A stretch of 53,394 bases of DNA from a virus. Lineage: Duplodnaviria > Caudoviricetes. The stretch covers positions 1-53,394 of the IMG/VR virus record IMGVR_UViG_3300014913_000002; one strand, given 5' to 3'. The position numbers and the translations under genes were made by a program. The notes under the pieces were generated by a model that was not told the DNA's origin, did no database searches, and was given only the letters and a program-made list of their open reading frames with translations. Shown in pieces: positions 1 to 53,394 of this stretch. Positions within the stretch are counted from its first letter, which is position 1. Every line of letters starts with the position of its first letter.

Positions 1-81
1 AGTATGGTCGGCTTGTTTAACATAGATATTATTTAGTATCTCAGTGCTTGTCGGAATTTCCCAGCGACTTCCAGAAGCACC
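1..81. repeat. 81-bp terminal overlap, left copy (circular assembly)
   Basis: Identical to 53314-53394; an ORF continues in frame across the junction. Confidence 0.97.
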
Positions 82-804
82 CTGATAATAGATTTTCACT
101 GTCGGGGCATTTCCGCTCCCGCTTACCGAGGCATAGATTTTCCCGACTATCCTTGAGCCCGAATCTGGAGTGTGGTCAGAATCCAAAGCTAAAGGTATTA
201 TATAGCTTGTTTTTTCTCCCATCTTCAACTCATTGCTTTCCGATGAGGTGGCAATCAAGACTTCTGAATCATCGGTTTTTCTTTCGTAAAGTTTCCAATA
301 GAGTCTAAGAGTCTTTGTTCCCGAAGTCTTTTCAGCGAAAATAAACCAATCATACATTCCTCGAGGGAGTTTTGATGGTGCTTCTCCGACATCTGAAATC
401 CATGTTCCAAGAAGCTGGCCGTCGGTTACGCCTGATGCCTCGATGTATGTCTCTGAGTCAGCCGAGGGAATAAGAGAGCAAACCTTATAACCTGTATCGC
501 CATCATCGTCATCGGTCATATAATAGTTTGCTCCGATAGCCGTGGCTACCCAATCAACATAACCTTTATTCACAAACTCATCAGGATTAGAAAAATCATC
601 ATATTCTTGGTCAAGAAGGGGGATGCCATTTACAACTGTCTGTGGTGTGGTTTGGTCAAGAATAAGGGCCTCGCCCGCTGTGGAAGAGGATGTTTCTCCA
701 CCACCTAAGGCTAGCATACGGAGAGACTGAAGGCGCTTTTCAAGTCGCATTGTAAATGATTCAAATTCATCACGCCTTAAAAATATCTTTCCTGTGCCAG
801 CCAT
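1..804 (-). CDS. Tail fibre/receptor-binding-like protein, N-terminal part (continues at 53313 down to 52102; ~671 aa total)
   Basis: ATG at 804 with GGAGG RBS at 809-813; reads MAGTGKIFLRRDEF... open to base 1 and in frame with the 52102 ORF across the overlap; follows the tail-tip gene. Confidence 0.8.
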   Translation of the reverse strand, partial: MAGTGKIFLRRDEFESFTMRLEKRLQSLRMLALGGGETSSSTAGEALILDQTTPQTVVNGIPLLDQEYDDFSNPDEFVNKGYVDWVATAIGANYYMTDDDDGDTGYKVCSLIPSADSETYIEASGVTDGQLLGTWISDVGEAPSKLPRGMYDWFIFAEKTSGTKTLRLYWKLYERKTDDSEVLIATSSESNELKMGEKTSYIIPLALDSDHTPDSGSRIVGKIYASVSGSGNAPTVKIYYQGASGSRWEIPTSTEILNNIYVKQADHT

Positions 805-813
805 ATTTCCTCC

Positions 814-2502
814 TTAATAGGTTTGAGAGTCTAAAATTGCCCTTACTTCCACCAACCCATCACTCCGCTTTGAAATTTCTCGAATTCTAAAAAGCACCGT
901 AGAGAGCTTGCCGTTTGAATAAAGAGCCCTATTTCTGGTAAGTTTTACTTTTTCAGTTGGGACTTGATTGTAACCTATTCCAAAGTCTGAAAAATAAACC
1001 TCAAGTCGAGGTGTTTCATACATGGATTTTAGAGAAGATGCCAGGTTTTGAGCATCCGTTGAGTTTTTTAGATAAGTTTCAATTTCCAAGGTTTCTTCAT
1101 TTCGATATAGATATTTCGCTACATCTGAGGTTGTCTCATACACGGAGAAAGTTCTTTTTGCGGGATTCTCGTCATATTTAATCTTGTAATTATATTTTAC
1201 TGTATCAACCCGCTGTGACATTTGAAAATTGACAAAATATTCATCTCTCAAGTGTGGTGTTCCTGATGGCTCGCCTGATTCAAAAACAATAGGTGCTAGC
1301 TTACCGTCAAGGGTGGGGATAAGCTTAAATAGACAGCTTGCTTCCAATCGCTCTACAAATTCTTGGAAAGACATTTCGGAGTCAAGATATATTGCCAACT
1401 CCTGAGTTCTTTTAGACTTGAGGTTAGAAAATTCAGTTAAATCTAAATTAGAGTCGGAAATATCAAGGACTGAATTTAGGACTTTCTTTAAGATATCCGA
1501 GACATTGGTCATGAGGCTTGAATCAGCGTTTTTGTAGCCCTTTGCCTCAACCAAAATCTCTGATGGTGCGGATCGCAACGTAAACCTAGCTGACTGAGCC
1601 CCACCATCACTAAATTGGGAAATATCCTTGTTTCCCATTTGCTGAGATTTTGAGCCAACTTGGGTTTCTGAAGGTGAATACTGAGAAAGGATGGCAATCT
1701 GGGCAGTTCCGGAAGGTGAACCAATTTTTTTAAACCAAAGAACAACCCTGGTTACATAAAAATCATTTCCGGCTGGTGTGGTAAAGCTTTGGGCGATTCT
1801 AGTCCGAGCTGAGGCATCTCGAAAAGGCTGGTATGACCACCCCGACCAATCAATATAACGGACTTTCAACTCCTCAGAGCCGGAATCAAGGTCTTCTTTG
1901 CCATAAATTTCAAATACTAAGTCATAACTTTTGCCCGTCCAGCTTCCCCCACCATCAATTTCAAAAGCCTGGCCATCTCCATAACCGGAGTTCTTCGCTA
2001 CCTGGAGATAATTGCTTCCATCGATTGAGAAATCGGCCTCTAAAACGAAATAATAGGTAGTCGAAGCAGACAGTTTTGGTGTCCCTGTAAGGGTAAATTC
2101 GCAGTTTGCCAGGTCTTCTGTATAGTCAGTCCCGGGGGTTAGGGTTTCTCCATCAGCTTCGATTTTCTCAATGCTATAAAGCTCACCTATATTTTCATCG
2201 CAGATTTTATATTTGAGCTGAGTGGTATCTATACAGACTGGGATAATATTTGATTTATGACCAAAAAGAAGGGGAATCGGCTGGCCGTCTGCGTTCGGGT
2301 CAAGATTGGGGTAGTCGGTGGTATTATACCGTCTTCTAGGAATGATAACATCTAACACTTCTTTTCCCTCTCCCTTGTAAGGAATATATCCGATGGCCGG
2401 GATTCTCCCGTATTCCATATCTCCAAGCCAGACAAAATATTGGGAGTCGACATAAGGGATTCTCCCGTATTCCATTGAACCAATGAATTTTGCACTACCC
2501 AC
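814..2502 (-). CDS. Tail tip/hub-like virion protein
   Basis: 562 aa in the tail module; GQPIPLLFG motif typical of tail-tip hub proteins; internal Ser/Gly-rich beta domain. Confidence 0.65.
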   Translation of the reverse strand: MGSAKFIGSMEYGRIPYVDSQYFVWLGDMEYGRIPAIGYIPYKGEGKEVLDVIIPRRRYNTTDYPNLDPNADGQPIPLLFGHKSNIIPVCIDTTQLKYKICDENIGELYSIEKIEADGETLTPGTDYTEDLANCEFTLTGTPKLSASTTYYFVLEADFSIDGSNYLQVAKNSGYGDGQAFEIDGGGSWTGKSYDLVFEIYGKEDLDSGSEELKVRYIDWSGWSYQPFRDASARTRIAQSFTTPAGNDFYVTRVVLWFKKIGSPSGTAQIAILSQYSPSETQVGSKSQQMGNKDISQFSDGGAQSARFTLRSAPSEILVEAKGYKNADSSLMTNVSDILKKVLNSVLDISDSNLDLTEFSNLKSKRTQELAIYLDSEMSFQEFVERLEASCLFKLIPTLDGKLAPIVFESGEPSGTPHLRDEYFVNFQMSQRVDTVKYNYKIKYDENPAKRTFSVYETTSDVAKYLYRNEETLEIETYLKNSTDAQNLASSLKSMYETPRLEVYFSDFGIGYNQVPTEKVKLTRNRALYSNGKLSTVLFRIREISKRSDGLVEVRAILDSQTY

Positions 2503-2507
2503 ACCCT

Positions 2508-2924
2508 TTACTCCAGATTATCAAAATAAGCTCGTTTTTCGCCATTATCATATTCGCATGGATTCATTAATTGAACCAGATATATCTTCTTTGAAGCTGT
2601 GAAATTAGCCTCAATTTTCTCCCAAGCTCCATTTCCTGAAGCAGAAGCCTCGGCCATTATTTCACCTGTATCCGGGTCAATAATTCTCATGTAAACCTTT
2701 CCTGCCTCTGGCGGATATACATAAACCGAAACGGTTACATCTCCAGCATCGCAACCATACCAAACCTCACAAACTCCACCGTGCTTCAGCTCAAGAGCAT
2801 AAGAGCCAGCATACACAGTATTTGATTGAAGCCTGAATTTATTTTGCAGGGGCCAGAGATTCACGCCGTAAAACAAATTTTCAGACTCATTAATTACGAT
2901 TGAAACCCCATTATAATCAGCCAT
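2508..2924 (-). CDS. Putative virion protein (carbohydrate-binding-like beta sandwich)
   Basis: Tail module position; GSYALEL...WEKIEANF...YFDNLE pattern; start placed at MADYNG. Confidence 0.5.
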   Translation of the reverse strand: MADYNGVSIVINESENLFYGVNLWPLQNKFRLQSNTVYAGSYALELKHGGVCEVWYGCDAGDVTVSVYVYPPEAGKVYMRIIDPDTGEIMAEASASGNGAWEKIEANFTASKKIYLVQLMNPCEYDNGEKRAYFDNLE

Positions 2925-2926
2925 TT

Positions 2927-3697
2927 TTACGCCTTCTTTACGAGGCAACCGTTACTTCCACTATCTACCACCAACCACTCATATCCATCCAGACTTACAG
3001 TTTGTCCGTTGGTAAGATTGCTAGCATTATAATACTTGCATACCCCTTCAAGTTGGCCCATAATCTTTTTTGTATTAATATTTAAAATAGGTGTTTCAAA
3101 TATCATTACGGTTGAGGCTATTGTTAACAAAGATTGATAGCTTGAAGTATCTGCTCTTGATGCTAAGATTGTGCCTGAGTTACCGTTTTCATCAAAAAGA
3201 CATGCCCAGCCACTATAAGACCCCAAATTATAATATCCTAAGGGATTATAAGTAGAACCCGAACTTGTAGCCACAATAGCTATAGGCATATTTTTTGAGA
3301 CATCAAATCGAATCAACTGGCCAATGTAATAAGCATATCCAGAAGCCAAGTATACAAAAATAAACCTGTGGTTAGAGACGGCTATCCCGTATCCACCACT
3401 GGGTTTTCGGATATACATAGTATTGCTATTTATTTGAGTTAAGCTATTTCCTGTTCCACTGTGAGAACCAGAATCCCATCCTTCCCAAAGCTCTACGATG
3501 GCGTAATCTGCGTAATTATCATCTATTTTGACATAATAATCCACATTAGCCGAGGCATCATAGTTTCGATAAACTTTTGCATTTGTCCCTGCTGAGCCAT
3601 CATAGACCGACCAATAATCGTTTACCACAAGATAAGTATCCAAAATCGAAAGCAAAGCTCCTGCTGATTGACTCATTGTTCCGGTATTCCAAGCCAT
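2927..3697 (-). CDS. Putative virion/tail protein
   Basis: 256 aa, Ser/Gly/Tyr-rich, MAWNTGT start, tail module. Confidence 0.55.
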   Translation of the reverse strand: MAWNTGTMSQSAGALLSILDTYLVVNDYWSVYDGSAGTNAKVYRNYDASANVDYYVKIDDNYADYAIVELWEGWDSGSHSGTGNSLTQINSNTMYIRKPSGGYGIAVSNHRFIFVYLASGYAYYIGQLIRFDVSKNMPIAIVATSSGSTYNPLGYYNLGSYSGWACLFDENGNSGTILASRADTSSYQSLLTIASTVMIFETPILNINTKKIMGQLEGVCKYYNASNLTNGQTVSLDGYEWLVVDSGSNGCLVKKA

Positions 3698-3707
3698 GTT
3701 TCACCCC

Positions 3708-4379
3708 TTACAATACAAATTTCCTTAAATCTTCAACTGCTATTTCTATATATAAATCCATCCAGGTAATATTTCCTGTCCAGCCATTCCAGAGGGTAAT
3801 ATAGTCGTTATAGCTGGCTCCCTTTTTTCCAATTTTAATAAGAATTTTCTTGGCCATGTAAATATAATCATGGAGTCTTTGGTCGAAATAGCCATCAGCA
3901 TTGATAAGTCGAATTGGCCCGATAGATTTCTGAATTCCCCCTTCTGAAAAATCAGATATAGCAAGATTTATTTCAGGAATGCTGGCATCATCCAAAAAAG
4001 GCAGATAAAATTTCCCATTGAAGACAATCTCATCAGGATGCACATATTGTTTATTTGTATAATATTCCCACCAGTATGAAGCGATTATGTAGCTTCCGCC
4101 ACCCGGGTCATCAGAGCCGGATGTATGGACATAGAGGCGATTACTTGAGCTGTCGTAATACCAACTTGAGGCGTTGGAGTCGCAATCTGATAAACTTGCT
4201 CTTTCGGTGTAATCCGTGCCATTCTCCTGGACTCGGGATGGCTTGCCTTCTGGGTGGGAAAGGTAGTAACAATTCGTATATGTTCCGTCTTGTGTCCAAC
4301 TCTCGGTATCAAGACGTCTAGCTGGCTCTATTTCTATCAAGAAAACAAGGTCATCTTGTTGAGTAAAAGAAACAGACAT
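3708..4379 (-). CDS. Tail tip protein (hub N-terminal-like)
   Basis: Directly after the distal-tail gene; LINADGYFD motif. Confidence 0.55.
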   Translation of the reverse strand: MSVSFTQQDDLVFLIEIEPARRLDTESWTQDGTYTNCYYLSHPEGKPSRVQENGTDYTERASLSDCDSNASSWYYDSSSNRLYVHTSGSDDPGGGSYIIASYWWEYYTNKQYVHPDEIVFNGKFYLPFLDDASIPEINLAISDFSEGGIQKSIGPIRLINADGYFDQRLHDYIYMAKKILIKIGKKGASYNDYITLWNGWTGNITWMDLYIEIAVEDLRKFVL

Positions 4380-5129
4380 TTACCGAGCCTCCTCTAATTC
4401 AAGACGGAGTTCATATTTGTCAGAGTCGGGCATATTAGCTACAACCCAAGGCGTAGTATTTAAAACATAATAGGTGTTAGACGATGGAGAAGACGAATCG
4501 GCACAGAAGAAATATGGGATAGACTGACCCACGGAATCAAAGATAGTTTCAAGATTGGATTTGTCGGTTGAGGTTAAGCCCCGGAAATTGTAAGAAAAAC
4601 GTTTATAGCGGTCTTTCTGGTTTGTGGCGATCTGGCCGTTTGAAGAAAAAATAATCCCTGATGGGTCAATATATTGAAATTCGAAACCGTATGAATAAAC
4701 CCTTGATAATTCTACATGACCACCTAAAAAGACCCTTCCCACAAGTAAATAACCATCGCTATTTCCGGCATCATCAATATAAATTCTCCACCAGCGGTAA
4801 TTTTGAGCAGAAGACCAGAATTTTACAATTACATCTGAGGTTATATTCAAAGTTTCATCCACCGGTGGGGATGTCCAGCTATCCGAGGAGTTGGCCTGAA
4901 TTTTCAGCGTAGCCCCGGTTGTGAAGTTATGATATTTGATTGCGAAAGCCTTAATATCCTGAGCTGATCCTAAATCAATTTTCAGCCACTCTCCGGACAC
5001 CCCGGTTGATTTCCAGTATTTCTTCCACCAGTGATGCTGAGTATTTGAGGCTGGGAATTCACTATCCTCTGAAGATGCGGTTAGGGTTCCACCATCCCAG
5101 AGATTGTTATACATAAATCTTACTGCCAT
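4380..5129 (-). CDS. Distal tail-like protein with discoidin (F5/8 type C)-like domain
   Basis: Follows the tape measure gene; TASSE..FPASN, EWLKIDLGSAQ, YRWWRI motifs. Confidence 0.7.
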   Translation of the reverse strand: MAVRFMYNNLWDGGTLTASSEDSEFPASNTQHHWWKKYWKSTGVSGEWLKIDLGSAQDIKAFAIKYHNFTTGATLKIQANSSDSWTSPPVDETLNITSDVIVKFWSSAQNYRWWRIYIDDAGNSDGYLLVGRVFLGGHVELSRVYSYGFEFQYIDPSGIIFSSNGQIATNQKDRYKRFSYNFRGLTSTDKSNLETIFDSVGQSIPYFFCADSSSPSSNTYYVLNTTPWVVANMPDSDKYELRLELEEAR

Positions 5130-5133
5130 TTTT

Positions 5134-7521
5134 TTATCCTGAAATATTTGTCATGCGAACTCTTAATCTATTTGTATCAAAAAGATACTGAACCCAATTT
5201 TTAATCTCCCGACCACCGCCCTTGTTTATAAAATCCCGAAAAGACTGAGCATCTAAAGCACTAACCTGGAGATTTACGGTTAAGTTGGGGGAAGCAGGTT
5301 GGCTTGTAGGTGTCACGGCAATCCTTTCAGGCCCTCTTTCACCAGCCACAAAAAGTGTAGGTTGAGTTACGGTAGTGTTTATTCCAGTTTGGGCTGATTT
5401 AAGCTTACGGAGAAGGGAAGTATTGTTGCTAATTTCTTTAAGCAATCCCCTAATATAGCCTAGCTTTTGGTTTACATGGTCAACTTTTACTCCAAATTCA
5501 CTCCACATCCCGGCTATTTTTTTATTGACATCATCTAATTTTTCATTGATAACCGTCAAATAGACCCAGTTTTGTTCTTCAAGGAGTTTGGTTATATATT
5601 CATTACCACCTTTTTTTCCTTTGCCCAAGAGTTTATCTATTACACCGCCAACTAACTTAAAAGCCGCATAAAGAGCCACGGCCACCGCTCCCACCTTCAG
5701 GATAGCTCCCGCCGCATTAGCTAAAATTTTAGCTGAGGTAGCAATCGCCTTTGAAAGAGATACAAGAAGAAAACCTACGCTTTTGCCAACCCCTTTGACT
5801 GCATTGGCCATTGTGGTTATAGACGACCCTAGCGATGAGGTTATGCTAGAGGCCGCAGAGGTTGCCCCTGAGATAAGGTTTTTTATGAAATTCACCGACC
5901 ATTCAGCCACCATTTCACCGATGACCCGGAAGAAGGATTTTTTTATATCTTCCCAGAGGCCAGATAAAAATTCTTTAAATGTCTTTGTTCCCTCGAGCCA
6001 ACTTTGGATGGTGTTTGCCCAGCCGGTAGCAATGTCATTGTAAAGCCCATCGAAATAATTTTTGATGCTCTGTGTAGTTTCTTCTGTCTCGTATGAAAGA
6101 TTCTCGAGGCTTTCAGGAACCTTCTCGATAATATCTTTAAAATTTCTAGCCCCGGGAATAGCGGTTTCCAAGAAGCCATCTTTTAGGGTGGCCTGGGCTT
6201 TCTTTAAAACATTCACAAGATTTTCAACCACCGGAATGACCCCGTCATATCCGACAACCAGAGAATTGGTAGCATTGATTTGAGTCACAAGTAATGTGGT
6301 TGTTTGTTTCAAGGTTGAATTTAACTTACCGTGTTCTTCTTTGTTCTTTTTAGCCGCCTTTTCCATATCTTCAAGGTTTCTATCATATCCACCTACAACC
6401 GCCTGACCGCCATAAATCGTTGCGTGTAATTCCCAAAGTTTGCGGTCCAATTCTTCTCCGCTATATTTCATCTTTAGCCAAGCGGACTGAACCCCCCAAC
6501 TTACATCTCGAACCCGCTGGGCCCAAAAATTGACTGCCTTTAAGCCCTTTTCAACCACGGGAATGGCGATTTTACCAATTTGCTCCATTGCCTCAAACAA
6601 ATTCATGATTGCAGTGGCCGCACCTTCAGCCCACTCCTGCAATTTCCCGGTTTTTATCAACTGGTCAAGTTTTTCATTGAAGGCAGAGAGTCTTTCTTTG
6701 AGATAATCAAATACCCCGGCTTTCATTACAGCTTCCCGGAATTGAAACCATTTATCCTGAAGCATTGAAACGGTGCCAGCCCAGGTAGTAGAAAGCTTGT
6801 CGGCCGCTCCCGCTATTTTTCCTTCTGGGTCAGTAAAGGCCTCATACATAATTCGCCTAAATTCCGGCAGGCTAACCTTGGTAATATCTTCAATGCCATA
6901 TTTCATTCTGGCGAAGTCTTTAATGATTTGTAGAATGCCACGTTCACGAAAAATATCAGCCGCACCCGCACCGCCGGCGAATGCTCGCCCTAATGCTGAA
7001 GCCGCCTCTGGAAGTTTCATCCCCATCACGGCCGCTAAATCCGTCAGAATTGGAGTCCACTGCTGTAAATCCGCTCCCATTGCGGTAAGAGTAGTTCCGG
7101 ATTCAATTACCTCCTGAAGGGTAAAGGGAACTTTTGCGGCTGTCTTTCTAAAAAACTCCATCGCTTCAGTGGCCGCTTCTTGTGAGCCAAGTAAAGTTTC
7201 AAGGCGAAGTCTGTATTGTTCGGTAGAAGAAGCCACATCCATGAATGAACCCGCTAGCCTACTTAAGCCTCGAAGGCCAACATAAGCACCACCAAGGGCA
7301 ATGAGTTTTTTGGTCAAAGAACCAAACGCTGAAGAAGTTTTATTCGCCGCACCACTCGCTTTCCTTAAGGCTGGGGTAAGCTCTGAATTTGTAGATTTCC
7401 CCACAGAAGAAATTTTCAAACCGACATTTTTTAAGGCTCTTTCTGCATTAGATAATCCAGATTTTAGTTTAGAGGTATCCAGCCCCAAAGTGACAAAAAG
7501 TTCCCCTATGTTTTTACCCAT
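5134..7521 (-). CDS. Tail tape measure protein
   Basis: 795 aa helical, Ala/Gly-rich; IGELFVTLGLDTS start; tape-measure N domain (AAKVPFTLQEV); downstream of tail chaperones. Confidence 0.92.
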   Translation of the reverse strand: MGKNIGELFVTLGLDTSKLKSGLSNAERALKNVGLKISSVGKSTNSELTPALRKASGAANKTSSAFGSLTKKLIALGGAYVGLRGLSRLAGSFMDVASSTEQYRLRLETLLGSQEAATEAMEFFRKTAAKVPFTLQEVIESGTTLTAMGADLQQWTPILTDLAAVMGMKLPEAASALGRAFAGGAGAADIFRERGILQIIKDFARMKYGIEDITKVSLPEFRRIMYEAFTDPEGKIAGAADKLSTTWAGTVSMLQDKWFQFREAVMKAGVFDYLKERLSAFNEKLDQLIKTGKLQEWAEGAATAIMNLFEAMEQIGKIAIPVVEKGLKAVNFWAQRVRDVSWGVQSAWLKMKYSGEELDRKLWELHATIYGGQAVVGGYDRNLEDMEKAAKKNKEEHGKLNSTLKQTTTLLVTQINATNSLVVGYDGVIPVVENLVNVLKKAQATLKDGFLETAIPGARNFKDIIEKVPESLENLSYETEETTQSIKNYFDGLYNDIATGWANTIQSWLEGTKTFKEFLSGLWEDIKKSFFRVIGEMVAEWSVNFIKNLISGATSAASSITSSLGSSITTMANAVKGVGKSVGFLLVSLSKAIATSAKILANAAGAILKVGAVAVALYAAFKLVGGVIDKLLGKGKKGGNEYITKLLEEQNWVYLTVINEKLDDVNKKIAGMWSEFGVKVDHVNQKLGYIRGLLKEISNNTSLLRKLKSAQTGINTTVTQPTLFVAGERGPERIAVTPTSQPASPNLTVNLQVSALDAQSFRDFINKGGGREIKNWVQYLFDTNRLRVRMTNISG

Positions 7522-7527
7522 TTTCTT

Positions 7528-7907
7528 TTAATCCTTCACGTAATCATCCTTGATAAGTCGCCAAAATTTTTTCTTATGTTCCTTGGCAATTTCCTTTACA
7601 ATTTTGCGAATTTCCTCTGGAGACTTGATTTCTTTCACTTCTTTCGAAGGCCACCTCACCAGGTCTCTGGGATGAACCGGCCTTTTAACAAACCCAGAGT
7701 GATTGATAATCCAGCACGCTAGGGTGGCGTTTAGTTCTACTTGTTGTCGGAATCTCCGCTCATAACCAAAGGCTAAATCCTCAAGCTCCTTTGGTGTAAG
7801 ATTCCAGAAATCGCCAGGCTTGAGTTGAAGCTCACCGAGGGCGAACCGATATGAGTCCTGAATTAGGTTTCTTTTTTCGTTTCGCCCCCGGTCTGCTCTT
7901 TTTTTTT
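7528..7907 (-). CDS. Tail assembly chaperone, -1 frameshifted C-terminal extension (gpGT-like)
   Basis: The -1 frame is open from the A9 run (7899-7907) to TAA at 7528-7530; encodes GELQLKPGDFWNLTPKEL. Confidence 0.8.
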
Positions 7908-8204
7908 CTCCTCACTACCTCCGAAGCTCAGCGTGATAGCCTCTTCAATTTTTGTAGTAATGTCATTGAGCCGGGAAATATCAATCCACTCTCCGACATC
8001 TTCAGGTCTGAGTGATTTGTCCTCATGCAGAAGACCAGCCCAAAGTAAAGCCCTAACTTGCTTGAGTGATATTGTACCACCGAGAATCTTGTCGAAATTG
8101 GCGATGGGAATACCAAATTCTTCTTCAAGGGCCACAAGTGAATTGAAGGTATACCGGAGAGAACGGCGTTTCCCTCCGAGCTCAATTGATACTGCCTGCT
8201 TCAT
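7863..8204 (-). CDS. Tail assembly chaperone (gpG-like)
   Basis: Between tail tube and tape measure genes; LRYTFNSLVALEE...LLWAGL. Confidence 0.85.
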   Translation of the reverse strand: MKQAVSIELGGKRRSLRYTFNSLVALEEEFGIPIANFDKILGGTISLKQVRALLWAGLLHEDKSLRPEDVGEWIDISRLNDITTKIEEAITLSFGGSEEKKKEQTGGETKKET

Positions 8205-8255
8205 GCAGACCTCCTCTTTATGCTTATTTCACCGGAGGAGTGAGGCAGAAAGAAA

Positions 8256-8648
8256 TTAACTGGACGATGCAGTCAACCCTCCGGTGATCTGAATCGTAGC
8301 GGTGGCGGTCAGGGCGTCTTCAAAAGGCCCGGTGTAGGTGAGAGCGGTCACAATGCCTTCGCCAGTGTAGGTATTGCCATCAGGCATTGTGATAATGCAG
8401 GTCACCGTGCTGGGTGAACCGCTAACAATGTGGTCTTGAAGGACCTTTTTGCCAACGTCATCGTAGATATAGAGAGCGTCAACGTCAATGGTGTAGTCCC
8501 GACGCCCTGCTAAATATTCGCCCTCCCGACCGGAGTCGGCCGAGGTGACATCTATGGTTGCCTGGCTGAAGGAAAGTGTAAAACTTCTTGCTCCAGCCAG
8601 AACATCGCCTTCAACTGTTAAAGTCATATTTTGACCTGATACAGCCAT
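8256..8648 (-). CDS. Major tail (tube) protein
   Basis: IDVTSADSG..EYLAGRR, YTGEGIVT, TATIQITG; TP901-1-like tail tube. Confidence 0.85.
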   Translation of the reverse strand: MAVSGQNMTLTVEGDVLAGARSFTLSFSQATIDVTSADSGREGEYLAGRRDYTIDVDALYIYDDVGKKVLQDHIVSGSPSTVTCIITMPDGNTYTGEGIVTALTYTGPFEDALTATATIQITGGLTASSS

Positions 8649-8734
8649 TTTCATCCCCCTTTGTGTGAGTTAAGTCTATTACCGGGTGGTTTACCCGGCT
8701 ATTGGATTTTCTTACATCCAAATGTTGGGTTTTC

Positions 8735-9151
8735 TTACGCCATGTGAACCCGAAACCGAACAACGCCGTGGTGTATCGGCTTTGCCGGCTCTGTATCATC
8801 TATCATGATGTCAGCATAATCAAAAAGACAGATTAGCTCTGTGTATGAATCAAAACTTAGTGGCGATGAAGTCATCGCCTGGACGATATTATCAATCATT
8901 TCAGCGGCTTCTTTATCGCCTTTATAGTCGCTCCAGACATGGATAGTGATAACATTTTCTTCAGCCGGATAGTCCCGGGCTGAGAAAGAATCAGACCTAG
9001 TTCCGATCATTGGCCCTAGGGAAATATAAGGAAAAGAGGCATCCCTGGGGACGTAGTTATATATTGAATAATTTTTTGTTAGGTTGTGGCTATCCAGACG
9101 GTTATAAACCGCTTTCATAAGTTCTTTAAAACCTACTTTCCTTGTTGTCAT
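8735..9151 (-). CDS. Tail terminator/completion protein (DUF3168-like)
   Basis: IYNYVP..ASFPYISLG, IHVWS, HGVVRFR. Confidence 0.85.
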   Translation of the reverse strand: MTTRKVGFKELMKAVYNRLDSHNLTKNYSIYNYVPRDASFPYISLGPMIGTRSDSFSARDYPAEENVITIHVWSDYKGDKEAAEMIDNIVQAMTSSPLSFDSYTELICLFDYADIMIDDTEPAKPIHHGVVRFRVHMA

Positions 9152-9152
9152 C

Positions 9153-11708
9153 TTAGAACCTGTTTATAACTGAATTTATGTCCCATTTCTGATAAAAATA
9201 AACCGGACTAGCCTGTCGTCTATGTCGTAAATACTCTAAATCAGGCTTGCTTCTCATGTGAATTGTTTCAGAATCCAAACAAACTGCAACTTTCCACCCA
9301 GAATGTTTCATAAGTGAAAGAAAAAAATCCATGTGTTCGTATTCTACCTTGATACGATTGTCCCACTTTACATCATCAAAAACTTCTCTCCGGGCCAAAA
9401 AGAAATTCGGAACCTGGTCAGCGTAGAGGAAATAAACACCATCAACTTGATGTATTTCCTTCTTTGACGGATAGCGGAAAAGAGTCTTGTCCTTCACGTT
9501 TAAAATCAGACCCTTGTTGTAATTTTCGTTGACATAGAAATTCCCGTCTGGCTCGTTTCGGAGAAGCCCGGAGACAATACCAATTTCATCATCGCTATCA
9601 AGGACTTTCTTCATATTTTCAATGGCTTTCCCATTGGTAAGCAAAATATCGTCATCGAGGATTAAGATATAGTCCTCGGTTACCCGGCTAACAATGGCAT
9701 TTCGGCCAACCGATATTCCCGAACCAAACGGAAGCCGGATAACTACGTGACCGTTTCGCTCCAATTGCTGATATAAATATTCTTTCTGGTGCGATATTCG
9801 ACCATCATCAGCGATATAAAGCCGGTATGGAAACGGAAAATTTTCCTCTATTCCCTGAATACACCGCAGAAATGTTTCTTCTCTGAGAAAGGTTTTTATC
9901 CCGATGGCAATGGGTTGGCCTTTCTTTCCCCCGGCTCTTTTCCCTCTGTTTCTTATAACTTCTCCACGCCGGATTTTCTCTTTTATGAGGCTTGAGTTAA
10001 TGTCTTTGGTATAAGGCAAGAATACCGCTTTTCCACCAAAGACTCGGACAAACTCTTCTCCAGGAATATGGTCCCAATCGTCACCGTGAACAATATAGTC
10101 AGGATGAATGCTGAGCCTCTGGAAATCCCGGGTAGGGTCGGGATCGTGTTGCTCTATAACCTCATCCACTATGGCCAGAGCTTCAATAATCCGCTTTCTC
10201 TGCTCAAAAGGAATAATCGGTGAGTCTTTGTATTTTCGTGTTGCCCGGTCGGTCAACACCCCCACAATTAGATAACTACCCAGTTTTTTAGCCTTCTCCA
10301 AAATATTCAAATGCCCGACATGAAACAAATCCCACACCCCACCAACAAAAACAGTCTTATTCTTTTTGAAAAACGCCGGGTCTATTGCCTGACAATCAAT
10401 CCAGTATTTGTAATCTTTCTTTGGTACTCGCCAATCTTTACCATACCGGTGTTCAAGATATTTCTCTGGCGGACTTGGAACAAAGCATCTTATGTTCCGA
10501 AACAGTATTTCTTCCAGCTCTTCAAAAAGCTCTGCCGGGAAGACATGGGGGAGAAATTTGTCATATTTCCCAGAAGGACCTGGTCCAAAAGCACCATGCC
10601 ACCAGATGTTGCCTTTTTTGAAAAAGAAAAACAGGTCAACTTTAATCCCTTTCCAGCGAAAGCTCAGCTCAATTTTCTTTCTTCCCCATCGCCATTCTTT
10701 GTAAAACTCAAAGCCGGCATCCAAGAATCGCTTCTTTAGTTTGTCCCAATGTTTTAAGTTCCCTGGTGCTATACCGATGTCTATGTCCGGATCATGACTG
10801 ATAAAATCCTTTTCCCGGATTGCCCCAAGACACGTCCCAGCTTCAAGCCACCATTTGATTTTTTCTTCCTCTAGAATCCTAACGGCCTTTTCTAATGCCT
10901 CGTCTTTTTCGCTATAATCAAATTTTCCCATAGTGTCATACCGTAAGGGATTTATTTTGTTAAACGAACTTATCGAGTAAGTTACTCCCCATTTTCGGCC
11001 AAAGAGTCGCCAGCCAACCGGCCGCTGGCGGTATTTTAGATACTCCGTGTTCTCTTTATTTGAATCATGAACCATGTAAACATCCGGGGTGTAAGCCACT
11101 TTCCACTTTGAGTCATATTTAACTCTAAGAAAGAAGTCCGAATGCTCAAGGGCGGTTTTAAATTGCTCGTCCCATTTTACCTTATCCCAAACCGCCCTCC
11201 GCATCATAAAGACATTTAAAATTAAGTCACAGAGAAAATAATTTATTCCGTCAACTGCCCGCCACTCCGGATTTTCTACTTTCTCAATATAATGGGTGTC
11301 ATTCTCAATCCAGGTATTTGCTTCATAGTGTTGTTCATCTCCATCTGGGGTTATAAGAAGCCCCCCGACTATTCCAACATCCGGCTCAGCATCCAGGATT
11401 TTCCGCCAGCACTCAAGCTTGGTTTCTTTTGTGAAGATAATATCGTCTTCACAGATGACTATAAATTCATATTCATCTGGAATTCTTTTTAAACTCTCAT
11501 TCCGGACGCCAGCCACCCCCAGGTCAAAGGGAAGCTCAAAAAGGACGCAATTGTATCTTTCTGCGAACTTTGTTTTCTTTTCTGATGGCCGACCGTTATC
11601 ACCGATAAAAATCGGGATGTCTTTGTAATATTTCCGGATTGACTTTATACATCGAAAAAGAAGCTCATCCCTGAGAAAAGTTGTAACAAGAATAGCCGTG
11701 TCTTTCAT
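9153..11708 (-). CDS. Four-domain fusion: GT2 glycosyltransferase + LicD/fukutin-family phosphotransferase + cytidylyltransferase + GT2 glycosyltransferase
   Basis: GT2 (TTFLR, GDNG, RN, EDD, EHSDFF); LicD (WLEAGTCLGAIR, HDPDIDIG, YLEHRYG..W); HxGH cytidylyltransferase (GVWDLFHVGH, HGDDW); second GT2 (KTFLR, IADDG, GRN, LDDD, EHMDFF). Start chosen at an ATGA overlap. Confidence 0.9.
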   Translation of the reverse strand: MKDTAILVTTFLRDELLFRCIKSIRKYYKDIPIFIGDNGRPSEKKTKFAERYNCVLFELPFDLGVAGVRNESLKRIPDEYEFIVICEDDIIFTKETKLECWRKILDAEPDVGIVGGLLITPDGDEQHYEANTWIENDTHYIEKVENPEWRAVDGINYFLCDLILNVFMMRRAVWDKVKWDEQFKTALEHSDFFLRVKYDSKWKVAYTPDVYMVHDSNKENTEYLKYRQRPVGWRLFGRKWGVTYSISSFNKINPLRYDTMGKFDYSEKDEALEKAVRILEEEKIKWWLEAGTCLGAIREKDFISHDPDIDIGIAPGNLKHWDKLKKRFLDAGFEFYKEWRWGRKKIELSFRWKGIKVDLFFFFKKGNIWWHGAFGPGPSGKYDKFLPHVFPAELFEELEEILFRNIRCFVPSPPEKYLEHRYGKDWRVPKKDYKYWIDCQAIDPAFFKKNKTVFVGGVWDLFHVGHLNILEKAKKLGSYLIVGVLTDRATRKYKDSPIIPFEQRKRIIEALAIVDEVIEQHDPDPTRDFQRLSIHPDYIVHGDDWDHIPGEEFVRVFGGKAVFLPYTKDINSSLIKEKIRRGEVIRNRGKRAGGKKGQPIAIGIKTFLREETFLRCIQGIEENFPFPYRLYIADDGRISHQKEYLYQQLERNGHVVIRLPFGSGISVGRNAIVSRVTEDYILILDDDILLTNGKAIENMKKVLDSDDEIGIVSGLLRNEPDGNFYVNENYNKGLILNVKDKTLFRYPSKKEIHQVDGVYFLYADQVPNFFLARREVFDDVKWDNRIKVEYEHMDFFLSLMKHSGWKVAVCLDSETIHMRSKPDLEYLRHRRQASPVYFYQKWDINSVINRF

Positions 11709-11935
11709 TTGTTCCATCGCAAAATGATATGCCAGCTTCCCTTGATACACCCTTTCTCAAAATGGTCAAGGTGAGCATGGGGATAAAATAATGCCTCGGT
11801 CAGGTTTGTAATATGCTTTCCGTCATCCGGCATCAGCTCGTAGTTGTCTTCAAGTGCAAAGACAGCCGGCTGGCCACATTTAGGGCATTCTCGCCACTGA
11901 AAGCGTCCTTGTTTGTCGGTATAGGTTTTTATCAT
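11705..11935 (-). CDS. Small CxxC protein
   Basis: 76 aa, CPKCG; ATGA-coupled to the downstream fusion gene. Confidence 0.6.
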   Translation of the reverse strand: MIKTYTDKQGRFQWRECPKCGQPAVFALEDNYELMPDDGKHITNLTEALFYPHAHLDHFEKGCIKGSWHIILRWNK

Positions 11936-11981
11936 TTTTCGTCAATCTGTTATCACAAAACTTCAAATTCATGTCAGTCTA

Positions 11982-12010
11982 TTGACATTTCTCTAAAAAT
12001 GCTTTACAAT
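11982..12010 (+). promoter_or_regulatory. Sigma70-type promoter
   Basis: TTGACA-N17-TACAAT, 8 nt upstream of ATG 12019. Confidence 0.7.
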
Positions 12011-12018
12011 AACAAAAA

Positions 12019-12294
12019 ATGATTCTCTTAAATAATGAACCCCGATTAATCCGTTCATTACATGAAGAATGGGATTGGATTCTACTTGTCTGTCCTCAAT
12101 GCGGCTTTAAACTCAAGATTCCAGTCTTCAATAAAGGCGCAGTGTATTACGATGAAGACTTAGACATTCTCACAATGCCCCACGTCTCTCCTCTGTATAT
12201 AGATATTGAACCATTATCCTTTATCTGTAATCATTGTGGTCGCGGGTTTCCTTCTTGTAAAAAAACCCTTACCGTTTATCCAAAATTTCCTTAA
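12019..12294 (+). CDS. Small zinc-ribbon protein, opposite to the late operon
   Basis: CPQC and CNHC pairs; own promoter; fills an otherwise gene-free gap. Confidence 0.6.
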   Translation: MILLNNEPRLIRSLHEEWDWILLVCPQCGFKLKIPVFNKGAVYYDEDLDILTMPHVSPLYIDIEPLSFICNHCGRGFPSCKKTLTVYPKFP

Positions 12295-12994
12295 CTAGTG
12301 GTTGCTCAAAAAGAATCTTCTTTCGCCTTTCAAATTCTGTTCTGGTTAAGTTGTCTACCTTATCTTTCTTCCACATCCGAGCGGAGTACCAATTGTGGTA
12401 GAGCGTGGGCTTCCCCATGATATAGTAATTGTCTCCCCATACATCACCATAAAACTTTTTGCCATCAGGCTCGTAGCCGGGTGGAATCCGGAGAATCTCC
12501 CAGCCTTCACTTAGAAGGTCGAAATAAATCTTTCTCCCCACATCAAAGCCTTCTCTGGGAACAAAAGATAATCCCATATCCAGAAAAAACTCCCGCTCAA
12601 AAAACATGAAACACGGATGAATCGGCTTGAGACCGTCTCCACCAGCACAAATAAGTTTTCTCTTTTTCTTGGCAATATAAAGCTCGATTAGGTCAAAATC
12701 CCATTCTTTTCTCTGAATATGTGCGTCTATATCCAGAACCAGACAGAACCGGCGTTCAGCCTGCCGGAGAGCAAAATCAAGTCCAGCTCCATGCCCAATG
12801 TTTTTGTTCAAGATAAATGCCCGGATGTCTTTAGCTTCTTTTTGCTCTTTCAAAATCCATTCAACCGAACCATCTTCACTTTTATTGTCAACTAGGATTA
12901 TCTCATAAGGAAAATGAGTAAACTTTCTCACTGAGGCAACTAATAGCTTCATAAAATCAAGACAGTTACGGTTAACTGTTAAAATAGAAATCAT
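12269..12994 (-). CDS. Glycosyltransferase family 2
   Basis: ISILTV, EIILVDNKSEDGS, NIGHGAG, LDID (DxD). Confidence 0.9.
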   Translation of the reverse strand: MISILTVNRNCLDFMKLLVASVRKFTHFPYEIILVDNKSEDGSVEWILKEQKEAKDIRAFILNKNIGHGAGLDFALRQAERRFCLVLDIDAHIQRKEWDFDLIELYIAKKKRKLICAGGDGLKPIHPCFMFFEREFFLDMGLSFVPREGFDVGRKIYFDLLSEGWEILRIPPGYEPDGKKFYGDVWGDNYYIMGKPTLYHNWYSARMWKKDKVDNLTRTEFERRKKILFEQPLVKEILDKR

Positions 12995-13158
12995 TTTTTT
13001 CTAATCTTTCTTTTAAATAGCCACCATAATATTCCAATGGTAGCAATAAATTTGTTTTTTATAATTATTTCCTGAATGACCCGATTAGATTCTTTATCTA
13101 AATAAAATCTCCCAAATTTTATTCCCGGTATCCTAACTTTCATTTCTTCATTATCTCT

Positions 13159-13371
13159 TTAATCTTTATTTTTAATCCCCTGGTCTTTAATTTCTTGAAT
13201 TTCATCATCATAAATTGAATATTTATAAGCTTTTTTAATATCTACTTCAAAGCCGAAATCAAAAATTCCCGCTGTATTAATCAAAAAATCTCTTAATTTT
13301 TTATCCAGAGATTTAAAACGCTTTTTTCCCACTAATTTATACCACTCTTTCTCTTTTTCTTGTATCTTCAT
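13159..13371 (-). CDS. Hypothetical protein
   Basis: ATGA overlap with the upstream gene. Confidence 0.5.
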   Translation of the reverse strand: MKIQEKEKEWYKLVGKKRFKSLDKKLRDFLINTAGIFDFGFEVDIKKAYKYSIYDDEIQEIKDQGIKNKD

Positions 13372-13799
13372 TTTCTTATTACCTCTTTAATCTTTTTCTC
13401 CACATCGCCTTCATGGGAAAAAAACGATGGGAAAAGATATGGCCTGCCAGCCATTTTCCTTGTTCCAAATTCCTGAAAAGGCGCATAAAAAACATTAGTG
13501 CCAACTACCACTTCAAATTTATCTGGTTTGGAGTCAGGCCGGCCAATGCCGTGTTCACTTTTAGCCGGTGGGGTAACCTTTCCTCTCTGAGGCCCACCAG
13601 TCCAATTAACCGACAAAGAACCAATAAGCAATCCCGTTTCGTAAACCCCTTTTTCTCTAGCGGTTAGCTTGGCGTCGGTAAGAATTCTGTAGCCGATTTC
13701 TTTCAGTACTTTCTTGGCCTCTCCACTTTTCTCTTCCACCCACCGCTTCAGGTTTAGCTTAACTTTATCGGTGCCCTTTATTTTTATCTCAACTGACAT
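13368..13799 (-). CDS. HK97 gp10-like neck protein
   Basis: TGLLIGS, VGTNVFYAPFQEFGT, RPYLFPS. Confidence 0.9.
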   Translation of the reverse strand: MSVEIKIKGTDKVKLNLKRWVEEKSGEAKKVLKEIGYRILTDAKLTAREKGVYETGLLIGSLSVNWTGGPQRGKVTPPAKSEHGIGRPDSKPDKFEVVVGTNVFYAPFQEFGTRKMAGRPYLFPSFFSHEGDVEKKIKEVIRK

Positions 13800-13800
13800 C

Positions 13801-14139
13801 TTAATCTCTCCCCAGCTCCACTACCGCTAGCTTCATGTATCTCCCCGCTTCACTCCAATTTTCAACCAGCTTTATTTCAAATGTCCGGCCATCTTTTTCT
13901 AAAATGTCACCTTCTTTTATCCCTGACCGATATTCCATGTAAACATAATAATCGGGAAATACCGCTTCTTTGTTGTAAGCGATAATCTCAAGTTTCTTGG
14001 TTAATGTCTCGAATCGGCAGGGAACCCGGCGATAAAGCACGGTGTAAGTTGTGTCTGAGTATCCCCCCAGCTCATCAACGGTAGAAACATCCGCCCTTTT
14101 TATGGTGCAGGATGAATCTAAAAGTGCCCTAAAGCTCAT
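13801..14139 (-). CDS. Head-closure/stopper protein
   Basis: DELGG, VPCRF, GD.L..DGRTFEI; synteny. Confidence 0.75.
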   Translation of the reverse strand: MSFRALLDSSCTIKRADVSTVDELGGYSDTTYTVLYRRVPCRFETLTKKLEIIAYNKEAVFPDYYVYMEYRSGIKEGDILEKDGRTFEIKLVENWSEAGRYMKLAVVELGRD

Positions 14140-14306
14140 TTTAATATTTCCCCACCTTCTCTTAATTCATATACGGTTACCTGATATTGTCCTCTTTGCT
14201 CCAGCCGGCCATACATCTTCAATAAAAACTGGATTAGCTCAAGTATTTCTTCCCGGTTGTCGGTTGAAAGGTAAATACTTTCGTCTCGAAACTCTATATC
14301 AATCAT
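14136..14306 (-). CDS. Small hypothetical protein (56 aa)
   Basis: MIDIEFRDES...; ATGA-coupled on both sides; below the ORF-track cutoff. Confidence 0.55.
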   Translation of the reverse strand: MIDIEFRDESIYLSTDNREEILELIQFLLKMYGRLEQRGQYQVTVYELREGGEILK

Positions 14307-15430
14307 AAAATATCCACCCTTCTAAAAAGTTGGAGTTGTGAAAGAAGGTCATCGGGCAATGCATTCTTCAGATCAGCCAGTGTATAGCTATAAACATTGC
14401 CAATCTTTTCTGACTTCAGCCCGGAATCTCTTTTTGATTGGTCATATTTAAATTTCACCAGCTCTAGACAGGCCTGCTCTAAAGCATACGGAATGGTTGT
14501 ATAACCTGCGGTATACCAGACAAAAACATTTTGGTGGCCGGCAGTAAACCCGCCTGAATAGTAGAGAATCCCCGGGTTATAAAATTCATCTGTGCTGGTT
14601 TCTAAGTGATAGTCGGTTATATAGTCGTCTGGAATTTCAATATAAGCTATATCCGGGTCAAGGCAATACATGGCCGGTCGGACAAGGATTTCTGAGGCCT
14701 GATAGCTCCCAAAGTCTGAGTCAACCAGCGAACACTCCCAGCCGGTCTCATTTTCAATAGCGGTGATTAGGTCGTTTATGGTTGAATAGTCAGAGATAGT
14801 TAGCTCAGTCGCTGAGCCGTCAGCGGTCAGGATGACTTTGGTGTCCGTTACCTCGACAAAAGCTGAGGTGGTGGCGGTTGTGTTTTTCACCGAAAAAGCA
14901 TCGGCCCGGCCGATAGCCACTCGGGAAACCTGAGTCACCGGATATTCCCGGAGGACCAGCCTTCTTTTTCCATTTCCATCATATACTTCTTTGGTATAGC
15001 TCCGGCTTTTAAGTTTCCGGCCACAGTATCTCTCTATCAAATCAGACGCCCGGTCAATTAACCTTTCTATTAAGTAATTGTCTTTTATTTTTAGGGTTTG
15101 CTCGTTAGCCGAGCCTTTGGCATTCAGTTGGCCGGTCACCAGAAGGTCAGCCGATGAAGCCGAAGAGTGATAAAGAAGCCCGGCCACCCAATCGGTGACG
15201 CTATTGTTGATATAATTGACCAACTCTCCCAGCGTATCATAGCTAGCGTTGGTTAAATCAATCTCAGTAGTGCCAGAGTCGGTCAAGATAAGTTTATTTT
15301 CCTGAACCTCAACCGTAGCTGTGGCGTTTGTGCCACTATAATATATCCAGAAGGCATCCCGGCTTACATCTTCTCCGATATAAGCCAACGCCTCATTTAA
15401 ACTAGTTAATGCGTATGTTCCTACCGCCAT
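14303..15430 (-). CDS. Head-tail adaptor (gp6/gp15-like) with two inserted repeat domains
   Basis: ALTSLNEALAYI, LIDRASDLIERYCGR, YTAGY..IPYALEQAC, SEKIG.YSY. Confidence 0.8.
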   Translation of the reverse strand: MAVGTYALTSLNEALAYIGEDVSRDAFWIYYSGTNATATVEVQENKLILTDSGTTEIDLTNASYDTLGELVNYINNSVTDWVAGLLYHSSASSADLLVTGQLNAKGSANEQTLKIKDNYLIERLIDRASDLIERYCGRKLKSRSYTKEVYDGNGKRRLVLREYPVTQVSRVAIGRADAFSVKNTTATTSAFVEVTDTKVILTADGSATELTISDYSTINDLITAIENETGWECSLVDSDFGSYQASEILVRPAMYCLDPDIAYIEIPDDYITDYHLETSTDEFYNPGILYYSGGFTAGHQNVFVWYTAGYTTIPYALEQACLELVKFKYDQSKRDSGLKSEKIGNVYSYTLADLKNALPDDLLSQLQLFRRVDIL

Positions 15431-15441
15431 TTTTTACTTCC

Positions 15442-15861
15442 TTACGCTTTTTGATATTGCGGACAAGCAATAATCTTTGTGTAAATTGATTGTTTACATC
15501 CCCGCTTACACGTTAAACACCGGGCGTTCAGCTTCTCCCACCACATTTTTTCAACTTCTTTTCTTGAAAAGTCACTGACTTTTTGAGTCCGCAAATTTTT
15601 GTTTTGTAAGTTATTGATTCTATTGAGCCTTTTTACAACCTTTTTGCCATTTTTTCGGGGGGTGCGTGGTAGACCCTTCAGATTTCGCTTGTTTTGCTCT
15701 TTTATGAAGCGTATAGCATTGATAGTTAAAGGTTTACGCCCGCTTTCCATCGCAGACACATATTGTTGAGAAACGCCTAGAATCGCCGCTAAATTCGCTT
15801 GGTTGTATTTTGCAATTTTACGGGCATTGATTAGGTCGAACCGGTCATAAGTCTGTTTCAT
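15442..15861 (-). CDS. XRE-type HTH protein with Cys-rich C-terminus
   Basis: QANLAAILGVSQQYVSAMESG; C-terminal CLTCKRGC...CP. Confidence 0.75.
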   Translation of the reverse strand: MKQTYDRFDLINARKIAKYNQANLAAILGVSQQYVSAMESGRKPLTINAIRFIKEQNKRNLKGLPRTPRKNGKKVVKRLNRINNLQNKNLRTQKVSDFSRKEVEKMWWEKLNARCLTCKRGCKQSIYTKIIACPQYQKA

Positions 15862-16150
15862 TGTCGCCGGCTTCCTTTATCTCTTCTGAATACTCTTTCC
15901 ACAGGTCACCCACTACACCTTGGGGTTCATCGTCTTCTGGGGTAAAAAAGACAAATTCATAATCCGATACCTCATCTTGGGTTTTTGTTTCCTTGGTCGC
16001 CTTCTTGGCTTTCTTTTTGCCTGTTTCCACTTTTGTCACACCATACACATCTATAAGATAATGAACCGTGGTTGGGGAAGTTGTATAGTGGAGTTGACCC
16101 TTCTTGTAAGGCCCCCAATCTTTTACAAATCTAAGTTTGGTCACCGTCAT
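15845..16150 (-). CDS. Hypothetical protein
   Basis: RBS AAGGGGG before MTVTKL; post-capsid position. Confidence 0.55.
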   Translation of the reverse strand: MTVTKLRFVKDWGPYKKGQLHYTTSPTTVHYLIDVYGVTKVETGKKKAKKATKETKTQDEVSDYEFVFFTPEDDEPQGVVGDLWKEYSEEIKEAGDNETDL

Positions 16151-16268
16151 TATGACCCCCTTTTGCCTTCTCTGGCTCTTCAATCATTTTATTTCTGGGA
16201 GAAAACCCGAAAAACTTAATTTTCTTTCTTTTTCTGAACAGTCTTTTTGGTTTTTTCTTTTTTGCCAT
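16131..16268 (-). CDS. Small basic hypothetical protein
   Basis: MAKKKKPKR...PRNKMI. Confidence 0.4.
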   Translation of the reverse strand: MAKKKKPKRLFRKRKKIKFFGFSPRNKMIEEPEKAKGGHNDGDQT

Positions 16269-16362
16269 TTTCTCTTCAATCCACTCAAGAAAAAGCCGGG
16301 TAGGGGAAAGGCCATAACAAGGCCTCCCCCTCACTGGCTTAATCTTCTATCTTACAACGGCC

Positions 16363-16785
16363 TTATGGTAAGCTTGAAGAGCCGTAGCGTGCTCTGCCCT
16401 GAAGCAGAATGCCGGCAATATATTCTTGTCCATCAGCATCATCGGTGCTTACTCGGAAACCCACATATCGATAATTGGGGCTAAGCTCTTCAGCTCGAAC
16501 TTCAGCTTGGAGAACATCTTTTACAGAAGTTCCGGTAGAGGTAAAGGTATCGGTTTTTCCTGAGATGGCCTGAGCATTTGCTCCACTGGAAGAAGTTGCT
16601 TCAAGTAACTGCAGAGTGATTTTCTGGCCATTGGCGACATTTGTGGCAATCACATAGGCCACAACCGCATCATAGTATTTCATGTCCACAAAAGTAGCAG
16701 TTTCCACCTTGTCATTGGTTTCTCCACCCAGAGCAGAGGAGAAAACACCATAGGCCGGTTTGTAGTTTTCTTTGAACTTGTGCAT
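16363..16785 (-). CDS. Putative capsid cement/decoration protein
   Basis: 140 aa, beta-rich, right after the capsid genes; strong RBS (AGGAGGGT). Confidence 0.65.
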   Translation of the reverse strand: MHKFKENYKPAYGVFSSALGGETNDKVETATFVDMKYYDAVVAYVIATNVANGQKITLQLLEATSSSGANAQAISGKTDTFTSTGTSVKDVLQAEVRAEELSPNYRYVGFRVSTDDADGQEYIAGILLQGRARYGSSSLP

Positions 16786-16803
16786 TGTCTACCCTCCTAG
16801 AGT

Positions 16804-17841
16804 TTATGAAGAAGTCGTCAAGCATACAAACGGCGAAACCGTGCTTCCGCCACGCCTTGGGGTAATAGGTCCCTGTGGAACAGGTTGGCCATCCACCCGG
16901 AGGACGATTTTCCAGAATGTCTCGTTCTGGAGGAAGCCGTAGTTCCCGCCGTAATTCACGTGTCTTGACGACGCCACTATCAATTCCCTGTCGAATATGA
17001 CGTATTGTCCGAAGTCAGCCAGAATAATGTCTCCCGTTGTCCCCATAGCAGAGCATTTTTCGGTGACAATAATCGGCCGGCCGAGAATCTGCATCTTAGC
17101 CAAATCAATTACAGAAGCAGGATTGGCCGCATTGGCTGTCAGCTCCATCAACTCAGAAAGAACGCTCTGATTGACGAGCCAAACCGCCATCTGCCAGCTT
17201 CCAGGAAGAAGTCTCTCGGCCATATTGCCAATATCGGCTAGGTCAACTTTGGAGTTGGCTGTCCTGGTCACCGGAATCATTGCCCCGGAATTCATAATCC
17301 CCAGTGGCTGTCCGGAACCGGTTCCCCAGATATAGGCCTCGTCCTCATAGAACCGGATTGCCCGACCAAAAGCCTGGAGGAAGAACTGCTCGAACTTTTC
17401 GACGTCATTTTCAAGGCTATTGGAGACAAAAGCTCCAACCACACCTTCATGAGCTGTGAGTTTCAGGTTGCCCAGTGACGGATCAGAAACATTAGCCGCT
17501 TTATCGCCAGCTTCTTCCAACCAGGTCATGGTAATTCCGCCAAAAATATTGGAACTCCGGTCAGAATCTACAAGGACTCGGACATTCAATGTGTCTGAGT
17601 TTCCAGGTATCCGGATTGCTCTGCTTCTGACAATAGAGTTTTCTAGGGCAACGGAGAGAATCTGGTCTGCCCATTTTTCAGGAACGAGGACACCGCCCGC
17701 TGAGTCGGTGCCCTCGCTCATTGTTTTCTGGAACAATTCGTCTATTCGACTATCCCTTGCCTCCCCATCCAGATATTTCCGGGTGGCGACAAGGAACTCA
17801 CCAAGACTGCGAAACCCACCTGTGAGTTTTTCTTCACTCAT
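16804..17841 (-). CDS. Major capsid protein paralogue 2 (HK97 fold)
   Basis: EGTDSAGGVLVPE, GTGSGQPLGIMN, ILGRPI, RVDGQP. Confidence 0.9.
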   Translation of the reverse strand: MSEEKLTGGFRSLGEFLVATRKYLDGEARDSRIDELFQKTMSEGTDSAGGVLVPEKWADQILSVALENSIVRSRAIRIPGNSDTLNVRVLVDSDRSSNIFGGITMTWLEEAGDKAANVSDPSLGNLKLTAHEGVVGAFVSNSLENDVEKFEQFFLQAFGRAIRFYEDEAYIWGTGSGQPLGIMNSGAMIPVTRTANSKVDLADIGNMAERLLPGSWQMAVWLVNQSVLSELMELTANAANPASVIDLAKMQILGRPIIVTEKCSAMGTTGDIILADFGQYVIFDRELIVASSRHVNYGGNYGFLQNETFWKIVLRVDGQPVPQGPITPRRGGSTVSPFVCLTTSS

Positions 17842-17853
17842 TGTTTCACCTCA

Positions 17854-19086
17854 TTAGCTAGTGCTGGAGAGAGTCACAAAGGGAGACAGGGTATTGGAGC
17901 CATTCCGAGGAGTGATGGGACTTGCAAGCCAAGGCTGACCGTCAACCCGGAGCACAAACCGCCATGCAGTGCAGTTGGTGGTGAAGTATACATGGGTTGA
18001 AGCATCAATGGTCAGGGTCTGGCGGTCTCCGATGAGGTAGTAACCGAAATCAAATACGCCAATATCACCCTCAGAACCCAAGGCGCTCATCTTTTCCGTC
18101 ACAAAGAAAGGACGGCCAAAGATGGTACCAGGAATCGATTTTGCGGCTCCCTGGTCACGGTTAATCCAAACGAGATTGTGTCCACTGGCTTGAGCGGCGT
18201 TGCCAGCGCCCATCTTCATCAGCTCAGGGAGAACCTCGGGGTTAAGCAACCAGATTGCCCGGCTCTGAGAAGAGGGGAGCAGTCGAGACCACATGTTCAC
18301 TAGGTCGTTGTAATAGACCTTGTTGTTGGCCTGGCGGGTAACCGTGATGGTGCAGGGTGCATTTAGAATACCCAAGGGTTCACCGCCACCAAGACCGCTG
18401 ATGAAGGCGACATCCTCGTAGTAAGCCCATGCTTCACCGAAAGCCCGGCGGATGAAAGATTCAAGCCCGATAGCCGCATCGGCCAGCAAGGCATTAGAAG
18501 CCTTGGTGTAACCGGCTAACTGGTGGGCGGTGAGCTTGCAGTTTCCCCACTTGGGTTCAGAAGCAGTCATGGTGCTGGTCTCACCTTCCCAGTAAGCCAC
18601 AACGCCACCGAAGACGCTTGAGGCATGGGAAGTGTCTTCAACCCGAGGGATATTAATGGTGTCAGAGCTCATCGGAATAATCATGGCACCATTAGCCCGA
18701 ACAATTGCCTTCTCGAGTCCAATCTGGAAAATCTGGTTTTTGTATTCTTCAAAGACCAAGAATCCACCGGCGCTATCGGTGCCCTCAGTCATGGTTTTCG
18801 ATTCAGGTGGAGAAGCAATCTTCCCCGAAGAGTCAACATAGACCAGCCGCTCATCATGCTGGCCGCCCTGTCGGTAGTTGTAAACTGCAGTCAGAAATTC
18901 ACCGAAGCTCTTGAACTTCTTTTCCTTGGCCGCTTTGTTAACTTCCTCTTCTTCTTTACTAGGTGTGAATTTCCCAAGTGCGTCTTGAATTTGTTCTTTC
19001 AGCTGGGCGGCAATGTACTCATCGGCGGTCTCTTTGACTCTATCTTCAATATATTTTTGAAGTTCTTCTTTGGTCATTTTCGTCAT
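17854..19086 (-). CDS. Major capsid protein (HK97 fold)
   Basis: N-terminal coiled coil; EGTDSAGGFLV, GEPLGILN, IFGRPF, RVDGQP. Confidence 0.93.
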   Translation of the reverse strand: MTKMTKEELQKYIEDRVKETADEYIAAQLKEQIQDALGKFTPSKEEEEVNKAAKEKKFKSFGEFLTAVYNYRQGGQHDERLVYVDSSGKIASPPESKTMTEGTDSAGGFLVFEEYKNQIFQIGLEKAIVRANGAMIIPMSSDTINIPRVEDTSHASSVFGGVVAYWEGETSTMTASEPKWGNCKLTAHQLAGYTKASNALLADAAIGLESFIRRAFGEAWAYYEDVAFISGLGGGEPLGILNAPCTITVTRQANNKVYYNDLVNMWSRLLPSSQSRAIWLLNPEVLPELMKMGAGNAAQASGHNLVWINRDQGAAKSIPGTIFGRPFFVTEKMSALGSEGDIGVFDFGYYLIGDRQTLTIDASTHVYFTTNCTAWRFVLRVDGQPWLASPITPRNGSNTLSPFVTLSSTS

Positions 19087-19424
19087 CTCCTGAATAGAGT
19101 TTTCTCCGTGGTGATGGATTTCAGCCTTGGGTGGCCTTGCCTCCTGGTGACCATCTTTGCGATGGTGGGTCTATATCTCCAGCTCAGACCAATAAAGGCT
19201 GGTGCCGCTTAGTTTAAAACGGCACCGTTACTCCTCCCACTCATGGCGGGTGAGCTTTCCGGCTGATTATTCTATATAACAATCTCCACCGGATTGGCCT
19301 TGAGCCTGATATTCTCCGCTCGGAGAGCTACCCCTTTTGCTGACACCAGCGGAGATAAGTTCTTGTGTTAACCTATGTTAACTGACAAAAAGCCGGTTAA
19401 CATAAGTCAGCACAAGAAGAGATT

Positions 19425-19496
19425 TGGAGCTGGCCGGAGTCGAACCGGCGTTTTCCGGTGTGCAAGACCGGAGCCTTCCCTCTAGACCACAGCCCC
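19425..19496 (-). tRNA. tRNA-Ala(UGC)
   Basis: Cloverleaf GGGGCTG-TG-GTCT..AGGC-T-CCGGT CTTGCAC ACCGG-AAAAC-GCCGG TTCGACT CCGGC-CAGCTCC-A; G3:U70 Ala identity pair; CCA not encoded. Confidence 0.95.
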
Positions 19497-19577
19497 ATAA
19501 TGTACATTTGAAATGTACATCTTAAATGCTCGACTAATCGTACAATTTATTGCTCACTTGTGCAATTTATTGCTCGC

Positions 19578-21362
19578 TTACTCGATTTTCCCCTGGAGCT
19601 TCTTGATAGTCTGGTCAATAGTATCTTTGATAACCTCACCAATATTTAGCGACTTGAAGGCATTGTTGATTTTGTCTTCAACCAGCTTTTCAATTTCTTT
19701 CTTGTCCGGTTCCGGCTTTAGATTGACGTTCTCAATATCAATGTCTTTTCCGTCATCTTTTCCTTCGTCTTCGTTTCCTCGTTTGTCAGCCGCTAACACC
19801 TCTTGAAGCGCCGCAATAGCCTTTTTGATGATTTCCCGGTTCTTCTTACTCAGCACTCGGCCTTCTTTCAACTCGGCAATCCTCTCGTCTTTTTCAGCGA
19901 TAATCTTTTCATATTGCTCCCGAATCATATTGGCAATTTGCATCAGCTTTTCTTCCGGGTCTTCTGGCTTCTCTTCGTAAAACTCAGGAAACATAGCCTT
20001 TAGCTCAGCCTCGGTGTATTCTCTGAATTCTGGCACGGGTTTATCGAACTGTTTATAATGTTTGGCCAGATGGTTATAGATGCCCTTTCGGTCAGAATCA
20101 GGAATGTTTACCCCACCCCTTGCACCAAGAAGTGCGGCCATAGCGGCGGCAACACCTTTCCAAACTGCTTTATGTCCTTTTGCTTTGTGGTGGGGTAATT
20201 TATAGCTAGATTTAATATCCGGTTTTTCCGAGTCATACCAGGCACACATTAATTTTAAATCAGAAACCTCGGCTTCTCGAACTTCCGCCGGGCCATTCCA
20301 GGGTGTATCCTCAGGCATCTTGCCCAGGTCTTTATATGGAATAACCCCCTTTTCTTCTAACTCTAAATCTTCAATTTCAATCTCATCTTCAATCTTAGTT
20401 TCCTCTTCCTTGTTAAGTTCCTCTAAGTCAATTTCCTGGTAAATTTCATCTATTTCAACGATTGTCTTTTCTTCCATTTCCTCTTTCCTCCCCAGCATTT
20501 TTTCATACCGACCGAGAATCCCCTTGTGTTCATCAACCCACCGTTGGGCTTCTTCCATTGTCCATTTGTCTTTGTCGAATAGATAAGTAATTATCTTCTT
20601 GCAATCTACGCAATAGAGAGCCTTTATCCCCTTTTTGGCTGAGATGGTAATGGTTCTGATTTTGTGTCCTTTGTGCTTGTCTGGATCATCCACCGGGATG
20701 CGGTGGTAATTTTCGGTTGTCTCTGGCTTGGTGTCTGCGTCAACAACAATCTCCTCTTCCTCGTCTTCAATCTCTATCTCCTCGAGCTCCAGGTCTTTCT
20801 TTAGCTGAACTGACTGAATTAAGCCCTTTCGGTAAGCCTCAACCACAAGGGCGTTTTCGTTGGCCGGTACAGGCACCGCTGAAACTTCAAGTAACAATAT
20901 TTTCTTGTGAATCTTCTCTTTCTCGTCATAATCCAAAGGAATAAACCCGATGGAAAACGCCTTCAAAAACCCTTCCCGGTAGAGTTGGTAAATCTCATTC
21001 GCAAATTGAGATTTTGAGAACTCAAATTTTGCGACCAGCCCTTCTTTCTTTCGTTTTACCCACATCGCCCGGCCAATAGGTGGGTCCATATAGCGGTGGG
21101 CCCACAAAAGGACCGGGTTCTTCAGGTACCCATCAAGCTGTATCCCCCTGGGATCAACTATTTCTCCATCTCTGTCTCGGTCGGCTGTTGAAACAATAGC
21201 GGTAACCGCCCTCTCCTCTTCCGAAGACTCTATTTTCTCGGATGTATAAAATTTGCGGATGAACTTTATTTCATCCTTTTTTATATGCAACCGTTGAGCA
21301 AGTTTACCGGCTTGCTCCGGATTAATGTCTAGGTAATTTATAACCTCGGTTGAAATTTGCAT
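19578..21362 (-). CDS. HK97-family prohead protease with long C-terminal extra domains/scaffold
   Basis: DRDGEIV, NPVLLWAH, PIG, FSIGFIP, LLEVSAVPVPAN; then PETTENYHRIP and SYKLPHH domains and EGRVLSKKN. Confidence 0.9.
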   Translation of the reverse strand: MQISTEVINYLDINPEQAGKLAQRLHIKKDEIKFIRKFYTSEKIESSEEERAVTAIVSTADRDRDGEIVDPRGIQLDGYLKNPVLLWAHRYMDPPIGRAMWVKRKKEGLVAKFEFSKSQFANEIYQLYREGFLKAFSIGFIPLDYDEKEKIHKKILLLEVSAVPVPANENALVVEAYRKGLIQSVQLKKDLELEEIEIEDEEEEIVVDADTKPETTENYHRIPVDDPDKHKGHKIRTITISAKKGIKALYCVDCKKIITYLFDKDKWTMEEAQRWVDEHKGILGRYEKMLGRKEEMEEKTIVEIDEIYQEIDLEELNKEEETKIEDEIEIEDLELEEKGVIPYKDLGKMPEDTPWNGPAEVREAEVSDLKLMCAWYDSEKPDIKSSYKLPHHKAKGHKAVWKGVAAAMAALLGARGGVNIPDSDRKGIYNHLAKHYKQFDKPVPEFREYTEAELKAMFPEFYEEKPEDPEEKLMQIANMIREQYEKIIAEKDERIAELKEGRVLSKKNREIIKKAIAALQEVLAADKRGNEDEGKDDGKDIDIENVNLKPEPDKKEIEKLVEDKINNAFKSLNIGEVIKDTIDQTIKKLQGKIE

Positions 21363-21388
21363 CTGTTCCCCCTTTTTGTGCAAGTAAG

Positions 21389-21502
21389 CCGGGGCCCAGC
21401 TTTATTACCCGGGTGGTGGCTGGTCGACTACCCGGAACGTCCATAACCGACCCGGCAGTCACCACCCTAAGCTAGACCCCGGTTTCCACGGGTCGCCGTG
21501 GA
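21389..21502 (-). ncRNA. Candidate structured RNA in the protease leader
   Basis: 5' hairpin TCCACGG-CGAC-CCGTGGA, then a rod of 14, ~11 and 9 bp helices with G-U pairs favouring the minus strand; TATACT just upstream. Confidence 0.55.
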
Positions 21503-21561
21503 GGGTATAGTATATATTTCTTTATTTAGTCCCATTTTTCGTTACCAATTTAAGATTTATA

Positions 21562-22506
21562 TCAATCCTCGAACCAAGGACTTACCGCACACCGACACCC
21601 AGGATGACAGGGAGGGCTTGGAACATCTTCATAATCAAATTTCATGGTTCGCCGGTGTATTTTTCCATCCTCTTCCCACTCAACCGAAAATTCATCGCCT
21701 TGGTTGAAAAAGTTTTCCTCTACTGCAATTACTCGTCCATCCAACCGCTCGCAAAAGGGACAAGTTTTATCATCGAACATAGTTATCCAGATTTTTTTCC
21801 TCACCACTCCGCTCTGAATCATTGCCTCAACATTAGCCCGGTTGGTGGCCCGGAGTGCCTCGGTGCGGGCAATCATCTCGGAGCGGAGTTTATAAAAATT
21901 GTCATAGGTTTTATTGACACGCTTTATAAGCTGGGGAATCCCCTCCCCGGCCTCAATTCCTTCTTTTAGCTCTTTCTTGAGAAGAGCCACGTTTACTTCT
22001 TCCAGGCTCTCGGAGAACCGGGGGGTATATTGCTCAATCCATTCTTGAATCCGGGCTGTATCAACCTGGAAGACAGCGTCTGCCAAAAGCTCCTCAATGG
22101 CTGTCTGCCCTTCCTCGGCCAAAATCAAGGCTAGTATTTGAGCCATCTCATCAGACAGCTTCGCCTCAAATTCGGCCCGGGGATACATAACCATGTCAAT
22201 CATGCTTTCATCTTTTCTCTGAGAAAAATATTTCTTGAGCTTCTTCAGGTTGGCCACCAGGATTTTCTCTTCTTCCTTCCACACCTTGATAAGCATCTCT
22301 TTTATTTTTGGCTCATGCTTGGCCGTGCGTTTAAAGAGCTTTTCAAAATGAGCTTTCCTGGGGTCTTCCTCAAGGATTTGCTTTGCAATCTTTTTTGCGA
22401 TACTTTCTTTTATGGCCTCATATAGGTGGCCTTTTAGTGTATCTGTGGCCAATTCATTGGCCAGTTCGTTCAGTCGTTTATCAAGAAAGCCTAATCCTTT
22501 TTCCAT
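21562..22506 (-). CDS. Minor head protein (SPP1 gp7/MuF family)
   Basis: RSEMIARTE, KIW...D..TCPFC..LDG, PPCHPGCRC. Confidence 0.9.
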   Translation of the reverse strand: MEKGLGFLDKRLNELANELATDTLKGHLYEAIKESIAKKIAKQILEEDPRKAHFEKLFKRTAKHEPKIKEMLIKVWKEEEKILVANLKKLKKYFSQRKDESMIDMVMYPRAEFEAKLSDEMAQILALILAEEGQTAIEELLADAVFQVDTARIQEWIEQYTPRFSESLEEVNVALLKKELKEGIEAGEGIPQLIKRVNKTYDNFYKLRSEMIARTEALRATNRANVEAMIQSGVVRKKIWITMFDDKTCPFCERLDGRVIAVEENFFNQGDEFSVEWEEDGKIHRRTMKFDYEDVPSPPCHPGCRCAVSPWFED

Positions 22507-22781
22507 TTTTCTTGTGGTTTATAATCCTCGTCTTCCTTATTTGCCAAAATAACTATTGTCCCGGGGTTTATTGGATTAAATTTTTCTATCAAAAATTTTT
22601 CAAATTCCAATCTCTTATCAATGTCTTTCCCTTCAATATTAAATTCAATTATGAATTCATCGGGGTTCTCTTTTGTGCCAAAAACAATTCGCACCTCATA
22701 TATTTCTTTTAGGTGGTTCCGAATATATTTGTCCACCTCGGGTAAAATAGTGGTTACAAATTCCATGATTTGATTATTCAT
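22491..22781 (-). CDS. Hypothetical protein
   Basis: ATGA-coupled to the portal gene. Confidence 0.6.
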   Translation of the reverse strand: MNNQIMEFVTTILPEVDKYIRNHLKEIYEVRIVFGTKENPDEFIIEFNIEGKDIDKRLEFEKFLIEKFNPINPGTIVILANKEDEDYKPQEKWKKD

Positions 22782-24190
22782 GCCAGCATCTCCCTGAGTT
22801 TCTCTTTCGCCCGCTTTACTAGCTCCTCGGTAAGGATTTTCTTTGAATCCTCTACCGGAACCAGATTCATCGGAAACCAGGCCGATTCTCCCCAGGCTAC
22901 CGGTTCTTTACCAAGTTCCTGGCGAACCTCATTGATTTTCAAAATATTTGCCTTAGTGTATGCCTCCCGCTCTTTAAGCTGAAATTCTTTATCCTCAGGC
23001 ACCGGGTTATCAAAGGCCACAAATAGTCGTTCATCGAACATAGGAAGCAGACGCTCGTTCAGCTTTTCTTCAATCCGGCGGAGTCTAGGAAGGATGCCGT
23101 TTTTCATGTGACGGTAGTCGGCTACTTCGGCGTTAGCACGATTTATATCTTTGGAAACCAATGCTCCAATGGGAACATCGAAAGCGGCGGCGATCTCCTC
23201 ACGCATCAGTTTACGGCCTTCAATAAACGACAGTTCTTCCGGAGTCATGGTGTCCCGGTTAAACTTCAGTCCATAAGGAAGAATAACCGTCTTCCCGGAA
23301 TTGGCCGCACCGGAGTATTTTTGCTCCCAGCTCTCCCGGAACCGCTTTAGTGACGGTTCTGACACCCTTTCGCTTTGCTCTATTACTCCGCCGACCCGGG
23401 CTTTTTTCTCAAACAGTGCTTCCTCAAACTCATACATCTTCATATTTACATACACAGCATCAGCTATTCCCTGGACACAAGAAAAACCTTTAAACTGGTT
23501 TTTAGGGTTAGGATAGGTAAAGCGGATAACCTCGTCCCGGCTCAGCTCCACTTCCCGGTTCCCCCGGCGGTAAATATAGCCTTTGATAAAATCTTCTAGC
23601 GACTCGCCGGGAACCGGCTTTATATACTGGCTGGGAATAGGCCATATTTGAACCGGGACTTCCTGTCCGGCGATGTTAGCTTTCACCAAATACCAGTAGG
23701 CATCTCCGGTCAAGTCGAGAAAAAGCGATGTTATCTCCCACAAATCCCGGGCATTGATAAAAGGATTAACATTGGTCATTAAATCCAAAAAGGCATGGTC
23801 GGTGACTTCTTCCACCTCCTCGGCTTTTCTGAGAAACTGGTCGAGGCTATTGTTGCTATAGAGATATTTGAGCCGGCGGTTGTCAACCTGTTTTGTTTGA
23901 ATCAGCGGATATTTCTTCCCCTTCTTTTCTTTGGCTACATAAAGCCGGAGAGGGACGGAAGCCAACGTGGTAGCGTTCAGTGAAGCACATATATAAACCC
24001 AGCTCGTAAAATAGCTAATATATTCTTCAGATGTTCGGGGTTTCTTGTTCTGGAGTAACCCCTCTCCCCACAAGACAGGGTGCATCCAGGAAGAATCAGC
24101 GTTAAGTGGTGCGTCTGCCCAGTCAACGCCTTTTTTGTATAATCCCCGGAGTCGTCCGAGGCTATATATAATTTTCTCGATTGCGTTCAT
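22778..24190 (-). CDS. Portal protein (HK97 family)
   Basis: WVYICA, NPFIN, LDLTGDAYW, EIAAAFDVP, INEVRQELG. Confidence 0.93.
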   Translation of the reverse strand: MNAIEKIIYSLGRLRGLYKKGVDWADAPLNADSSWMHPVLWGEGLLQNKKPRTSEEYISYFTSWVYICASLNATTLASVPLRLYVAKEKKGKKYPLIQTKQVDNRRLKYLYSNNSLDQFLRKAEEVEEVTDHAFLDLMTNVNPFINARDLWEITSLFLDLTGDAYWYLVKANIAGQEVPVQIWPIPSQYIKPVPGESLEDFIKGYIYRRGNREVELSRDEVIRFTYPNPKNQFKGFSCVQGIADAVYVNMKMYEFEEALFEKKARVGGVIEQSERVSEPSLKRFRESWEQKYSGAANSGKTVILPYGLKFNRDTMTPEELSFIEGRKLMREEIAAAFDVPIGALVSKDINRANAEVADYRHMKNGILPRLRRIEEKLNERLLPMFDERLFVAFDNPVPEDKEFQLKEREAYTKANILKINEVRQELGKEPVAWGESAWFPMNLVPVEDSKKILTEELVKRAKEKLREMLA

Positions 24191-24276
24191 TGCTAAAGCT
24201 CCAATTTTGAAATCACAACTTGTGACCTCATTTGTTCATAATTCATGAACGTTTTGTTCATATTCCGTGAACATCC

Positions 24277-25446
24277 CTAGGGCAAAACAATCAGCTCATC
24301 TCTAATGCCGGCCCTCATTTCCTCAAGACCCATGACCATGTAGCGTAAAGAGTCCATTGCGTGGTCGTTCAGCTTTACTGGTTTATCTTTTTCCTCTTCC
24401 CACCGATAAGTTTCAAACTCATCAATCAGGTTTCGGCATCGCCGGCAAACCTTCAGCCGACCGGTCTTGATTCGTTCATTAACTTTATTTATCCCGATAT
24501 TTACATCATTGTCGGCTGATTGAATATCAAGCCCCATTGCTAGAAGCTCTTCAATTTCCCGCTTTCCTGAGGGGTCGGCAAAATAAGTTATCTCGGGGTC
24601 AAGTCGCTTTGCGTGTTCCTGAAGAAGTTCTCTTTCCTTGTAATGCTCATCATAAATAATCAGAACATCATCCGGACTAAGCGCCCCCCGGAGTGCCACA
24701 AACGGATTGTTGTAACCAAAGTCAATCCCACCCACCTTTAGCCAATCATCCGGCGGTTGAAAATCATCTATAATATGCTGGGGTCCAAAGTCGGGATAAA
24801 TTAGCCCTTCCGCCTTGGTGAACACCCCCTCATATCTCAGCTTAAATTGAATCTCGGTCAGAGTCCGCTTTGCCCTCTCGTATTCTTCTTTCGGGAAATA
24901 AGGATTGTCAACATTCCGGAACTGGATAAATTCATAGTCTGGATCGCCGTCTTTCCAACGTTTGTAAAGCTCGTGGTAAATCCAATTCAGGGCAATAGGA
25001 GTAAATGTCAAAAGAATCCTGCCCTTGGTGGCGCTTACTCGGCCTTGCATAATCAGCCAGGCATTGGGCTTCATGAGCGACGCTTCATCAGCCCAAATAG
25101 CTTTGGCTGTGATTCCTTCAATTGACTCCGGCTTCTCTGCTGACCGCAAAAAGAACATCCGGCCATCTATGGTCTCAAAGGTTGACTCGGCTTTGTTGTA
25201 AACCCCATATCCTTTTGGCACTATTTCAAAAAACTTGGTCAGCGTGCTTTGCTTTAAAATTTTGTAAGTAGGAGAAAGGATAATATATTCTCCCGGCCCC
25301 CGCTCTTGTGCCTCGTTCAGTATCCAGACCGACCCAAAGGTGGTTTTTCCTCCCTGCACCCCAGAACAAAAAGCTATAAATCGCTTCTTGCTTTCCCAGG
25401 CTTTCACCTGGAATGGATGAAGCCTTATTTCCAATACTCGAGGCAT
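24277..25446 (-). CDS. terL: Terminase large subunit
   Basis: Walker A GVQGGKT, Walker B IWADEA, TFTP, nuclease GIDFGYNNP and DHAMDSLRY. Confidence 0.95.
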   Translation of the reverse strand: MPRVLEIRLHPFQVKAWESKKRFIAFCSGVQGGKTTFGSVWILNEAQERGPGEYIILSPTYKILKQSTLTKFFEIVPKGYGVYNKAESTFETIDGRMFFLRSAEKPESIEGITAKAIWADEASLMKPNAWLIMQGRVSATKGRILLTFTPIALNWIYHELYKRWKDGDPDYEFIQFRNVDNPYFPKEEYERAKRTLTEIQFKLRYEGVFTKAEGLIYPDFGPQHIIDDFQPPDDWLKVGGIDFGYNNPFVALRGALSPDDVLIIYDEHYKERELLQEHAKRLDPEITYFADPSGKREIEELLAMGLDIQSADNDVNIGINKVNERIKTGRLKVCRRCRNLIDEFETYRWEEEKDKPVKLNDHAMDSLRYMVMGLEEMRAGIRDELIVLP

Positions 25447-25814
25447 TATTTGCCATTGTCTTTTGAGATAATAACCTTTAGTGGTTTAAATTCGGTAGTC
25501 TGCTGGACTTCCTGTTTGTCGGTCATGCCTAGCCAGTTTTTGGCTAGGAAAATCTGAACTGATGCATTATGCTTCTTGACCGCATTTTCATACATTGCCT
25601 TCATGAGACTAATCTTTTTGTGTGCTTGCCCTTCTTTTAATGCTAACAATAATTCTTCATGTTGCTTCTTCCAATTGGCAAAAGTGTTTGGATGAACTCC
25701 AAAATACCAGGCGATGTCTTCTTCGTTTACACCAAGAGTGGCTAACTTTCTGGTTTCTTCCGGATGCCTTTCCGGGTCATATTTTGATGGTCTGCCCGGT
25801 CTCTCTGTTTTCAT
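25446..25814 (-). CDS. terS: Terminase small subunit
   Basis: GRPSKY, HTH (IAWYFGVHPNTFANW), IFLAKNWLG..DK; upstream of terL. Confidence 0.85.
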   Translation of the reverse strand: MKTERPGRPSKYDPERHPEETRKLATLGVNEEDIAWYFGVHPNTFANWKKQHEELLLALKEGQAHKKISLMKAMYENAVKKHNASVQIFLAKNWLGMTDKQEVQQTTEFKPLKVIISKDNGK

Positions 25815-25989
25815 GGATTATCACCCTCACTAAATCATCAGCCTTATGTAATCTATTTAACTGATTCAGTATTTCGTCTGTCGGGAGAAACCGAAGCCTT
25901 ATCTCTGCTTCCTTGTCTCCCGATACAAGGCTTTTGATGGTTAATTGCTTTATTAGTGCCTCAAAAGTAACGCTTGCTTCCTGGGTCAT
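25777..25989 (-). CDS. Hypothetical protein
   Basis: ORF in the late operon, overlapping the terS start. Confidence 0.5.
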   Translation of the reverse strand: MTQEASVTFEALIKQLTIKSLVSGDKEAEIRLRFLPTDEILNQLNRLHKADDLVRVIIHENRETGQTIKI

Positions 25990-26157
25990 TGTTTTGTTGC
26001 ATTTCCTGGGTAGTTATAAATTTTTACCTGGGATTTGTAACCTCTTCCAGGCTTCTGGAATAGATTTTAAGTAGGCCACAATCGCCATCGGGATACACAC
26101 AATCGCCCCGATGATTAAATAAAGAACAAAAGCTATTATATTTAATGGTTTCATTTT

Positions 26158-26415
26158 CTAAAACAATAACATCAACAACCTAGAGGCTATGTCTCTTATG
26201 TCTGGATTTGAAACAATCAACAAAATTATGATTGCTATCAGGATTTTATACAGCTTCTTAATCTTACCCTCTAAATCTATTTGCCTTCTCTCAAGACAAT
26301 GCAGGTCATTGGTCGCCATCATAAACACCATTGTGGCTAAAGTTTCGACCTTCTCTTTTATCGTCCCGGCTGACTTGATTTGCTCAATTAGCTCTTTGTA
26401 TTTATCCCCATTCAT
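26158..26415 (-). CDS. Small membrane protein (coiled coil + C-terminal TM; holin/antiholin-like)
   Basis: NDLHCL motif, hydrophobic ILIAIIILLIV. Confidence 0.5.
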   Translation of the reverse strand: MNGDKYKELIEQIKSAGTIKEKVETLATMVFMMATNDLHCLERRQIDLEGKIKKLYKILIAIIILLIVSNPDIRDIASRLLMLLF

Positions 26416-26616
26416 CTCAGTTTCTCCTCAAGGTGTCCTTCTGAGAAGGATAGATTCTTTAAAATGTATCCTTGATAAAATTACCTATACTTGTTAATAA
26501 CTATCGGTGCTTTTATCAAAAAAATTCACAAAAACCAAAAAACAACTAAAAGTAAATCAACAACTTAATAAAAACCCCTATGAATACAGTAATTGCTATT
26601 TAGAAACACCATTCTT

Positions 26617-27321
26617 TTAAAACTTCAGATTCAGCCCCACATACGGCCTCGAGCCGATAAAATCATATCCCCCTACCAAGCTAAACAAAAACGTGACTCT
26701 CTGGCTGGAAAGCTCCCACCATTTGTATTTCAGGCTTAGCCCGACAAGATAATCTGAAAAGGTGTTCCCCCGAACACCAACCCCTACCTCAGAGCCAAAA
26801 TAAAATCGCCACACCCGGAAATAATCCAGCGAAAGGCAATGGTAAACCTTATCGCTGGCCACTAGGGAATAGCCAAACCTGAATTCCAAGCCGGCGATCG
26901 GTGGCTTCCATTCAGTAACAGAAATCTCAGTTTTATTATCTGCTATTGTATAAAAATTGCCTTTTTTATCTATTATCAAAGTTGTTTTTATCTCTCGGCC
27001 TTCCGGTGTTTCGGTTTTTATTTCAATCGTTCTCTTTACTAGTTCGGGATGAATGGGTAATTTCTTTTTCTCTACCGGTGGCTTGTCCGGCGTAATGGGT
27101 GTTTTTACGACTGGTGGCCGGTAGGTCTTTTTTTCGGTATTTTGTGCAGTGTAGTTGCCAAAAAGTTCGACTTTTTGTGCAGTATGCTTATCATAAAGTC
27201 GCTTTTTACTACATTTTTGAATCTGGATTACTCCCCAGATAACCGCCAGCACCAAAATAAGCAGTAGGCCTGACCGGATTACTTTGCTAATAGCGGTCAA
27301 GGTCTCGGTAAATTTATTCAT
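26617..27321 (-). CDS. Membrane protein with N-terminal TM and C-terminal amphipathic beta strands (spanin/outer-membrane-like)
   Basis: TM GLLLILVLAVIWGVI; Pro/Lys linker; ends YVGLNLKF. Confidence 0.5.
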   Translation of the reverse strand: MNKFTETLTAISKVIRSGLLLILVLAVIWGVIQIQKCSKKRLYDKHTAQKVELFGNYTAQNTEKKTYRPPVVKTPITPDKPPVEKKKLPIHPELVKRTIEIKTETPEGREIKTTLIIDKKGNFYTIADNKTEISVTEWKPPIAGLEFRFGYSLVASDKVYHCLSLDYFRVWRFYFGSEVGVGVRGNTFSDYLVGLSLKYKWWELSSQRVTFLFSLVGGYDFIGSRPYVGLNLKF

Positions 27322-27399
27322 GATTTGAATTAAAATTATTTATTGTTGTTTGGATGGGCAATGGGTCGGACTATAAAATACCGCCACCCCAAGTTTTTG

Positions 27400-28881
27400 C
27401 TATAAACCCAACTCTATTTCTTCAATCTTGTCTAAAGCTGATTTCCCGTTTTCTATGGCTTTTAAAACATCAAAAACTTTCTCTGACCACCCGGAAATAA
27501 GAAAAACATCATTATTGTTGACTTCCAGCGGAGTATTACCGTAACCGGCTAAATCAAAAAGATAAAGCTTTGCCCTAGGATTAATTGTTTGTTTATAGAT
27601 GCTCCACTCTTCTTTTAAATTCTTCCCCTGGAGACTAGAATCCCATAGCTGACAATCCGTAAAGATCATAATCTTATCAACAAAAAGCTCTTTTTGGTTT
27701 AGCCATTCAATAACTTTCCATCCATTTGTGCTATACCCGACTTCCCCCTCTCTTCTATGAAACTCATCAGCATTTCTTAGAATTGAATCTTTAGGAACAC
27801 CAATGACTTTCCAGGTATCCCCAAACATCCCCACAATTGCTTTTTTGCATTTTAAATTTAGCATCATCCCCAAAACGATGCCAATATCAAAATATTGAAT
27901 CTTTGACCGAGGGGAAACTTGGTTTTCCATTGAACCAGAAACATCACAAGCAATTAAAACATTCGAGTCGCTATCAATAGGAATATTCTCACAACTAGCT
28001 TTGATAGCTTTTTCAAGAGCGTCCTCAACAAGATTAAAATTAAAGCTGGCCACTTTTTTAATTTCTCGATATACGGCCAAAAACCTAAATGGCAACTGTT
28101 TCGATTTCTTTACCGCTTCCGGATTGCTTAAATAAGCCAAAACTTTATTAAGGTGTTCTCCGCTAACCTGGGCATTTAAAATATTTCGCAGGTTTCTCAA
28201 TAACGCCATATAGCCAACTTTGCCAGAATCAATCAGCTCTTCCCAAACTTCTTTGGTGTTTCCCCTCTCTGAAAGCTGGGTTTCCCAGGTGTATGGCGGA
28301 GTTAATTCATCATTTGCAATTTTCTTAAATAATTGCTCTTGTTCTTTGGTTCTTGGTTTGGGATGAGTAAGAAATAAAACATCTCTCAGCTTAATTTCCG
28401 TCTTCCGGTTATACTTAGCAAATTGATATTCATCAAATTTCAGAAAAGCCCTGGCAATTCCCTTCTGTAATTGTTTGGATAACTTGTTTAATTTTTCCTC
28501 TTTATCATTCGCCAACCAATAATAAGCCAGAATTTCATAAAGCTCGTCAGCCCGTTGAATGATTCTCTCTACCAGCCTGCTAACTAGGCTATCACCATTG
28601 TGGATTTTTGCCAATTCAACCGCTAACACCAAGGGAATGCTCCGCAAATACATTTTTTCCCTAGCATAAACAGCCAACTTAGCCACAAATTCAGCGGGAA
28701 CCTTTTTTATTAAATCCCTTATTTCACCGAGTTGAGAATTAACATCCTCATAAAATTTCGGCTGAAGTGAAGCCGTGCAAATACGTGTATAAAGCTCTAA
28801 TTTAGGCCACAGCTTATAAGCCGTTTCCCCCTCGTAATTGACGGTTTTGTTTTTACCCCTGGCTGGTTGAGAGAATCTCAT
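27400..28881 (-). CDS. TROVE-domain Ro60-like RNA-binding protein with vWA domain
   Basis: NYEG..AY, AVYAR..MYLRS, RADE, FDEYQFAKY, LRDVLFLTHPKP, TWE, YMALLRNLRN, LPFRF, DVSGSM, FTD.Q; GGAGG RBS before ATG 28881. Confidence 0.95.
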   Translation of the reverse strand: MRFSQPARGKNKTVNYEGETAYKLWPKLELYTRICTASLQPKFYEDVNSQLGEIRDLIKKVPAEFVAKLAVYAREKMYLRSIPLVLAVELAKIHNGDSLVSRLVERIIQRADELYEILAYYWLANDKEEKLNKLSKQLQKGIARAFLKFDEYQFAKYNRKTEIKLRDVLFLTHPKPRTKEQEQLFKKIANDELTPPYTWETQLSERGNTKEVWEELIDSGKVGYMALLRNLRNILNAQVSGEHLNKVLAYLSNPEAVKKSKQLPFRFLAVYREIKKVASFNFNLVEDALEKAIKASCENIPIDSDSNVLIACDVSGSMENQVSPRSKIQYFDIGIVLGMMLNLKCKKAIVGMFGDTWKVIGVPKDSILRNADEFHRREGEVGYSTNGWKVIEWLNQKELFVDKIMIFTDCQLWDSSLQGKNLKEEWSIYKQTINPRAKLYLFDLAGYGNTPLEVNNNDVFLISGWSEKVFDVLKAIENGKSALDKIEEIELGL

Positions 28882-28899
28882 AATTCCTCCTATAAAATC

Positions 28900-28970
28900 A
28901 AGGGGGAACAAACGAGAGGGGGGAGGGATTTACTGTCCTGCCGAAGTATCCCCTCTCTCCGCCACCCCTT
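28900..28970 (-). ncRNA. Y-RNA-like hairpin 2 (Tyr-anticodon-like apical loop)
   Basis: AAGGGG-UGGCGGA-GAGAGGGG-AUACUUCGGCA-GGA CAGUAAA UCC...CCCCUCUC-GUUUGUUC-CCCCUU; directly upstream of the TROVE gene. Confidence 0.75.
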
Positions 28971-28983
28971 AATATCAAAAGAA

Positions 28984-29057
28984 GCACGGGGAACAGGCGA
29001 AAAGGGAACAAAAAGCGGATTAACAGTCCGAAGTATCCCTTTTCTCCGCCACCGTGT
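28984..29057 (-). ncRNA. Y-RNA-like hairpin 1 (Asn-anticodon-like apical loop)
   Basis: CACGG-UGGCGGA-GAAAAGGGA-UACUU-CGGA CUGUUAA UCCG...UCCCUUUUC-GCCUGUUCC-CCGUG; stems covary with copy 2. Confidence 0.75.
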
Positions 29058-29086
29058 TTTATTTCTCATGCACCAGCCTTTTTCTA

Positions 29087-29115
29087 AAGATATACCATAA
29101 AAACTGTTTTGTCAA
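29087..29115 (-). promoter_or_regulatory. Sigma70-type promoter of the Y-RNA/TROVE unit
   Basis: TTGACA-N17-TATCTT. Confidence 0.65.
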
Positions 29116-29139
29116 GTTTTTTTAATCATTTCACAAAAT

Positions 29140-29325
29140 TTAATCATCTTCATTAAAAACATCTTCTTTGGTTGAAAACTGTCCTTCTTCTATTTCTTTC
29201 ATGGCTTGCCTCAATGATTCTCTTAATTCCTTGTCTCTCATAATCTCAAAAGTAAGCCACCAGCCATGGATCTCGTCTATTATCTTTTTCCCAAACCGAT
29301 AAGGACAGGCTCTTATAATACCCAT
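29140..29325 (-). CDS. Small protein resembling a Phd/YefM antitoxin C-terminus
   Basis: TFEIMRDKELRESLRQAMKEIEEGQFST.EDVF. Confidence 0.45.
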   Translation of the reverse strand: MGIIRACPYRFGKKIIDEIHGWWLTFEIMRDKELRESLRQAMKEIEEGQFSTKEDVFNEDD

Positions 29326-29328
29326 TTG

Positions 29329-30051
29329 TTAGGTCTTCCCCTTATTCTTGCCAATTGACTCAATAAAAGCCTTTACCACCCGGCCCGGGATTATATTTGT
29401 ATCCCAATTCTTATATCCCTCAACCGCTACCCCAAGAACCTCGCCTTTGCGGTTAATCACCGGTGAGCCGGAGTTCCCAAAGTAAACCCGGGCAGTGAGA
29501 TAAAACAAAGTCGGTTTATGAGTGTTATAAGTTATGTATCCCGGTCCCGAGGGGACCAAATCCGCTACTCCCCGAAACCCGAATATCCAGCATTCTTCAA
29601 AAAGGTGGGGATTGCGAAAGTCTTTGAAATAAAACCTGGGTTTAAACTTAACCTTAAAGGCAAGTAAATCTAGTTTGTTAGCTATAATTACATCCGTTGA
29701 TTTTAGAGCCTCCATCTGCTCATGCCGGTTGAAAATCACATAAATCTCATTGGCTTTGGGGAAATCCCGGTCAACCTTGTGACCGGCCGTTATAACCCAG
29801 CCGTCTTCCGAAACAAAAAAGCCGGTGGTCTTAGAACTCCCAGAATAACAGTAAACAATCCCCGGCATCAGCCTTACAAAAAGATTGTGAAGCTGGGTGC
29901 TTTCCCTGATAATCCGGACACCTTCAAATTGGGTCTGTTTAAGATACCCTTCTTCTTGTTGGATATATATCTGGCCAAAGGCAAAAATGGCCAAAATAAA
30001 AACCGCTCCAATAAAAACCTTTTTCACTGTTTCTTTTGCCTCTTTGGTCAT
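29329..30051 (-). CDS. Membrane-anchored trypsin-like serine protease
   Basis: N-terminal TM; triad TAGH / LDL / GNSGSPV. Confidence 0.9.
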   Translation of the reverse strand: MTKEAKETVKKVFIGAVFILAIFAFGQIYIQQEEGYLKQTQFEGVRIIRESTQLHNLFVRLMPGIVYCYSGSSKTTGFFVSEDGWVITAGHKVDRDFPKANEIYVIFNRHEQMEALKSTDVIIANKLDLLAFKVKFKPRFYFKDFRNPHLFEECWIFGFRGVADLVPSGPGYITYNTHKPTLFYLTARVYFGNSGSPVINRKGEVLGVAVEGYKNWDTNIIPGRVVKAFIESIGKNKGKT

Positions 30052-30716
30052 ATCGACCTGTCTGTTTCTTTTACGAATCCATTGATTGCCAAATAAAGGT
30101 CTTCAAGGTCACGGACGTCTCTCCGGCAATGATGGAGAATGTATTTCAATGATTTTTCATGACCCTGAAGTGCCAAAACCCAAGCCTGGGGGTCAATATG
30201 TGTTTTTCTGGATTTCCCTAAAACATGGCGACAGGCTTGTTCAAGCCGATTGCGACTAATACAAAGTTTATTCCGCACCATGTAATAAACATCCTTGTGG
30301 GCCAGGTCACCATAGCCGGGAAAATCAAGCCCCCAAAACAATGCCCGGCTTCTCACATAAGGGAAATCAAACCGAGAACCATAGTAAGAAATAATCTTAT
30401 CGAATTTCCTTAAATCTTCAATGCATTGCTTAACAACTTCTTTATCTAGAACCTTCTCTTTTTGGAGTTCCTCTTTTGTAATGCATCGTTCATAAATTTT
30501 CCGTTTCCCCAGAACCTTGATACAGTAACAAAGCATAATCCCAAAATCAGCTTTCAGGTTTGAAGCTTCAATGTCGAAAAAACCGATTTTAAGCCCTTTG
30601 GGGTTCTCTTGAAGATAGCAATTGTAATGCTCAAGGTATGTATGGCCGTGCCGGCACCGATGATTGTGGAGCCAGATTATTTCTTTTTTTGTCAGTCTCC
30701 CGACTGGAGCAATCAT
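30048..30716 (-). CDS. RNase H-like (DnaQ/YprB-type) exonuclease
   Basis: FFDIEA, YYGSRFDFPY, HKD, HC..DV. Confidence 0.85.
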   Translation of the reverse strand: MIAPVGRLTKKEIIWLHNHRCRHGHTYLEHYNCYLQENPKGLKIGFFDIEASNLKADFGIMLCYCIKVLGKRKIYERCITKEELQKEKVLDKEVVKQCIEDLRKFDKIISYYGSRFDFPYVRSRALFWGLDFPGYGDLAHKDVYYMVRNKLCISRNRLEQACRHVLGKSRKTHIDPQAWVLALQGHEKSLKYILHHCRRDVRDLEDLYLAINGFVKETDRSI

Positions 30717-30789
30717 ATTTAGCCCTTTCTAGTGTTGGCCACCACCCACCTGTGGCTCATTTCTTTTCAACACTATTGACCCGCCTCTT

Positions 30790-31149
30790 TTAATATTCAA
30801 AGTGATACTGATCATTAAATTTTGTTTTCCCTTCTTTATACCAATCGCCACCCCAGGTTCCACCTAATTTTTTCCATAAATCACCAAGGATTTCATACTC
30901 CAAAGTTTCTTCCCAAACCGGATTATTGTTTTCATCTATAATGACTATATCCATAGCCCGGCCCAACTGGTGCTTAGAGATTTTCTTGTAACCATCGCAA
31001 AGTGATTTACCAGCTTTATATAATTTCTTTTGCTCTTCTGCAGTCCTGAGAAACGATGTAGGGATAAAATGTATTCCGTGAATTTCGGCTAAAACGGTGA
31101 ACATACTAAATTTCAATATAAATTCCCACCGTCGCCTTGTATTGTTCAT
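30790..31149 (-). CDS. Endolysin, M15 peptidase family
   Basis: RTAEEQ..LY, SKHQLGRAMD, WGGDW, D.YHFE. Confidence 0.88.
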   Translation of the reverse strand: MNNTRRRWEFILKFSMFTVLAEIHGIHFIPTSFLRTAEEQKKLYKAGKSLCDGYKKISKHQLGRAMDIVIIDENNNPVWEETLEYEILGDLWKKLGGTWGGDWYKEGKTKFNDQYHFEY

Positions 31150-31334
31150 CTCTTCTTTATCTCCCGAATCTCCTGCCTGGTTGCCCGGGGTGGCCAATTC
31201 TCGGACGGTTCCCCCAAAAGCACCGCCTCGCAATACCCGCAAAGGTAGAGTCCGTCATCAATCTTGACGGCGTGTTTTTTGAGGATTTTGTCTTTGCAAT
31301 GCAAGCAAAGAACATATTCAGACCCTTTTTTCAC
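31146..31334 (-). CDS. Small zinc-finger protein
   Basis: CLHC and CGYC; coupled to the endolysin gene. Confidence 0.55.
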   Translation of the reverse strand: MKKGSEYVLCLHCKDKILKKHAVKIDDGLYLCGYCEAVLLGEPSENWPPRATRQEIREIKKR

Positions 31335-31343
31335 CTCACTTAT

Positions 31344-31396
31344 ATTATAAGGGGGGTCTGGAAGGCTTGTTGATGAATCGTCTTACATTGTAAGAC
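31344..31396 (-). promoter_or_regulatory. Candidate activator-dependent late promoter with palindromic site
   Basis: TATAAT at 31344-31349, weak -35 (TCAACA), perfect 17-bp palindrome GTCTTACA-T-TGTAAGAC at 31380-31396. Confidence 0.5.
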
Positions 31397-31524
31397 AAAA
31401 ATCGCCAAAAACCCCCATTTTTGGCCAAAACAATCTTACAATTCGCTATTGACAAGGTTTTCTGAGGGGGGGTAAATTTTGGGCAAATTGAAGGGTAAGT
31501 TAAAGTGGAACTTCTCAAAAAATA

Positions 31525-31851
31525 TTAAGAAGAAATCGGCTCGATGACTTGGTTCCGGTGATTAAAGATAATTTTCTGCCACTCCCGGCTTCCGTAGGGC
31601 CTACACCAGATTTCTTTTGTCTGAGAGGGGAGAATGGGAATTTTTTTAATCAGCTCTATGTCTTTATCGGTTATCTCGTCCACCACCACTTTTATCTTCC
31701 TCTCTGCTATCCCACCCATTGAAGCAATAAAACAGAATATTTGATTGTCGGAGTTTATAATCTCAAAACCGAGTTCTTTGAACAATTGTTTAGCAGATTC
31801 TTTGGCATAATAAAGGCGTTGACGGTAGGCGTCCGCTTTTTCCTCTGTCAT
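31525..31851 (-). CDS. Hypothetical protein
   Basis: GGAGG RBS; last gene of the middle block. Confidence 0.6.
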   Translation of the reverse strand: MTEEKADAYRQRLYYAKESAKQLFKELGFEIINSDNQIFCFIASMGGIAERKIKVVVDEITDKDIELIKKIPILPSQTKEIWCRPYGSREWQKIIFNHRNQVIEPISS

Positions 31852-32127
31852 TTACCCTCCTTTTATAGGCGTCATTTTGCCTAGGGTTTCCAAAATATCT
31901 TTTAGATAGCCACAAACACTTAACATAAACAAAATAAGCATAAGTATTATACAGACTGTTCCCGCCTTCTTTGATTTTTCTCCGCTTTCTACCAGAAAAA
32001 TAAATGTGCTCCAGCCTAAAAGACCCCCACATACTATCGTTATTATCGCAATAAGCGTGTCCACCTTAATCCTCCTCTTTATTGTCTTTGACGAGTATTT
32101 CCCCAGAAATTTCTCTAATAAGCTCAT
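31852..32127 (-). CDS. Small two-TM membrane protein
   Basis: Two hydrophobic segments; start uncertain. Confidence 0.5.
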   Translation of the reverse strand: MSLLEKFLGKYSSKTIKRRIKVDTLIAIITIVCGGLLGWSTFIFLVESGEKSKKAGTVCIILMLILFMLSVCGYLKDILETLGKMTPIKGG

Positions 32128-32533
32128 CGCAACAACTTATTCTTTCGGTAGCCCTGTTTACCGTAACAACATCAGGGCTATCTAACATTTTTAATGCTCT
32201 TTCTTTTTTGTTCTTAATACAATTAAGAGCTGATTTTAGCCCATGTTTAACGCCTGAAAAATAATTTTCCTCGACGACAATTTCTTCACTATAAACTTGA
32301 TAGCTTTCTGGTTCTGGTATTTCAATACCTTTCTTATACCAATCTTCAAAATAGTCTCTTTTAACTTCTTCTAGCTGAGCTAATGCTTCTTCAATAGTAT
32401 CCCCATCGCCCACAAAAGCGTATCTGCCTAATTCTGGTATCACGGCCCGCCATCCCCCACCATCTTCTTCTGGTATGGGGATTAATTCTATGGTATATCT
32501 CAGATTAAGATAATAGTTTAAGTCTTTTTTCAT
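32066..32533 (-). CDS. HicB-family antitoxin-like domain fused to an unrelated C-terminus
   Basis: YYLNLRYTIEL...EDGGGW.A.IPELG...GDGDTIEEAL...W..KGIEIPEP. Confidence 0.8.
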   Translation of the reverse strand: MKKDLNYYLNLRYTIELIPIPEEDGGGWRAVIPELGRYAFVGDGDTIEEALAQLEEVKRDYFEDWYKKGIEIPEPESYQVYSEEIVVEENYFSGVKHGLKSALNCIKNKKERALKMLDSPDVVTVNRATERISCCDELIREISGEILVKDNKEED

Positions 32534-33707
32534 TGGTTTATCCCCCCTTCTAACTCTCTCTCTAAAACCTTAATCGCTTCCGATAAAGAGTCTATCAGCT
32601 CTTGCCGGTTCTTTTCTCTTTCTTTGTCTCCTGCAGGACGATGGCTAAACGCAAACATCATACCACCAATGGTACCCTTTAAAAACTTGATGGCTCTTTT
32701 GATTTTTCTCTGTTTAGTCATGGTTCTTGCCTAGCTAAACTCTCTGTAAGTGAATTCGTAGCCTTCTTTATCTGTCCATATACCCCGATCGCTTTTTAGG
32801 TGGCTTTTAAAACCCTCATACTTATGTCTTATTGCTAAAAGCCCCACAAAATCCTCTTTTTCTACCTCGTCGCCATACTCGTCCACAATCTTTACGTCTG
32901 GTTGTCTCCAAAATTCAACCCAATCTCGGAAAGACCTAATTTCAACCCCATACTCCTCTTCTCGATAAGCCTGAAACAACGGTTTCCATCCAAAGCTAAT
33001 TTTGCAAATATGCAGTTCGTCATACCGCCCGCATTGCGGGCAAATGTTATACCGGGCATAGTAATTTGTTCCCATGTTAACCTCCAGATTTATTTTTTTG
33101 TTTTAAATATTCCTGAAGCCCATTATTTAACCACTTTAATGCTTCTTCTCTTGTATCAAATTCTCCGCTAAGCCAAAGAATTGTTGCCCAGCACGCTTTG
33201 AAAACTGAGTGGTTATCCTGATTTTCCTCTGGATTTTTCATTTTAATAATCCCGCTTTTATTTTCTCTAGGCTTTCCCAATGCTGACGATATAAATTATA
33301 TACACCAATCTCATTTTTGATAACCCTCTCTAAGCATTCTAGTGCCTGCGGTGGGGCTTGAATAAAAATGCACTTCTTTATTTCTTTATTCCAGGCAAGA
33401 CATTTTTCTCTAGCACAAATATTTATTCCTAAAATTGGACATTTGATATTACTGGTAAACCCTCTCACTTTTTCCTCCTCTCATAATCCCCACACCAGAA
33501 ATAAGTTAATCCTGGTGCGTTGTATTGGCCTCGACATCCATGTTTAAACTTAGCACATTTCTTACATTTCGGATGATAACCGAAAAGTATCACGTTTTCT
33601 AGAAACTCCAGTTCGCTTCTCTTGATTTGAAGTTCCGAAGGATAAAGCCTTCCTGGGGGTTTTGGCTTTGATTTTGTTTCCCTAATTTCATTCCAATGGG
33701 TTCTCAT
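32530..33707 (-). other. Run of five small hypothetical ORFs (32530-32721, 32731-33075, 33077-33280, 33238-33468, 33465-33707)
   Basis: Tightly packed or overlapping minus-strand ORFs, several Cys-rich. Confidence 0.55.
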
Positions 33708-34119
33708 GGTTTGCCTCTATATTTAAAAATTTCTTTAGACCCTCTTGGGTCAGCGGAATATAAAGCATTTTGTCTTTATCGCTCCAGATCGCCCGGTATC
33801 GCAATTTTTGTGATGATGTAAGCAGGCGATGATATAATCCAATTTCACCAAGAAATGATTTACACGCAATATATCCACCTTGTTTTTTCTTATTGACCGA
33901 AAAAACAAAAGTCGCTTCCGTTTCTTCTGGGCTGGGTTTTAGGGCAATTATCTTCTCATCGGCGTTATAAAAAATATAAACATATCGCTGGCGTAGCAGG
34001 TTCATTTTCCGGATAGCGTTTATATTTAGATAAAGATTTCCTGATTTTGTGATTGTTACATAGGGATATTTTCGGTGTCTTAATTGTTTTGGCTTGACCA
34101 GTTTAAATCCCGATTCCAT
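33688..34119 (-). CDS. Hypothetical protein
   Basis: GAGGTG RBS; 143 aa. Confidence 0.6.
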   Translation of the reverse strand: MESGFKLVKPKQLRHRKYPYVTITKSGNLYLNINAIRKMNLLRQRYVYIFYNADEKIIALKPSPEETEATFVFSVNKKKQGGYIACKSFLGEIGLYHRLLTSSQKLRYRAIWSDKDKMLYIPLTQEGLKKFLNIEANHENPLE

Positions 34120-34123
34120 TGCA

Positions 34124-34936
34124 TCACCTCTTTATGCCATAAAAATCCATCATTATTTCCATACAAAGCTTGTTTACAAAATCCCTATCCACCTTCTCTT
34201 GTAATTTTGAGTGAATCAGGGCATCTTCTATTCTGCTAAATAGCTCCTCGGAATATTTAAGGACTCTTTCCAACGACCATTCTCCCCTTTTTATCTCCAA
34301 AAGCATTTGGCTATCGGGTCTTTCCACGATCAGCTCTCCGGTAGAAAGCAACTCTATCCCCATCTTGAGCAACCGTATTAAATGACTAGCATTTTTGGTG
34401 TCATAGCCGAATTTTTCAAGAAGTTCTTTTCTTTTGGCTCCCATTCTCCCTGTATTGGGATGTGTCATTCGGTGAAGCTGACCATAAGCATAACCACAGA
34501 AGGAGTGATAGCATTGTTTTGAGATTAATTTGTTTCTATTCTTGATTAATCTTTCTCCTAGCTCTGTGCGGATTATGTAATATTTGTCAGTCAGCCAAAG
34601 TAAACACAAAATATTTGGATTTTGCTTAAGGATTAAATTCATGTATTTAGGAAGACTATAATAAACCACATCCCAGACAATCATTTTTTTCTGGGAAATT
34701 TTCTCTTCCCACATTCTTTCAACAGTTTCTAAGTTATCTATACCAAAACAAGTGCTCTCTGGCGGGATAAACACCCCCATTATATCTTTGTCGTCATGAG
34801 TAGTGTTTACATCATAAGTGCCGTGTGCAATACTGCCTCGATAACCCTTGAGAATCATATAATTTTCCAAGCTTTGTAACTCTTTTTCACTAACCTTCAT
34901 TGTTCCATCCTTAAAGCTTTCCCACCCCAATCCCAC
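34124..34936 (-). CDS. Pol-beta-superfamily nucleotidyltransferase (RNA-repair-associated RlaP/YcgL-like)
   Basis: RGSIAHGT...DDKDIMGVF, NPNIL..LW, GYA..Q, YDTKNASHLIRLL. Confidence 0.85.
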   Translation of the reverse strand: MGLGWESFKDGTMKVSEKELQSLENYMILKGYRGSIAHGTYDVNTTHDDKDIMGVFIPPESTCFGIDNLETVERMWEEKISQKKMIVWDVVYYSLPKYMNLILKQNPNILCLLWLTDKYYIIRTELGERLIKNRNKLISKQCYHSFCGYAYGQLHRMTHPNTGRMGAKRKELLEKFGYDTKNASHLIRLLKMGIELLSTGELIVERPDSQMLLEIKRGEWSLERVLKYSEELFSRIEDALIHSKLQEKVDRDFVNKLCMEIMMDFYGIKR

Positions 34937-34949
34937 AATGACCTATAGC

Positions 34950-35291
34950 TTACACTGACTCTTTCTTGAAATCCACCCGGAACAAGATGCCCATAATCAA
35001 GGTCAGGACTGCAATAATCGCTTCTACAGGAAGATTCAATCCGAACTGCTCATTCAAAGCACTAATCAGCACGGAAATAAACGCCAGCCAGAATTTTGGG
35101 TCTTTGAACCGACCCGCTTGTGCTACGACCCGCTTGAAGTCCAGTTTCGCCTCAAAAAGTACATAGAGAACCACCACTGAAAGTCCAGCCATAACTGCTT
35201 GAGCATCAAGATTTAGCCCGAATTCTTCAGAGAAAAATGTCAGGATAGCCGTTATCACTCCAATAACAGCCAAAAGTGTTTTACGACTCAT
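34950..35291 (-). CDS. Four-TM holin-like protein with internal duplication
   Basis: SRKTLLAVIG...FGLNL repeated as DPKFWLAFIS...FGLNL; strong RBS. Confidence 0.55.
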   Translation of the reverse strand: MSRKTLLAVIGVITAILTFFSEEFGLNLDAQAVMAGLSVVVLYVLFEAKLDFKRVVAQAGRFKDPKFWLAFISVLISALNEQFGLNLPVEAIIAVLTLIMGILFRVDFKKESV

Positions 35292-35513
35292 GAGTCACCT
35301 CCTTTCTTTGGGTTTTATCTTCACTTCCCTCACTATGCTTTGCAATCCCTTAAAACATTCTTGACAAATAATTTCTTTTCTTCTGCCAGGATACAGCTCT
35401 ACCACCTTGGGATTGCTCTTTATTTCTGTATAGCATAATCCACATAAAGGAAACCCTAAATCCCGGAAAGCTGTAAAGTGTTTTTTTGAAGGCCCTTAAC
35501 ATTATTTCATCCA

Positions 35514-38203
35514 TTAAGAATTACCTCCTTTCTTTGTTAGTGTTTCTAACCATACCCAGGGAACTTCAAAAAAATAAACTCCTCCCCGCTCCCAGCCTAT
35601 CCAGAACTTCTCCCAAAACGGGGTATTCTCAAGAGCAAAAAGAAGCTCCTCATTATCCCTCCATCCTCCGGTGGTTACCTTTAGTTTCAAATAAGTAGGA
35701 GTTTTCTCAAGTAGAACACTACCATAGTCAGTATTCCAAAGCACCACAAGCAGGGCTACGATCAGAGAGAAATCTTTTTTCTTTTTCCCTGTTTCCCAAA
35801 GCCGGGAGAAGACTTCTCGTAATATCTTCTTTCTTGTTATGCTTTTCATCACAGCCTCTTATTGCTTTTTTCTGAAGTTAAAATGAATGTTTCAATAAAT
35901 CTAATGGCGTGTCTATCGTTATCCGGCGCTTGTAACCTTTCAGAATGACAAAGTCGCCTTATTTCTTCCCGACATTTTATTAGTGCTTCTAGATATCCTT
36001 TTTCTCTTTCAGTCTTCTTGCGGTTTAGCTCCCGGATTTCCTCTTTCCATTTGTTTTTCAGCTTAATCAATTGTCGCCTGACCGCCAGCCATTTAAAAAC
36101 CCCACGCTTCAGGAGAATTTCCATTGTTACCTCTTTAGGCACGCCATATTGTTCTAAATCCCTAGCAATAAGAATTGGCCGGTTCTGTCTGTATTGCCAA
36201 AGATTGTTTTTGATATTCATTTTTCTTTCGGAAAAGAAAATATTACTGGATACTCTTTTTCTAGCTGGAAAGCAAAGAAAAACCATCTATCAATTATGCG
36301 AACACATGATAAATTATATTTTTTTTGAGCCTCTTCAATTGGCATATTAAAATATTCTTCAATAATAATCTTTGCCTCATCGCTTCCTCTAGCTAGAAAG
36401 AAAATTAGCTTTTCTTCTGCTAAATCCTTATCTGTATAATTGGCGCAATATAAATCATGTTCTTTCTTTTCTAAGATTAAATAATGTTTATTTTTCATTA
36501 TTTCCCCCTTATTTCAACTAAAAAACCTCTACTATTTTGCCCTCATCTAGCTTTTCTCTTACCTTTTCCCAATTTCCCAAATAAACCGTAAAATCAATAT
36601 TCCGATAAAATACTTCTCCATATTCTTTCCTTAACTTCTCAAGAGCCTCATCTTCATCGTTAGCACAAATCAAAAAACTCCGCTGACGATTGCCCGAATC
36701 AATGAGGGTCTCAATATAAAAAACCTGAGATTCATTGGCCATATTATTCCTCCTTTTTTAACTCAAAAAGCACTTTATCCACGGTAAGAACAAAGCCTCT
36801 ATCAAATTTAACTCGATAGCTTTTCTTGAAAATTTTCAGAACCTCTCCCCATCCATAAAGAGGGCAAAAAACTCTAGAGCCAACTTGAACCTCTCGATCT
36901 AATTTCTCTCTCTTTTCTTCTCTTGCTCTCTCGGCGTCGCCTTTAACCCTGCTTCCGTAAATCCGGATGTTCTCGGCTTTCTCAAATAGTTTTTTAGCTT
37001 CTTCCCGTAGAGCAAAAACTTTTTCTTGTTGCCTGATAATCCTAGCTCTCATTGGAATATGCCCCGGTTGAGTGATAAAAGCGATGTCATGGATAACATC
37101 CTTTGGCCAAGATTCTTCAATCCTTTGTGCTTCTTTCAACAGTCTTTTAGCTCTAGTCTCAATTCTTTTTGCTTTTCTCTCTGCTTTCTCTTTTTTGATT
37201 TTTCTTTGTTCTTCAATGTTCATCGCTTCGGTCTTCATTGTTCATTCCTTTTTGATTTTTTAGAGTTTCTAATAAATATTTCCTAGCTTTCTTCTGCCAA
37301 CCATTAGGCGTCATGAGCCAAAATACCATATATTCAAAAGCTTTTTGCTCTTTTATTGCTTTTCTAGCCATCTCTTTAATCATTTCATCTGTAAAATCAC
37401 TCATCTTTCTTCTCTCTTACCCATCTAACTTCACATTCTTTTCCACATTTAGAACAAATATATGGATGGACTAAAACAGCCGATGGTTGATAACTATCAC
37501 CAATTACATGAAGATACTCAATTTTATCTTTTGATAAATCAGGGAAGGCTAAAGCATTACAGCATTTAGAAAGTGGTTTTTTATTCACTTCTCCCCCTTA
37601 TAATCTCCTCCAATCTCCGCTCCCACCGCTTGAGTCGGGAAATGTGGTTTTCTATTAATTCCTTACAAACAGAAGATGGAATAATATCCCAAATTGAAGG
37701 CAAAAAGGTTGGACATTTATTTCCCTCAAAAATTTTCCACAAACAATAATCACAGGCTTTAAATGGGTTTTTTTGAATGGTCATTGCCACCGAACAAAGA
37801 TATCCAGATGGAATAATATTAAGAACATTAAAATAAAAAGCTTGTTTCCTCTTCCTTTCATAATATCCCCTCAGCTCCCTAACTACAGGAAGCCAGAGCT
37901 TTGCGTGTTCGGGTGTTAGTTTATAAGTCATTGTTTCCTCTTCTCCAAAACAAAAAGAATAAACTTAAATGTCTCTACGATGGGAGCAATAAACAAGAGA
38001 TACAAAAAGGCAATTATTCGGATAAACTTCAAGTATCTAGGTCGCTTAGAATAAAAGAGACCGTAAACAGGAAAAAACACAGTTGGCTTTGGTATAATAA
38101 TCGGCAAGAAATCAAAGAAAAAGAAAAGCCGTCCCCCCATACAATACAGCCCTTTGTAATTCAAATAATAATCAAATGACCTCATGGCTACTCCTCTGGC
38201 CAT
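35514..38203 (-). other. Run of small hypothetical ORFs (35514-35852, 35849-36220, 36217-36498, 36518-36742, 36744-37238, 37213-37404, 37397-37588, 37581-37931, 37928-38203)
   Basis: Translationally coupled minus-strand ORFs; 36744-37238 is a coiled coil with a C-terminal SH3/KOW-like end. Confidence 0.6.
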
Positions 38204-38562
38204 ACTTTCTTGATTAGTTTAATTTGCTTAGCCATACATGTTCCATATTGCCAGGTCGGTAACAATTCCTCTATCAAGCGCCCTAAGCGTATTTGGTAAC
38301 CATCACAAAATGGAGGAAGTTGAGTAATTGTGCTGATTTTACATTCCCAGATCTGCAATTTGTCATAAAAATAATCCCACTTCTCCAAAAAATATTTTGC
38401 TGAGCCTAAATCTCTAAAAAACGTTAAATGGTAACCTTGTTGGGTTAACCATTTTGGTGCGCTTGCCCATTTATTCGGCTCATAAATAACCTGAGCTTTA
38501 CCTCGAGCTAAAGCACTAATTAATTTGCCCTTTTCTTCAAAAACTACTTTATAACCTTTCAT
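38188..38562 (-). CDS. Hypothetical protein, paralogue of the adjacent gene
   Basis: GYKVVF...W...GYH..F...A...AKQI. Confidence 0.6.
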   Translation of the reverse strand: MKGYKVVFEEKGKLISALARGKAQVIYEPNKWASAPKWLTQQGYHLTFFRDLGSAKYFLEKWDYFYDKLQIWECKISTITQLPPFCDGYQIRLGRLIEELLPTWQYGTCMAKQIKLIKKVWPEE

Positions 38563-38948
38563 AAATCCTCCTCCGCAAGAATCATCATTTCTTTGGCCAC
38601 CTCTACTTTCTTGTCATCCTGATAGCCGGTAGCGACTATATAGCGGAAACGGACGGGAAGAATAAAAGTATTTTCATAAGATTCCCAAAAACCTTCCGCA
38701 TCATCTTTATTGAGAAATACATGAAAGCCTATAAGATATTGTTGTATTGAAATTTCATCTCTACCGTAAGCAAGTAAAGTTTCTATATTGTCTATCCTAT
38801 ACCAATTTTCTGGTAACCATTCATAGAAAACCGAATATTCACATGTAAAAAACCCACTAATATGAGGTTCATCTTTATCTGCAAAAAACACCTTCCACCC
38901 AACCCCAGGGTCGGGCACTTTAAAATCAGCCAGTCTTTCAAGGCACAT
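38559..38948 (-). CDS. Hypothetical protein, paralogue of the adjacent gene
   Basis: GWKVFF...W...GFHVF...A...AKEM. Confidence 0.6.
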   Translation of the reverse strand: MCLERLADFKVPDPGVGWKVFFADKDEPHISGFFTCEYSVFYEWLPENWYRIDNIETLLAYGRDEISIQQYLIGFHVFLNKDDAEGFWESYENTFILPVRFRYIVATGYQDDKKVEVAKEMMILAEEDL

Positions 38949-39348
38949 GATTACCCCTCTTGATTAATTTTTCTAAGCTCTCTCTTTAGCCTAGCTAATA
39001 GCTCATTCGCCAGCTTCTCACCAAAAGCACCAGGTGGTAGTTCTTTTTCTCTCTGTTTGCGTTTATACCACCTGGGAAAATAAGTTTTTTCTATTTCATG
39101 GATAGAGCGAAATACTTCTTTCATGGTTAGCCCCCCATATTTTTCTCGAACACAATTTCTATTGACCAAAAAAGAAAACCAAATGTAATAAAGCTACAAT
39201 TTTCAATTGTATCGACTGTAAAGACAATTGTAGGCAACAATGCACACTCAATATATTTCCAACCCAATCCTTTTAATACCAAATTATTAAATCTGAATTT
39301 AAGAGGCATGGTTAACTCCCTTTTGGAAATTCCTGGATTATTAACATA

Positions 39349-39948
39349 TTAATGCTCATCCCAAAAAATATGTCTTAAATACCATTTTGATTTAACCGAT
39401 TTGATCACACATAAAAATTTAGCCTGGTCAAATCTATCTCCTTTTAATCTAACGCCGTTTACTTTTTGTGATGGGTATATTTCTTCAATAAATCTAAACC
39501 CAAAATCATTTGCATAGGTTATTATTCTGTTTCTAATCTCTTGGTTTGAATTATAAATTCTTAGGTTTGATCTGTGCCAATTCCCTTCTGCATCAAAAAT
39601 ACCAGCTAGATAACCTCTTTTGAAATCCTTGTTTATTTCTGAGGGGGTTGTGATTTTTTTAATTCTTATCAATATATTAGCTTTACGGGTTTCAATTTTA
39701 TATATATCCCCATAAAATGGCCTTATATTTAACCTAATTCCTAGCCGTCTAAGGTATTGTCGAACTCTTTTTAGGATTGCCTTATCTTTAACCGCAATCC
39801 TCCAATACCATTGGTTTTCTCTATATGTGTTTTTATAAGTCGGCATTTTAAATGTTCCGTCCCCGTCAGTCATTCCTGCTATATAACCAGCTATATATCC
39901 CCGGTTTCCATTAAAGATGTCGGTCCATTCAATTTTGGTTTTGTTCAT
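39349..39948 (-). CDS. LAGLIDADG homing endonuclease (two-motif) with a DUF5131-like first 10 aa
   Basis: GYIAGMTDGDG and GYLAGIFDAEG; begins MNKTKIEWTD. Confidence 0.85.
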   Translation of the reverse strand: MNKTKIEWTDIFNGNRGYIAGYIAGMTDGDGTFKMPTYKNTYRENQWYWRIAVKDKAILKRVRQYLRRLGIRLNIRPFYGDIYKIETRKANILIRIKKITTPSEINKDFKRGYLAGIFDAEGNWHRSNLRIYNSNQEIRNRIITYANDFGFRFIEEIYPSQKVNGVRLKGDRFDQAKFLCVIKSVKSKWYLRHIFWDEH

Positions 39949-39951
39949 AGT

Positions 39952-40938
39952 CTATCCCCACCTTAAATATTCATACTCTTGTATAAGTTTTCTTTGTGCT
40001 TCGCTGAGATTATCTTTGAATTCCTTTAATGCTTGGTCTTTTTTCTTGAAGTATTCATCCACTTTTTTGCGGACTTCTTCATGATGTCTTTTATCGGTAT
40101 CAATCCCTATACCAAAGATCTTAAATTTAAAAGAAAATAATCTTGGTATTTTGTTGGGGTTAAACCTCACAGAAAAGTCTAAAATAGTTCGTTTGTAAAT
40201 TGAAAATATAACCCCAAATATGTTTAAACTGTAATAAGTCGCAAAAACATACAGCCAGAGATGAATTTTCCATATCCCTATATGACTATCTATAATTCTG
40301 TGTTTATGAAAGAAATTGATTATTTTGTTTATTTTATTCATAGTTTACCCCTTAATCATGATCAGAAACATAACCACAAGGAACATTACAATCAAAATCA
40401 TCGATAACCAAAAAGCCAGCCATGATCCGGAAATTGATTTTTTCTTAATCATTTCTAATTCTCCTCGTTTGCTTCAATTCCCAATTTCTCCTGATATTTC
40501 GGACAATACCATTTTTTGCCTTTGCAAACCCAATCATATTCGTTTACCGCTATCCAAGCTAAATCTTCAGCTTCTTTTTCACAAAATTCTGAAACTACTT
40601 CATCCCCCAAAGATTCTCCACATTCATCACAGGTTAAAATCCAAAACATTTCTTGTTTTAATCCCATCCTAATCCTCCTCACTCGGTCTCATTCGCAAAT
40701 CCTCAATCAGCCGGCAGATTTCACGGTCGTAGGTCTTTATTGCCCGGAGCAGTGCGTCAAGTTTTTCTTCTTCCAATTTAATCCGCCGGATCGTCAGCTC
40801 TATTTCTTTTTGCTTTTCCTTTATTCCCCAGAACCAAATCTGCTTCTGGCTGACTGAATAACCTATGATTATCCCAAGGATAATTCCAACAAAAACACCG
40901 ACAACCACCCAAGTTATTAGCCTGCCTTGTTTATTCAT
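39952..40938 (-). other. Small hypothetical ORFs (39952-40341, 40455-40682, 40669-40938)
   Basis: Coupled ORFs; 40669-40938 has an N-terminal TM and a coiled coil. Confidence 0.55.
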
Positions 40939-41230
40939 TGTCTTCCCCTTTCTCTTTCCTCTTGTTTTTTAATAGCTCTTTTAACCGATTTATTTTTTCT
41001 TTCTTGATTTCCTCATACACACTTGTCGAGAGCATTGTTTTAATCTGGTTAATCATAATTTCAACATCCACAATTTCTTCAACAAAATGAATAAAATTTC
41101 CCAAGCTTTTTTCCCGCCGAAATTTCATTACCGAATGAATTAATTCACCACATTCTTCCACAAGAACATCAAGCTGAAAGTTAATACCCCACTTTTTAAT
41201 TGCTTCTTGATAAATATTACCCTTTTTCAT
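40931..41230 (-). CDS. MazG-like nucleotide pyrophosphohydrolase
   Basis: Q...LVEECGEL and EEIVDV motifs. Confidence 0.8.
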   Translation of the reverse strand: MKKGNIYQEAIKKWGINFQLDVLVEECGELIHSVMKFRREKSLGNFIHFVEEIVDVEIMINQIKTMLSTSVYEEIKKEKINRLKELLKNKRKEKGEDNE

Positions 41231-41640
41231 AACTCAAACCTCCCTTCTTTCGGGTAAAAAACTCTATTGCGAATCCTTCCTACTTCTTCAGCCACTTGCC
41301 GAAACGGAGAATATCGTTTCACAACTATTTCTGTGCGATTGATTTTCTGAAATATAAACACCTCATCGCCCGGTGCCCAGGGGATATTTTTCAGTTTCTC
41401 CACTTTCCGGCCTATACTTGAATCCAATGTCGCCTGTATCCATAGGGTGCGGTAGTCTTTCTTTGCTATTAGGTCAACACAATTGAAAATATCGGTTTTC
41501 CGGCTGACCCAAACCATGCCCTTTTTTGTATAAATCGGTTTCGCTGATGGTGTTTCGTTATGAACAATCCAACCTCGCTCTTCCAGCCACTTTTGAATCC
41601 AGCGTTGGAACCCTAGACCTTTATCACGTTTTGTGCTCAT
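41227..41640 (-). CDS. PD-(D/E)xK nuclease, Holliday junction resolvase-like
   Basis: KGLGFQR...LEERGW, DIFNCVDLIA, WIQA. Confidence 0.7.
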   Translation of the reverse strand: MSTKRDKGLGFQRWIQKWLEERGWIVHNETPSAKPIYTKKGMVWVSRKTDIFNCVDLIAKKDYRTLWIQATLDSSIGRKVEKLKNIPWAPGDEVFIFQKINRTEIVVKRYSPFRQVAEEVGRIRNRVFYPKEGRFEL

Positions 41641-42185
41641 TTGGGCCTCTCCCGCCTATTTATAATTGCATCTACCAATCCATAATCAACTGCTTCTTTT
41701 GCGGTCATATATCTCAAATATGTTAGGTCTTTCCTAATTTGGCTCAGCTTTTGACCTGTTGTTTTTGCTAATAAAGTTTCCACCTTCTGTTGTAGGCGTT
41801 TAATCTCTTTGGCTTCAATTTCAATTTCTGATGCACTTCCAAAACTAAATGACCACACCTGATGAATCATTACCCTTGAGTTTGGGGTTATAAATCTCTT
41901 CCCTTTTGTCCCAGCCGACAAGACCATTGCCGCTCCAGACATCGCCTTTCCTATACAGATAGTTCGGACATCACAACTTATAAGATTCATGACATCTATA
42001 ATACTGAAGGTTGAATCCACATATCCCCCATATGAATCAATGTAAAAATAGATGTCTTGAATTGGACTCTCCCATTCTAAAAGCAAAAGCTTTTCGTTTA
42101 TCTCTTTTGCCTTTTTTTCATCAATTCTCCCATTGAGAAAAATGATTCTTCCTTCTTTCAGTTTGTTTTCTTTCTCTTCACTCAT
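41637..42185 (-). CDS. clpP: ClpP protease homologue (catalytic Asp apparently replaced)
   Basis: RIIFLNG.I, YIDSYGG, GKAMSGAA, RFITPNSRVMIHQ, YMTAKEAVDYGLVD; start at MSEEKE with GGAGG RBS. Confidence 0.88.
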   Translation of the reverse strand: MSEEKENKLKEGRIIFLNGRIDEKKAKEINEKLLLLEWESPIQDIYFYIDSYGGYVDSTFSIIDVMNLISCDVRTICIGKAMSGAAMVLSAGTKGKRFITPNSRVMIHQVWSFSFGSASEIEIEAKEIKRLQQKVETLLAKTTGQKLSQIRKDLTYLRYMTAKEAVDYGLVDAIINRRERPK

Positions 42186-42196
42186 CTTTCCTCCTC

Positions 42197-42930
42197 TCAC
42201 AAAATAGCCAGGGCGTCTTCCAGGTGAGATAGCTCTTGTTTTAGGTATTCACAAAATAGACGCCCTTGCTCATCTGGTGGACAGAGACACCCCACATCCG
42301 GATTCAATAAACACTCATCCTGACTGACTCCGGCTTCCGGACACTTACCTTGTTCGCAGAGCCCCAATTGTTCTTCCACTTTTCCCATCCTCTCTATAAG
42401 TCTCTGTCTTTCTTGTTCCCTTTCGTATTCAAAGAATTTTTGTTCCAATGGGTCTTTAAGCATTGGTAGCCCCCTTAATAAAAACTCGGCCAAGTTTCTT
42501 TGTCGACCATACTAACCAATACCTCTTTCAGTTTTTTAATGAGCTCAACAATAGTATTGGGGTCTAAATACATCAGGGTTTCTTTTCCATTTTTATCCAC
42601 AAACCATAAGTGGTCTTGGTCAAAATAAATCCCAATTTTACAATCTTTGGTATTACAGGCACATTTAATCATTTTTATTCCCTTCCCTTCCAGCCACAAA
42701 AAGACAGGCCGTCCAAAACCCAAACCAAAACATAAAAAACCCGACAATTACATACCACATTGTTCCCCCTTTAAAATCTCTATAGCCCGGTCAATCTGGG
42801 CTATAATTATTTTGGCGTGTTTTTCAATAATTTCCCGGTCTTTCTCAGGCCAGGGTTTCTTTATGGATTCTCGGTATTGCCTTTTTGATGCCTCAAGAAT
42901 ATTCAAGACATAATTCATATTTACCCCCAA
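42197..42930 (-). other. Three small hypothetical ORFs (42197-42493, 42475-42747, 42748-42930)
   Basis: Coupled ORFs between dnaB and clpP. Confidence 0.5.
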
Positions 42931-44210
42931 TTTAGCCCAGCCGGCTTTTTGGGTTGGTTCTCCGGGATTGAGCCATCGCTTTCCTCAACTTCCATCATCT
43001 TCCCGGTCTCAGAGTCAAACCTGACTTTTATCCCCCCAGTCCGGCCACGCTTATTTTTTATTAGTCGAACATACCTAAAGCCTTCCCACTCACCCGGGTG
43101 GCTTGGATGTTCGTATGGATTCGATATGCCAATCATAAAGTCTGAATTCTCCTCAATTGCTCCGGAATCCCGGGCTGAATCCAATCGCACCGCTTCATAT
43201 TCGGCCACCGCCCGAGAAAGCTGGACTAAAAGAATTAGAAAGATTTCTCTTTCTTTCGCCAGATTTTTAAGATCTAGCATCTTGCGGGTCGTCTTTTCAT
43301 AAAGGCTTCCCGGCTGGTCGGTTTTAATGATATTTAAATAATCAATTAAAATAATTCTTAAATCATCTTCTTTGACAATCTGATTAATATCATCCACCGA
43401 GTAAGGCTTCTCGTAAATTTTAAGGTTGCCGGCATGATGGTTTACAAAATCTTCTGTCACCAGCTCACCCTTAATCATCCTTGACCGCACCTCCTGAAAA
43501 CTCATCCCATACCAGCTTTGGACCATCCGCATCACTAAAGCCTCTTTTGTCATCTCAAGGCTAAAAAACCCAATGGGTATGTCCATTGTATTTACTAGGT
43601 GCTGGGTTATATGAAGGGCGAAAAAAGTTTTACCGGCCGTAGGTCGTCCAAGAATCGAAAGAAGTTCTCCGTAATTGTAACTATGAACCCAGTGGTCGAG
43701 AGAAGGAAAACCGATAGTTATCCCAGCGCCACTCCCTAAAGTGATCCATTCAACAAATTTTTCAAATGCTATCTCAAAATCTCCGCTTTCTCGTTCCCTT
43801 TCAGTAACTTTAGCTTTTTCAACGATTGCTGAAATGGCCTCCCAATCGATAGGCTTCCCCCTGGCTATCTCTGATATTTCGCTTATAAGCATTCGGTGAG
43901 CTTTCTCTTTCTTTATCTCTTCAATCAATCTTAAAAGTTCTTTTTCCTGCCAACCCAAGGGAATTCCCTTAACCCAATCTGAGGTTATAAATTCAGCCAA
44001 CTCCGAACCGGAAATAAAAGTTTTGCTTTGGTCATAAAGCTGAATCAAATCAATTCGCCCTTCCTTCTCATAGAGTTCTTTCATTTTCTGAAAAAGCGTG
44101 TGGTATCTTTTCCGAGTAAACAAGTCTTCTGAATAATTTGCCCTCAATACAGGAAATAGATGGGGGTAATGAAAAATCATAGAGAAGATTAATTTTTCTT
44201 TATCCATCAC
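42921..44210 (-). CDS. dnaB: Replicative DNA helicase (DnaB family)
   Basis: GRPTAGKT, FSLEM, IDYL, QLSR, RDSGAIEENSD, KNKRG. Confidence 0.93.
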   Translation of the reverse strand: MMDKEKLIFSMIFHYPHLFPVLRANYSEDLFTRKRYHTLFQKMKELYEKEGRIDLIQLYDQSKTFISGSELAEFITSDWVKGIPLGWQEKELLRLIEEIKKEKAHRMLISEISEIARGKPIDWEAISAIVEKAKVTERERESGDFEIAFEKFVEWITLGSGAGITIGFPSLDHWVHSYNYGELLSILGRPTAGKTFFALHITQHLVNTMDIPIGFFSLEMTKEALVMRMVQSWYGMSFQEVRSRMIKGELVTEDFVNHHAGNLKIYEKPYSVDDINQIVKEDDLRIILIDYLNIIKTDQPGSLYEKTTRKMLDLKNLAKEREIFLILLVQLSRAVAEYEAVRLDSARDSGAIEENSDFMIGISNPYEHPSHPGEWEGFRYVRLIKNKRGRTGGIKVRFDSETGKMMEVEESDGSIPENQPKKPAGLNWG

Positions 44211-45460
44211 TTACCCCTATTAATCATATCTTTTTCCAACTCGGCCTGTATTTCTTCCCACGGCCGGACATCTGTTTTTCTAGCCTTCTTTGTCCCTCCG
44301 GTTCCCCCTCGGTCTTGTTGTCGGTTCAGCCAATTAATGATAAACCGTTTATAGTTTTTCTTTCTTTTGTCCGGATTAGCCAAAAGCCAGGCTCTCATTT
44401 TTTTGAGCTCAGCTCTTACATTACAGGCCGGATATGCATCAACCCAAACTTGAATGTCTTCAGGAGTAATATTTTCCCATTTTCTAGTTTCAAAATTAAA
44501 TGTTATCTTGGGGGGCTTTGAGGATGGCTTCGAATCGTTTTTACGATTTGGAGCTGTAGTATATTTAACGCCACTATCTATATATATATTATTATTACTA
44601 GATTTAGTGCCTATTACTTGATCTTGGCTACTATTATTATTCTTTTCTTTTCTTTTCTTTTCTTTATTAGATAAGGTATTTTCATCTAAGAATATCCCAT
44701 TCTTTTTTAAGAATAGGGTATTTTTAATTTGATTTAGGGTTAAATTTTTATTAAATACCTTATTAAATTTTTCTAGTTTTTTAGGAAAATTTAATAATTC
44801 TTTTAAGGCTTCGAACATATGATATGATTGAGCCGAGACAAAAGGAAATCCAACTTCTTCTGGTAAATTGTTTAATTTCTTTTGATTACACTTTTTACAA
44901 CAACAAACTAAATTTGCATAATTTGTTCTTCCGCCTTTTGATAAGGGAATAATATGATCTATTTCTAGATTTTTATGATTTAGTATTTCTTTCCCACAAT
45001 ACCGACACTTAAAATCATCTCTTATTGCAATTACTTCCCTTTGAGATAAAGAGATTTTATTTTTTTCTATATCTTCAAGTTCTTGAAAAATGTCATCGTA
45101 AAAAATAATGAATTCCCTTTTTATATCACAATTGGGAATTGATTTAATTTCTTCTTTTATTCTTTTTGTTACTTTTAAACTAGAATTTGGTTGGTGTTTT
45201 AAGAAATTGATTACCCATATAATATTTTCTTCATATTTAATTTTTCCATCTTCCATAAATTTTTTGATAATCTCTTTTACCCGATTTAATTCACACCCCG
45301 TTTCAAAGGCGATTGTCTTTAATGAGATAGGATAGATTCCGGCTTGATTTGAATGTTCATTTGTGAAAAGCCATATAAAAATTAATTTTTCATCTGGTTC
45401 TAACTCAAGAATATAAGGATCAGACCAAAATTTGCATTTAATATAACGGAAATCAGCCAT
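44207..45460 (-). CDS. Replication initiator/replisome organiser with an embedded HNH endonuclease domain
   Basis: N-terminal FWSDPYI...KLIFIWLFTN..GIY; central RDDFKCRYCG..EIDHIIPLSKGG..NLVCCCKKCN..K; C-terminal W..AYP..NV..EL.KM..W..AN...RFIINWL. Confidence 0.85.
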   Translation of the reverse strand: MADFRYIKCKFWSDPYILELEPDEKLIFIWLFTNEHSNQAGIYPISLKTIAFETGCELNRVKEIIKKFMEDGKIKYEENIIWVINFLKHQPNSSLKVTKRIKEEIKSIPNCDIKREFIIFYDDIFQELEDIEKNKISLSQREVIAIRDDFKCRYCGKEILNHKNLEIDHIIPLSKGGRTNYANLVCCCKKCNQKKLNNLPEEVGFPFVSAQSYHMFEALKELLNFPKKLEKFNKVFNKNLTLNQIKNTLFLKKNGIFLDENTLSNKEKKRKEKNNNSSQDQVIGTKSSNNNIYIDSGVKYTTAPNRKNDSKPSSKPPKITFNFETRKWENITPEDIQVWVDAYPACNVRAELKKMRAWLLANPDKRKKNYKRFIINWLNRQQDRGGTGGTKKARKTDVRPWEEIQAELEKDMINRGK

Positions 45461-45689
45461 ATTGTTCCCCTCTTTGCTCTGACATGAATTTATCAATTAA
45501 TTCCCGGATTTCCTTTTCGTCCCCCTCAATATCTTCAAACCGGAGATGACAAAATCGGCCGTGCCTATCGTAGGCAAACACAAAGCATGGCCTTATGCTT
45601 CCATCTAGCTTTTGCTCAAAATCAATCCTGTAAATCTCAATTATTTCTCTTGTTCCTTTAATCCGAATACTCATCTGATAAATCTCCAC
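45453..45689 (-). CDS. Hypothetical protein
   Basis: Overlaps the initiator start. Confidence 0.5.
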   Translation of the reverse strand: MEIYQMSIRIKGTREIIEIYRIDFEQKLDGSIRPCFVFAYDRHGRFCHLRFEDIEGDEKEIRELIDKFMSEQRGEQYG

Positions 45690-45959
45690 AAATTTATCTC
45701 AAAAGAATGACAAAATAGGGGAGAGGCTAAAAAATGGGGGGTTGATGTTTTTAGGGAATGCCTTGGATGATCCACCTCTCCCCTTGGATTCATTGCCCTG
45801 AAATTCTCTCATCTTTCTTTATTACTTGATACTGTCGGAGTTTTACCCAGACGGGATACTCATCCCCACAAGTCAGGCAGACAGCCATTTCACCAAAGAT
45901 TGCGTGATCTACCCAGCCACCACATTTGTGACAATAAAACTTCTTTTTAACCCTGAATT

Positions 45960-46931
45960 TCATTGTCCTATCCTTTCTATCTTTACTACAAAATATGGCC
46001 TCTTTTCAACATATTTCTTTTTGATCTCATCGGGAATATTATAATGGGTTCGCTCATACTCTTTGGTTTCAACCTTCCAATCACCGATAATTGTGTTTTT
46101 ACCCTTCAGCTCTTCTTTGATTTCCTTGTCGAGTTCTTGGAATTCTTTAGCTAACTCTTTTAGCTCTCCCCAGCGGTTGAGTTTTGCCTCTAGCTCTTCA
46201 TCACTCAGGATGTCAAAGCCTTCTCCGAAATCTTTATCCGGGAAACAAGATGTCCGGGCAAAACCACATCTTTTACACTCTTCACAAGGCTCAACTGGTG
46301 GTAATTCGTTTTTGGCTACATATTCATTTACCAGCTCTAATTTCTGGAGTATTGTTTCTGCGTATTCAAGATTCTCGTCAGTAAGGTAGAAAGTTTTCTG
46401 GCATAATTCACCGGTGGACTTGTTCTTGAAAATAATTATCCCTGTATCTTTGCCGTCCATGAGCATATAGAGAAGAATCTGGGCCGGGTATTTGCGAATC
46501 CATGGATATTTCGACTTCAACATATCTTCAGGTGATATATCTTTAATGGCTCTAAAAACATTCGGAGAACAGCTTTTTATTTCAAGTGGAATGAGAATCG
46601 GTTTTCCGTTTTGCTCGATTCGGATTTTGGCATCTATATGGCCTGAGAGCTGAAATTTCTTCCACTCAAAAGGTCGTTGTTGTTCAACGAGAGTATATCC
46701 TGCCTCTCTTAGTTTCTGGAGGACCGCTTCTTCATGGAGATTCCCTTCTTCAAATATTCGCTGGAGTGAAACATCATGAAGCTCTTTCAATTCCGGATGG
46801 AGCCGGGAAAGCACTAAAAACCGGACACAAGGATGGCCCGCTTCACTAGCCCTATTGTTTGGATGAGGATATTGTTTTATCTTTCTCCGATAAACCTCAT
46901 CAACTGCTTCAACCAGATTGATGTCTATCAT
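45960..46931 (-). CDS. Cas4-like PD-(D/E)xK exonuclease
   Basis: ASEAGHPC, GHID, EIKS, Q..LY, C-terminal CKRC....SC cluster. Confidence 0.85.
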   Translation of the reverse strand: MIDINLVEAVDEVYRRKIKQYPHPNNRASEAGHPCVRFLVLSRLHPELKELHDVSLQRIFEEGNLHEEAVLQKLREAGYTLVEQQRPFEWKKFQLSGHIDAKIRIEQNGKPILIPLEIKSCSPNVFRAIKDISPEDMLKSKYPWIRKYPAQILLYMLMDGKDTGIIIFKNKSTGELCQKTFYLTDENLEYAETILQKLELVNEYVAKNELPPVEPCEECKRCGFARTSCFPDKDFGEGFDILSDEELEAKLNRWGELKELAKEFQELDKEIKEELKGKNTIIGDWKVETKEYERTHYNIPDEIKKKYVEKRPYFVVKIERIGQ

Positions 46932-47854
46932 TGTGCACCCTCCTCAAAAAGAGGTTGCCCTTGTTCTTCTTCTGGTTCGGTTCCTACCTCGGCTTCCCAA
47001 GCCTCTTTGACCTTCCCGTATGTAACTTGAATCCATTTTTCAGATTTCAAATCTTCAGGCGATTTAGCGTAATAGGTCCTTTCTTTTCCATTTTTGGTAG
47101 TGGTAACTTTCGAATATTCCTCAAGAAGTGTAAGGGCCTGAGCCTCATCTCCAAGGGCTAAATCCATGAGCATTTTCCAGGTTTTCTCCCGGAGTTCTAA
47201 GGCCTGCAGACTGAGGGTTCTTTCAGTCTTTTTCTTCCCAGACCTATATTCAATCTTCTGGATTTTAGAAACATTCAACCCGGCTTTTTTCAGGTCGTCA
47301 AAAGTAACCGACATGAGCCCAACTAATCGCTTGATAAGGCGGTTGTGAAGATTGGTGACCGCTTTCCGGCGAATATTTGCAACGTCTACTTCTTCGACCG
47401 GAATAAGCTTTCCGCCCATCCGAGCAAAAAACTTATCTCTCTGTGTGCAGACGCCTACGTCTTCAACTGTTCGGTTCAGCTTCTTTGAATAGGCCCTTCC
47501 TGTCGCAATAAAACCGAAATAACGACCTTTAGCATCTTCATACCACTCCTGTTTCACTTGAACATCGGTAATATCCACACCCCAGGCAATAGCGATATTC
47601 TCAGCCCCTCGGTCCATAAGATAAGGGTTTCCGCCCTGGTCAATCCAATCTTCTTCCTTAGTGAGCTTCAGGGATAGGATTTTGATTTGGTTGAATAGTT
47701 TAATGTTTTTCTCTAGTTGCTCAATTTCTTCTTGAATTTTGCGTGAATCAAGTTTCACAGCCGGAATATTGATAATTCCACCATTTTGTTCTGCTACTTC
47801 GATGGCTTCATCCTTAACCTCTTCCTTTGTGATTTTTTCATTGGCATTAGCCAT
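46928..47854 (-). CDS. Putative ssDNA-annealing/recombination protein
   Basis: Upstream partner of the exonuclease; PYL...GAE, G.C, NIRRKA.T; acidic C-terminus. Confidence 0.55.
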   Translation of the reverse strand: MANANEKITKEEVKDEAIEVAEQNGGIINIPAVKLDSRKIQEEIEQLEKNIKLFNQIKILSLKLTKEEDWIDQGGNPYLMDRGAENIAIAWGVDITDVQVKQEWYEDAKGRYFGFIATGRAYSKKLNRTVEDVGVCTQRDKFFARMGGKLIPVEEVDVANIRRKAVTNLHNRLIKRLVGLMSVTFDDLKKAGLNVSKIQKIEYRSGKKKTERTLSLQALELREKTWKMLMDLALGDEAQALTLLEEYSKVTTTKNGKERTYYAKSPEDLKSEKWIQVTYGKVKEAWEAEVGTEPEEEQGQPLFEEGAQ

Positions 47855-47869
47855 GCCAAACCTCCTATT

Positions 47870-48097
47870 TTATTTTTTAGCCCAAAGGCTTGGATTCGAA
47901 AATATAAATTTCTTGCCATTGAAATGGTCGAAGTGTTCACAACCGGAAAGAAGCACAGCGGGTTTTTTGAGATAGATAGTTCCAAAATTTAAGGCCTGGA
48001 TAAATTCCGGATCAGGAGACTCAATATAGACAGCTCTTTTTCCACAATAAGGGCAGGTATCTGTGGCATAAAAAACATCGGTGGATTTTTGTTTCAT
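47870..48097 (-). CDS. Small CxxC protein
   Basis: CPYCG...CEHFDHF; AGGAGG RBS. Confidence 0.6.
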   Translation of the reverse strand: MKQKSTDVFYATDTCPYCGKRAVYIESPDPEFIQALNFGTIYLKKPAVLLSGCEHFDHFNGKKFIFSNPSLWAKK

Positions 48098-48105
48098 TTT
48101 TCCTC

Positions 48106-48327
48106 CTAAAAAAGAAGATTTTCTAGGGGAATGCCAGTTTTTTTATGAATCTTCAGGGCCAGCTTTTTTCCGAATTTTCGCTTACCACGAAAATAATAAG
48201 AGAGATAAGATTCAGATACCCCTAAATATCGAGACAATTCTCTCTGGGTCTCAATTTGATGAAGACACATAAATTCCTGGAGATTTTTAGGTTGTGGTTT
48301 CTTTTTGAGAAATCCTGAAATTCTCAT
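48106..48327 (-). CDS. Cro/XRE-like HTH regulator
   Basis: TQRELSRYLGVSESYLSYYFRGKR; first gene of the leftward operon. Confidence 0.85.
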   Translation of the reverse strand: MRISGFLKKKPQPKNLQEFMCLHQIETQRELSRYLGVSESYLSYYFRGKRKFGKKLALKIHKKTGIPLENLLF

Positions 48328-48336
48328 TGCAATATC

Positions 48337-48365
48337 AATATAAGGAAAAATTCTACATTTGTCAA
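48337..48365 (-). promoter_or_regulatory. Leftward early promoter
   Basis: TTGACA-N17-TATATT. Confidence 0.75.
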
Positions 48366-48502
48366 GTTCTAAATTAAAAAAATTTCAAAATCCTAATACA
48401 AAATCCTTCCTGATAATTATTGAAAAAAACCATAAAATTGCACATGGTATTGTGCAAAATTAAAAAAATTTAAAAAAAATTCAAAAAAATTTAATAAAAA
48501 AC

Positions 48503-48531
48503 TTGACAAGTGGCATATTTTGGCTTATATT
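48503..48531 (+). promoter_or_regulatory. Rightward early promoter
   Basis: TTGACA-N17-TATATT preceded by A-tracts (UP-element-like). Confidence 0.8.
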
Positions 48532-48573
48532 AATAGTAGAAAGATGAGAGAGAAAAAAGAAAGGAGAGAAAAA

Positions 48574-49014
48574 ATGAAAGAAAAGAAACAAATCATCTTA
48601 GGGACTTTTTCAGTGGTTCGAGAAACCGAGAAAGCATATCTTCTTCGTTTCAAAGGAACTTCTCGGGATTGTTGGGGTGGATTATTTTACTCTGAGAAAG
48701 ACGAGGAGTTCTGGGTTCCAAAGTCAGCCATCGAGCGGATTGGCGACGGCTATATCGTCGCTCGGTGGTGGAAACTTCGAGATGGCGATCCCGTCTTGGA
48801 CAGCACCCGCTGGCCGGGTTGTCGGGTAGTACTTTGGCTTCCCCCCTCTACACCGCGGTATGAGGAGCTGATTAGCTTAAAGGACTGGGAAGTCCAAGTC
48901 TTTCAGGTCACCTGGGCGAAGGAGCTTGGCTCAGTTGAAGTGGAGCAAGGGAAAGCATCTTTTCAGTTTTCGGATGAAGAGGCGAAGCAGATTGTTTCTG
49001 CTTTGCTTAAATAG
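48574..49014 (+). CDS. Early hypothetical protein
   Basis: AAGGAG RBS; RETEKAYL...WVPKS motif. Confidence 0.7.
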   Translation: MKEKKQIILGTFSVVRETEKAYLLRFKGTSRDCWGGLFYSEKDEEFWVPKSAIERIGDGYIVARWWKLRDGDPVLDSTRWPGCRVVLWLPPSTPRYEELISLKDWEVQVFQVTWAKELGSVEVEQGKASFQFSDEEAKQIVSALLK

Positions 49015-49029
49015 AGAAAGGAGGTAAAG

Positions 49030-49134
49030 ATGACAAAAGTAAAATTTTTTCTTTTCAAAATTCTTTTTCCAGGAATCTATCAAAAATTCAAATGGATGGA
49101 AGAAGAGCTGAGCGGATTTTATCTTCATTGTTAA
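49030..49134 (+). CDS. 34-aa early peptide
   Basis: AAGGAGGT RBS; MTKVKFFLFKILFPGIYQKFKWMEEELSGFYLHC*. Confidence 0.6.
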   Translation: MTKVKFFLFKILFPGIYQKFKWMEEELSGFYLHC

Positions 49135-49205
49135 GCCGAAATAGCCGGGAATCACCCGGCTATCCTTCCACCGTTGGCCGGGTGGAGGCTGACGAGGCAG
49201 GCCAA
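49135..49205 (+). ncRNA. Type II hammerhead ribozyme
   Basis: GCC-GAAA-UAGCCGGG(AAUCA)CCCGGCUA-UC^-CUUCCACC(GUUGGCCG)GGUGGAGG-CUGACGA-GGC; loop I UUGGCC pairs with the 3' GGCCAA; cleavage predicted after C49164. Confidence 0.9.
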
Positions 49206-49230
49206 GAAAAATTTTCAGGGAGGTTTCAAG

Positions 49231-49434
49231 ATGAAAAGATATGAAGCTTTAAGGATTTATCAGCGGTCACCAGAGGTAGCAGGTTTTCATCCGGAGGATA
49301 TGTTCAAGGTTAAGTGTGCCAATTGCGGACGATTTTTTTCTATGTATAGGAATCATCACACAGTAAAACAAGGTGAGATAATAGAGGGAATTATCCAGTG
49401 CGAGTGTGGGCAGTGGCATAGATTTATAGATTAA
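49231..49434 (+). CDS. Early zinc-ribbon protein
   Basis: GGAGG RBS; CANC and CECG. Confidence 0.7.
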   Translation: MKRYEALRIYQRSPEVAGFHPEDMFKVKCANCGRFFSMYRNHHTVKQGEIIEGIIQCECGQWHRFID

Positions 49435-49532
49435 AAATGGTCAATATTTTATCGATCGCTGGGCTTTTCATTTGCTTGGCCGTCCTGGCCATCCGAGTCG
49501 GGACGGCCAGAAATTTTTATAGGAGGTTTTAA

Positions 49533-49742
49533 ATGAAAAGATTGGTCAATGAAAGGTTTGATGATGGCTCTCTATTCCAAATTTATTGGGATGGAGAACG
49601 GACTCTTTATGTCCGTGAGGCAAGCCTGGAGTTTGAAAGGATTATAGAGGTTTTTCTATTACCCAGACAGAAAGTCCAGGAAATTTATTGGAAAGATGCT
49701 TCAGTAGAAGATGGGGAGTATCCGGACTTTATTGAAGATTAA
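49533..49742 (+). CDS. Early hypothetical protein
   Basis: AGGAGG RBS. Confidence 0.7.
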   Translation: MKRLVNERFDDGSLFQIYWDGERTLYVREASLEFERIIEVFLLPRQKVQEIYWKDASVEDGEYPDFIED

Positions 49743-49755
49743 GGGAGAGTATAAG

Positions 49756-50229
49756 ATGAGAAAAATACATCTTGAAACCCTGCGGGAAAATTTACTGGAT
49801 GCCATGAAAAACATAGCTCAATCTACGTGGCCATTGCCAGCTGATCTTTTTGTGGAATGGTTGGTGAAATATCCGGGTCAATCCTCTAAAACACTAGGGC
49901 TTTTCCGAGATTGGTTGGAAGGAAGTAATTGGATTGTGAAAGGAGCTGAAGAAGAAGGGAAGGAAGTTTGGTGGGGTAATTATACTTATCTCCCCAATGA
50001 ATTTGTGAATTTCGCCCAAGACTGGGTAGAGGAGTCGGAAAGGTGGGGCTATTATTTGCATTGTTTGAAGTTTTTAAAAGAGAGGCTGGGTCTTACCTAC
50101 GAAGAAATGGCAGAGCTAATTGGTGTTTCATACAGAAGTTTATTTCGATGGCTGAGGGAAGGTCTATCACCATCTCGAATGGCGATACAAGTGATTGAGA
50201 ATTACTTTAGACAAGTTCGAATCCCTTAA
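49756..50229 (+). CDS. Early protein with C-terminal XRE HTH
   Basis: LGLTYEEMAELIGVSYRSLFRW. Confidence 0.75.
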   Translation: MRKIHLETLRENLLDAMKNIAQSTWPLPADLFVEWLVKYPGQSSKTLGLFRDWLEGSNWIVKGAEEEGKEVWWGNYTYLPNEFVNFAQDWVEESERWGYYLHCLKFLKERLGLTYEEMAELIGVSYRSLFRWLREGLSPSRMAIQVIENYFRQVRIP

Positions 50230-50245
50230 CCCTAAATTTTCTTTT

Positions 50246-50280
50246 ATCCCCGGGGTCTTCGGATTCCCGGGGATTTTTTT
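50246..50280 (+). terminator. Intrinsic terminator between convergent operons
   Basis: ATCCCCGGGGTC-TTCG-GATTCCCGGGGAT followed by a T-tract. Confidence 0.8.
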
Positions 50281-51544
50281 ATCCCTCCATAATTTTATCA
50301 ACCGCCCTCTTGATCGCCTTTAGTTCCGGCAACTTATTTAGTTTATAATCTACTCCAAATTTCTGTGTTTCTTTCTCAGTAAGACCCTCAAGGGCACAGT
50401 GTTTCCAAAAGCTCATATTTGGAACATCGGTTTTCTTCGCCCAGGCTCCGGCAGACATGATAATCCAACCACCACCACCGGCGACATAGTCAGTTATGAG
50501 GCCAATCATCATATCCCAGCTAGCCGGCCGGGAGAATTCTTTGTTCCAATTCCAGCCACGCAAGCCCCGACCGACAAGTTTCTCATCCCAGGTCTGCGCT
50601 CCATCTGAGTCAGAGATGATCCGCCGGCCACAAGGTTTATAGAAATATGTCTGAAATTCACAACCCTTAAGGTGATACCGATTGAATGCCCAGGCGGTAT
50701 TTATTCCATGATGAGAATATAAAACCTTCTTCCATCGCTTTACCCATTTTAGCGTGATAGAGCTGTCTATATGTTCAATCATAATCCGCTTTTGGGGGAG
50801 CTGGAGGTCTTTAGTCATGAAATTGACGATGTCGGTTAACCAAGCATCTAAGGTTTCAGGGTTTATACCTTGCGGCTCATTAACGACTTCCCAGATAACA
50901 TGAGGATTGTCAAACTCTTTTACCATGGCTCGGATATAGTCTTTAAAAATCGTCCGAATGGTTTGACTTGTGAAAAACCGTTTGTAATCAGTGGGTAAAT
51001 TAAGATGATTTCGGCTCCACATAGTCCATTTGTAGCGGAGACCTTTAATTCCAGAGGCAAGGCAAATTACCGTCTTGATGCCCCTCTTATGGAAACAATC
51101 AAGGCGACGGTGTATTTCGGTTGTATATTCTTCGTTTAACTCAAGAATCCCCTGGCCATCATACTTAAAAATAAATTTCCCCTTGTGTTTGGGTAAAGGG
51201 TAGAAAAAAGACACAAAGCAGTTTTTGTCTTCCAAACAATATGCAAAGAGGCGAATAGCATTGATGCCATGTTTTGCCAGAAGCTCGGCCGCATTATCAA
51301 ATTGATTGAAATTCCAGCTTGAGCCATCCTTGAAAGGAATAACAAAGCCATGTAAATCCCAAGGGACATAGCCAACCATAAAATCTTTGTAAGGAAAAAT
51401 TGTTTTGGTGTATTTCTTTTTTGGCTTAGGTTTTGGTTTGGGGTTTTCTTCTTTATATGAATCTGTGGAATATTTTGTTTTTAATAATTTTTTACAGATT
51501 TGTATAAGTTGGTTGAAGATAAATTTAAGGATTTTTTTAATCAT
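50279..51544 (-). CDS. Glycoside hydrolase-like TIM barrel (clan A, GH5-like)
   Basis: GINAIRLF, GIKTVICL, WEVVNEP acid/base motif. Confidence 0.6.
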   Translation of the reverse strand: MIKKILKFIFNQLIQICKKLLKTKYSTDSYKEENPKPKPKPKKKYTKTIFPYKDFMVGYVPWDLHGFVIPFKDGSSWNFNQFDNAAELLAKHGINAIRLFAYCLEDKNCFVSFFYPLPKHKGKFIFKYDGQGILELNEEYTTEIHRRLDCFHKRGIKTVICLASGIKGLRYKWTMWSRNHLNLPTDYKRFFTSQTIRTIFKDYIRAMVKEFDNPHVIWEVVNEPQGINPETLDAWLTDIVNFMTKDLQLPQKRIMIEHIDSSITLKWVKRWKKVLYSHHGINTAWAFNRYHLKGCEFQTYFYKPCGRRIISDSDGAQTWDEKLVGRGLRGWNWNKEFSRPASWDMMIGLITDYVAGGGGWIIMSAGAWAKKTDVPNMSFWKHCALEGLTEKETQKFGVDYKLNKLPELKAIKRAVDKIMEG

Positions 51545-51789
51545 TTCTTTTCCTTTGGGGTAACCTTTTGTTTTTGGGGTGGCTCAATTTTCTCAAAATA
51601 TTCCCCGTCTTTCGAGAGTCGCCATCGTTCTTTCTCCATATCAATCCCCAACTCAAAAGCCACAGTCTCAATCGCCCGCTGAAGCTCCGCCTGCTTCTGC
51701 TCAGCCAATCGGATGGCGTCCTGCACTATTAGCCTTTTCAGCCTCAAAAGCTCTCTCTGGCTCTCCATGAGTTTTATTCTTCGGGTCAT
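51541..51789 (-). CDS. Small coiled-coil protein
   Basis: Coupled ORF after the tail fibre gene. Confidence 0.55.
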   Translation of the reverse strand: MTRRIKLMESQRELLRLKRLIVQDAIRLAEQKQAELQRAIETVAFELGIDMEKERWRLSKDGEYFEKIEPPQKQKVTPKEKK

Positions 51790-52100
51790 TTAATTACTCC
51801 CTTCTTTCGTATAACTTGAATCAGTAAAGTCTTCGGGTCAACGCCTTTCTTTAAGGCGGACATAAACTCTGTATATTCGTATGAAGCTGGAGCTATTTCT
51901 TCGCCTGTATCAGGGTCTATCATTGCTTCCATGTCTTGAAGCGTAATTGTATTTCTTCTAATTTCACTTATTCCGCCCGTGTCATTTATGGCTAAAATTC
52001 TATATTCAATATCCACTCTCCTGTTCTCAAAATCAATAATCAATCCTGATAATCTCGCCTTGGAAATTATTTTGGTTTCTTTTAAATCTAATTCAGTCAT
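51786..52100 (-). CDS. Hypothetical protein (possible fibre chaperone)
   Basis: Immediately downstream of the tail fibre gene. Confidence 0.55.
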   Translation of the reverse strand: MTELDLKETKIISKARLSGLIIDFENRRVDIEYRILAINDTGGISEIRRNTITLQDMEAMIDPDTGEEIAPASYEYTEFMSALKKGVDPKTLLIQVIRKKGVIK

Positions 52101-52101
52101 A

Positions 52102-53394
52102 TTATACCGCCTTTACCGGAATTTTATAATCTGTTCCATCACAGGAAATCACTATATATTTATCAGGTGTAAAAGTTCCTGCCGTCGGGGTTTGGTCTAT
52201 GCGGAATGAATCACATCGCAATTCTGCTTGAACATCAAGGTTACCATACATCTCATCACCTCTTTTATGAATATGCCAAGGGTCCCAACTTGCAGTTTGG
52301 TGATACAAAATTACCCTTTGAAGTCTAAGGTGATATGTTAATGGGTTTGGAACAGTTAATGTTATCCGAAGTTTATAAATACAGCAACTTGAACTTGTCG
52401 CCTGAAAAAGGGGACCCAAAAAAACATGGTCAGTTATAGTTACATCTTGGTCAAAAACCGTGGCGTATGAACCTTCATCATTATCCCAATCCTCAATTTT
52501 AATATGCGTAGGATATTGAGATGTAGCCCACCTGAAAGTTAAGGCTAATCGGAAATAAGCACTTGCCTTGTGTGTAATTGGTGAGCCGCTAGTATCAATC
52601 TCAATAACTATTCCACCTGTCGTATCAGTTCCAGAATTCCATTGTATCCAATCGGATGTATCATGAAAAATATAACTGGTGGAACCACTATCCTGGGCTG
52701 GTGAAATTGAAACTGAAGCCCCTTTTTCCACTAGATTTGCAAATTCATCTTGATAATCAAGCATAATAATATGTGTAATGTCATATCTTCTGGGTATGTA
52801 AATATCAGTTAAGCGTCGGTCTAAACTAGTAGTTAATCCTAAACTAACATCGCCCGAAACATCAAGGTCGCCAACATTAGTCAAATCCTGCCCATTCCAA
52901 TCAAATGCCGAACCCGCCTTCCCCGAAAGCTGAGCCAGAATCTCAGCATCCGTCCGACTCTCAAGCCCTGAAGATGTCGCCCTGACAAGATTACCAGCAG
53001 TCAGCCCTGCGGCTTGGTCAACTTGGAGAATTTTGTTATCCGCTATACCTACATCCACATTAAAAGTTCTATTAGCAGAAATATCACCCCCGCCGGTCAA
53101 GCCTGTCCCAGCAATCAGGGTGACTGATGTATGGTCTATATGCTCATTAGCAACAAAGTCAGTAAACGAATCATGAGAAAGATTATAAATATTTGATGGT
53201 GAAGATAATGTTAAATCGTTGAATGTAGGACTTGCAGTTGTGCGGACATCTTGGTCAAGGTGATAACCATCCGTGGTCTCGGCATCTATTCCTAAAGCAT
53301 CATGAACGGCTTTAGTATGGTCGGCTTGTTTAACATAGATATTATTTAGTATCTCAGTGCTTGTCGGAATTTCCCAGCGACTTCCAGAAGCACC
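52102..53394 (-). CDS. Tail fibre/receptor-binding-like protein, C-terminal part (starts at 804 via the circular junction)
   Basis: Frame open from the window end; DQDVRTTASPTF, AGTGLTGGGD; C-terminal GTDYKIP. Confidence 0.8.
   Translation of the reverse strand, partial: GASGSRWEIPTSTEILNNIYVKQADHTKAVHDALGIDAETTDGYHLDQDVRTTASPTFNDLTLSSPSNIYNLSHDSFTDFVANEHIDHTSVTLIAGTGLTGGGDISANRTFNVDVGIADNKILQVDQAAGLTAGNLVRATSSGLESRTDAEILAQLSGKAGSAFDWNGQDLTNVGDLDVSGDVSLGLTTSLDRRLTDIYIPRRYDITHIIMLDYQDEFANLVEKGASVSISPAQDSGSTSYIFHDTSDWIQWNSGTDTTGGIVIEIDTSGSPITHKASAYFRLALTFRWATSQYPTHIKIEDWDNDEGSYATVFDQDVTITDHVFLGPLFQATSSSCCIYKLRITLTVPNPLTYHLRLQRVILYHQTASWDPWHIHKRGDEMYGNLDVQAELRCDSFRIDQTPTAGTFTPDKYIVISCDGTDYKIPVKAV
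53314..53394. repeat. 81-bp terminal overlap, right copy
   Basis: Identical to 1-81. Confidence 0.97.

Follow-up and report, generated by a model that had tools for sequence, protein, structure and literature searches.

A predicted self-cleaving type II hammerhead ribozyme in a spacer between small genes of an uncultured sediment phage

The stretch of DNA considered here (hereafter the window) comprises 53,394 bp and is the complete genome, 53.4 kb in size and with direct terminal repeats, of a tailed phage from sediment that is uncultured. Genes on the minus strand extend to position 48327 and include those for the terminase, portal, prohead protease, Ro60, an RlaP-family nucleotidyltransferase, ClpP (41637-42200), DnaB, an HNH protein, a Cas4-like exonuclease and a cro-like HTH protein. 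In the replication module near DnaB, a LAGLIDADG homing-endonuclease-like ORF (39349-39948, minus strand) and a 429-aa HNH-domain protein (44207-45496, minus strand) were also recognised. The sole tRNA gene, that of tRNA-Ala (UGC), is placed at 19424-19497 on the minus strand; the prohead protease/capsid gene lies on one side of it and the downstream structural genes on the other. Genes for an integrase or a resolvase were not found in the phage genome, and a search of a cultured-phage collection by blastn in the 'distant' mode gave no match for the region 48300-50300. The Cas4-like exonuclease has a sole relative in species-representative genomes, which shows 65% identity and is located at 2807-3388 of a 3.4-kb contig (L056) binned to a Candidatus Moraniibacteriota MAG. 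This match may be regarded as a weak lead to a host from the candidate phyla radiation, the contig being short and possibly misbinned phage DNA; no hammerhead was found in these 3.4 kb.

The cro-like HTH gene (48106-48327, minus strand) adjoins a divergent A+T-rich control region (48328-48573), on the other side of which the operon bearing the ribozyme begins. A sigma-70-type promoter-like site, TTGACA-17-TATATT, with 11 of 12 matches (48503-48531, plus strand), would drive this operon, and a twin site of the same composition at 48365-48337 on the minus strand is directed oppositely, toward the cro-like and replication genes. The control region also contains a 7-bp hairpin at 48438-57. Between the plus-strand promoter-like site and the ribozyme no terminator-like site was found. 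The preliminary description of this DNA had spoken of an early polycistronic operon, and its reading by the host polymerase is plausible from the sequence, since promoter-like sites point in opposite directions within the control region, no terminator-like site precedes the ribozyme and the genes form a plus-strand block; what had been presented as an early mRNA should accordingly be spoken of as a predicted transcript. Among the sequencing runs listed as containing this DNA, three in number, all are of DNA and none is of RNA.

The order of elements in the plus-strand block is as follows: gene A, a 34-aa ORF, the ribozyme, a 67-aa ORF, a 31-aa ORF, a 69-aa ORF and a 172-aa protein with an HTH domain at its C-terminus. 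Gene A (48574-49014, plus strand, 146 aa) starts with the ATG at 48574, preceded by AAAGGAGAG, and is conserved in related phages, although neither Pfam nor PHROG gave a family for it at E <= 0.001. The 34-aa ORF (49030-49134, plus strand) has GGAGG 5 nt before its ATG, matched no protein family and has no homologue in the relatives. Its possible similarity to the ORF downstream of the ribozyme in one of these relatives (L002) was rejected, the identity being 38% over 29 residues with E = 0.75. The ORF ends at 49134 and its stop codon abuts the ribozyme (0 nt), exactly as had been described earlier.

The ribozyme occupies the 96-nt spacer that separates the 34-aa ORF from the 67-aa ORF. The Shine-Dalgarno sequence AGGGAGG (49217-49223, plus strand) follows closely, as previously noticed, and starts 11-12 nt past the end of the ribozyme instead of the approximately 14 nt given before. 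The 67-aa ORF (ATG at 49231, to 49434, plus strand) shows a CxxC...CxC pattern and is the predicted first cistron of the 3' cleavage product. Downstream of it, a 31-aa hydrophobic ORF (49437-49532, plus strand) overlaps a G+C-rich hairpin of 14 bp followed by AAAUUUUUAU, a weak U-tract (49476-49510, plus strand). This hairpin is a possible candidate for a terminator or attenuator, and the stretch 49437-49532 could thus encode a small membrane peptide, serve as a terminator or attenuator, or do both.

The complete type II hammerhead was recognised on the plus strand at 49135-49205 by its score with the Rfam model RF02276, its sequence and its fold, and the Rfam match itself covers 49134-49206. 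It opens with the 5' strand of stem II, GCC (49135-49137), pairing with GGC (49196-98) in an open helix of 3 bp that contains the canonical G10.1-C11.1 pair (G49196-C49137). The core nucleotides G12, A13 and A14 together with A15.1 (GAAA, 49138-49141) align with the consensus GAAA and lead into the stem III hairpin (49141-49163), where 49141-49 pairs with 49155-63 around the loop AAUCA (49150-54). According to hammerhead numbering, C17 is found at 49164, and the predicted scissile bond is 49164/49165. Then the stem I hairpin follows (49165-49188), whose 8 bp are formed by 49165-72 and 49181-88 and closed by the loop GUUGGCCG (49173-80); they include one U-G wobble (49166-49187) and the pair next to the core, C49165-G49188 (1.1-2.1). 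The second core strand, read from the sequence as C3, U4, G5, A6, C7, G8 and A9 (CUGACGA, 49189-49195), is followed at 49196-49205 by the 3' strand of stem II, a spacer of one nucleotide (A49199) and the pseudoknot strand GGCCAA (49200-05), complementary to UUGGCC of loop I (49174-79).

The three core segments, GAAA, AUC (49162-64) and CUGACGA, as well as the 3-bp stem II and the 6-bp pseudoknot agree with the preliminary description. It had assigned 8 bp to stems I and III alike, and this value holds for the former; the latter has 8 bp, or 9 bp if the A15.1-U16.1 pair (A49141-U49163) is counted. No deviations from the core consensus C3-U4-G5-A6-N7-G8-A9, G12-A13-A14 and U16.1-H17 (H is not G) were found, and the standard core-adjacent pairs A15.1-U16.1, N10.1-N11.1 and N1.1-N2.1 are all present. 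The permutation is that of type II, with stems I and III closed by loops and stem II open and carrying the 5' and 3' ends of the RNA. The definition used includes a pseudoknot of at least 4 bp that joins loop I to the bases immediately 3' of stem II, and here it amounts to 6 bp.

The minimum-free-energy fold of the 71 nt alone is a three-helix junction. Its z-score against shuffled sequences, -2.2, is modest because the pseudoknot lies outside the folding model. When 176 nt of context were folded by the same nested minimum-free-energy approach, stem III persisted and stem I was partly displaced by an alternative pairing using the pseudoknot strand, in a program that does not consider pseudoknots. 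The reverse strand folds nearly as well, as is expected of any pair of hairpins. Neither hairpin of the ribozyme is followed by a U-tract, and the search for terminator-like sites gave none at this place. The sequence CCUUCC in stem I (5' strand) was considered as an anti-Shine-Dalgarno element; this reading was dropped because the stem I sequences of most family members are unrelated.

A check with the Rfam Hammerhead_II model had been named in the preliminary description, and in a scan with permissive filters RF02276 matched the plus strand over the full model and scored 41.9 bits, the gathering score being 37. The E-value of this match is 1.4e-7 on 241 nt and 3e-5 when the whole window, both strands and all 4227 Rfam families are taken into account. 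The minus strand gave no match to RF02276, and no second ribozyme was detected in the whole window at E <= 1. A gathering-mode, fast-filter Rfam scan of the whole window reported only a tRNA and missed the hammerhead, and it was missed again by a genome-level search for the family, in which control genomes were likewise without matches. Both misses should be attributed to filter loss and not to score failure, since the permissive scan scores above the gathering score; the genome-level result is therefore uninformative, cmscan having found the match. Because every defining feature that can be examined in silico is present, 49135-49205 is, on these features, a member of RF02276.

Homologues of gene A with 65-75% identity were found in four viral contigs (L001-L004), and tblastn revealed homologues of the HTH protein in the same four; a pattern search for loci related to the HTH protein found none. 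In L002, L003 and L004, the flanking genes are common with the window at 63-89% protein identity, and a type II hammerhead scoring 44.4 bits is present at the syntenic site, which has gene A on one side and the conserved HTH gene on the other. The hammerhead sequence is identical in these three contigs, so they represent one independent comparison. In this comparison, which was read by eye, compensatory double changes are seen in all three stems: one C-G pair of stem II is replaced by U-A, one G-C pair of stem III by C-G, and three pairs are changed in stem I. The alignment of the window with L002 showed conservation across the ribozyme, the A-rich spacer and the Shine-Dalgarno sequence, flanked on either side by unrelated ORFs; in L002, the upstream ORF extends 20 nt into the ribozyme. 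L001, the closest relative by gene A, has other ORFs at the site and no hammerhead, so the hammerhead is dispensable for this group of phages. Thus, the region between gene A and the HTH gene varies, and the window, L002-L004 and L001 each have different ORFs in it.

Directly 3' of the HTH gene, a strong terminator-like hairpin with a U8 tail is found in L002 (4518-4568), L003 (4518-4568) and L004 (4458-4508). It gave a sub-threshold match to 'NsiR1' (27.4 bits against a gathering score of 39) and is probably the intrinsic terminator ending the ribozyme-bearing operon.

A broader set of hammerheads was obtained by a pattern scan of viral contigs in which only the core and the 3' tail were fixed and loop I was left free, the set being limited in this way to ribozymes sharing one 3' tail. 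The scan yielded 51 stretches, among them 30 distinct hammerheads besides that of the window and about nine chance-like sequences. The latter, without stems I and III, are L008, L010, L011, L012, L027, L036, L046, L052 and L053; the division into 31 'true' and 9 'chance' sequences was made by eye. Automatic analysis of the 31 hammerheads by MAFFT/RNAalifold recovered stem I with covariation, proposed a spurious 3-bp hairpin in the invariant core and missed stems II and III, because the length of stem III varies and the rows were out of register. For this reason, pairs were counted in positions anchored on the core. Standard pairs occupy 450 of 465 such cells (96.8%, n = 31), a count somewhat biased toward the structure by choosing the U16.1 position with maximal pairing, and sliding the 3' partner by 1-2 nt leaves 139-205 of 465 (30-44%).

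Single positions of stems I and III show up to six standard pair types. Covariation is also seen at the middle pair of stem II (U-A in 21 members, C-G in 8, G-C in 1 and A-U in 1), and the outer pairs of this stem are invariant in all 31. Position H17 is occupied by C in 27 members, by A in 3 and by U in 1, and N7 is C in 5 of the 31. Loop I is complementary to the 3' tail over at least 5 bp in 24 of the 31 hammerheads and over at least 4 bp in 28. The geometry of an 8-bp stem I with an 8-nt loop and a 3-bp stem II recurs in L005, L007, L015 and L021. Taken together, the covariance score, the compensatory changes at the syntenic site and the covariation across the family bear out the earlier assignment to the type II hammerheads with a predicted site after C49164. 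Every catalytic base and all three stems have been kept through compensatory changes, which indicates selection on the active fold and not decay.

Like that of the window, the hammerheads of the group occupy spacers between phage genes that run in the same direction. In 24 of 30 cases, or in 18 of 24 after collapsing homologous flanks, the start of the ribozyme is preceded at a distance of at most 6 nt by the end of an ORF of 25 aa or more, and a Shine-Dalgarno-like site with a start codon (ORF of at least 30 aa) is located within 48 nt downstream in 27 of 31. This tight spacing could be explained by the dense packing of phage genes alone. The genes flanking the 31 hammerhead loci are mostly unrelated to each other.

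Summarizing these data, it may be suggested, with a probability of about 0.8 in our opinion, that 49135-49205 is an active type II hammerhead that cuts the operon RNA after C49164 and uncouples the stability and translation of its two halves. We infer transcription, cleavage and the effect on expression at this locus from the observed motif, its score, its conservation and its placement. Once the operon RNA was made, the ribozyme would fold and cut itself after C49164. The upstream product, containing gene A and the 34-aa ORF, would have the 9-bp hairpin of stem III at its 3' end and terminate in a 2',3'-cyclic phosphate. The downstream product would carry a 5'-OH and start with the hairpin of stem I and the pseudoknot, just before the Shine-Dalgarno sequence of the 67-aa ORF. 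Both 5'-OH ends and terminal hairpins are known obstacles to the common RNases of bacteria. The two halves of the operon would gain independent stability and translation because each new end would be capped by a hairpin and be chemically unlike normal decay intermediates, and the start region of the downstream half would be insulated from the upstream RNA. The chemistry of these ends is that described for hammerhead cleavage, in which the 5' product bears a 2',3'-cyclic phosphate and the 3' product a 5'-OH (PMC8782182).

Several other explanations of the locus should be considered. It is very improbable that the motif is a chance or decayed one, whose two hairpins only stabilise the mRNA or cause pausing or termination of transcription. 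The failure of the default-filter Rfam scan, the modest z-score and the almost equally good folding of the reverse strand would fit such a view, but the E-value of 3e-5 across the window and all families, the core without a single deviation from the consensus and the syntenic homologue with compensatory changes argue against it. Moreover, the complement of the pseudoknot strand is kept in a loop that is under no other visible constraint, and both hairpins lack U-tracts and called terminator-like sites. The preliminary description had also connected the ribozyme with RNA repair, pointing to the Ro60 protein and the RNA-repair-type nucleotidyltransferase of the same genome; in such a case these two phage proteins would handle the cyclic-phosphate and 5'-OH ends. 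RNA ends bearing 2',3'-cyclic phosphate and 5'-OH groups are substrates of RtcB-type ligases. Both proteins are indeed encoded: the Ro60 orthologue at 27400-28911 on the minus strand (TROVE, E = 2.7e-40; vWA_Ro60, E = 1.5e-8) and a 270-aa member of the RlaP family (PF10127, 'RNA repair pathway DNA polymerase beta family') at 34124-34936 on the minus strand (E = 1.3e-15). No Y RNA was identified, and Rfam had no match near the Ro60 gene at E <= 1. However, the two protein genes are 15-21 kb away on the strand opposite to that of the ribozyme, and RtcB is not encoded in the phage genome according to a search that gave matches in control genomes. Neither TROVE nor RlaP was present in any of the 50 records searched, namely 41 hammerhead-bearing records, 8 with chance patterns and L001, among them a complete 48.9-kb relative with direct terminal repeats and a syntenic hammerhead; the TROVE search recovered the window's own gene as a positive control. 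With 0 of 41 other hammerhead-bearing phage records carrying either domain, the connection of the ribozyme with RNA repair is unsupported and the presence of Ro60 and RlaP together with a hammerhead looks coincidental. In the part of the literature covered, no publication joining a hammerhead ribozyme, Ro60 and RtcB in phages was found. We therefore consider this connection to be extremely improbable.

Two further explanations proceed from an intact ribozyme and differ in the role ascribed to it. The hammerhead may be mainly a passenger or a boundary mark of exchangeable cassettes of small genes ('morons') in a hypervariable region, its cleavage being incidental to expression, a view we find quite improbable. 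It agrees with the variability of the stretch between gene A and the HTH gene, where the window has the 34-aa ORF, the ribozyme and the 67-, 31- and 69-aa ORFs, the ribozyme of L002-L004 is surrounded by other ORFs, and L001 has no ribozyme, and also with the unrelated genes beside most of the 31 hammerheads, a feature shared by the hammerheads in the main text of PMC3088659. Nevertheless, the catalytic bases and three stems have been maintained through compensatory changes, and the conservation of ribozyme, spacer and Shine-Dalgarno sequence as one unit points to a role in the expression of whichever gene follows. The same unit may be viewed as a portable expression module, in which translation of the flanking cistrons would unfold the hammerhead, so that cleavage would report on this translation or be governed by it, as a regulatory switch and not as a constitutive cut; this is unlikely, in our estimation. 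A ribosome terminating at the abutting stop codon, or a 30S subunit loading downstream, would unfold the ribozyme, and the operon RNA would be cut only on those transcripts, or at those times, in which the neighbouring cistron is poorly translated. The idea draws on the module common to the window and L002, with the ORFs swapped, on the abutment of stop codons in 18 of 24 contexts (a distance of 0 nt in the window and at most 6 nt in 24 of 30 hammerheads), on the intrusion of the L002 upstream ORF into the ribozyme by 20 nt and on the distance of 11-12 nt between the pseudoknot and the Shine-Dalgarno sequence. However, the spacing does not discriminate between gating by ribosomes and the other readings, since dense packing of phage genes alone would produce it, and such hammerheads cleave during in vitro transcription without ribosomes (PMC8782182).

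Type II hammerheads in which loop I forms a pseudoknot with the 3' tail occur commonly in bacteria and prophages, and, according to PMC3088659, the pseudoknot is present in most members and is needed for fast cleavage, as was established by mutation and rescue. Processing of long phage transcripts was proposed there by Perreault et al. in 2011. The ribozyme of the window has the same core, permutation, position of the pseudoknot and single A spacer, and no structural difference from the hammerheads presented in that text was noticed. The context is also the same, namely phage or prophage spacers beside varied small genes. One difference is that the window has a single ribozyme in its genome, whereas the text of PMC3088659 highlights gene-flanking clusters of several hammerheads. 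In Desulfovibrio vulgaris, three type II hammerheads are located near hypothetical, phage-like and HTH genes, a neighbourhood similar to that described here, and their cleavage was observed in vivo and in vitro using cyPhyRNA-seq (PMC8782182, in the part concerning this species), whereas that of the window's ribozyme is predicted from sequence. The minimal products given in that part are 29-32 nt and 39 nt, and those predicted for the window are 30 nt (49135-64) and 41 nt (49165-205). The Desulfovibrio hammerheads belong to prophage-like regions of a bacterial chromosome, as reported in the same part of PMC8782182, and the present one belongs to a phage genome.

The type II class, its pseudoknot and its intergenic contexts in phages were thus already described in 2011, as is evident from the main text of PMC3088659, and the ribozyme of the window is an ordinary example. 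The abutment of the stop codon and the conserved unit of ribozyme and Shine-Dalgarno sequence are small descriptive additions; the main text of PMC3088659 contains none of the terms 'stop codon', 'Shine-Dalgarno' and 'ribosome binding', and the alignments of its Dataset S1 could already contain close relatives of this ribozyme. A review of 2019 stated that further work is needed on the purpose of hammerheads in bacteria and phages (PMC6765202).

The arrangement resembles one used in genetic engineering in that a cleaving hammerhead would act shortly before a Shine-Dalgarno sequence, removing the upstream RNA and leaving a structured leader with a 5'-OH. The engineered element, RiboJ, is a hammerhead insulator placed just upstream of a ribosome-binding site; it originates from a plant satellite RNA and has another permutation. 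The arrangement in the window differs in being natural and of type II, and by analogy it may have an insulating effect as well.

For ribozyme biology as such, the finding has little meaning, because phage type II hammerheads have been known since 2011 and some of them cleave in vivo. It shows that routine annotation would leave this ribozyme unmarked, and phage hammerheads are probably under-annotated, since filtered Rfam annotation missed one that scores above threshold. The co-occurrence result argues against Ro60 and RlaP as partners of the ribozyme. If cleavage were indeed gated by ribosomes, the module would provide phage hammerheads with a well-defined logic of regulation. The locus is compact, consisting of a promoter, two cistrons, the ribozyme, a Shine-Dalgarno sequence and a further cistron, and could serve in tests of the role of hammerheads; the existence of natural relatives with and without the ribozyme adds to its value for studies of expression.
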